Shown here piece after piece: positions 1-32,000 of a DNA stretch of 32,000 nucleotides. The stretch covers positions 1,380,001 to 1,412,000 of the forward strand of contig NC_020304.1 in the NCBI RefSeq assembly GCF_000341395.1, given 5' to 3'. Each line of letters begins with the position of its first letter. Position 1 is the first letter of the stretch. Both the position numbers and the translations under genes were made by a program. This DNA is from Desulfocapsa sulfexigens DSM 10523. GTDB lineage: Bacteria; Desulfobacterota; Desulfobulbia; Desulfobulbales; Desulfocapsaceae. The notes beneath the pieces were generated by a model. It was not told the origin of the DNA, did no database searches, and saw only the letters and a program-made list of their open reading frames with translations.

Positions 1-849
1 ACATCTTGAGAAACAGTGTGTATTATAGACCCAAATCGGTCAGCGAAAAAGACCTGCTGCTGATGCGGCAAATTGATGAGCTTCATTTGGAGCATCCATT
101 TATGGGAGCACGGATGCTCCGAGACCAATTGAACCGAGATGGTCTTTCAATTGGTCGCAAACATGTTGGAACCCTGATGAAGCGCATGGGAGTTGAGGCA
201 TTATACAGGAAACCTGGCACAAGTAAAAAGCATCCAGGTCACAAAATCTATCCCTATCTGCTGCGAGGAAAGATTATCGACCAATCCAACCAGGTTTGGG
301 CTCTGGATACGACATATATCCCAATGGCCAAGGGATTTGTCTATCTTACTGCTGTTGTTGACTGGGCAAGCCGGAAAGTATTGGCTGCTAAACTTGCAAT
401 AACCCTTGAAGCTTGCCATGCAGTTGATGTACTCAAGGAAGCCTTTACCCATCATGGCACCCCAGAAATTGTCAACACTGACCAGGGGAGTCAGTTTACC
501 GCAGAAGAGTTTGTCAAGGTAGTACAAGAGAGAGGCTGTAAGCTCAGTATGGATGGACGTGGGGCTTGGCGGGACAATGTATTCGTTGAAAGATTATGGA
601 GATCAGTAAAATACGAACGGGTCTATTTGCATGCTTATGATACAGTTAAAGAAGCTCGGAGGTCTATCATGCAGTACTTTGACTGGTATAACCGCTCAAG
701 ACCTCATTCCCAGTTAGGAAAAAGAACACCAGATGAGGCCTACAACATGATGCTACAGGCAGTTGAGAACGCAGCTTAATCAAAGGCAGAGGCTCCACTT
801 AAAAATGACAGAATACTGTTCAAACAAACTGAGCCACCTCTCTGGTCAT
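1..849 (+). mobile_element. IS3-family insertion sequence, right-hand portion. The left part lies outside the window and the right boundary is approximate.
   Basis: Contains the orfB-type transposase ending at 779. About 70 bp of non-coding tail ends in ...GGTCA (847-849), matching the TG...CA termini usual for IS3-family elements. The boundary is inferred, because the left IR is not available for comparison. Confidence 0.6.
3..779 (+). CDS. IS3-family transposase OrfB (rve / DDE integrase core), 5'-partial at the window edge
   Basis: The frame is open from the window edge. The DDE triad context is 'WALDTTYI', 'VNTDQGSQF' and 'FVERLWRSVKYE'. The C-terminal 'YNRSRPHSQLG' is typical of IS3 OrfB. 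Confidence 0.92.
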   Translation: MLRNSVYYRPKSVSEKDLLLMRQIDELHLEHPFMGARMLRDQLNRDGLSIGRKHVGTLMKRMGVEALYRKPGTSKKHPGHKIYPYLLRGKIIDQSNQVWALDTTYIPMAKGFVYLTAVVDWASRKVLAAKLAITLEACHAVDVLKEAFTHHGTPEIVNTDQGSQFTAEEFVKVVQERGCKLSMDGRGAWRDNVFVERLWRSVKYERVYLHAYDTVKEARRSIMQYFDWYNRSRPHSQLGKRTPDEAYNMMLQAVENAA

Positions 850-1291
850 ACTCTATGGAAGTATCTACAATCCATGGATGAATGTTAATAGCATCTTTCT
901 GATCCGAAAGTTTGAGCTTTGCTTGTAGATTAGCATCATTTACGATGGCCTGAGCCATTGCGTTTTCTTTCTGTCTGAGCTGCTGTGAAGCCTTTCTCAA
1001 CGTTGTGGTTCGATGGATCCAGGCATCCTGTTTAGTCTTTCTGATATATGTCGATTTTACCTCTAAGACTAGAAGATGATTATCCATATAGCAAAGGAGA
1101 TCTACTTCACCTGGATCTTTACCGTTTACCAGATCTGGCTGATAGGAATGAACCACAGCAAACCCTTTGCTTCTAAAAAGATCGCCTAAACGTGACTCGA
1201 TACGATCAGTCTCGCCTTTCCGACCTTTGCGTCGACAGCCAATTCTACGTAAATTATTGATGGCAGCGGTTGAGTTGTTCTGGGATGCCAT
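776..1291 (-). CDS. PD-(D/E)xK (NERD/Mrr-like) nuclease-domain ORF. The C-terminal ~24 codons are read from the IS3 end. It may be the C-terminal part of a frameshifted larger gene, since the frame is open up to 1540.
   Basis: The motif 'GEVDLLCYMDNHLLVLEVKS' gives D (1100-1102) and E-x-K (1055-1063) after the helix 'ESRLGDLFRSKGF'. An internal ATG at 1291 has no good SD. The same frame stays open upstream to 1540 and overlaps the end of ORF 1365-2834. Confidence 0.6.
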   Translation of the reverse strand: MASQNNSTAAINNLRRIGCRRKGRKGETDRIESRLGDLFRSKGFAVVHSYQPDLVNGKDPGEVDLLCYMDNHLLVLEVKSTYIRKTKQDAWIHRTTTLRKASQQLRQKENAMAQAIVNDANLQAKLKLSDQKDAINIHPWIVDTSIEYDQRGGSVCLNSILSFLSGASAFD

Positions 1292-1364
1292 CAACCATGG
1301 TAGCTGAAAACCATATTTCCCGAGTTTAATGATCGGATTTTCATTTAATTCAGGTGTTGGTGAG

Positions 1365-2834
1365 TTAGGTGATTTTTTTAAGAATATCGGAAAGTTCTTG
1401 AAGATCGTTAGTCCAGAAATCCAATATAGCCTCAGCCATCCTGATATCACCATCTGGATCCGAATCGGTAACCATCCATGACTTGATTCTCTGTGCTTTT
1501 TCCTTTGGTCCCGCCCATGTAAGAGGGAAACGATTCTCACCGGTTTTTAGGCCTTCTATCATAAGCTGAGAAAGAGCACTGAGCCAATGACCTGAGTCCT
1601 GCTGAAACTCTTGGAACCTTCCAATGTATGAAACATTAAAAAAAGCTGTCATGAGCTCAAGAGAGTGTATAGCCTTGAACAGGTCTACCTGCGTACCATC
1701 CGGTAATGAAATAACCGGATCCATACCGTATATCTCATCCAATTGAAGATACACCTGAATAGCCTTGATGTGCGCCAAGCGATTGGACATTTCATTTTCA
1801 GGCAATCCAGATGGTTGACTCGGCAAATCAGAATTGAAATATTGGATTACTGCCCTGTTGAACCAATAACGATGCAGTGCTGATAATTTTCTGCCATTGA
1901 AATCCCATTCTGACTCCTCAGGTATTTCAATAGGGTATAGCGTTAAATGCTCGCCATCAAATTTATAGCGGTAATCATCGTCCAGACAAAACTCAAAAAT
2001 TGTCAGGTGCAATAAATCATTACGCTTTATTACAGCAGCGACTAGCTTACTGAACACCTCAAGGTTCTTGAGGCTTAAAGAGGGAGATCCTTCTCCAGGT
2101 AACAACATTGGTATTAAATGGCACTTGAGAGATTTTGCCAAAAATCTTTCATTAAGCTTTAGATCATTCTCACCTCTTGATTTCAGCTTCCACATCAAGA
2201 GTTCACTCAAAGCATCCCAAGCGCTTTGATGCAGTTCAATCCATTCGTCGTCGATCATTGATAAATGGAATCTTTCAGGTACGAGATTCTGGAAGGTGAA
2301 TAGACTTGCGTACAAAAGATATTCGAATATTGTCAAATCATCCAGTTGCCTCTGAAGACCAGCGATAGTTTTGTCACATGAGTACAGTTCAGTATGTAAC
2401 CGTTGACAAACGATCAGAAAATCTAGGAAATCTTTATTTCCGTTGTTTGGCAATGACAAGATTTGCTTCCATGGCGGTGAATCAGGTTGAAGAAAAATTT
2501 GAGAATATCTCACACCTCGCTTCAGCGTTTCTGGAGCTTTGAGGAGTAAATCTTTAAATAGTGTTGCGTCTTCAAGGCCGTAATGGAGGGAGCGTCCTAA
2601 TGCAAATGCGACAACATCTGATGAATAAAAGGCATCAGGTAGAGTTCGCCAAAAATGACATTGCCAGAGTGCAGATGATCGAACTTGAGGGGTGTATCCT
2701 TTTTTTACCGGTTTTTCGTCAAGGTAGAGGTGGGCACATGAGTCTACAGCCTGCTCCAAAGAATTGCGGGATTTTAGAGTCTCTTCAAAATGTTTCTGAT
2801 AGGCCTGCCGGCAAAGCTCAGCCTCATTATTCAA
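1365..2834 (-). CDS. Uncharacterised protein (489 codons as tracked). Its native ATG is separated from the body by the IS4 insertion, so it is probably a pseudogene or disrupted gene.
   Basis: Long uninterrupted ORF with no P-loop, HExxH or other motif I recognise. The tracked start is a TTG inside the IS4 target duplication. With the IS removed the frame continues to ATG at 4100-4098, preceded by an in-frame TAA at 4124-4122. Confidence 0.65.
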   Translation of the reverse strand: MNNEAELCRQAYQKHFEETLKSRNSLEQAVDSCAHLYLDEKPVKKGYTPQVRSSALWQCHFWRTLPDAFYSSDVVAFALGRSLHYGLEDATLFKDLLLKAPETLKRGVRYSQIFLQPDSPPWKQILSLPNNGNKDFLDFLIVCQRLHTELYSCDKTIAGLQRQLDDLTIFEYLLYASLFTFQNLVPERFHLSMIDDEWIELHQSAWDALSELLMWKLKSRGENDLKLNERFLAKSLKCHLIPMLLPGEGSPSLSLKNLEVFSKLVAAVIKRNDLLHLTIFEFCLDDDYRYKFDGEHLTLYPIEIPEESEWDFNGRKLSALHRYWFNRAVIQYFNSDLPSQPSGLPENEMSNRLAHIKAIQVYLQLDEIYGMDPVISLPDGTQVDLFKAIHSLELMTAFFNVSYIGRFQEFQQDSGHWLSALSQLMIEGLKTGENRFPLTWAGPKEKAQRIKSWMVTDSDPDGDIRMAEAILDFWTNDLQELSDILKKIT

Positions 2835-2837
2835 AAT

Positions 2838-4088
2838 CAGTGCTGTCTCATAGTTGACTCCACAATAAAAGCTGTGGAGAAACAGGTTGCTGTTTGTCTG
2901 GCGGCCTAAAAAGATCAGTCAGTGCGCGTCGTTCAAACAGGTTAAGTTGTAAAACTCTTAGTATTTGCTGCATGGATGCACCCAATTTGGCTTTGAAATT
3001 GAGATATGCAATCAGCAGGTAGACACACAATGCTATCCAGACTTGGGTAAGTACCGCGTTTCTTGATGTACCCAAGAATGTTTTTATTTTGAGGTTTTGC
3101 TTGATCCATTTGAAGAATTGTTCGATCTGCCACCGCTCTTTGTAGATTGCCGCAATTTCAGCAGCTTTTAGATGGTGAGCATTTGTGACAAAACGGTATT
3201 CTTGACCAGTTTCCAGATCAGTATAAGCAACAAGCCGAAGTGGACCTTTAATACCCTTGAGTTTGATTTGCTGATCGTTAGTAACACCAGGACTTTTTCT
3301 ACCAGCTCGCTTAAGGAGGTATTCAACATCAGCATTGCTTTTTAATCGAGTAACGAAGAAGATCCCGTCTTTCATGAGAGAGGAATACCAGCCATAATCT
3401 GTAAATCCTCGGTCAAAGACAGCGAATGACCCTTTGGGAAGTTTGAGTGTTTCTTTTGCCCAATTGATTTCGTGGACTTTGCCATCGGTCATGTCCATAA
3501 AGGTAGGGAGATAGCCGTCTGAATCTATGCCCATATGGAGTTTGATAGCACCTTTTCTTTTACGGAATTTGGCCCAGGGGAAGACAGAAAGGCAAAGATC
3601 AATAGTTGTTGTATCAAGTAGGTACAGCTTGTTTTTGAAAGAAAACTTATGACCTGGTGTCACTAGTTGGCACTTTTCCAACAGATCAAAGAAGACAGTT
3701 TCGAAAAGAGATGCAGGCTGTTTCTCATTCACTCGTGCCAGCGTGGCCCGTGAGGTCTGTTTCATGCCGAGATGATATAAGCGACGTTGCTGTGCCTTCA
3801 AATTATCGGTGATATCACGAAGACTTTTTCTACCAGAAAGTTGTCCTATCAGCATTGCCATGAACTGGCTCCAGCGGTTATAGGACCTGAATTTCTGGCC
3901 TGAATGATGAGATTCAGCATGCTTGTCAAAATCATGTCTATTGATAAGTGAAGTAATTTGACTAAGAATTGTGTTATAATATGCCATGGCTCGGATCTCC
4001 TTGTGTTTAATGGCTTTTTGGTCGAATTCATTATAACACAAAGGGCTCTCCGAGCCTCTTTTTATTGACTAACTATGAGACAGCACTG
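2838..4088 (-). mobile_element. Complete IS4-family insertion sequence (1251 bp)
   Basis: Perfect 18-bp terminal inverted repeats: CAGTGCTGTCTCATAGTT at 2838-2855 and its reverse complement at 4071-4088. Flanked by a 9-bp direct duplication ATTCAAAAT (2829-2837 and 4089-4097). Carries a single DDE transposase ORF. Confidence 0.9.
2848..3987 (-). CDS. IS4-family DDE transposase
   Basis: ATG at 3987 with AAGGAG 9 nt upstream. The N-terminal 'MAYYNTILSQITSLI...HHSGQKFRSYNRWSQFMAML' and 'LYLLDTTTIDL', 'FDRGFTDY', 'YKERWQIEQFFKWIKQ' are typical of IS4-type (DDE_Tnp_1) transposases. The stop codon lies inside the terminal IR. Confidence 0.9.
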   Translation of the reverse strand: MAYYNTILSQITSLINRHDFDKHAESHHSGQKFRSYNRWSQFMAMLIGQLSGRKSLRDITDNLKAQQRRLYHLGMKQTSRATLARVNEKQPASLFETVFFDLLEKCQLVTPGHKFSFKNKLYLLDTTTIDLCLSVFPWAKFRKRKGAIKLHMGIDSDGYLPTFMDMTDGKVHEINWAKETLKLPKGSFAVFDRGFTDYGWYSSLMKDGIFFVTRLKSNADVEYLLKRAGRKSPGVTNDQQIKLKGIKGPLRLVAYTDLETGQEYRFVTNAHHLKAAEIAAIYKERWQIEQFFKWIKQNLKIKTFLGTSRNAVLTQVWIALCVYLLIAYLNFKAKLGASMQQILRVLQLNLFERRALTDLFRPPDKQQPVSPQLLLWSQL

Positions 4089-4295
4089 ATTCAAAATCAT
4101 TAAAATGTGGCCGCTCCAGGCTTACTCACCAGTAACTCGATTTCTTAATATATTTTTTACAGTAGGCCATCTCTCATACCGCCATTTTCTCTTTTGACAC
4201 TTGGGATCTGTACCTGCTCCACTTTTCAATAATTCTGACTTTAACGTTAAGGCTACAAAATCGGCCGAACTATCACATAACATGCGGAGATAAAG

Positions 4296-5276
4296 TCAGT
4301 TAACAACGACCTGCCAGTCAACCATTGCCAGTCTTTCTCGAATTTGCGCAAGGGTTGCCAACAGTTCTTGCTCATCAGGTAAATTACCATAAACCAGTCC
4401 ACTAAAATCATTTGTATATGTCGACTTAAGTTGTTGCCAGCAACCTTCAACATCCATAAAAATCAAAGCTTCTGCTGGGTGATGGACCAACCACTCGTTA
4501 TTGTTTCTAAAGCTCACGACATCATCTTGCGCGACCTTACAGATAAATTGCTCAAATTCACTCGAATTGAAAAATGTTTTCAGTTCACCATCCCTGAGCA
4601 TCCTATGCAAGTCATAAATATGGCGAATCTTCATTCTCAAGTCATCTATGGGATTCGCACTGTAGGAAAATCGAACCAAACTCATTATTTTCTCACACAG
4701 CGTCCTCGTCAACTCAAGGGCATATACTTGAAAGGGTAATAAGGCATATTCAGCAGCCATATCTTCCTGGCCGCGCTCAACCATCATATCGTAAATATAT
4801 GAAGATACCCGCCGAGGGCTATAAGGCTCATAATAACCAAACCATGTGGCTTCAACTACAATCACATCCCTGACTTGACCAAAAATACCCGGGCAGGTTA
4901 CAGGATAACGGTGAGCAGTCTTACGATTCATACCCATTTTTCTTGTCAAACCTTCCAGCTCAACTTCAGGCAACAAGAGATTCACGACCTGGCCAATCTT
5001 CCTTATCTTTTTTTTCAGTTGGTTGTCAGTTTCTTCTTCGTCATGCTTAACCACTAAATCAATATCTTCTGAAAAACGTTCAATAATGCCAAAACATTTC
5101 GAGAGAGCAGTCCCACCTTTAAAGACAGTATGCTCCCCAATAGAATCCTGAAAAACAGCACGTAAAACGTATGTCACCCAGTAATCTTTCTCGATAAATA
5201 TCTCTGGAATACTCAACATTTCAGACGTTGCAGTTACTGCCTGTCGGAAAAGACGTTTGTCTTCATGCAGTCTCAT
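4296..5276 (-). CDS. abiEii: AbiEii/AbiGii-family nucleotidyltransferase toxin (DUF1814)
   Basis: Hallmark motif 'FKGGTALSKCFGIIERFSEDIDL'. ATG at 5276 overlaps the upstream stop by 4 bp (ATGA). An alternative ATG lies at 5288. Confidence 0.88.
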   Translation of the reverse strand: MRLHEDKRLFRQAVTATSEMLSIPEIFIEKDYWVTYVLRAVFQDSIGEHTVFKGGTALSKCFGIIERFSEDIDLVVKHDEEETDNQLKKKIRKIGQVVNLLLPEVELEGLTRKMGMNRKTAHRYPVTCPGIFGQVRDVIVVEATWFGYYEPYSPRRVSSYIYDMMVERGQEDMAAEYALLPFQVYALELTRTLCEKIMSLVRFSYSANPIDDLRMKIRHIYDLHRMLRDGELKTFFNSSEFEQFICKVAQDDVVSFRNNNEWLVHHPAEALIFMDVEGCWQQLKSTYTNDFSGLVYGNLPDEQELLATLAQIRERLAMVDWQVVVN

Positions 5277-5998
5277 TTGATACACCACTCAGACGCTGAA
5301 GAAAACACACCAGAAACCCCTGGAATTTTATAGATTGTGATGGGATTTAACGATTTCCTTAGCTTCTCTGTAAGTCTCACTTTGCCCAAACTATCCAAGA
5401 TAACTCCAAGTAAAGCTCTCGTTGAGGGGGGATATTTTAATGCCAGCCGAACCAATACCTCCAACTCTTTTTCAGATAACTTTGACATTAAGCTCTGTAT
5501 AACCTTACAGCTCCGATCTGTTTTCGAGTCAGGTATTTTTTTTATAAACCGCAAGACATCAAGCAGCTGCAGGAGGGGGATATTTTCTCTCGTGATTGTA
5601 TTTTTCTGTTTAACAAAAGAAATACTATATTTCCCACGCTTCATTGAGGAACGAACCTCGTTCTTGCCAATCTGGATGGTATTGCTCACCTGAGTTGTCA
5701 AACCCAATGTGTTATAAATACTAAGACCAGTCAGATAACCTTCCACTCGCCCATCACGTTCAAGCAAATCCTTGACTACTTGATATTGGTTAGGTGGAAG
5801 CTCACCAAAAGGAGATTGTTCTGGCTTATAATATTTACCCTTAGCAAGTTTTGCGATTTCTCCAGACGCAGCAAGTCTATTCAAAGCTTTAATCAAGCCC
5901 TCCTTGCTCTCTACCATGTCGACAAAATCGATAAAGGTAAAGACATAACCTTTGGCGAATCTAGCCACCTTAGACCTTATGATGTCAGATATATTCAT
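5273..5998 (-). CDS. abiEi: AbiEi-like antitoxin / transcriptional regulator (DUF6088-type)
   Basis: The N-terminus 'MNISDIIRSKVARFAKGYVFTFIDFVD...ALNRLAASGEIAKLAKGKYYKP' resembles the winged-helix N-terminus of AbiEi/DUF6088 proteins. It is translationally coupled to the downstream AbiEii gene. Confidence 0.75.
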   Translation of the reverse strand: MNISDIIRSKVARFAKGYVFTFIDFVDMVESKEGLIKALNRLAASGEIAKLAKGKYYKPEQSPFGELPPNQYQVVKDLLERDGRVEGYLTGLSIYNTLGLTTQVSNTIQIGKNEVRSSMKRGKYSISFVKQKNTITRENIPLLQLLDVLRFIKKIPDSKTDRSCKVIQSLMSKLSEKELEVLVRLALKYPPSTRALLGVILDSLGKVRLTEKLRKSLNPITIYKIPGVSGVFSSASEWCIK

Positions 5999-6005
5999 AA
6001 TAAAA

Positions 6006-6057
6006 AGAATAGCACCACAAATGATTAATGTCCAGTTTTTATCGCTAAAAACTGGAC
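6006..6057 (-). promoter_or_regulatory. Putative abiE promoter with an operator-like palindrome
   Basis: On the minus strand: -35 TGGACA (6034-6029), a 17-nt spacer, -10 TATTCT (6011-6006). A palindrome with perfect 12-bp arms, GTCCAGTTTTTA-TCGC-TAAAAACTGGAC (6030-6057), overlaps the -35. There is no obvious SD before ATG 5998. Confidence 0.35.
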
Positions 6058-6087
6058 GGTTGGATGGTGATTAGTTGGTGTAGGTGA

Positions 6088-6109
6088 ATTGTTACACCAT
6101 TGTTACACC
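6088..6109. repeat. Perfect tandem duplication of the 11-mer ATTGTTACACC, with an inverted GGTGTA half-site just upstream
   Basis: ATTGTTACACC occurs at 6088-6098 and again at 6099-6109. GGTGTA, the reverse complement of TACACC, lies just before it at about 6077-6082. Confidence 0.85.
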
Positions 6110-6488
6110 AAACAAAACAAGATCATTTTCCTCCGCATTGGTGGCAAGTGGTAGGCGATTAGCCGGGGGCAAAGGCTCATAGAAATTAAGAAACTTATAA
6201 AAGACATGACATTCAATCTGAAACGGCGATGCCCAGCCTTCGGATGGTGGCATTTTGACATGACGGCATAACACAATACCGTCAAATGTTAATAACTGCA
6301 TATTCCAGACGATTCCGGCCACCGATTCCAGAGTAAACCGGCCACTCATTCCACGTGATTCCGGCCACCGATTCCATTTCATTCCGGCCAGTGATTCCAG
6401 AGGAATCCGGTCACCCCAAATAGGGAGTAGCGACGCATAGAACCAACTGGTAGAGAGTGCCTTTTTGAATAAAATTCAAGGAGGGCTC

Positions 6489-8042
6489 ATGCCGAAGAAG
6501 AGGTTATCTATGCGAAAAATTAGAGAGGTACTACGACTCAAGTATGAACTTGGGCACAGTAACCGTGAAATTTCCCGTAGCTGCGGTATTGGCAGCAGCA
6601 CGGTAAGTGACTATTTACAACGAACCAAAAGAGCAGATCTGGGTTGGCCCCTTCCTGACGACCTAAGCGACAGCAGCCTTGAACAAACCCTTTTCCCTCC
6701 ACCGCCTCCACCGGGGACAAGCCGGCTAATTCCAGATTTCTCTGAGATCCACAAAGAGCTCCAATCCAAACGAGGGGTTACCCTGAACCTGCTGTGGCAG
6801 GAATACAAAGAGCAGCATCCTGACGGCTACCAGTACAGCTGGTTCTGCCATAGTTACCGGGATTGGGCCGGCAAGCTTGATCTGGTCATGCGCCATGAAC
6901 ACCGAGCCGGTGAGAAACTGTTTGTCGACTACGCAGGCCAAACCGTCGATGTCGTTGACCAACACACCGGAGAAATCACAAAGGCTCAGGTCTTTGTTGC
7001 GGTCCTTGGTGCCAGCAACTACACCTATGCTGAGGCCACTCCCAGCCAGAAGATTGAGGATTGGATCGGTTCACATGTCCGTACATTTGCTTTCCTGGGT
7101 GGGGTTCCGGAAGTTGTCGTTCCAGATAACCTGAAAAGTGGCGTCACAAAAGCCTGCCGTTACGAACCTGACCTTAATCCCACTTATCATGATCTGGCCC
7201 GACATTATCAAACCGTGGTGCTGCCTGCAAGGGTTAGAAAACCAAGGGACAAGGCCAAGGCTGAGGCCGGTGTATTGCTGGTGGAACGCTGGATTCTGGC
7301 AAAACTCCGTAAACATACTTTCTTCAACATTGACGATCTCAATCGCGAAATAGGCAAACTCCTTGAGCAACTGAACAACAAGCCTTTCAAGAAGTTATCC
7401 GGCAGCCGTAAAAGTCGCTTTGAAGAACTGGACAAACCTGCCCTGAAACAACTTCCAGCCAGCCCTTATGAATTATCCTACTGGAAAAAGGCCACTGTAC
7501 ATATCGACTATCATGTGGAGGTCGAGGGACATTACTATTCCGTTCCATATAACCTGGTCAAAAAACAGATTGAGGTGCGCTATACCAAAAGCACGGTTGA
7601 GTGTTACTTTCGTGGTAAACGGGTGGCCAGTCACATCCGGGAGAATCAACGAGGGCACCACACTACCGTCAAAGAGCATATGCCTGTCAACCACCGAAAG
7701 TACATGGAGTGGAATCCGGACAGGTTCAAGCGCTGGGCTGCCAAGGTCGGGCCGGAGACACTCTGCCTCACAGAGACGCTTCTTGTAAAAAGAGCTCACC
7801 CACAACAGGCCTATCGCACTTTGCTGGGCATTCTCCGTCTTGGCAAAGCCTATGGAGATTCACGCCTTGAGGCAGCATGCCATCGGGCCCTGCATATCAA
7901 CGCCCTTTCTTACCGCTCAGTGGAATCCATACTCAAAAGCGGCCTTGATCAGAAGCCACTACCGAAGCCGGCTACAGAGGACAAGCCGGTTAATCACGCA
8001 AATATCCGTGGCTCTCAGTATTATTCTCCCTCAACCCACTAA
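6489..8042 (+). CDS. istA: IS21-family transposase IstA
   Basis: ATG at 6489 preceded by AAGGAGG. N-terminal HTH 'REISRSCGIGSSTVSDYL' and a DDE core region 'LFVDYAG...'. The gene order with istB supports the call. Confidence 0.92.
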   Translation: MPKKRLSMRKIREVLRLKYELGHSNREISRSCGIGSSTVSDYLQRTKRADLGWPLPDDLSDSSLEQTLFPPPPPPGTSRLIPDFSEIHKELQSKRGVTLNLLWQEYKEQHPDGYQYSWFCHSYRDWAGKLDLVMRHEHRAGEKLFVDYAGQTVDVVDQHTGEITKAQVFVAVLGASNYTYAEATPSQKIEDWIGSHVRTFAFLGGVPEVVVPDNLKSGVTKACRYEPDLNPTYHDLARHYQTVVLPARVRKPRDKAKAEAGVLLVERWILAKLRKHTFFNIDDLNREIGKLLEQLNNKPFKKLSGSRKSRFEELDKPALKQLPASPYELSYWKKATVHIDYHVEVEGHYYSVPYNLVKKQIEVRYTKSTVECYFRGKRVASHIRENQRGHHTTVKEHMPVNHRKYMEWNPDRFKRWAAKVGPETLCLTETLLVKRAHPQQAYRTLLGILRLGKAYGDSRLEAACHRALHINALSYRSVESILKSGLDQKPLPKPATEDKPVNHANIRGSQYYSPSTH

Positions 8043-8062
8043 AACAAAAAGGAAACGATAAA

Positions 8063-8800
8063 ATGCTTCTGCATCCAACACTTGAAAAACTCACAACTCT
8101 TCGATTCACCGGCATGGCCGCAGCACTCCAGGAACAGATGGACATGGACACTGCAGATAACCTGGGTTTCGAAGAACGCCTCGGTCTGTTACTTGACCGC
8201 GAGCAGGCGGTCAGGGAAACCAGAAAACTTCAGACCAGACTCAGAAAGGCAAAGCTGCGGCAGGATGGCTCAATCGAGGATGTAGACTTCCGTCATCCGC
8301 GTGGTCTGGATAGGTCACTGGTAACCAGGCTGGCTGACTGCAACTGGATAAAGGAACATACCAATCTGCTTATTACCGGCCCCACTGGAGTCGGCAAATC
8401 CTATCTTGCCTGTGCCTTGGCCCAAAAGGCATGCAGAGAAGGCTATAGTGCTCTCTATCTCCGTCTGAGTAAACTCTTTGAAGATCTGGCTCTTGCCAAG
8501 GGGGATGGCCGTTATCTGAAGTTACTGACTGTCTATTCAAAAACAGATCTATTGGTACTTGATGACTATGGACTGGCCACACTCAACCAGGAGCAACGCC
8601 ATGATTTACTAGAAATACTGGAAGACAGACACGGCCTCAAATCTACCTTGGTAACCAGTCAATTACCGGTAGAGCACTGGCATGAGCGGATCGGAGATCC
8701 GACTTTAGCCGACGCCATTCTTGACCGTCTGGTACATGCCGCTCACAAAATCAAACTGAAAGGAGAATCTATGAGAAAAAAGAAAGCACGCTTGACGTGA
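8063..8800 (+). CDS. istB: IS21-family helper ATPase IstB
   Basis: Walker A 'GPTGVGKS' and Walker B 'LLVLDD'. Sits immediately after istA. Confidence 0.93.
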   Translation: MLLHPTLEKLTTLRFTGMAAALQEQMDMDTADNLGFEERLGLLLDREQAVRETRKLQTRLRKAKLRQDGSIEDVDFRHPRGLDRSLVTRLADCNWIKEHTNLLITGPTGVGKSYLACALAQKACREGYSALYLRLSKLFEDLALAKGDGRYLKLLTVYSKTDLLVLDDYGLATLNQEQRHDLLEILEDRHGLKSTLVTSQLPVEHWHERIGDPTLADAILDRLVHAAHKIKLKGESMRKKKARLT

Positions 8801-8931
8801 GAGCAACACACAGAGTAAGAAGGAAATATTCGCGTCGCTACGCTCCGACACCCTGGCCGGAATCCTCTGGACTGGGTGGCCGCTTTGCCGTGGAATTACT
8901 GGCCGGAATCAAGTGGACTGGGTGGCCGGAT

Positions 8932-9999
8932 TCACTGGAATACGCACTTATGCTTGCCTTCCATGTATTCCTTTGAGCCAAATAGGTTCTGGAGGTCTTC
9001 ATTTGTATACTCTTGCCGCTCCTGATCCGCTCTTTTTTGACTTTTTATCTGGAGCCCTTCTGCTGGATTGTATTGCATGTGTCCATTACGAACAGCGTAG
9101 TTAAACAATCCGCTCAATCGTCTGATATATTTATTGATGGTATTAACAGTAAGAGTCTTCTCAGGCCGAGAATCAATGATCTCTGCGACAGTTTTTCCTT
9201 CGTATCTCGACCCCTTGTTCAGGTTTGGTGGCAATTGCATAAGTATGGATTTATATTCTGTCATTACCTTTCTATCAATTTGCTCCACAGGCAAATCACC
9301 CACAATTCTCATAAACAAGGTAAAAATTGTAAGGTTCTCAGCTTTTGTCTTTTCTGTCCAGTTACCTCCCTTTTCCACTTCAAGTATATAGCTCTCCTCA
9401 ACTTCAGAAAAAGCACTATATTTTGTAGCGTTTAGATTAATGGAACTGCCTTGGAGAATGTTGCGAGGTTTTTTAAATGAAGATGTTAATCCTTCGTCTA
9501 TCAGTTCACAGCAAGCTATTTCACCTCCCACAAGGAGCTTCACTTTTCGCAGGATATTTTGAATATTGTCCTTTGGTGAATGGCTGTTTGAATCAAAATG
9601 CTCCATGGAATCCAAAAGTTGAGTCACAAGCATCAGAATTTCATTATCTTCAGAGACCTCTTCCTTATTGGCAACTTTGGTACCTACGGTTTTAGAAGGA
9701 TGGAACCTGCAATATTCATCCTTTGCCAAGGTATCGCCAATATACTCTTTTACCAAATGCTGAATTTTTTCCTTTGTGAAATTAATGACATTGGTACGAA
9801 TATTCATGAATAGCTGGCGTAGATAGGTAGCAATACAGTTTGCTCGATGCTTAGCTATTCTCGAAATCCCAGTACGAAGGGAATATCTGAACTCACCTTT
9901 ACCGACAACTACTCTTAAATCATTTGGTATACGTATTCTGAAAATGTAACCAGAAGGACTCTGATACATGTACGTTGGACTAGAAACAGAAAAACCCAT
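8932..9999 (-). pseudogene. int: Tyrosine recombinase (phage/island integrase, DUF6538-type N-terminus), truncated by IS21 before the catalytic domain
   Basis: ATG at 9999 with GAGAGG upstream. N-terminal 'YIFRIRIPNDLRVVVGKGEFRYSLRT' and core-binding-like 'INKYIRRLSGLFNYAVRNGHMQYNPAEGL'. The start of the catalytic region is 'YTNEDLQNLF'. The last 4 codons plus the stop (8932-8946) are IS21 sequence. No R..HxxR..Y catalytic motifs are present. Confidence 0.8.
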
Positions 10000-10098
10000 C
10001 TTTATAACCTCTCGTTCATTACCTTGTGGATAATGTGAGTGGATAAAGATAGGTTTCAATGCCCTGAAATCATATTTTACATAATGATTTCAATACTT

Positions 10099-10459
10099 TG
10101 GTGGAGGCGGCGGGAGTCGAACCCGCGTCCAAAAATGCTCCCCTCTCGTATCTACATGCTTAGTCCCGGGCTTTAAGTTTCATGTCAGGGGCCCCGCCGG
10201 AACCAGAGTACACTGACACTATTCTGCTAAATCTTATTCTTATGCCGGCAGACGCAGTAAAAGAACCAGCCCGTTGAGTCGGCGCTCCGGTCCAGCCTTA
10301 CGGGCGAAGGCTGGGGGAACGGCACAGCAGTCTAAGCTGCCAGTGCGTAGTTATAATCGTCGGCGATTATAATTAAAGTACCATCGGTTTTACGAGCAGA
10401 CAGAAAGCTCGGCATGCAACGTAAAGCTTACACATCCCTGTCGAATCCGTTTCGCCCCC
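10099..10459 (-). ncRNA. ssrA: tmRNA (SsrA)
   Basis: 5' end GGGGGCGAAACGGATTCGACAGGG and 3' end GGACGCGGGTTCGACTCCCGCCGCCTCCACCA. The tag ORF GCC GAC GAT TAT AAC TAC GCA CTG GCA GCT TAG (10364-10332) encodes ADDYNYALAA. Confidence 0.95.
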
Positions 10460-10498
10460 ATATTTCTGTTAAATTTTGTGTGGTTATATTAAATTGAC

Positions 10499-10984
10499 TC
10501 AGCCAATCTTGCCATGGCGCATTTCGCGTTGAAGCTCACGGTTGCTCTGTTGTTCTTTAAGAGAGGCCCGTTTGTCGTACTGCTTCTTTCCACGTGCAAG
10601 ACCAAGTTCTATCTTCGCTTTGCCATTCCCTACAAAGTATATCTTCAAAGGAACCAGCGCAAGGCCCTTTTCTTTTAATTTTCCAATTAGTTTGCGCAGC
10701 TCCCGTTTATGAAGCAGGAGTTTTCGTACCCGCATGGGTTCGTTCGGGTTGTGGGTGGCAAAGCTGTACATGGAAATGTGAACGTTGTGCAGATAGAGTT
10801 CGCCCCGAGAATCAATCTGGGCATAGCCATCGCGCAAATTGGCCTTACCGGCCCGCAGTGATTTCACTTCGGGGCCATTCAACACCATACCGGCTTCGTA
10901 CCTGTCATCGATATGATAGTCGTGAAAGGCCTTTTTGTTTTTGCAGACAATTTTGACTGCTCTGTCTGTACCCTTATTTCCCAT
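10499..10984 (-). CDS. smpB: SsrA-binding protein SmpB
   Basis: '[11 protein letters not shown]', 'GPEVKSLR' and 'RKLLLHKRE' are typical SmpB motifs. Lies 39 bp upstream of ssrA. Confidence 0.95.
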
Positions 10985-10995
10985 TTCGGTTTTCT

Positions 10996-12795
10996 TTAGT
11001 CGGCGGTTACCCGCATCGCTTCTTCATAAGTAGTAATTCCTGCCTTTACCTTTTCCCACGCGTCCTCACGTAGAGTAGTCATTCCTTCGCGGATTGCAAG
11101 TTGTCTTATTTCCTCTGCGCTATTTCCGGCACTGACCATCTTTTTCATCTGCTCTGAGAGTGGGAAAATCTCAAAAATACCACATCTGCCCTTGTAGCCG
11201 GTTCCTCTGCATATTCGGCACCCTTTTCCCCGTGAAAGGGTGTAGGTCTCTTTTTCTGCCACGGGAAAGCCAAGTCGGATGAGTTCTGAGCCTTTCATTT
11301 CAAAAGATTCTGAGCAATGGGAACATATGGTTCGCACCAGTCGTTGGGCAAGAGCTCCAAGCAGCGTTGAGGAAATCAGAAATGGCTCGAGGCCCAGGTC
11401 TCTCAGTCTCACAATAGATGAAACCGCATCATTGGTATGCAGGGTAGAGAAGACCAGGTGGCCGGTCATGGCAGCCTGGACTGCATGGGATGCGGTGACA
11501 AAATCACGGATTTCACCGATCATGATGACGTCGGGATCCTGGCGGAGAATATTTCTAAGAATTGTTGAAAAGGTGACATCGATAAGAGGTTGTACGGAGA
11601 TCTGATTGAATGCTTCGTAGACCATTTCCACCGGGTCTTCCACTGTGATGATGTTTCTTTCCGGGGTGGCAATTTTCTCGAGAGTGGAATAGAGGGTGGT
11701 GGATTTTCCAGATCCCGTGGGACCGGTTACCAGAACGATTCCGTGTGGCGACTGGATAAAAGAGTTGTAGACCATGTGATCTCTTTTTGAAAAACCAAGT
11801 TTGTCCAGGTCCTGGAAGATCACATCCGGGTCAAGAATACGCATGACCACTTTTTCCCCAAAGGCTACAGGAACTGTGGAAACACGAACTTCTGCCTCCT
11901 TGCCGCCACTGAGGGAAAGCTTGATGCGTCCATCCTGTGGGCGTCGTTTTTCGGCAATATCAAGGCGAGCCAAAGATTTAATACGGGCAACAATTGCGGA
12001 ATGAACAGCCTTGGGCAGATTATAGATGGTGTGGAGTGTGCCGTCTATCCGGAAACGGATCATGCATTTGTCGCGCTTAGGTTCCACATGGATATCACTG
12101 GCATTTTGATCAAGGGCGTAATTGAAGAGGTGGTTCACTGCCGACTTGATGTGTTGATCAGATGAGGATATTTCCTTCGTTGAGGATATTTTTACAAATT
12201 GCTCAAGGTTGCCTATATCGACTGAGCCGCCAACTCCCGGGCCTTTGAACTGATCTTCGGCGGCACTGATAGAGCGCTGAAAACCAAAAAATTCGGAAAG
12301 GATTTTTATAATATCGGATTTTGGGGTGATATAGGCCTTAATTTTTACCTGATTTGCCTGTTCGATATCTTTTAAAACTGTCTGGTTATCAGGGTGATAG
12401 ACGGCAACTTCGAGAATTCCATTCTGGAAGTTGAAGGGCAATAGCAGATGGCTGATGGCAAAGTTTTTCGGTATACTTTTGGTGACTACTTCCATGTCGA
12501 GATCAAGCGGATCCAGTTTCTTAAAAGGGAGACCACAGGATTGACTGACTGCCAGCATTATGCTTTCTTCATCAAGAGGGGTATCTTTTTTCCCCCCTGC
12601 ATCCAGCTTCAGGGAGATGATAATATCAACGAGATCTGGAAAGTTCCGGTCAAAGGTTTTGTCAGCACCGAATTGTTTCAGGAGTTTTTGGCGCTGTTTC
12701 CCCTTCTCAAGGGTGATGAATTGCCGCTGTTTTTTTGTGATGAGACCCTTTTTGCTGAGGATATCCAGCAAAGTGTCGCTGTTGAGAAGTGCCAT
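10996..12795 (-). CDS. GspE/PulE/PilB-family secretion ATPase
   Basis: Walker A 'GPTGSGKST', 'IMIGEIRD', '[12 protein letters not shown]', and a C-terminal tetracysteine 'CSHC...[17 protein letters not shown]'. Confidence 0.9.
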
Positions 12796-13170
12796 GTAAT
12801 GCTCACGGATAGAGTATTGTTCTAAAAATGGTAAACCTTAAGTAAGACGATGCCCAGTTCAGTATCTCCTTGGGGGAGGGAAATGCCTCGGGTAAATTGT
12901 TTTCTTTCGGGAGAACCCGGAAACAAATTGAGGCATGCCAGGGGAGATTACATCTATACTTCCTGTATTCTGTTCTTTTTTCTACACTTTATCAAGAAGA
13001 AAACCTCACGAAGCTAAGCCACTGTCACGCTCCTCCAATTCCGGGTCTGGATGAAATTACCGATGCATCGGAAACTGTTATCGTTGAACTCTGATAGCTA
13101 TCTGGTATAAACTGCGTTATGTGTAGTTTCAAACTCAATATGAACACTAATTATATTTCGGGAACCAGCT

Positions 13171-16100
13171 ATGTCATCCATTGTCAGCCAGTTATATCGT
13201 AAGACCAGCGAGAACAGAGAGTACTGTTTTAATGTTGAATCCAGTCGTCCTCTGACCCCGGAGGAACAGAGTCGTCTGCGATTGATTCTGGCCGATGGTT
13301 TTCTGGAAAATTCAGTCACGACGGATCCTCTGCTTGCGGGGGACAGGGTGGTGGAGATGGGTCCAAGGCTCAATTTTGCCACGGCCTGGTCTTCTAATAT
13401 GGTCTCGATCTGTAAGGCCACCGGACTTGAATGTGTGTCGAGGGTCGAGCGTTCCCGCAGATATCTGGTGGACAGTTCGCAGGATCTTCAGGAATTTGTA
13501 CGGGACAATCATGATCGGATGACAGAGTGCCCCTATCCGGAAGCTCTTTCCACCTTCGAGACAGGGATTCAGCCGGAAGCTGTCTATGATGTCGATATGA
13601 AGGGAGGTGGTCCTGACGCCCTTCTTGATATTCCGGGTATTTCCATGGACGAGCGGGACCGGAATTTTTATTACGATTATTTTGTGAACAAGCATGACCG
13701 TAATCCCACCATTGTAGAGATTATGGATCTGAATAATGCCAACTCCGAGCATTCACGGCACGGTTTTTTCCGCGGCCGTCAGGTGATTGATGGTGAGGAA
13801 CAGAAAGAAAACCTCTTTGAGCTGGTTATTGAAACATTAAAGCAGAACCCCAAGGGCAGTCTGGTTGCTTTCAAGGATAATTCAAGTGTGGTCTCGGGAC
13901 ATGATATCCATACCATTATGCCAGAGACCCCCGGTGTTCCCTGTGCCTTAAAGGAAAGTGATGTGACATACCATGTGTTGCTGACCGCCGAGACCCACAA
14001 CTTTCCTACGGGTGTTGCACCATTTCCCGGAGCTGAAACAGGAACGGGTGGCCGTATTCGTGACGTCCAGGGAACGGGAAAAGGTGGTTTTGTCATTGCC
14101 GGAACCACCGGCTACTGTGTGGCAAACCTTCATATCCCCGGTTACACCCTTCCATGGGAAAACAGCTACCAGTGTCCTGAGAATCTGGCATCGGCGCTGG
14201 ATATTGAAATAGAGGCGAGTAATGGTGCCTCCGATTACGGGAATAAATTTGGTGAACCCATGATTCAGGGGTTTACCCGTTCCTTTGATCTGCGCCTTGA
14301 AAATGGCGAACGTTGGGGATTTTTAAAACCCATTATGTTCACCGGTGGTATCGGCCAGATTGATGCCCGGCACACGGAAAAGGATAAGGAACTGAAGGGT
14401 ATGAAGATCGTTCAGGTGGGCGGTCCAGCCTACCGGGTCGGTTTTGGCGGCGGCGCTGCCTCGTCCATGCTCCAGGGCGAAAATGCCTCTGAGCTTGATT
14501 TTAATGCCGTGCAGCGCGGTGATGCTGAGATGGAACAGAAGATGAACCGTGTCATCCGTGCCTGTAACGAGATGGGTGATAAAACCATTATCGATGTTAT
14601 CCATGATCAGGGCGCTGGCGGGCCTGCCAATGTGTTGAAAGAGCTTGTTGAGCATTCCGGCGGCTATATCGAGATCCGCAAAATGCGGGTGGGTGATCCC
14701 ACCATGTCGGTACTGGAAATCTATGTGGCGGAGTATCAGGAACGAAACGGTTTTTTGATCAGTCCTGAGAATATTGACCGGTTTCAGGCAATATGTGAAC
14801 GGGAAAAGGTGGGCTGTGAGGTGCTTGGTGAAGTGACCGGCGACCTGCAGTTTGTGGTTCATGATGAGCTTGATGGTTCTACTCCTGTGGATATAGACCT
14901 TTCGGAACTGCTTGGTGATATCCCGGTCAAGACCTTTGAGGACAGTCGTTCCCGGCCACAGTTGAAGCCTTTGGATCTGCCCGGTGATTTGACCGTAGGT
15001 GCTGCACTGCACGATGTACTGCGCCTGGTTTCCGTCGGCTCCAAACGCTTTCTGACCAATAAGGTTGACAGGGCTGTTACCGGGCTTATTGCCAGGCAGC
15101 AGTGCTGCGGGCCGCTGCAGCTTACGGTGAGTGATGTGGCAGTGGTTGCCCAGTCTCATTTCAGTTTGAGTGGTGGCGCCACAGCCATCGGGGAGCAGCC
15201 CATCAAGATGCTGGTCGATCCTGCAAAGGGTGCCCGGATGGCCGTTGGGGAATCTCTTACCAACCTTGTCTGGGCAAAGATTGATGATCTGGAACAGGTA
15301 AAGTGTTCGGCCAACTGGATGTGGGCTCCGAAACTGCCGGGAGAAGGAGCTGCACTCTATGATGCCGCCAAGGGTATGTGTGATGCCATGATAGCCGTGG
15401 GTATGGCTGTGGACGGTGGCAAGGACAGCCTTTCAATGGCTACAATGGTCGGGGATGAGACTGTTAAATCGCCCCGGGAACTTGTGATTTCTGCCTATGC
15501 GGCCATGAGCGATATTACCGCCGTTGTGACACCGGATCTTAAACGGGCCGGTGCCTCGTCACTGCTCTTTATCGATCTTGGCAATGGGAAAAACAGGCTG
15601 GGTGGTTCGGCTCTGGCCCAGACCAGGTCACTTCTCGGGAATGATTGCCCCGATATGGAAGATCCAGCTGCTGTGAAAAATGCATTTCTTGCAGTGCAGG
15701 ATGCAATTGGGAAAGGTCTGCTTACGGCAGGACACGACAGGAGTGATGGTGGTCTGGTGACAACTGTTCTTGAAATGGCTTTCTCTGGAAACTGTGGTCT
15801 GGATATTGATCTGCAATCAACTGATTCTCCTCTGGCAACCCTGTTCTCCGAAGAATTGGGGCTGGTCCTCGAATGTGGTGATGAGACGCTGAACGATCTG
15901 CAACAGGTCCTTGCCGGGTATGATGTCGATTCCGTTGTTCTTGGACGGAGCGTCAAGGAGAAGCAGATTACGATCCGTATAAACGGAGAAATTGTTCTCG
16001 ATGAAGATATGCGCAAGCTTCGGGAAAACTGGGAAGAGACAAGCTATCAGCTTGAACGCCTCCAGATTGTACCGGACTGTGCAGATCAGGAGAAGAAAAA

Positions 16101-16974
16101 TTGTTACGATCGTAAGGGACCTGCCTATCATCTGAGCTTTACGCCCGAGCCTGCACCGGCCGAGCTTCTAGCAAAAACGGACAAACCAAAAGTTGCCATC
16201 CTGCGTGACGAGGGTTCCAACTCCGATCGTGAAATGAGTTCGGCGTTTTACGCTGCAGGTTTTGAGCCCTGGGACATCACCATGAGTGATCTTCTTGCGG
16301 GCCGGATAACTCTGGATGGTTTCAGGGGTATTGCTGCAGTGGGCGGCTTTTCCTATGCCGATGTGCCGGAATCAGCCAAGGGCTGGGCTGCCACCATTCG
16401 TTTTAACGATACTCTGAAAAAGATGTTCCGGGAATTCTACGAGCGTCCTGATACCTTCAGCCTTGGTATATGCAATGGCTGTCAGCTCTTTGGTCTGCTT
16501 GGTCTGGTTCCATGGCAGGATATTGAAGCGGAAAAACAGCCCCGTTTTATCCATAATCTCTCGGGCCGTTTTGAGTCTCGCTGGTCTACGGTAAAGGTTG
16601 AAAAAAGTCCTGCACTTATGTTGAAAGGTATGGAAGGGCTGGTCTTTGGTATTCATGTGGATCATGGAGAAGGGCATCTTACATTTCCAGATTCGGCAGT
16701 AAAAGAGCGGGTTCTTGCAGAAAATCTGGCCCCCATTTGCTATGTGGATGATGATGGAAACGCCACTGAATCCTATCCTTTTAATCCAAACGGCTCGCCA
16801 GGTGGACTGGCTGGTCTTTGTTCACCAGATGGCCGTCATCTCGCCATGATGCCTCATCCGGAACGTGTTTTCCTGGCCTGGCAGGCACATTATCTTCCCG
16901 AAGATATGAAGGGGTTGAAGGTGACTCCCTGGATGCAGATGTTCCGCAATGCTTACGAGTGGTGCCAAAACTAG
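13171..16974 (+). CDS. purL: Phosphoribosylformylglycinamidine (FGAM) synthase, single-chain large form
   Basis: 1267 aa. Internal FGAM synthase repeats, then a C-terminal glutaminase domain with 'LGICNGCQLF' and 'MPHPER'. Confidence 0.95.
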   Translation: MSSIVSQLYRKTSENREYCFNVESSRPLTPEEQSRLRLILADGFLENSVTTDPLLAGDRVVEMGPRLNFATAWSSNMVSICKATGLECVSRVERSRRYLVDSSQDLQEFVRDNHDRMTECPYPEALSTFETGIQPEAVYDVDMKGGGPDALLDIPGISMDERDRNFYYDYFVNKHDRNPTIVEIMDLNNANSEHSRHGFFRGRQVIDGEEQKENLFELVIETLKQNPKGSLVAFKDNSSVVSGHDIHTIMPETPGVPCALKESDVTYHVLLTAETHNFPTGVAPFPGAETGTGGRIRDVQGTGKGGFVIAGTTGYCVANLHIPGYTLPWENSYQCPENLASALDIEIEASNGASDYGNKFGEPMIQGFTRSFDLRLENGERWGFLKPIMFTGGIGQIDARHTEKDKELKGMKIVQVGGPAYRVGFGGGAASSMLQGENASELDFNAVQRGDAEMEQKMNRVIRACNEMGDKTIIDVIHDQGAGGPANVLKELVEHSGGYIEIRKMRVGDPTMSVLEIYVAEYQERNGFLISPENIDRFQAICEREKVGCEVLGEVTGDLQFVVHDELDGSTPVDIDLSELLGDIPVKTFEDSRSRPQLKPLDLPGDLTVGAALHDVLRLVSVGSKRFLTNKVDRAVTGLIARQQCCGPLQLTVSDVAVVAQSHFSLSGGATAIGEQPIKMLVDPAKGARMAVGESLTNLVWAKIDDLEQVKCSANWMWAPKLPGEGAALYDAAKGMCDAMIAVGMAVDGGKDSLSMATMVGDETVKSPRELVISAYAAMSDITAVVTPDLKRAGASSLLFIDLGNGKNRLGGSALAQTRSLLGNDCPDMEDPAAVKNAFLAVQDAIGKGLLTAGHDRSDGGLVTTVLEMAFSGNCGLDIDLQSTDSPLATLFSEELGLVLECGDETLNDLQQVLAGYDVDSVVLGRSVKEKQITIRINGEIVLDEDMRKLRENWEETSYQLERLQIVPDCADQEKKNCYDRKGPAYHLSFTPEPAPAELLAKTDKPKVAILRDEGSNSDREMSSAFYAAGFEPWDITMSDLLAGRITLDGFRGIAAVGGFSYADVPESAKGWAATIRFNDTLKKMFREFYERPDTFSLGICNGCQLFGLLGLVPWQDIEAEKQPRFIHNLSGRFESRWSTVKVEKSPALMLKGMEGLVFGIHVDHGEGHLTFPDSAVKERVLAENLAPICYVDDDGNATESYPFNPNGSPGGLAGLCSPDGRHLAMMPHPERVFLAWQAHYLPEDMKGLKVTPWMQMFRNAYEWCQN

Positions 16975-17014
16975 AATTACAGCAGTAAATTACGTGTTAC
17001 AGGCAGGGTAAAAT

Positions 17015-17890
17015 ATGGCAACAGGGTTTTTTGCAGTATTTGATGATATCGCAACGCTTTTAGATGATGCCGCAGCAATGACAAAGATTGCTACGAAGAA
17101 AACGGCGGGAATTCTGGGTGACGATCTCGCAGTGAATGCAGAAAAGGCTTCGGGGTTTGTTGCCTCACGCGAGATTCCCGTCTTGTGGGCTATTGCCAAA
17201 GGGTCTTTTTTAAACAAACTGATGATCCTGCCTTTTGCGTTTTTATTAAGTGCGTTTTTGCCATGGAGCATTGTACCGATCTTAATGATTGGAGGAATAT
17301 ATCTGGCATTTGAAGGTGCTGAGAAGATATACGAGTATTTTTTTCCACATTCTCACAAGAAGACAACGGAGATACAGCAGAACCTGACCAGAGAACAGAT
17401 TCTCAGTATAGAAAAAAAGAAGATCAAGTCGGCAATTATTACTGACTTTATACTTTCAATTGAAATCATAGTTATTGCCCTGGGAACCGTGGTGGACAAG
17501 AGTATTCCTGTGCAAATTGTGGCAGTGTCAATTGTTGCAATGCTTGCCACCGTTGGTGTATATGGAGTTGTTGCCCTTATCGTCCGCTTGGATGATGTTG
17601 GTTTCAAACTTATTGAAATAGCAGGTGACAGTCAAAAATTACTGAGTAAGGCAGGAGAATTACTTGTTCAGGCGTTACCTATAGTTATCCGCACATTGAC
17701 CGTCGTTGGCACCCTGGCTATGCTTCTCGTTGCCGGTGGTATTTTTATGCACAATGTGCATCAGATTCATGATGCATTACACACTCTTCCCAGCATTTTA
17801 GGTGAGTTGCTTACAGGTGCCGTTGTTGGAGTCATGGCACTTCTGGTGGAAAAGAGCTTTATGAGAATTTTTCGCCCGCGCCTCATATAA
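17015..17890 (+). CDS. DUF808 (YedI-like) inner membrane protein
   Basis: The N-terminus 'FFAVFDDIATLLDDAAAMTKIATKKTAGILGDDLAVNAEK' is characteristic of DUF808. Several hydrophobic segments follow. Confidence 0.8.
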   Translation: MATGFFAVFDDIATLLDDAAAMTKIATKKTAGILGDDLAVNAEKASGFVASREIPVLWAIAKGSFLNKLMILPFAFLLSAFLPWSIVPILMIGGIYLAFEGAEKIYEYFFPHSHKKTTEIQQNLTREQILSIEKKKIKSAIITDFILSIEIIVIALGTVVDKSIPVQIVAVSIVAMLATVGVYGVVALIVRLDDVGFKLIEIAGDSQKLLSKAGELLVQALPIVIRTLTVVGTLAMLLVAGGIFMHNVHQIHDALHTLPSILGELLTGAVVGVMALLVEKSFMRIFRPRLI

Positions 17891-17929
17891 TCAGACATTC
17901 GATGATTAAGAAAACCTGATTACCACTAA

Positions 17930-17962
17930 TCCTCAGCCTACCCACCTGAGGAGGAGTTTTTT
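17930..17962 (+). terminator. Putative rho-independent terminator of the DUF808 gene
   Basis: Stem TCCTCAG (17930-17936) / CTGAGGA (17946-17952), followed by GGAG and T6 (17957-17962). Confidence 0.5.
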
Positions 17963-18241
17963 CGTGTTGATTATATGGGCATCTGCGGCCTGGACGGCCG
18001 CAGCAGAGCCCCCAGGGATGGGTTTATGGCGTCCCATATAATCGATACGGAACAGCTCCGGGTTGCAAAGCTGAGTTTCGATGGTAATCAGGTAAGAAAA
18101 AGAGCAACTATTCAGCTGTCGTCTTTCCATTTCAAGATACCTCTCTCGATGTAGCAAACACCTGGCTGTTCCATGTATCGTTTCAGTGGTTGGTCTGTAG
18201 GTCTTTGAGCATTGTGTGCAGACACAGATTATGGAGTACCT

Positions 18242-19711
18242 TCAATCCTCCAACCATTCTTTTACCTTTTCTGCGGCAAGCTGTCCTGAGGCAGCGGCGG
18301 CCTCAAAGGTGGGATAGATGAGATAGTCACCCGCAAGGAAAAGCCCCTCTCCGGTAGCTTTATCAAGATCAATCATCCGCCGATAACTTCCTGGAACCAT
18401 AACCGGCAGGCCATAACGATATCTGGTTATCTCGTGACCGATAACTTTGGTAGAGGAGCCCGGCAATACCATGTCAAGGGCTGTATATATTCTTGCCAGC
18501 AGCTCATGGTCATCCAAATCGATCACTGTTTTGTCCTGAAAGGAAGAAGGTGGTGCATAGACCAATGTTACCCAATGGCTAAGCGTCGTGAAATCACTAT
18601 TTTCTTTAAAGTGGCTGGCCACCCAGGTAGAGTCATAGATGTCAGTAAAAATCTGGTCATCCTCTATTGCCAGATTGAAACCTTTGGTAAAAATCGGATG
18701 GTTACTGAAAAGTGCCACGGTGCTATACGGCGCATACTGCACAGAACCAAGCAATCGTTGCTGTTCCTTGCTGAGCACAGCTGCTCCTATTGTAAGTGCC
18801 ACGGGCGCCGGGGTGGCAATGATGACTGCATCCGCCCAGAGAATGTACTGCTTTTGATTATCTTTAATGCAGGTGACTTTGAATTCCTCGTCAACTTTTG
18901 TGATTGCTGTAACCTTTGTTCCGGTCTGTATTGAATCTGCCATGTGCCGCGCCAAGGCCTGTGGAATTGCCGCTATTCCATTGTCAAAGGTGTACATTTC
19001 TGTAGCGCCGCTTGTACCGGAGAGCTCCTCGGCAAGGTCACTGACGTTTTCAATCCCTTTGAAATCCTCAAAATCAAATGCCAATTCTGGTAATACCGAA
19101 AGAGCGGAGATTTCATCAAGATTTGCCCCAAACAGCCCTCTTGCGGTGACATTAAATAATTCGTGAAAAATTGACGGATAATTGTTTTCGGTAAACCACT
19201 GCTTTGCAGAAATAGTGTCAAGTCGAGCAAGTTCTCCCTTCAAAGTCAATTCAGGGATTTCATCATACGAATCGTAGAGATCTGTAAGGTGACCGACAAA
19301 ACGATTGAGGGTATTGAGGTTACTTTGATTGATCAGCAGACGGGCCTTGCCAAGCTCATCATAATAAAATTTACCCTGGTGATACGTAACGTCGGCAGGA
19401 GCAGGTACTTCACGCAGAACCAAACCGAGTTCCTCGATCATTTCTTCCAGAGGCTCTTCCGGCTTGCCAAGATATTCAGCACCTCGGGCAAAGGAGATTG
19501 TTTTATATTGGCCGGAAGAAGCGCGACCCCCAACCTGATCCTGCATTTCGAGGAGTAGTACATCGAAATCATCGAGGTAATACGCGGCGGTAAGGCCGGC
19601 AATGCCGCCACCAACGATGATGACATCGTAGGATTTCGGCATGGCTTCCTCTGCGCAGACACGCCAGCCACTCGATGCAAAAAGAAGAAGAAAAATTAGT
19701 ACTGTACGCAT
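18242..19711 (-). CDS. FAD-dependent oxidoreductase (amine oxidase / phytoene desaturase-like fold) with an N-terminal signal or anchor sequence
   Basis: ATG at 19711 with GAGGTG upstream; the tracked start at 19729 is TTG. Has 'MRTVLIFLLLFASSGWRVCAEE' followed by the dinucleotide-binding 'YDVIIVGGGIAGLTAAYYL'. Confidence 0.8.
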   Translation of the reverse strand: MRTVLIFLLLFASSGWRVCAEEAMPKSYDVIIVGGGIAGLTAAYYLDDFDVLLLEMQDQVGGRASSGQYKTISFARGAEYLGKPEEPLEEMIEELGLVLREVPAPADVTYHQGKFYYDELGKARLLINQSNLNTLNRFVGHLTDLYDSYDEIPELTLKGELARLDTISAKQWFTENNYPSIFHELFNVTARGLFGANLDEISALSVLPELAFDFEDFKGIENVSDLAEELSGTSGATEMYTFDNGIAAIPQALARHMADSIQTGTKVTAITKVDEEFKVTCIKDNQKQYILWADAVIIATPAPVALTIGAAVLSKEQQRLLGSVQYAPYSTVALFSNHPIFTKGFNLAIEDDQIFTDIYDSTWVASHFKENSDFTTLSHWVTLVYAPPSSFQDKTVIDLDDHELLARIYTALDMVLPGSSTKVIGHEITRYRYGLPVMVPGSYRRMIDLDKATGEGLFLAGDYLIYPTFEAAAASGQLAAEKVKEWLED

Positions 19712-19750
19712 TATGGTGCACCTCGCCAAGCAATGGTTACTGTTAGAATG

Positions 19751-21304
19751 TCAATCCTTTTCGGTAGAGTGGATGGGCATCCGAGTAGGGCAAAGAGTTA
19801 TGTTTGTTCTATCCTCGAGGTCTTGGGCGAATATTGCCCTGTTGCGCCCCTCTTCTTTGGCGTGATACATTGTTGTGTCTACTATAGCCATGATTTTTTC
19901 AGCGGTATCGCCGTGGGCTGGTGCAGTTGCAATCCCAAGGCTCACTCCAACCTGGGCAAAGCCCTCAGTTCCGACATCAACAGGCTTTCCAATCTCCTCG
20001 ATAATCATGTTTGCCATATCCTCAACTGCTGAGCGAGTGACATTCTCAAGAAGAATGACAAATTCATCGCCTCCTATCCGGCAGACCAATCCAGCTTCCC
20101 CAACGACAGAAATAAGACGTTGGGCAACCACTTTGATTACTGTATCACCGGCTCCATGACCCAGGGTATCGTTGACTTGTTTGAATTTGTCGAGATCGCA
20201 TTGAATAAGGGTAAAAGGGACAGAAGGCAGTTTTTCAAGGGCGACAGTCAGGGCGCGATTGTATTTCAGGCGGTTGCCTAGGCCGGACAGAGTGTCATGC
20301 ATTGCAAGATGTAGGTTTTGTCTTTCACTTTTTGCAAGAGAAACTGTGAGTCTGCTGATTTTCCAGGCAATAATAAAGGCCACTATGCCGAGAATTGTGC
20401 CAAGCAGGATAATGACCGGAATGACCGTGTTCCAGATATGTCGTCCGGGCAGATGGCCTTGCCAGGAAAAAACACCGAGCGCTTTGCCGTTTGGCGAAAT
20501 GATGGTGTACTGATTAACTGAATCGTGACTGAGGTGTTCGCGTTCAAACTGCATATCCAGAAAGGCGAGCTGATCATTAAGTTCATTAACCAATTCTGAT
20601 TCAATAAACTGTGCAGATATAAGCACTACTGGATTCCCATCTGGCAGAACAAATGTGCCTTCGTCGGGCACTATAGCCATGGCATGAATAAGTGCCACAT
20701 TACCATCGAGGTCGACAAATCCATGGATGGGATGTTCGAACTCCTTTCCAAACGGAACAGGTTGCTGACCATATCCTTCCGATAGGTTGATTCGGTTCCG
20801 GAAATACTGGTTTCGGGCGAGTTCAACAAAGCGGTAAAGAGGACTTTCTTTACTCAACATTCCGGTATTAAATGAAACGTCTGCCTCATGGGAATCGGCC
20901 AGGATGTTGTTATTCGGTCCTATCAGCAGATTTTTATCCAGACCGAAATCAAACCAAAGTGAGTCTATGAATTCGTCCACAATAAAATCTTCGTCAAATC
21001 GCAGACTGATTCTGTGTACAGATGTATCCCAACGGGCAAGGCTGAGTTGATCCCTTGCCATGAGCATAAATTTGCCCTTGAGAGCAGTTTCCAGTAGCAA
21101 CTGCTGATTGGTGACGGCCTGAGTGTCAGCTGCTTTGGAGGCGAAGCGGCCAATAAAAATCAGAGAGGCAGATGCGAGAACGATAAGAAGGGTAGCAAGC
21201 AAAAAGGCAAGACGGGCAATATTAATTTTTGACGATAAGTCAGTTGTGTCGCCATATCGCCTGAGAGTTGCCCTATGGTCAACTTTTTTCTCTATTTCGG
21301 TCAT
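19751..21304 (-). CDS. Membrane sensor diguanylate cyclase (GGDEF domain)
   Basis: 'RIGGDEF' active site. Two hydrophobic segments flank a periplasmic-type sensor region of about 250 aa. No RxxD I-site lies directly upstream of GGDEF. Confidence 0.88.
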   Translation of the reverse strand: MTEIEKKVDHRATLRRYGDTTDLSSKINIARLAFLLATLLIVLASASLIFIGRFASKAADTQAVTNQQLLLETALKGKFMLMARDQLSLARWDTSVHRISLRFDEDFIVDEFIDSLWFDFGLDKNLLIGPNNNILADSHEADVSFNTGMLSKESPLYRFVELARNQYFRNRINLSEGYGQQPVPFGKEFEHPIHGFVDLDGNVALIHAMAIVPDEGTFVLPDGNPVVLISAQFIESELVNELNDQLAFLDMQFEREHLSHDSVNQYTIISPNGKALGVFSWQGHLPGRHIWNTVIPVIILLGTILGIVAFIIAWKISRLTVSLAKSERQNLHLAMHDTLSGLGNRLKYNRALTVALEKLPSVPFTLIQCDLDKFKQVNDTLGHGAGDTVIKVVAQRLISVVGEAGLVCRIGGDEFVILLENVTRSAVEDMANMIIEEIGKPVDVGTEGFAQVGVSLGIATAPAHGDTAEKIMAIVDTTMYHAKEEGRNRAIFAQDLEDRTNITLCPTRMPIHSTEKD

Positions 21305-21348
21305 GAGAAGTCCATTCAGAAGGATAGGTTCGGTCAGGATTTTAGCAG

Positions 21349-22215
21349 CTATAGCTGAATATTGTCCCTATGGGAAAGAAGTCCCCGTAAGACAGCGAGA
21401 TTGTCCCGATCCTCCTGCAGATCTTTTCCCTTCGGTGTTTCAAGTGTCATTGGGTGGTCTGCAAAGCGAGGATCGTTTAGAAGGTTACGAAATCCATCGA
21501 GGCCAATTTCGCCCTGACCAATGTGTTCGTGGCGGTCCACGTTACAGCCAAGGCTCTTTTTTGAGTCGTTGAGATGAAAAAAACGGATCTGTTCTATTCC
21601 TACAAATTTGTCAAATTCAGCCATACATGCCTGGTAGCTTTTCGGGCTGCGAATATCATATCCGGCAGCAAATATGTGACAGGTATCCATGCAGACCCCG
21701 AGTTTGTTCCTGTATTTCGAGCCTTCGATGATCGCCCCTAATTCTTCAAAACGACTCCCCAGGCCTGTGCCCTGACCAGCGGTGGTTTCCAGGAGGACCG
21801 TTACCTGATTGTCGGCACGTTCGAAGGCCAGATCAAGATTTTTTATAAACCTGGCGATACCGGTATCCACCCCGTCACCACCATGGGATCCGGGATGCAT
21901 AACAACCAGAGGGATGTTCAGTACCTCGCAGCGTTTCAGTTCATCTGAAAAGGCTATGATGGATTTTTGGGCAAGATCGGGTTTTCCCGAGGCCAGATTC
22001 ACCAGGTAGGAGGCATGGGAGGCAACGGGCATGTCTGGACATTCCTCCCAGGCAGCGGCAAAAAGTTGTTGTTCCTCTTCCGTCACCGGCTTGGGGGTCC
22101 ACTGGCGCTGGTTACGGGTGAAGATCTGCAGGGCAGATCCGCCCACCGCACGTATTCGATCAAAAGCAAGGTGTACTCCGCCTGCTACTGATTCATGGGC
22201 TCCAAGTAATGGCAT
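21349..22215 (-). CDS. nfo: Deoxyribonuclease IV (endonuclease IV)
   Basis: 'LGAHES..GG', 'HASYLVNLAS', 'VMHPGSH', 'CMDTCHIFAAGYD' and 'HLNDSK' motifs. Confidence 0.93.
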   Translation of the reverse strand: MPLLGAHESVAGGVHLAFDRIRAVGGSALQIFTRNQRQWTPKPVTEEEQQLFAAAWEECPDMPVASHASYLVNLASGKPDLAQKSIIAFSDELKRCEVLNIPLVVMHPGSHGGDGVDTGIARFIKNLDLAFERADNQVTVLLETTAGQGTGLGSRFEELGAIIEGSKYRNKLGVCMDTCHIFAAGYDIRSPKSYQACMAEFDKFVGIEQIRFFHLNDSKKSLGCNVDRHEHIGQGEIGLDGFRNLLNDPRFADHPMTLETPKGKDLQEDRDNLAVLRGLLSHRDNIQL

Positions 22216-22239
22216 GAAAGGTGTGTCCTTTTTTGAATA

Positions 22240-22267
22240 TTGATGTTTTGAGAAGCAATGCTATAAT
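22240..22267 (+). promoter_or_regulatory. Sigma70-like promoter upstream of the small ORF
   Basis: TTGATG (22240-22245), 16-nt spacer, TATAAT (22262-22267). Confidence 0.35.
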
Positions 22268-22313
22268 AGTGGCATTCATTACTATAATTCATTTTTCAAT
22301 GGTAGGGAAAATA

Positions 22314-22553
22314 ATGAGTCAGGGAATGACAGTTCAACAGTCAGCAGCAGCTCCGTCCATGGATCGGGTAAATGTAAAATCCCAGCATCAGAATACCCCA
22401 ACCGATGAGGCCGCATCTCGAAGGGCTGAAAAACGGGCTAATGCCGAACAAGCAGATGCAAAGGCAAGTCAGGTTGCCAAAAAAGTATTGAAAATTGAGA
22501 CCGTTGTCGACAAGGCGATGAAAGATGTAGGCCGCATTGATATCTACGCCTGA
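22314..22553 (+). CDS. Small hypothetical protein (79 aa), hydrophilic and charged
   Basis: ATG at 22314 preceded by AGGGAAA. No recognisable motif. The tracked start at 22221 would overlap the divergent promoter region. Confidence 0.4.
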   Translation: MSQGMTVQQSAAAPSMDRVNVKSQHQNTPTDEAASRRAEKRANAEQADAKASQVAKKVLKIETVVDKAMKDVGRIDIYA

Positions 22554-22557
22554 TTAC

Positions 22558-24423
22558 CTACTGTCCATCCTTTTCCATAATCGTTGATTCGTAGCTTCTA
22601 CTGGTGAATTTCAGAATCTGTTCCCGATAATATGTCCCCTCTTCAGGGTCGGCAAACATTGCCTGCCTCTCCGTTGCTACGGCTTTTTCAATAAAACCAT
22701 TTGCCCAGTAGGCCGTGGCCAGGGTGTCCAGAACATATCCGGCGGGTATTTGTACAGCCGCAAGGCGGGCCAGGTCGAGGGCTCGTGCTGGGTCTCTGAG
22801 TGATGAGTCATCGCTCGTCAAGAGCAGCCAGGCCAGGTTGTTAAGCAGCTTGGGGTTTGATGGTTCAAGGGTAAGGGCTTTGTCGTAGGCCGCAATAGCC
22901 TTTTTCTCCATTTTTTTATGCTGCATCAGATCAGCTGCGATACCAAGCCACAGCGCCTTATCTGGTTCCCGTATAAGTTTCTGATCAAGAATAAATTCCG
23001 TATATTTTTCTTCGTAGAGCTGTTTCCAGGTCTCGGTTGGTATAAATCTCTGACTCGATGCCGCTGTTATGATCACTATGATATAAACAAGAAGACTGAG
23101 TAAAACTTTACGGTTGTGACGTTTGATCCAGGATCTGTCCTCCTCACATCGTTGCAGGTAATCCACCCGTTGACCAATTCCAAAATGATGCCAGCTCGGC
23201 AGGTCTCTGATATTTCCTGAAAGCACTGCGATCTTTTCAAAGGCTGAGATTATGGAGTCACTGCTGCCAATGGCTTTAAAGACGTGAAGATCAGCCTGAC
23301 GTTCAAAATTTCTGACAAAGTAGCCGAATAAAAAGCGGAAATAGAGAACCATTAGCCCGAGAACGGTGATTGCCATAAGTACCGTAAGCATGTTTTCTGC
23401 AGTGAGCCCTGTGAGCTCAAGCAGTGTATAGAAGCTGCTTCGGGAAAGAAGGAAGAAGGTGAAGGGCTCAAGAACAAATCCTGCAAGTATTGAAAATCCT
23501 GAAATAATGAGAAGATAAAGCAGCATATGCTTCTTCTTGATATGGCCTATCTCATGGGCCATTACGGCGTCCAGTTCATTGAGAGAAAGGTTGTTAAGAA
23601 GCGCCGGGGTAATCATGACATAGCGGAGACCAGGAATGATACCCATGACTCCGGCGGTGATGACCCTGCCTTCAAAGAGGGGCCAGATAAAGATCTTTGC
23701 CGAGAAACGCTGTTTTCTGAAAAAGGCCTGAAGGTGGTCAAGTAATTCTCCCTGTGGGAATGGCGTGCAACCCCAGAGCCTCCTGACCAGAGGGGGAAAG
23801 AAGATCAGGATCAGGAGCAGAAACAGAATAAAAGAAGTGTACTCACCCGCTTCCGAATGGAGAAAGGTCTTCAGTCCAGGAAAAGGAAGCAGGGCCAGCA
23901 GGTCATAGGAGAGTGAAAGCACAATCCAGGGCAGGACAATGGGCAGGTTCGCCTTGGTATTGTAAAGAAGGAATGCTCTGGTACTGTAACTGCGGCTGAA
24001 TATCACCTGGTAAGCCGGTTTTGCATGCCGCCACATGAGTAGCAGAAAGAGGAAAAAGAAAGCCAGTCCACCGATATTAACAAATGAGGGAAAGTTTCCG
24101 CCAAGGTCGAGTGGGCTGAGGTAGTAGTGGATGTCACAGGAAAAAAGAACAGCAGAGTAGAATATCAGTGCCAGCAGTGAAAGCCGCTTTTCAGCGTCAA
24201 AGTAAGCTCCGGAGCCGTTTCGGTTCACTCTTGAGTAAAGCCGTTTTGCCAAACGGTCAAAGAGGAAGAGCAGGACAGAGAAGAGTGCCAGGGATGCGGG
24301 AAGTGGAAAGAGAGGCTTCTCAGTCCCACCGGTCATGGTAAAGAGAAAGATGGCTACAAGAAAGAAAAGGAGATTGTTATATATCATGGGGGTTCTTATA
24401 TCTCGTATTTGCTGCTCTTTCAA
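22558..24423 (-). CDS. M48-family zinc metalloprotease with multiple TM segments and C-terminal TPR repeats
   Basis: 'HEIGHIKKKH' HExxH motif and many hydrophobic helices. The C-terminus is TPR-like ('AIAAYDKALTLEPSNPKLLNNLAWLL'). The start is ambiguous: TTG at 24423 or ATG at 24387. Confidence 0.85.
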   Translation of the reverse strand: MKEQQIRDIRTPMIYNNLLFFLVAIFLFTMTGGTEKPLFPLPASLALFSVLLFLFDRLAKRLYSRVNRNGSGAYFDAEKRLSLLALIFYSAVLFSCDIHYYLSPLDLGGNFPSFVNIGGLAFFFLFLLLMWRHAKPAYQVIFSRSYSTRAFLLYNTKANLPIVLPWIVLSLSYDLLALLPFPGLKTFLHSEAGEYTSFILFLLLILIFFPPLVRRLWGCTPFPQGELLDHLQAFFRKQRFSAKIFIWPLFEGRVITAGVMGIIPGLRYVMITPALLNNLSLNELDAVMAHEIGHIKKKHMLLYLLIISGFSILAGFVLEPFTFFLLSRSSFYTLLELTGLTAENMLTVLMAITVLGLMVLYFRFLFGYFVRNFERQADLHVFKAIGSSDSIISAFEKIAVLSGNIRDLPSWHHFGIGQRVDYLQRCEEDRSWIKRHNRKVLLSLLVYIIVIITAASSQRFIPTETWKQLYEEKYTEFILDQKLIREPDKALWLGIAADLMQHKKMEKKAIAAYDKALTLEPSNPKLLNNLAWLLLTSDDSSLRDPARALDLARLAAVQIPAGYVLDTLATAYWANGFIEKAVATERQAMFADPEEGTYYREQILKFTSRSYESTIMEKDGQ

Positions 24424-24582
24424 TCAGGTTTTAGTGGAAGGAATAACATACTAATCTATTAGAGCTTAAATGGCAGTTTATTAGATGCTGTTGATAAATA
24501 CTGGTGATTTTACAGAAGGGAATACTTTTTAGTTGACATTTTGCCGCAGTTCGTTTCTTATTGGGGGTTATGATGCCGGAGA

Positions 24583-24658
24583 GGGCGCATAGCTCAGTTG
24601 GTAGAGCCACCGGCTCATAACCGGTCGGTCGTAGGTTCAAGTCCTACTGTGCCCACCA
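24583..24658 (+). tRNA. tRNA with CAU anticodon: elongator Met, or Ile2 if lysidine-modified. Not an initiator.
   Basis: Cloverleaf GGGCGCA/TGTGCCC acceptor stem, anticodon CAT at 24616-24618, TTCAAGT T-loop, encoded CCA. G1:C72 pairs, and the anticodon stem lacks the three consecutive G:C pairs typical of initiator tRNA. Confidence 0.92.
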
Positions 24659-24799
24659 TTACACAGAATCTGCCACAAAGACCAGGTTCCTTGAACAGAA
24701 TATACTTTTTTCGTAACAGAGAGAGGCGGGTCGCCTCACCCTTCATATTTGTTTTCGCTGAATCAGGCAGAGAAGCCTGTTGCAGGAAGCCCGAAATCC

Positions 24800-24834
24800 A
24801 AAGGTACAGCCCGAAAGGGATGTACCTTTTTTTT
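24800..24834 (+). terminator. Strong rho-independent terminator
   Basis: AAAGGTACA-G-CCC-GAAA-GGG-A-TGTACCTTT followed by a T-run (8 T in total, 24827-24834), with a GNRA tetraloop. Confidence 0.75.
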
Positions 24835-24869
24835 ATGTCTAATCCCAGCCAATTATGTGGGGGCACTTG

Positions 24870-25688
24870 ATGGCTGTCAGGATAATTGATCTCCTTGATG
24901 GACTTGAGCAGATTGCCCCTGGAAATCTTGCCGAAAGCTGGGACAATGTGGGGCTTCTCATTGGCGATCCACACCGGGAAACACAGTCTCTGTTACTGGG
25001 ACTCGATCCAACACTCTCTCTGCTCGAAGAAGCTATCAGTCTTGGGGCCGATACACTGCTTACACATCATCCCTGTATTTTCAAGCCACTTCACTCTGTC
25101 CAGACAGCAACGCCGAGCGGTGCTTTTGTTGAAAAAGCCCTTGCTAATAAAATCAATGTCATAGCATGCCATACAAATTTTGACAGTACCGTGGATGGGG
25201 TCAGTGATGCTCTGGGTGTGCTTCTCGGACTTGAAAATCTCAAACCGTTGCAACCCATCGATTCTGCCGCTCATGGCCTGGGAAGGATTGGCAGGTATAG
25301 CAAATCCATATCTTTTACTCTCTTTATGAAACGAGTCTTTGCTGCCCTTGAAACTCAGGCAGTACAGATTGCAGGTATCCAACCACAGAAGATTCAGTCT
25401 GTTGCCCTGTGTGGCGGCAGTGGTTCTGATCTTGTCGAGGAAGCATGTCGTCAGGGCGCCCACGTGTATCTCTCCTCGGAAATAAAGCACTCAACGGCTC
25501 GTTGGGCTGAGGATAGCGGTTTTTGTGTTATTGATGCAGGCCATTATGCAACAGAGAAACCAGCCATGGCCTTACTGGCCAGTTCACTGCAGATTCTTGC
25601 ACGGAATAGGGATTGGAAACTGCAAATCTGTCAGAGCAAGTTAGAAAAACCGGTGTTTACTTTTATTAATAGAAACGATTATTCATAG
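24870..25688 (+). CDS. Nif3-like dinuclear metal centre protein (YbgI / GTP cyclohydrolase 1 type 2 family)
   Basis: 'ESWDNVGLLIGD', 'LLTHHP.IF' and a C-terminal 'IDAGHYATE' motif. Confidence 0.88.
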   Translation: MAVRIIDLLDGLEQIAPGNLAESWDNVGLLIGDPHRETQSLLLGLDPTLSLLEEAISLGADTLLTHHPCIFKPLHSVQTATPSGAFVEKALANKINVIACHTNFDSTVDGVSDALGVLLGLENLKPLQPIDSAAHGLGRIGRYSKSISFTLFMKRVFAALETQAVQIAGIQPQKIQSVALCGGSGSDLVEEACRQGAHVYLSSEIKHSTARWAEDSGFCVIDAGHYATEKPAMALLASSLQILARNRDWKLQICQSKLEKPVFTFINRNDYS

Positions 25689-25715
25689 AATAGTATTTAC
25701 AACAGGAGAACAGTC

Positions 25716-26441
25716 TTGAACGAAGAAATAGTCCAACTTACCTTACTGCAGAGTATCGATCATGTGATAGATACAATTGATTCAGAGATTCAGAAAGAAC
25801 AGGATGCACTTGATGTGAAAAGTGCAGAACTTGCTGATCGTGAGTCCACCATTAGCACCCTTACCGAAAAAATTGAGAATCTGGAAAAAGAACGTCGTAC
25901 TCTGGAAGTAGAAGTTGCTGATGAAATGGTTCATGTGAAGGATCGGCAGTCCAAGATGATGCAGGTTCAAACCGGACGTGAGCAGACAGCCCTTCTGAAG
26001 GAAATTGAGGACGCAAAAAAGGGTGTAAAGGAGAAGGAAGAAAAAGTTGTTGCCATCATGGAAGAAGTCGAGCAGCTGACCGCAGAGATTGAAGAGAATA
26101 AAAACCTCTTTAAAGGTGAGACCGAGCTGTTGGTGGAAGAGACTGAAGCAGTAAAGAAAGCAATTGCCGCGATTAATAAAAAGAAAAAGGCCCAGGAAAA
26201 GAAACGTGTCGCCCAGGCTAAGAAATTGAAAGCTCGGCTCCTTAAAAAATATGACACCCTTCGTGCTCATCGTAATGGTCTTGGAGTGGTAAATGTCCTT
26301 GATGGTGTCTGTCAGGGATGTTTTATGGCCATTCCTCCTCAGCAGTACAATCTTCTGCTTCGCGGCGACGAGCATTTTGATTGTCCGACCTGTCAGCGGA
26401 TCATGTATCATGAGCCTGTCGAAGAGGTGGAAGAAGTATAG
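25716..26441 (+). CDS. COG1579-type coiled-coil protein with a C-terminal C4 zinc ribbon
   Basis: TTG start with AGGAG 7 nt upstream. Long E/K-rich coiled coil, then 'CQGCFMAIPPQ...FDCPTCQRIM'. Confidence 0.8.
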   Translation: MNEEIVQLTLLQSIDHVIDTIDSEIQKEQDALDVKSAELADRESTISTLTEKIENLEKERRTLEVEVADEMVHVKDRQSKMMQVQTGREQTALLKEIEDAKKGVKEKEEKVVAIMEEVEQLTAEIEENKNLFKGETELLVEETEAVKKAIAAINKKKKAQEKKRVAQAKKLKARLLKKYDTLRAHRNGLGVVNVLDGVCQGCFMAIPPQQYNLLLRGDEHFDCPTCQRIMYHEPVEEVEEV

Positions 26442-26480
26442 GAAAAACTGTCAGTGATGCAGGAATTCAAAAAGAATAGT

Positions 26481-26510
26481 TTGAATTTACGTCTGTTGAC
26501 ATTATATAAA
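26481..26510 (+). promoter_or_regulatory. Putative rnpB promoter
   Basis: TTGAAT (26481-26486) and an A/T-rich -10 (TATATA/TATAAA, 26503-26510), 16-18 nt apart, just upstream of the RNase P RNA 5' end. Confidence 0.35.
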
Positions 26511-26898
26511 GAGTTGGAGCGGGTGCATGATCGCTCGGGTCTTTAAGGCCTGAGAGGAAAGTCCGAACTCCGCAGGGCAGGATGGTTCGTAACGCGAACG
26601 CCGGGTGACTGGCGGAAAGTGCCACAGAAAATATACCGCCGGGTCTTCGGATTCGGTAAGGGTGAAATGGCGAGGTAAGAGCTCACCGCCTGCACAGGTG
26701 ACTGTCAGGGCAGGGTAAACCCCATCCGGAGCAAGACCAAATAGGAAGACGTCCCGCAGGAAGTGCCTTTGAGGTACATTTTGTGGGTATGGTTGCCCGC
26801 CAGAAGTCTTCGGGTAGGTTGCAAGAGGTGCCGGGTGACCGGCATTCCAGTGAAATGATCATGATTGTACAGAATTCGGCTTATAGCCCGCTCCATTT
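26511..26898 (+). ncRNA. rnpB: RNase P RNA, bacterial type A
   Basis: P1 pairing TGGAGCGGG (about 26515-26523) with CCCGCTCCA (26887-26895). Conserved 'GAGGAAAGTCCG', 'GGTAAGGGTGAAA', 'AGCAAGACCAAATAGG' and 'ACAGAATTCGGCTTATAG', followed by a T-run. Confidence 0.93.
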
Positions 26899-26910
26899 TT
26901 TTTATCCAGA

Positions 26911-28095
26911 ATGCCCACTACTGCTGCCATAATTCCCGCTGCCGGAAGCGGAAGCAGGATGGGGCTGGATCATCCCAAACAATACCACCTTCTTGCCGGC
27001 ATCCCCATTTTAGTTCATACTGTTCGAGTCTTTACCAGTGCGTCCTGTGTCGATATGATTGTCGTGGTGGTGCCTGCTGAAAGAGTTGAGTCCACTGTCA
27101 ATCTCATGGCAGACCATGGCCTTTCAGGCGCTAATCTACAGGTGATTGCAGGCGGTGAGCGTCGACAGGATTCGGTGAAGGCAGGTCTTGATTCATTGAA
27201 TGCCGGGGTTGATATCGTGCTTGTTCATGATGGAGCACGCCCCCTGCTGGCTCCTGACCTGATTGACCGCTGCTGTGATGCCGCAATTGAGTACGGGGCT
27301 GCCATTGCTGCGGTACCTGTGAAGGACACCCTGAAAAAAGGTGGCCCAGGTGGACGTATTCTCCACACCGTTGACCGGAAAGATCTCTGGCAGGCGCAAA
27401 CACCTCAGGCCTCGCGTCTTTCGCTGCTTCTTGCTGCCTATGACATGGCCGGAGAGAGGGAGGTAACCGATGAGGCGTCACTTCTTGAGCTTGCCGGAAC
27501 AGACGTACATCTTGTTGAGGGATCTGAAACTAATATTAAAATCACCCGGCCAGATGATTTGATTATAGCAGAAAAAATTATGCAGAATCATGAAACATCT
27601 TCCGAAAAAATTCGTATAGGGCATGGCTACGATGCCCACAAATTTGCCTCCGATCGGGCACTGGTCCTTGGCGGAGTAACCGTTCCTTTTGAAATGGGGC
27701 TTGCCGGGCATTCTGATGCCGATGTCCTGACCCATGCTCTTTGTGATGCCATTCTTGGTGCTCTGGGGGCGGGTGATATCGGATCTCATTTCCCGGATTC
27801 TGATCAGGAGTTTTTGAATGTTTATTCTGTTACGTTGCTTGAGAGAGTGGTGGATATTGCTGCGCAGCGTGGCTTTGTATTGTCGAATGCTGATATAACC
27901 GTGGTGTGTCAGAAGCCTAAGCTGGCCCCTTTTGTCCCGAAAATGAAGGAAATACTGGCGGAGGCTTGTGGTGTGGATTTGGGTCAGGTAAATGTGAAGG
28001 CGACAACCACCGAGAAAATGGGTTTTACCGGAAGAATGGAAGGCATCAGTTCTCATGCTGTTGTTCTTCTCGCAAAAGAGGGAAACTGCAAATGA
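26911..28095 (+). CDS. ispDF: Bifunctional MEP cytidylyltransferase / MEcPP synthase (IspDF)
   Basis: IspD motif 'IIPAAGSGSRMG' at the N-terminus. IspF half has 'IGHGYDAHKF' and 'GHSDADV'. Confidence 0.93.
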   Translation: MPTTAAIIPAAGSGSRMGLDHPKQYHLLAGIPILVHTVRVFTSASCVDMIVVVVPAERVESTVNLMADHGLSGANLQVIAGGERRQDSVKAGLDSLNAGVDIVLVHDGARPLLAPDLIDRCCDAAIEYGAAIAAVPVKDTLKKGGPGGRILHTVDRKDLWQAQTPQASRLSLLLAAYDMAGEREVTDEASLLELAGTDVHLVEGSETNIKITRPDDLIIAEKIMQNHETSSEKIRIGHGYDAHKFASDRALVLGGVTVPFEMGLAGHSDADVLTHALCDAILGALGAGDIGSHFPDSDQEFLNVYSVTLLERVVDIAAQRGFVLSNADITVVCQKPKLAPFVPKMKEILAEACGVDLGQVNVKATTTEKMGFTGRMEGISSHAVVLLAKEGNCK

Positions 28096-29234
28096 CTACT
28101 TACGCAATAGATAGGGAACGGTTGGCAGATACTTTTACCCGGCTCTGTGAAATTGACAGTCCATCTCGAGAAGAAGGCCGTTTAGCCGATTATTTGAGAG
28201 AGCTTTTCACTGAACTCGGTGCAGATTCAGTGGTGGAAGATGGATCGGCTAAGAATACAGGGGCCGATTGCGGTAATCTGGTTGTTCATTTTTCAGGTAA
28301 TGTGCCAAAGGAACCTCTTTTTTATGCCTGTCATATGGATACGGTTGAACCTGGTCGAGGAGTAAAGGTTCGTCGGGTTGGGGATATTTTCACAACGGCA
28401 GGTGATACGGTGCTTGGCGGAGATGATAAGTCCGGTATTGCTGCTGTGATTGAGTTAATTCGAGTGCTTAAGGATGAAAAAATTCCCCATGGACCCATTG
28501 ATATAATCCTTACCACCTGTGAAGAGATTGGGCTTCTTGGAGCAAAAAATCTTGATATTGGTCTTGTGCGTGCAAAGTCCGGATATGCGCTGGATTCAAC
28601 CGGTATTGACAAGGTTATAATGGGTGCTCCTGCGGCCAATCACTTGAAAATTGAGGTTCATGGAATCGCTGCTCATGCCGGATTAAATCCGGAGCAGGGA
28701 GTATCGGCATTTTGTCTGGCCGCGCGTGCCATTGCAGATCTTCGTCTTGGGCGTCTTGATGAACAGTCTACTGCAAACTTTGGCTTGATTAAAGGTGGCG
28801 TTGCCACAAATATTGTGCCTGATCTTATTACTATTGAAGGAGAGGTTCGCTCCCATTCCCCTGCAAAACTCGAAGCCTATACCCGTGAAATCGAATCCAC
28901 CTTCCGCAATGTGGTGAAGGGGTGGTCGGCGCAGATCAGAAATGGCAAGCACCCTTCCGTTGAGGTGGCTGTGGAAACTGAGTACCCCTGTATGTATCTT
29001 GAAGATGATGATCCGACAATACTGCGGGTACGTCGGGCCGGGAATCTTCTGGAAAGGGAGATCCTTTTTCAAATTGCCGGTGGCGGCTCAGATGCCAATA
29101 TTTTTAACAGCTATGGCCTGAAAACTGCCATTATTGCAACGGGTATGGACAAGGTTCATACCACGGATGAATGTCTTGATCTGCGCGATCTTGTCAGTTT
29201 GACAGAATTGTTGCTGGCCGTTGCAGAGTCCTGA
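28092..29234 (+). CDS. M20/M25/M40-family metallopeptidase (peptidase T-like)
   Basis: ATG at 28092 overlaps the ispDF stop (ATGA). Motifs 'CHMDTV', 'GGDDKSG' and 'CEEIGLLGAK'. Confidence 0.85.
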   Translation: MTTYAIDRERLADTFTRLCEIDSPSREEGRLADYLRELFTELGADSVVEDGSAKNTGADCGNLVVHFSGNVPKEPLFYACHMDTVEPGRGVKVRRVGDIFTTAGDTVLGGDDKSGIAAVIELIRVLKDEKIPHGPIDIILTTCEEIGLLGAKNLDIGLVRAKSGYALDSTGIDKVIMGAPAANHLKIEVHGIAAHAGLNPEQGVSAFCLAARAIADLRLGRLDEQSTANFGLIKGGVATNIVPDLITIEGEVRSHSPAKLEAYTREIESTFRNVVKGWSAQIRNGKHPSVEVAVETEYPCMYLEDDDPTILRVRRAGNLLEREILFQIAGGGSDANIFNSYGLKTAIIATGMDKVHTTDECLDLRDLVSLTELLLAVAES

Positions 29235-29350
29235 TATCCCAGTATCTCTCCCACTCGTCGGGCACCCCGTGTCCGTCATGTCGTCTGTATTAGCATAGCA
29301 CCCATATCAGAAAAGCAGAAAGAGTACTGACCGTGTATGTGCAGGTTGTA

Positions 29351-29374
29351 AAAAACCGACTACGGTCGATTTTT
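29351..29374 (+). terminator. Possible bidirectional-type terminator hairpin after the M20 peptidase gene
   Basis: AAAAAC-CGAC-TACG-GTCG-ATTTTT: a short GC stem flanked by complementary A5/T5 runs. Confidence 0.35.
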
Positions 29375-29377
29375 CTG

Positions 29378-29414
29378 TTGCTCTGGAGTCTGGTGGTCGA
29401 TATAATTTCGACCA
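29378..29414 (+). promoter_or_regulatory. Promoter plus palindromic operator of the TetR-efflux operon
   Basis: TTGCTC (29378-29383), 17-nt spacer, TATAAT (29401-29406). The palindrome TGGTCGA-TATAATT-TCGACCA (29394-29414) brackets the -10. Confidence 0.55.
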
Positions 29415-29441
29415 TAGTCATTATTTTCCAGGAGCAGAAAC

Positions 29442-30077
29442 ATGACCACGGTACGGGAAGAAAAAAAAAGACAGACCAGAAAGGCCATTCTTGAGGCGGC
29501 AATAAGCCTCTTTGGATCGAGAGGCTACGAAAAAACAAGTGTTGATCTGTTAGCCAGAAAAGCCGGAGTAGGCAAGGGAACTATCTACAGTTACTTTCGT
29601 ACCAAGAGTGAGATTTTTTTGGCCTTCTGCGAAGATGAGCTTGATTTTTTACACCTGGAGATGGGGCGTAAGATAGACAGCAATACGCCTTTTCTTGAGG
29701 CATTGGTTGAGATATTTATGATTGAGTTTCGGTATGTTACCCGCAATCGGGAGTTTGGCAGACTTTTTCTCCGTGAGGTTATTTTTCCTGCAGGGAAGAT
29801 AGGGGAACGATCCCGGGATATTGATGATCGTTTTATTGCCATTTTTCTCCCCCTTTTTCAAAAAGCTCAGGAAACTGGTGAGTTGCGACTTGATGTAGAA
29901 CTTCTGTTTGCAATCGGTCATTTTTACGCTCTGTATCTCCTTATTCTCTCGGCCTGGTACTCCGGCAGGATTCTTGAAGATGATGATGTGCTGATGTCCT
30001 TGACAATGCTCTTCGAACAGGCATTAAGTGGGCTGGCACCTGCCTCTTCTCCCCAACAACTTTCAGGCAAACAATGA
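29442..30077 (+). CDS. TetR/AcrR-family transcriptional regulator
   Basis: N-terminal HTH 'TSVDLLARKAGVGKGTIYSYFRTK'. AGGAG RBS. Confidence 0.92.
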   Translation: MTTVREEKKRQTRKAILEAAISLFGSRGYEKTSVDLLARKAGVGKGTIYSYFRTKSEIFLAFCEDELDFLHLEMGRKIDSNTPFLEALVEIFMIEFRYVTRNREFGRLFLREVIFPAGKIGERSRDIDDRFIAIFLPLFQKAQETGELRLDVELLFAIGHFYALYLLILSAWYSGRILEDDDVLMSLTMLFEQALSGLAPASSPQQLSGKQ

Positions 30078-31216
30078 AAAGTGAATATTCTCCCCAAAGT
30101 AGTCGCGCCAGGATCGTGTACATGGTTTGGAAAAACCTCCCTCGCTTCCTTCTTCTCCTTCTTGTTATTTTGTCCCTGTTTGGTTTTCTGGGAATCAAGA
30201 AGAAGGGAAAACAGTTGGTTCAGGAAAAAGCGGAGGCGGTAGCTGAACAGAGAGAGGCTGTAAATGTTGTAGTTCTCGAGATTAAGCCGGTTCTACTTCG
30301 CGATCGTATTAATCTTCCCGGCTCAATAGAAGCATGGCAGAAACTTGAGCTTTTGGCAAAAGTTGCTGGAACCGTCGAAGAGATTCTTGTTACAGAGGGA
30401 GATCTGGTTGAAGAAGGAGCTATCCTTGCCAGAATTGAAGATGATGACTACCGGATTGCCCTTCAGTCTGCCAAAGCATCCTGGACATTAGCAAAGGCAG
30501 AGCTACAGCGGGTCCAGACCATGCATGCCAGGGGGATCGCTCCCCAGGCAGAGATGGAAAATCTTAATGCCCGTTTTCTTACGGCTCAGGCAGCTCTGGA
30601 TGATGCAACGCTTAAGCTTTCCCGCTGCACCATTAAGGCTCCTGTAGCTGGAGTCATCAGTCGACTGGATGCAAAGCCAGGCCTCCTGCTCAGCGTTGCT
30701 GATCCAGTGGCCGAAATTCTTCAGATGGAGAAGGTGAAAGCCGTGGTGGGAATTCCAGAATCTGATGTGGTAGCTCTTCGAGAGATTGATGAAATTAATC
30801 TTGAAATCAAGGCGCTTGGTGACAAAATCTTCGTTGGCCGAAAACATTTCCTTGCTCCATCTCCTGAGTCCAACGCTCATGTGTACCGACTGGAGTTGGC
30901 TGTTGCCAATCTCGACTATTCCATCCTTCCCGGAATGTTTGTACGGGCGGATATTGTCAAAAAAGAAAATGACAGGGCTCTGGCTGTTCCCCTGTACGCT
31001 GTCATTAACCGCAATGAAGAACAGTTTTTATATCTGGAAGTCGATGGTCGTGTACAGAAGCAGCCAGTAAAGCTTGGTATTATGGATGGCTGGATGGTCG
31101 GAGTGACCGCTGGCCTTGCCACTGGTGACCGGGTCGTGATAGAGGGGCATCGTGATGTTGAAGATGGACAGCAGGTCAGGGTTGTCCGCAGTCTTTCCTC
31201 CCTGGAGGCTCCATGA
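30074..31216 (+). CDS. RND efflux periplasmic adaptor (membrane fusion protein)
   Basis: ATGA overlap with the TetR stop. N-terminal TM segment, lipoyl-like 'AKVAGTVEEILVTEGDLVEEGAILARIE', and a coiled-coil hairpin. Confidence 0.9.
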   Translation: MKSEYSPQSSRARIVYMVWKNLPRFLLLLLVILSLFGFLGIKKKGKQLVQEKAEAVAEQREAVNVVVLEIKPVLLRDRINLPGSIEAWQKLELLAKVAGTVEEILVTEGDLVEEGAILARIEDDDYRIALQSAKASWTLAKAELQRVQTMHARGIAPQAEMENLNARFLTAQAALDDATLKLSRCTIKAPVAGVISRLDAKPGLLLSVADPVAEILQMEKVKAVVGIPESDVVALREIDEINLEIKALGDKIFVGRKHFLAPSPESNAHVYRLELAVANLDYSILPGMFVRADIVKKENDRALAVPLYAVINRNEEQFLYLEVDGRVQKQPVKLGIMDGWMVGVTAGLATGDRVVIEGHRDVEDGQQVRVVRSLSSLEAP

Positions 31217-32000
31217 TAGTTTCGGATACAGCTGTAAAAAAATCGATCTCGGTTCTTGTCCTGGCTGTAATAATTCTTGTTTTTGGCACCTATTGCTACC
31301 TTGCACTGCCACGGGAATCTGAGCCCGATATCACAATTCCAAATGTTTTTGTCTCCACCTCTTACAGAGGCGTCTCACCATCCGATATTGAAACGGCTAT
31401 CACAATAGAAATTGAAAAAAAGCTTAAAGGGCTTGATGGCGTAAAAAAAATTGAATCTGTGAGTTCAGAAGGGCTTTCATCCATCAATGTCGAGTTTCTT
31501 ACCGGTGTCGATATAGACAAGGCCCTCCAGGATGTGAAAGACAAAGTAGATGAGGCCAAAGGGGAGCTGCCAAACGATCTGGAAGATGATCCCGTGGTCT
31601 TTGAAGTGAATCTATCTGAAATGCCCATCCTAGTTTTTTCCCTTTCCGGAACCTGCGGTCTGCCATGTCTCAAGGATATAGCTGACGATCTTCAGGACGA
31701 TATTGAGGCAGTAACCGGGGTTCTTGAAGTGGATATCAGCGGAGGTCTGGAGCGGGAGATCCGCATTGAGGTTCTCCCCGAGAAACTCGCATTTTATGGA
31801 CTTACAATTAACTCTCTGGAGCGGGTGGTTGCGAGCGAAAACCAGAACACTTCAGGTGGCGCCATTCACCTTGGAAAGGGAAGGTTTCAACTGCGTGTGC
31901 CTGGGGAGTTTGCAACACCGGAGGAGATCTATGGTCTGGTTCTCACCACCCATCAAGGCGATCCGGTATATTTAAAAGATGTGGCCAGGATTGTGGACGG
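31213..32000 (+). CDS. RND efflux permease (AcrB/HAE1-type), 3'-partial at the window edge
   Basis: ATG at 31213 overlaps the adaptor stop. 'MIVSDTAVKKSISVLVLAVIILVFG...LPRESEPDITIPNVFVSTSYRGVSPSDIE' is a typical RND N-terminus. The frame is open to the end of the window. Confidence 0.9.
   Translation, partial: MIVSDTAVKKSISVLVLAVIILVFGTYCYLALPRESEPDITIPNVFVSTSYRGVSPSDIETAITIEIEKKLKGLDGVKKIESVSSEGLSSINVEFLTGVDIDKALQDVKDKVDEAKGELPNDLEDDPVVFEVNLSEMPILVFSLSGTCGLPCLKDIADDLQDDIEAVTGVLEVDISGGLEREIRIEVLPEKLAFYGLTINSLERVVASENQNTSGGAIHLGKGRFQLRVPGEFATPEEIYGLVLTTHQGDPVYLKDVARIVD

What the first reader, a model, noticed from the sequence alone, without database searches (positions are those of the whole stretch)
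776..4100. IS-shattered candidate defence gene next to AbiE: large uncharacterised region plus a NERD/PD-(D/E)xK nuclease domain
**Position.** On the minus strand, directly downstream of abiEii (a 195-bp gap, then the IS), two same-direction reading frames together span about 2.06 kb.

**Upstream part.** The 489-codon part (1365-2834) contains nothing I can assign. I see no Walker A, HExxH or convincing HEPN motif, and no TM segments.

**Downstream part.** This frame carries a clear restriction-endonuclease-fold signature, 'GEVDLLCYMDNHLLVLEVKS' (D at 1100-1102, E-x-K at 1055-1063). It is preceded by an 'ESRLGDLFRSKGF' helix, as in NERD/Mrr-type domains.

**Why it looks defence-related.** A large unknown, sensor-like region fused or coupled to a nuclease effector is a recurrent logic of single-gene anti-phage systems. 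The genomic context fits too: an integrase-associated ssrA island, adjacent to an Abi/TA module and surrounded by IS elements.

**State of this copy.** It carries three independent lesions (see the separate findings). That pattern is what one would expect if the gene is costly or autotoxic.

I cannot match the N-terminal region to any described family from memory, so this is my best candidate for an undescribed system.
Basis: partly seen in the sequence, partly recalled or inferred. Interest (0 to 1): 0.8.

Follow-up and report, generated by a model that had tools for sequence, protein, structure and literature searches.

The report
Broken copy of ZwsA defence nuclease
This is a recently inactivated copy, hit by two insertion sequences and a frameshift, of a stand-alone nuclease gene whose Pseudomonas relative (ZwsA) was reported in a 2026 preprint to protect bacteria from RNA phages, so the defence guess was right but the gene family is not new.

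Summary
**Observation.** It is confirmed at every coordinate. A minus-strand gene starts at ATG 4100-4098 and carries three lesions:
- a 1251-bp IS4-family element (2838-4088, 9-bp target duplication) after codon 4;
- an extra A in the tract 1373-1379, where close relatives have A6;
- loss of its last 63 codons at an IS3-family element (junction about 842).

**Repaired protein.** It matches about 730-aa intact proteins over their first 667 residues (89% identity to the closest). The NERD / PD-(D/E)xK domain is real, with E548, D580, E593 and K595.

**Family.** It is not undescribed. The repaired protein is collinear with the 716-aa P. aeruginosa NERD protein (38% identity, E 5e-154). That protein matches published ZwsA (Zowangsin; bioRxiv, April 2026) in length, in catalytic residues E535/D567/E580/K582 and in its PA4040/PA4041 locus. 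[quoted passage not shown]

**Other results.**
- No neighbouring gene is conserved across 82 loci; the surroundings are mobile and rich in defence or toxin-antitoxin genes.
- The N-terminal 490-aa helical domain has no Pfam, PADLOC or PDB match and occurs only in this architecture.

**Verdict.** A pseudogenised new member of a recently described defence family; moderate to low interest.

The parts
4089..4100 (-). Original start of the gene: ATG (4100-4098) plus codons 2-4. Positions 4089-4097 are the first copy of the 9-bp target-site duplication ATTTTGAAT.
   Evidence: There is an in-frame TAA nine codons upstream. Intact homologues begin at the same point (P0001 aa 1).
2838..4088 (-). IS4-family insertion sequence, 1251 bp. 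Perfect 18-bp terminal inverted repeats at 2838-2855 and 4071-4088. Transposase ORF at 2848-4041(-).
   Evidence: inverted repeats, 0 expected by chance; DDE_Tnp_1 1.5e-31, DUF4372 8e-30; same junction in an independent run.
2829..2837 (-). Second copy of the target-site duplication ATTTTGAAT. The TTG inside it (2834-2832) is the apparent start of the 489-codon ORF.
1382..2828 (-). N-terminal all-alpha domain of the ZwsA-family protein (about aa 8-489). Fold unknown; putative sensor or substrate-recognition region.
   Evidence: 88.5% identity to P0001 aa 1-489. (AF2 pLDDT 91 and 89; helical, with two small beta-hairpins). (no PDB fold match, best E 0.87). (domain found only in this architecture).
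1373..1379 (-). A7 homopolymer carrying a +1 A frameshift. It ends the upstream frame at TAA 1365-1367 and moves the nuclease domain into another frame.
   Evidence: relatives L013 and L006 have A6; frame switch from -1 to -2.
1229..1282 (-). Most conserved block of the family, QNNSTAAINNLRRIGCRR (aa 520-537). A basic helix just before the nuclease core; inferred to contact nucleic acid.
   Evidence: invariant Q520, N528, N529, R531, R532, R537 in 75 sequences; helix 522-534.
866..1228 (-). NERD / PD-(D/E)xK nuclease domain (aa 538-658). Catalytic E548 at 1196-1198, D580 at 1100-1102, E593 at 1061-1063, K595 at 1055-1057.
   Evidence: (equivalent to ZwsA E535/D567/E580/K582). (Hjc and other PD-(D/E)xK fold matches). 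(Hjc profile alignment across the E...D...ExK region).
842..865 (-). Last retained codons (to aa 667). The final 63 aa of the family, including invariant K674, F711 and W726, are missing.
1..841 (+). End of an IS3-family element that truncates the gene (transposase orfB 6-779). The ORF read-through at 776-841 is IS sequence, not gene. The exact boundary is uncertain by a few bases.
   Evidence: rve 2e-20, rve_3, HTH_21; homology break.

Best explanation
The locus is a pseudogene of the ZwsA (Zowangsin) family, a stand-alone anti-phage nuclease of about 716-770 aa.

**Architecture of an intact protein.**
- an N-terminal helical domain of about 500 aa, found only in this family;
- a strongly conserved basic linker (QNN...NNLRRxGxRR);
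- a NERD-type PD-(D/E)xK nuclease with an E...D...ExK active site;
- a helical tail of about 70 aa.

**Reported mechanism (preprint, P. aeruginosa).** The protein acts alone. It cleaves genomic RNA of ssRNA phages (PP7, MS2) but not lacZ mRNA. It blocks ssRNA phages but not the DNA phages tested, and this depends on the four nuclease residues.

**Inferred here, not shown.** The N-terminal domain and the basic linker select the substrate, and the NERD core cuts it.

**State of the Desulfocapsa sulfexigens copy.**
- An IS4-family element separates the promoter and first four codons from the rest of the gene.
- A +1 frameshift uncouples the nuclease domain.
- An IS3-family element has removed the conserved C-terminal tail.

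This copy therefore has no defence function now. Inactivation was recent: all 44 retained family-invariant residues are intact, and dN/dS against a 90% relative is 0.19.
For: **Reconstruction.** The repaired protein is 89% identical to the intact 730-aa P0001 and 64-69% identical to many proteins of about 730 aa, at 98-100% coverage of the 671-aa reconstruction; the last 63 aa of those proteins have no counterpart here.

**Link to ZwsA.**
- The preprint gives a 716-residue subunit, 82.4 kDa, a NERD domain, catalytic E535/D567/E580/K582, stand-alone organisation, and loci between PA4040 and PA4041 or in cDHS1.
- The P. aeruginosa proteins P0155, P0132, P0152 and P0143 are 716 aa and 81.7-82.0 kDa. 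They carry E, D, E and K at exactly positions 535, 567, 580 and 582.
- P0155 lies beside dxs-ispA-xseB, the PA4044-PA4042 region (gene numbers from my own knowledge of PAO1), in an AlpA/BrxR/SNF2 island.
- Repaired window protein against P0155: 38% identity, collinear over aa 8-665, E 5e-154.

**Active site.** It is invariant across 75 homologues and intact in the window copy.

**Stand-alone gene.** The commonest neighbour cluster occurs in only 7 of 82 loci. Neighbours include ParDE, HigB, HicAB, PIN, BrxR, type I RM, OLD-TOPRIM plus UvrD, Mrr and ICE genes.

**Distribution.** 203 of 185,579 species representatives carry a relative, patchily across Desulfobulbales and the Beta- and Gammaproteobacteria.

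**Lesions.**

**Recent decay.** dN/dS 0.19, dS 0.21.
Against: - The preprint gives no accession or sequence for ZwsA. The identity with the P0155-type protein is inferred from length, residue numbering, species and locus, not from a sequence match.
- The computed mass (81.7-82.0 kDa) is slightly below the quoted 82.4 kDa.
- The RNA-endonuclease mechanism rests on one unreviewed preprint, in which the K582A mutant kept partial cleavage in vitro.
- At 38% identity the Desulfobulbales clade could differ in target.
- The preprint's VHS, DUF647 and S4 domain labels get no Pfam support at E <= 1e-3 on P0155.
- The A7/A6 difference could in principle be a homopolymer sequencing error in the reference genome. 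Unlike the IS junction, I could not confirm it in an independent run.
Confidence: 0.85

Rival explanations
1. Same family, different job. The Desulfobulbales clade (and perhaps the family in general) is a DNA-targeting, abortive-infection or restriction-like nuclease, as for most NERD and PD-(D/E)xK defence proteins and for Upx. On this reading, specificity for RNA phages is a property of the Pseudomonas clade or of the assay.
For: - The only significant PDB fold match of the full model is Upx (9wuf, E 8.5e-5). Upx is a single-protein ssDNA exonuclease and terminase sensor.
- The next-ranked fold matches (not significant, E >= 0.08) include DNA enzymes such as R.BspD6I, McrC and Hjc.
- ZwsA was challenged with only two DNA phages.
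- ZwsA K582A kept residual RNA cleavage.
Against: - ZwsA cleaved PP7 and MS2 RNA but not lacZ mRNA, and protected only against RNA phages.
- The N-terminal domain alone shows no similarity to Upx.
- No family member hits a PADLOC Upx model.
- All catalytic and linker motifs are invariant between clades, which suggests the same chemistry.
Confidence: 0.12
2. The gene is a third component of the adjacent AbiE (AbiEi/AbiEii) module rather than an independent system.
For: It has the same orientation as abiEii and lies 196 nt downstream of it.
Against: - Across 82 homologous loci no neighbour family is shared by more than 7 loci.
- None of the eleven annotated neighbourhoods of homologues in other genomes contains AbiE.
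- ZwsA works alone when cloned.
Confidence: 0.02
3. It is a housekeeping DNA-repair or recombination nuclease (Holliday-junction-resolvase-like, YraN-like), as some database names suggest, and its loss here is incidental.
For: Sources label homologues 'Holliday junction resolvase-like predicted endonuclease' or 'YraN family protein'. There are weak profile matches to Hjc.
Against: - It is present in only about 0.1% of species representatives, with a patchy distribution.
- It lies in islands, ICEs and defence hotspots with variable neighbours.
- The Hjc similarity is limited to the roughly 60-aa catalytic core at E about 0.1.
- There is an experimental defence phenotype for ZwsA.
Confidence: 0.01

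Closest known systems
ZwsA / Zowangsin (Zws system), P. aeruginosa; Bae et al., bioRxiv 10.64898/2026.04.06.716636 (April 2026)
   Same: - Same architecture and near-identical length.
- Collinear end-to-end homology (38% identity, E 5e-154 against the P. aeruginosa 716-aa protein).
- Same catalytic E/D/E/K with identical spacing.
- Stand-alone gene in horizontally acquired islands next to other defence genes.
   Different: - The host is in a different phylum (Desulfobacterota rather than Gammaproteobacteria), and identity is only 38%.
- This copy is a pseudogene with three lesions.
- Nothing is known about phage targets in this host.
- The identity of published ZwsA with the P0155-type protein is inferred, because the paper gives no accession.
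NERD domain (Pfam PF08378) / PADLOC PDLC02906 'Viperin-associated NERD'
   Same: The C-terminal aa 538-658 pass the Pfam gathering threshold. 65 of the 66 full-length family members in alignment A2 hit PDLC02906, best E 2.4e-24.
   Different: Only the nuclease core matches (model positions 412-503 of 542). The N-terminal 490 aa match nothing.
Upx (single-protein PD-(D/E)xK defence; cryo-EM 9wuf; PMC13099982, PMC13601566)
   Same: - Single-polypeptide logic: a large non-enzymatic region plus a C-terminal divergent PD-(D/E)xK nuclease.
- It is the only significant PDB fold hit of the full-length model (E 8.5e-5, probability 1.0).
   Different: - Upx is about 1,245 aa, has an extra N-terminal nuclease-like domain, senses phage terminase and degrades ssDNA.
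- TM-scores are low (0.24 and 0.17).
- The N-terminal 489 aa of this family alone do not hit Upx.
- No sequence or HMM similarity was found.
Hjc / YraN-type minimal PD-(D/E)xK nucleases
   Same: The catalytic core E...D...ExK aligns.
   Different: Those are stand-alone housekeeping or viral enzymes of about 120-140 aa. Here the core is embedded in a defence protein of about 730 aa.

Membership tests
ZwsA (Zowangsin) family | Single polypeptide of about 716-770 aa, collinear homology over the whole length | tested here: met
   The repaired protein aligns over aa 8-665 with P0155 aa 6-652 (38% identity, E 5e-154). It is 89% identical to the intact 730-aa P0001.
ZwsA (Zowangsin) family | NERD catalytic residues equivalent to ZwsA E535, D567, E580, K582 | tested here: met
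   E548, D580, E593 and K595 are present in the window copy and invariant or near-invariant in 75 homologues. The P. aeruginosa members carry E, D, E and K at exactly 535, 567, 580 and 582.
ZwsA (Zowangsin) family | The published ZwsA is the P. aeruginosa 716-aa NERD protein used here as reference | tested here: met
   Indirect, because the paper gives no accession. The match rests on the 716-residue subunit, the four residue numbers, the island beside dxs-ispA-xseB matching the PA4040/PA4041 locus, and mass (81.7-82.0 kDa computed against 82.4 kDa quoted).
ZwsA (Zowangsin) family | Stand-alone gene in genomic islands or defence hotspots | tested here: met
   No conserved neighbour in 82 loci. 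Neighbours are TA, RM, BrxR, Gabija-like and ICE genes. In the window it lies in a tmRNA-associated island next to AbiE.
ZwsA (Zowangsin) family | Selective cleavage of ssRNA-phage genomic RNA and protection against ssRNA phages | not testable with these tools
   Known only from the preprint, for the P. aeruginosa protein.
ZwsA (Zowangsin) family | Intact, expressible ORF | tested here: not met
   IS insertion after codon 4, a +1 frameshift at codon 489, and loss of the last 63 codons including invariant K674, F711 and W726. This makes it a pseudogene member.
NERD (PF08378) | Pfam HMM score above the gathering threshold | tested here: met
   23.6 bits against 22.1, aa 538-658, model positions 1-109 of 111.
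Upx | Match to the Upx family model or sequence; about 1,245 aa with N-terminal, middle and C-terminal domains | tested here: not met
   - No Upx model appears among the PADLOC hits of 67 members.
- No PDB sequence hit to 9wuf with the family profile.
- All full-length relatives seen are 772 aa or shorter.
- The only link is a Foldseek hit of the full model, which the N-terminal domain alone does not reproduce.
Shedu (DUF4263) / other named single-gene nuclease systems in PADLOC | HMM match to the system's protein | tested here: not met
   Pfam and PADLOC scans give only NERD, plus marginal hits to the PD-(D/E)xK core of Cas4, MkoA, CARF-PDDEXK, HamA and LmuA in a few members.
AbiE system (as an extra component) | Conserved linkage to AbiEi/AbiEii | tested here: not met
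   No neighbour cluster is shared by more than 7 of 82 loci. No AbiE was seen in the annotated neighbourhoods of other homologues.

The most novel reading that the evidence does not exclude
ZwsA-like proteins form a compact family with a fixed architecture. Their N-terminal domain of about 490 aa would be a new fold that reads out a viral nucleic-acid or protein signature. The family would be distantly related, through its C-terminal half, to the terminase-sensing nuclease Upx. The Desulfobulbales clade (38% identity to ZwsA) would then recognise a different trigger from the Pseudomonas protein. That would extend single-protein sensor-nuclease immunity, possibly against ssRNA phages, to anaerobic sulfur-cycling bacteria.
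Probability: 0.2. Interest if true: 0.55.

Novelty: new member of a known kind. Interest (0 to 1): 0.3.

Why it matters
For this genome the result is an annotation correction. The 'hypothetical protein' of 489 aa and the unannotated downstream frame are the remains of one ZwsA-type defence gene, broken by IS activity in a decaying tmRNA-associated island.

For the field, the comparative results are modest additions to a family known so far from a single preprint:
- It occurs in at least 203 species, across Desulfobulbales and the Beta- and Gammaproteobacteria.
- Its architecture is invariant and it has no partner gene.
- It has a sharply conserved basic linker motif in front of the NERD core.
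- Its N-terminal domain has no detectable relatives in Pfam, PADLOC or the PDB.
- Its only significant structural neighbour is Upx.

Intact close relatives such as P0001 (89% identical) would allow a test of whether defence against RNA phages extends beyond Pseudomonas.

Tried and rejected
- **Upx relationship at sequence level.** The full-length model hit Upx. I then modelled the N-terminal 489 aa alone and found no PDB match.
- **Getting Upx sequences for a profile-profile test.**
  - The supplementary table stores only the first ~400 aa of each.
  - A protein search with that fragment returned only partial proteins.
  - Searches of E. coli genomes and plasmids found nothing.
  - The comparison therefore could not be made.
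- **Lost 3' end beyond the IS3.**
  - The window starts inside the IS.
  - Look-ups of the 489-aa ORF and of the 330-aa AbiEii ORF were not on record.
  - The 326-aa AbiEii form retrieved only a 2.7-kb contig identical to the window.
  - That contig confirms the IS4-family junction but does not reach past the IS3.
- **Viral structure library (BFVD).** No significant match.
- **NCBIfam.** Nothing meaningful.
- **PDB sequence search with the family profile.** Only marginal Hjc hits.
- **Literature.** Searches for other descriptions of this NERD family found only the ZwsA preprint.
- **Autotoxicity as the reason for three lesions.** Rejected for lack of support. Most homologous loci are intact, and ZwsA expression is reported as benign.
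Full report
**1. What is in the sequence**

The window comes from the Desulfocapsa sulfexigens chromosome. The 489-aa ORF is 100% identical to an NCBI 'hypothetical protein' of that species, on a 3.99-Mb contig. A minus-strand gene begins at ATG 4100-4098, with an in-frame stop nine codons upstream. It lies 196 nt downstream of abiEii.

The gene carries three lesions.

- **IS insertion after codon 4.** A 1251-bp element occupies 2838-4088.
  - It has perfect 18-bp terminal inverted repeats. These are the only two matches in the window, against none expected by chance.
  - It has a 9-bp target duplication, ATTTTGAAT.
  - Its transposase hits DDE_Tnp_1 plus DUF4372, which marks the IS4 family.
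  - The same junction appears in an independently assembled sequencing run (L091).
- **Frameshift.** The tract at 1373-1379 is A7, whereas the two closest DNA relatives have A6. tblastn with an intact homologue changes frame exactly here.
- **3' truncation.** Homology stops at about 842, at residue 667 of 730. An IS3-family element (transposase 6-779) begins there.

**2. The repaired protein and its family**

I deleted the IS plus one duplication copy and removed one A. This gives a 671-aa reading frame, of which the first 667 aa are gene-derived.

- It is 89% identical to the intact 730-aa protein P0001.
- It is 64-69% identical to many proteins of about 730 aa from Desulfobulbales.
- It is 35-40% identical to proteins of 715-770 aa from Beta- and Gammaproteobacteria. 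In every case 94-100% of the 671-aa reconstruction is covered; the last 63 aa of the homologues have no counterpart here.
- In one genome per species, 203 of 185,579 species encode a relative.

Domain searches gave the following.

- Pfam finds only NERD, at 23.6 bits against a cut-off of 22.1, over aa 538-658.
- PADLOC finds only the NERD core of model PDLC02906.
- NCBIfam finds nothing meaningful.

An alignment of 75 homologues shows invariant E548, E593 and K595, and near-invariant D580. It also shows a striking invariant block, QNN...NNLRRxGxRR, just before the nuclease core.

The AlphaFold2 model of P0001 is confident (pLDDT 91, pTM 0.89). It consists of:

- an all-alpha region of about 500 aa with two small hairpins;
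- the basic linker;
- an alpha/beta PD-(D/E)xK core;
- a helical tail.

**3. The family has been described: ZwsA**

A literature search for NERD proteins in phage defence found a preprint: Bae et al., April 2026, doi 10.64898/2026.04.06.716636. It reports Zowangsin (ZwsA) from P. aeruginosa. According to the preprint:

- ZwsA is a stand-alone NERD-domain protein of 716 residues and 82.4 kDa.
- Its catalytic residues are E535, D567, E580 and K582.
- It lies between PA4040 and PA4041, or in the hotspot cDHS1.
- It blocks the ssRNA phages PP7 and LeviOr01, but not two DNA phages.
- It cleaves PP7 and MS2 RNA but not lacZ mRNA in vitro.

The paper gives no accession number, so I tested the link indirectly.

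- The family has abundant P. aeruginosa members of exactly 716 aa and 81.7-82.0 kDa.
- These carry E, D, E and K at exactly positions 535, 567, 580 and 582.
- One of them, P0155, lies in an island next to dxs-ispA-xseB. This is the PA4044-PA4042 region by my own knowledge of PAO1 numbering. BrxR, SNF2 and type I RM genes are nearby.
- The repaired window protein aligns collinearly with P0155: 38% identity, aa 8-665 against 6-652, E 5e-154.

I take the assignment as very likely, at about 0.9.

**4. Stand-alone gene in mobile and defence contexts**

I called ORFs crudely in 82 homologous loci and clustered them all against all.

- No neighbour family is present in more than 7 loci.
- Annotated neighbourhoods include an ICE, with a T4SS coupling protein, SSB, DUF932 and RadC. 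They also include BrxR/WYL, SNF2 helicases, type I RM, an OLD-TOPRIM plus UvrD pair (Gabija-like), Mrr, and many toxin-antitoxin pairs.
- In the window, the gene sits in an island bounded by smpB and tmRNA. The island also holds an integrase fragment, IS21, and an AbiEi-like/AbiEii pair. The rest of the window is housekeeping.

**5. The N-terminal region**

- The 489-aa ORF, modelled alone (pLDDT 88.7), has no PDB fold match; the best E-value is 0.87.
- A scan of 1.84 billion representative proteins finds only 179 clusters at E <= 1e-3.
- Every full-length hit among the best 150 is 700-772 aa, with the domain at its N-terminus, so no alternative fusions were seen.
- The preprint's VHS, DUF647 and S4 labels get no Pfam support at E <= 1e-3 on P0155.

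The full-length model's only significant PDB hit is Upx (9wuf, E 8.5e-5). Upx is a single-protein terminase-sensing ssDNA nuclease.

- The TM-scores are low.
- The N-terminal domain alone does not reproduce the hit.
- No sequence or HMM link exists.

I record this as an unresolved possible distant relationship through the nuclease region.

**6. State and history of this copy**

- All 44 family-invariant residues within the retained part are intact. Three others (K674, F711, W726) lie in the lost tail.
- dN/dS against the 90%-identical relative L006 is 0.19, with dS 0.21. Most divergence therefore accumulated under purifying selection, and inactivation is recent.
- Other Desulfobulbales copies are also damaged. 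L012 has a 1.4-kb insertion at residue 462, and L015 lacks residues 1-344.
- L006 has two frameshifts, but these may be long-read sequencing errors.
- Most of the 82 loci are intact.

I see no evidence that decay reflects autotoxicity. The preprint reports little effect of ZwsA expression on the host transcriptome, and this island is generally full of insertion sequences.

**7. Verdict**

The interpretation as a defence gene with sensor-plus-nuclease logic is supported. The claim of an undescribed system is not: this is a pseudogenised, phylogenetically distant member of the ZwsA family.

The mechanism, direct endonucleolytic attack on ssRNA-phage genomes by the NERD core, comes from a single unreviewed preprint on the Pseudomonas protein. 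For the Desulfobulbales clade it is inferred. A DNA-targeting role remains a minority alternative.

Noticed in passing
model of P0001 (homologue of window 842-4100): The only significant PDB fold match of the full-length family model is the anti-phage protein Upx (9wuf, E 8.5e-5). The N-terminal 489 aa alone do not hit it, and there is no sequence or HMM similarity. A distant ZwsA-Upx relationship through the nuclease half is possible.
   Followed up: partly
window 8932-10059 (-), next to IS21 at 6465-8800: The integrase ORF beside the tmRNA gene shows only N-terminal integrase domains (DUF6538, Phage_int_SAM_5) and no catalytic domain. It abuts an IS21 element (istA/istB), so the island's integrase is probably truncated as well.
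   Followed up: partly
L012 10001-13612; L015 10001-11158: Other Desulfobulbales copies of the same gene are also damaged. One has a 1.4-kb insertion at residue 462, and one lacks the first 344 residues.
   Followed up: partly
L089 7207-14327 (Aromatoleum evansii): Here an intact family member lies between an Mrr_cat/zinc-ribbon nuclease gene and an OLD-TOPRIM ATPase plus UvrD helicase pair (Gabija-like). This is a compact defence cluster.
   Followed up: no
P0155 (P. aeruginosa ZwsA-type protein): The VHS, DUF647 and S4 RNA-binding domains named in the ZwsA preprint get no Pfam hit at E <= 1e-3. The AF2 model of the homologue shows only helices after the nuclease core, so those labels look doubtful.
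   Followed up: partly
window 5273-5998 (-): The gene upstream of abiEii matches DUF6088 (9.7e-16), not the classical AbiEi Pfam family. It overlaps abiEii by 16 nt, as expected for an antitoxin-toxin pair.
   Followed up: no
L091 (Logan assembly of SRR25712206): A 2.7-kb contig from an unrelated public sequencing run is 100% identical to window 3607-6325, including the IS4-family junction. The same strain, or a very close one, was therefore sequenced again with the insertion in place.
   Followed up: yes
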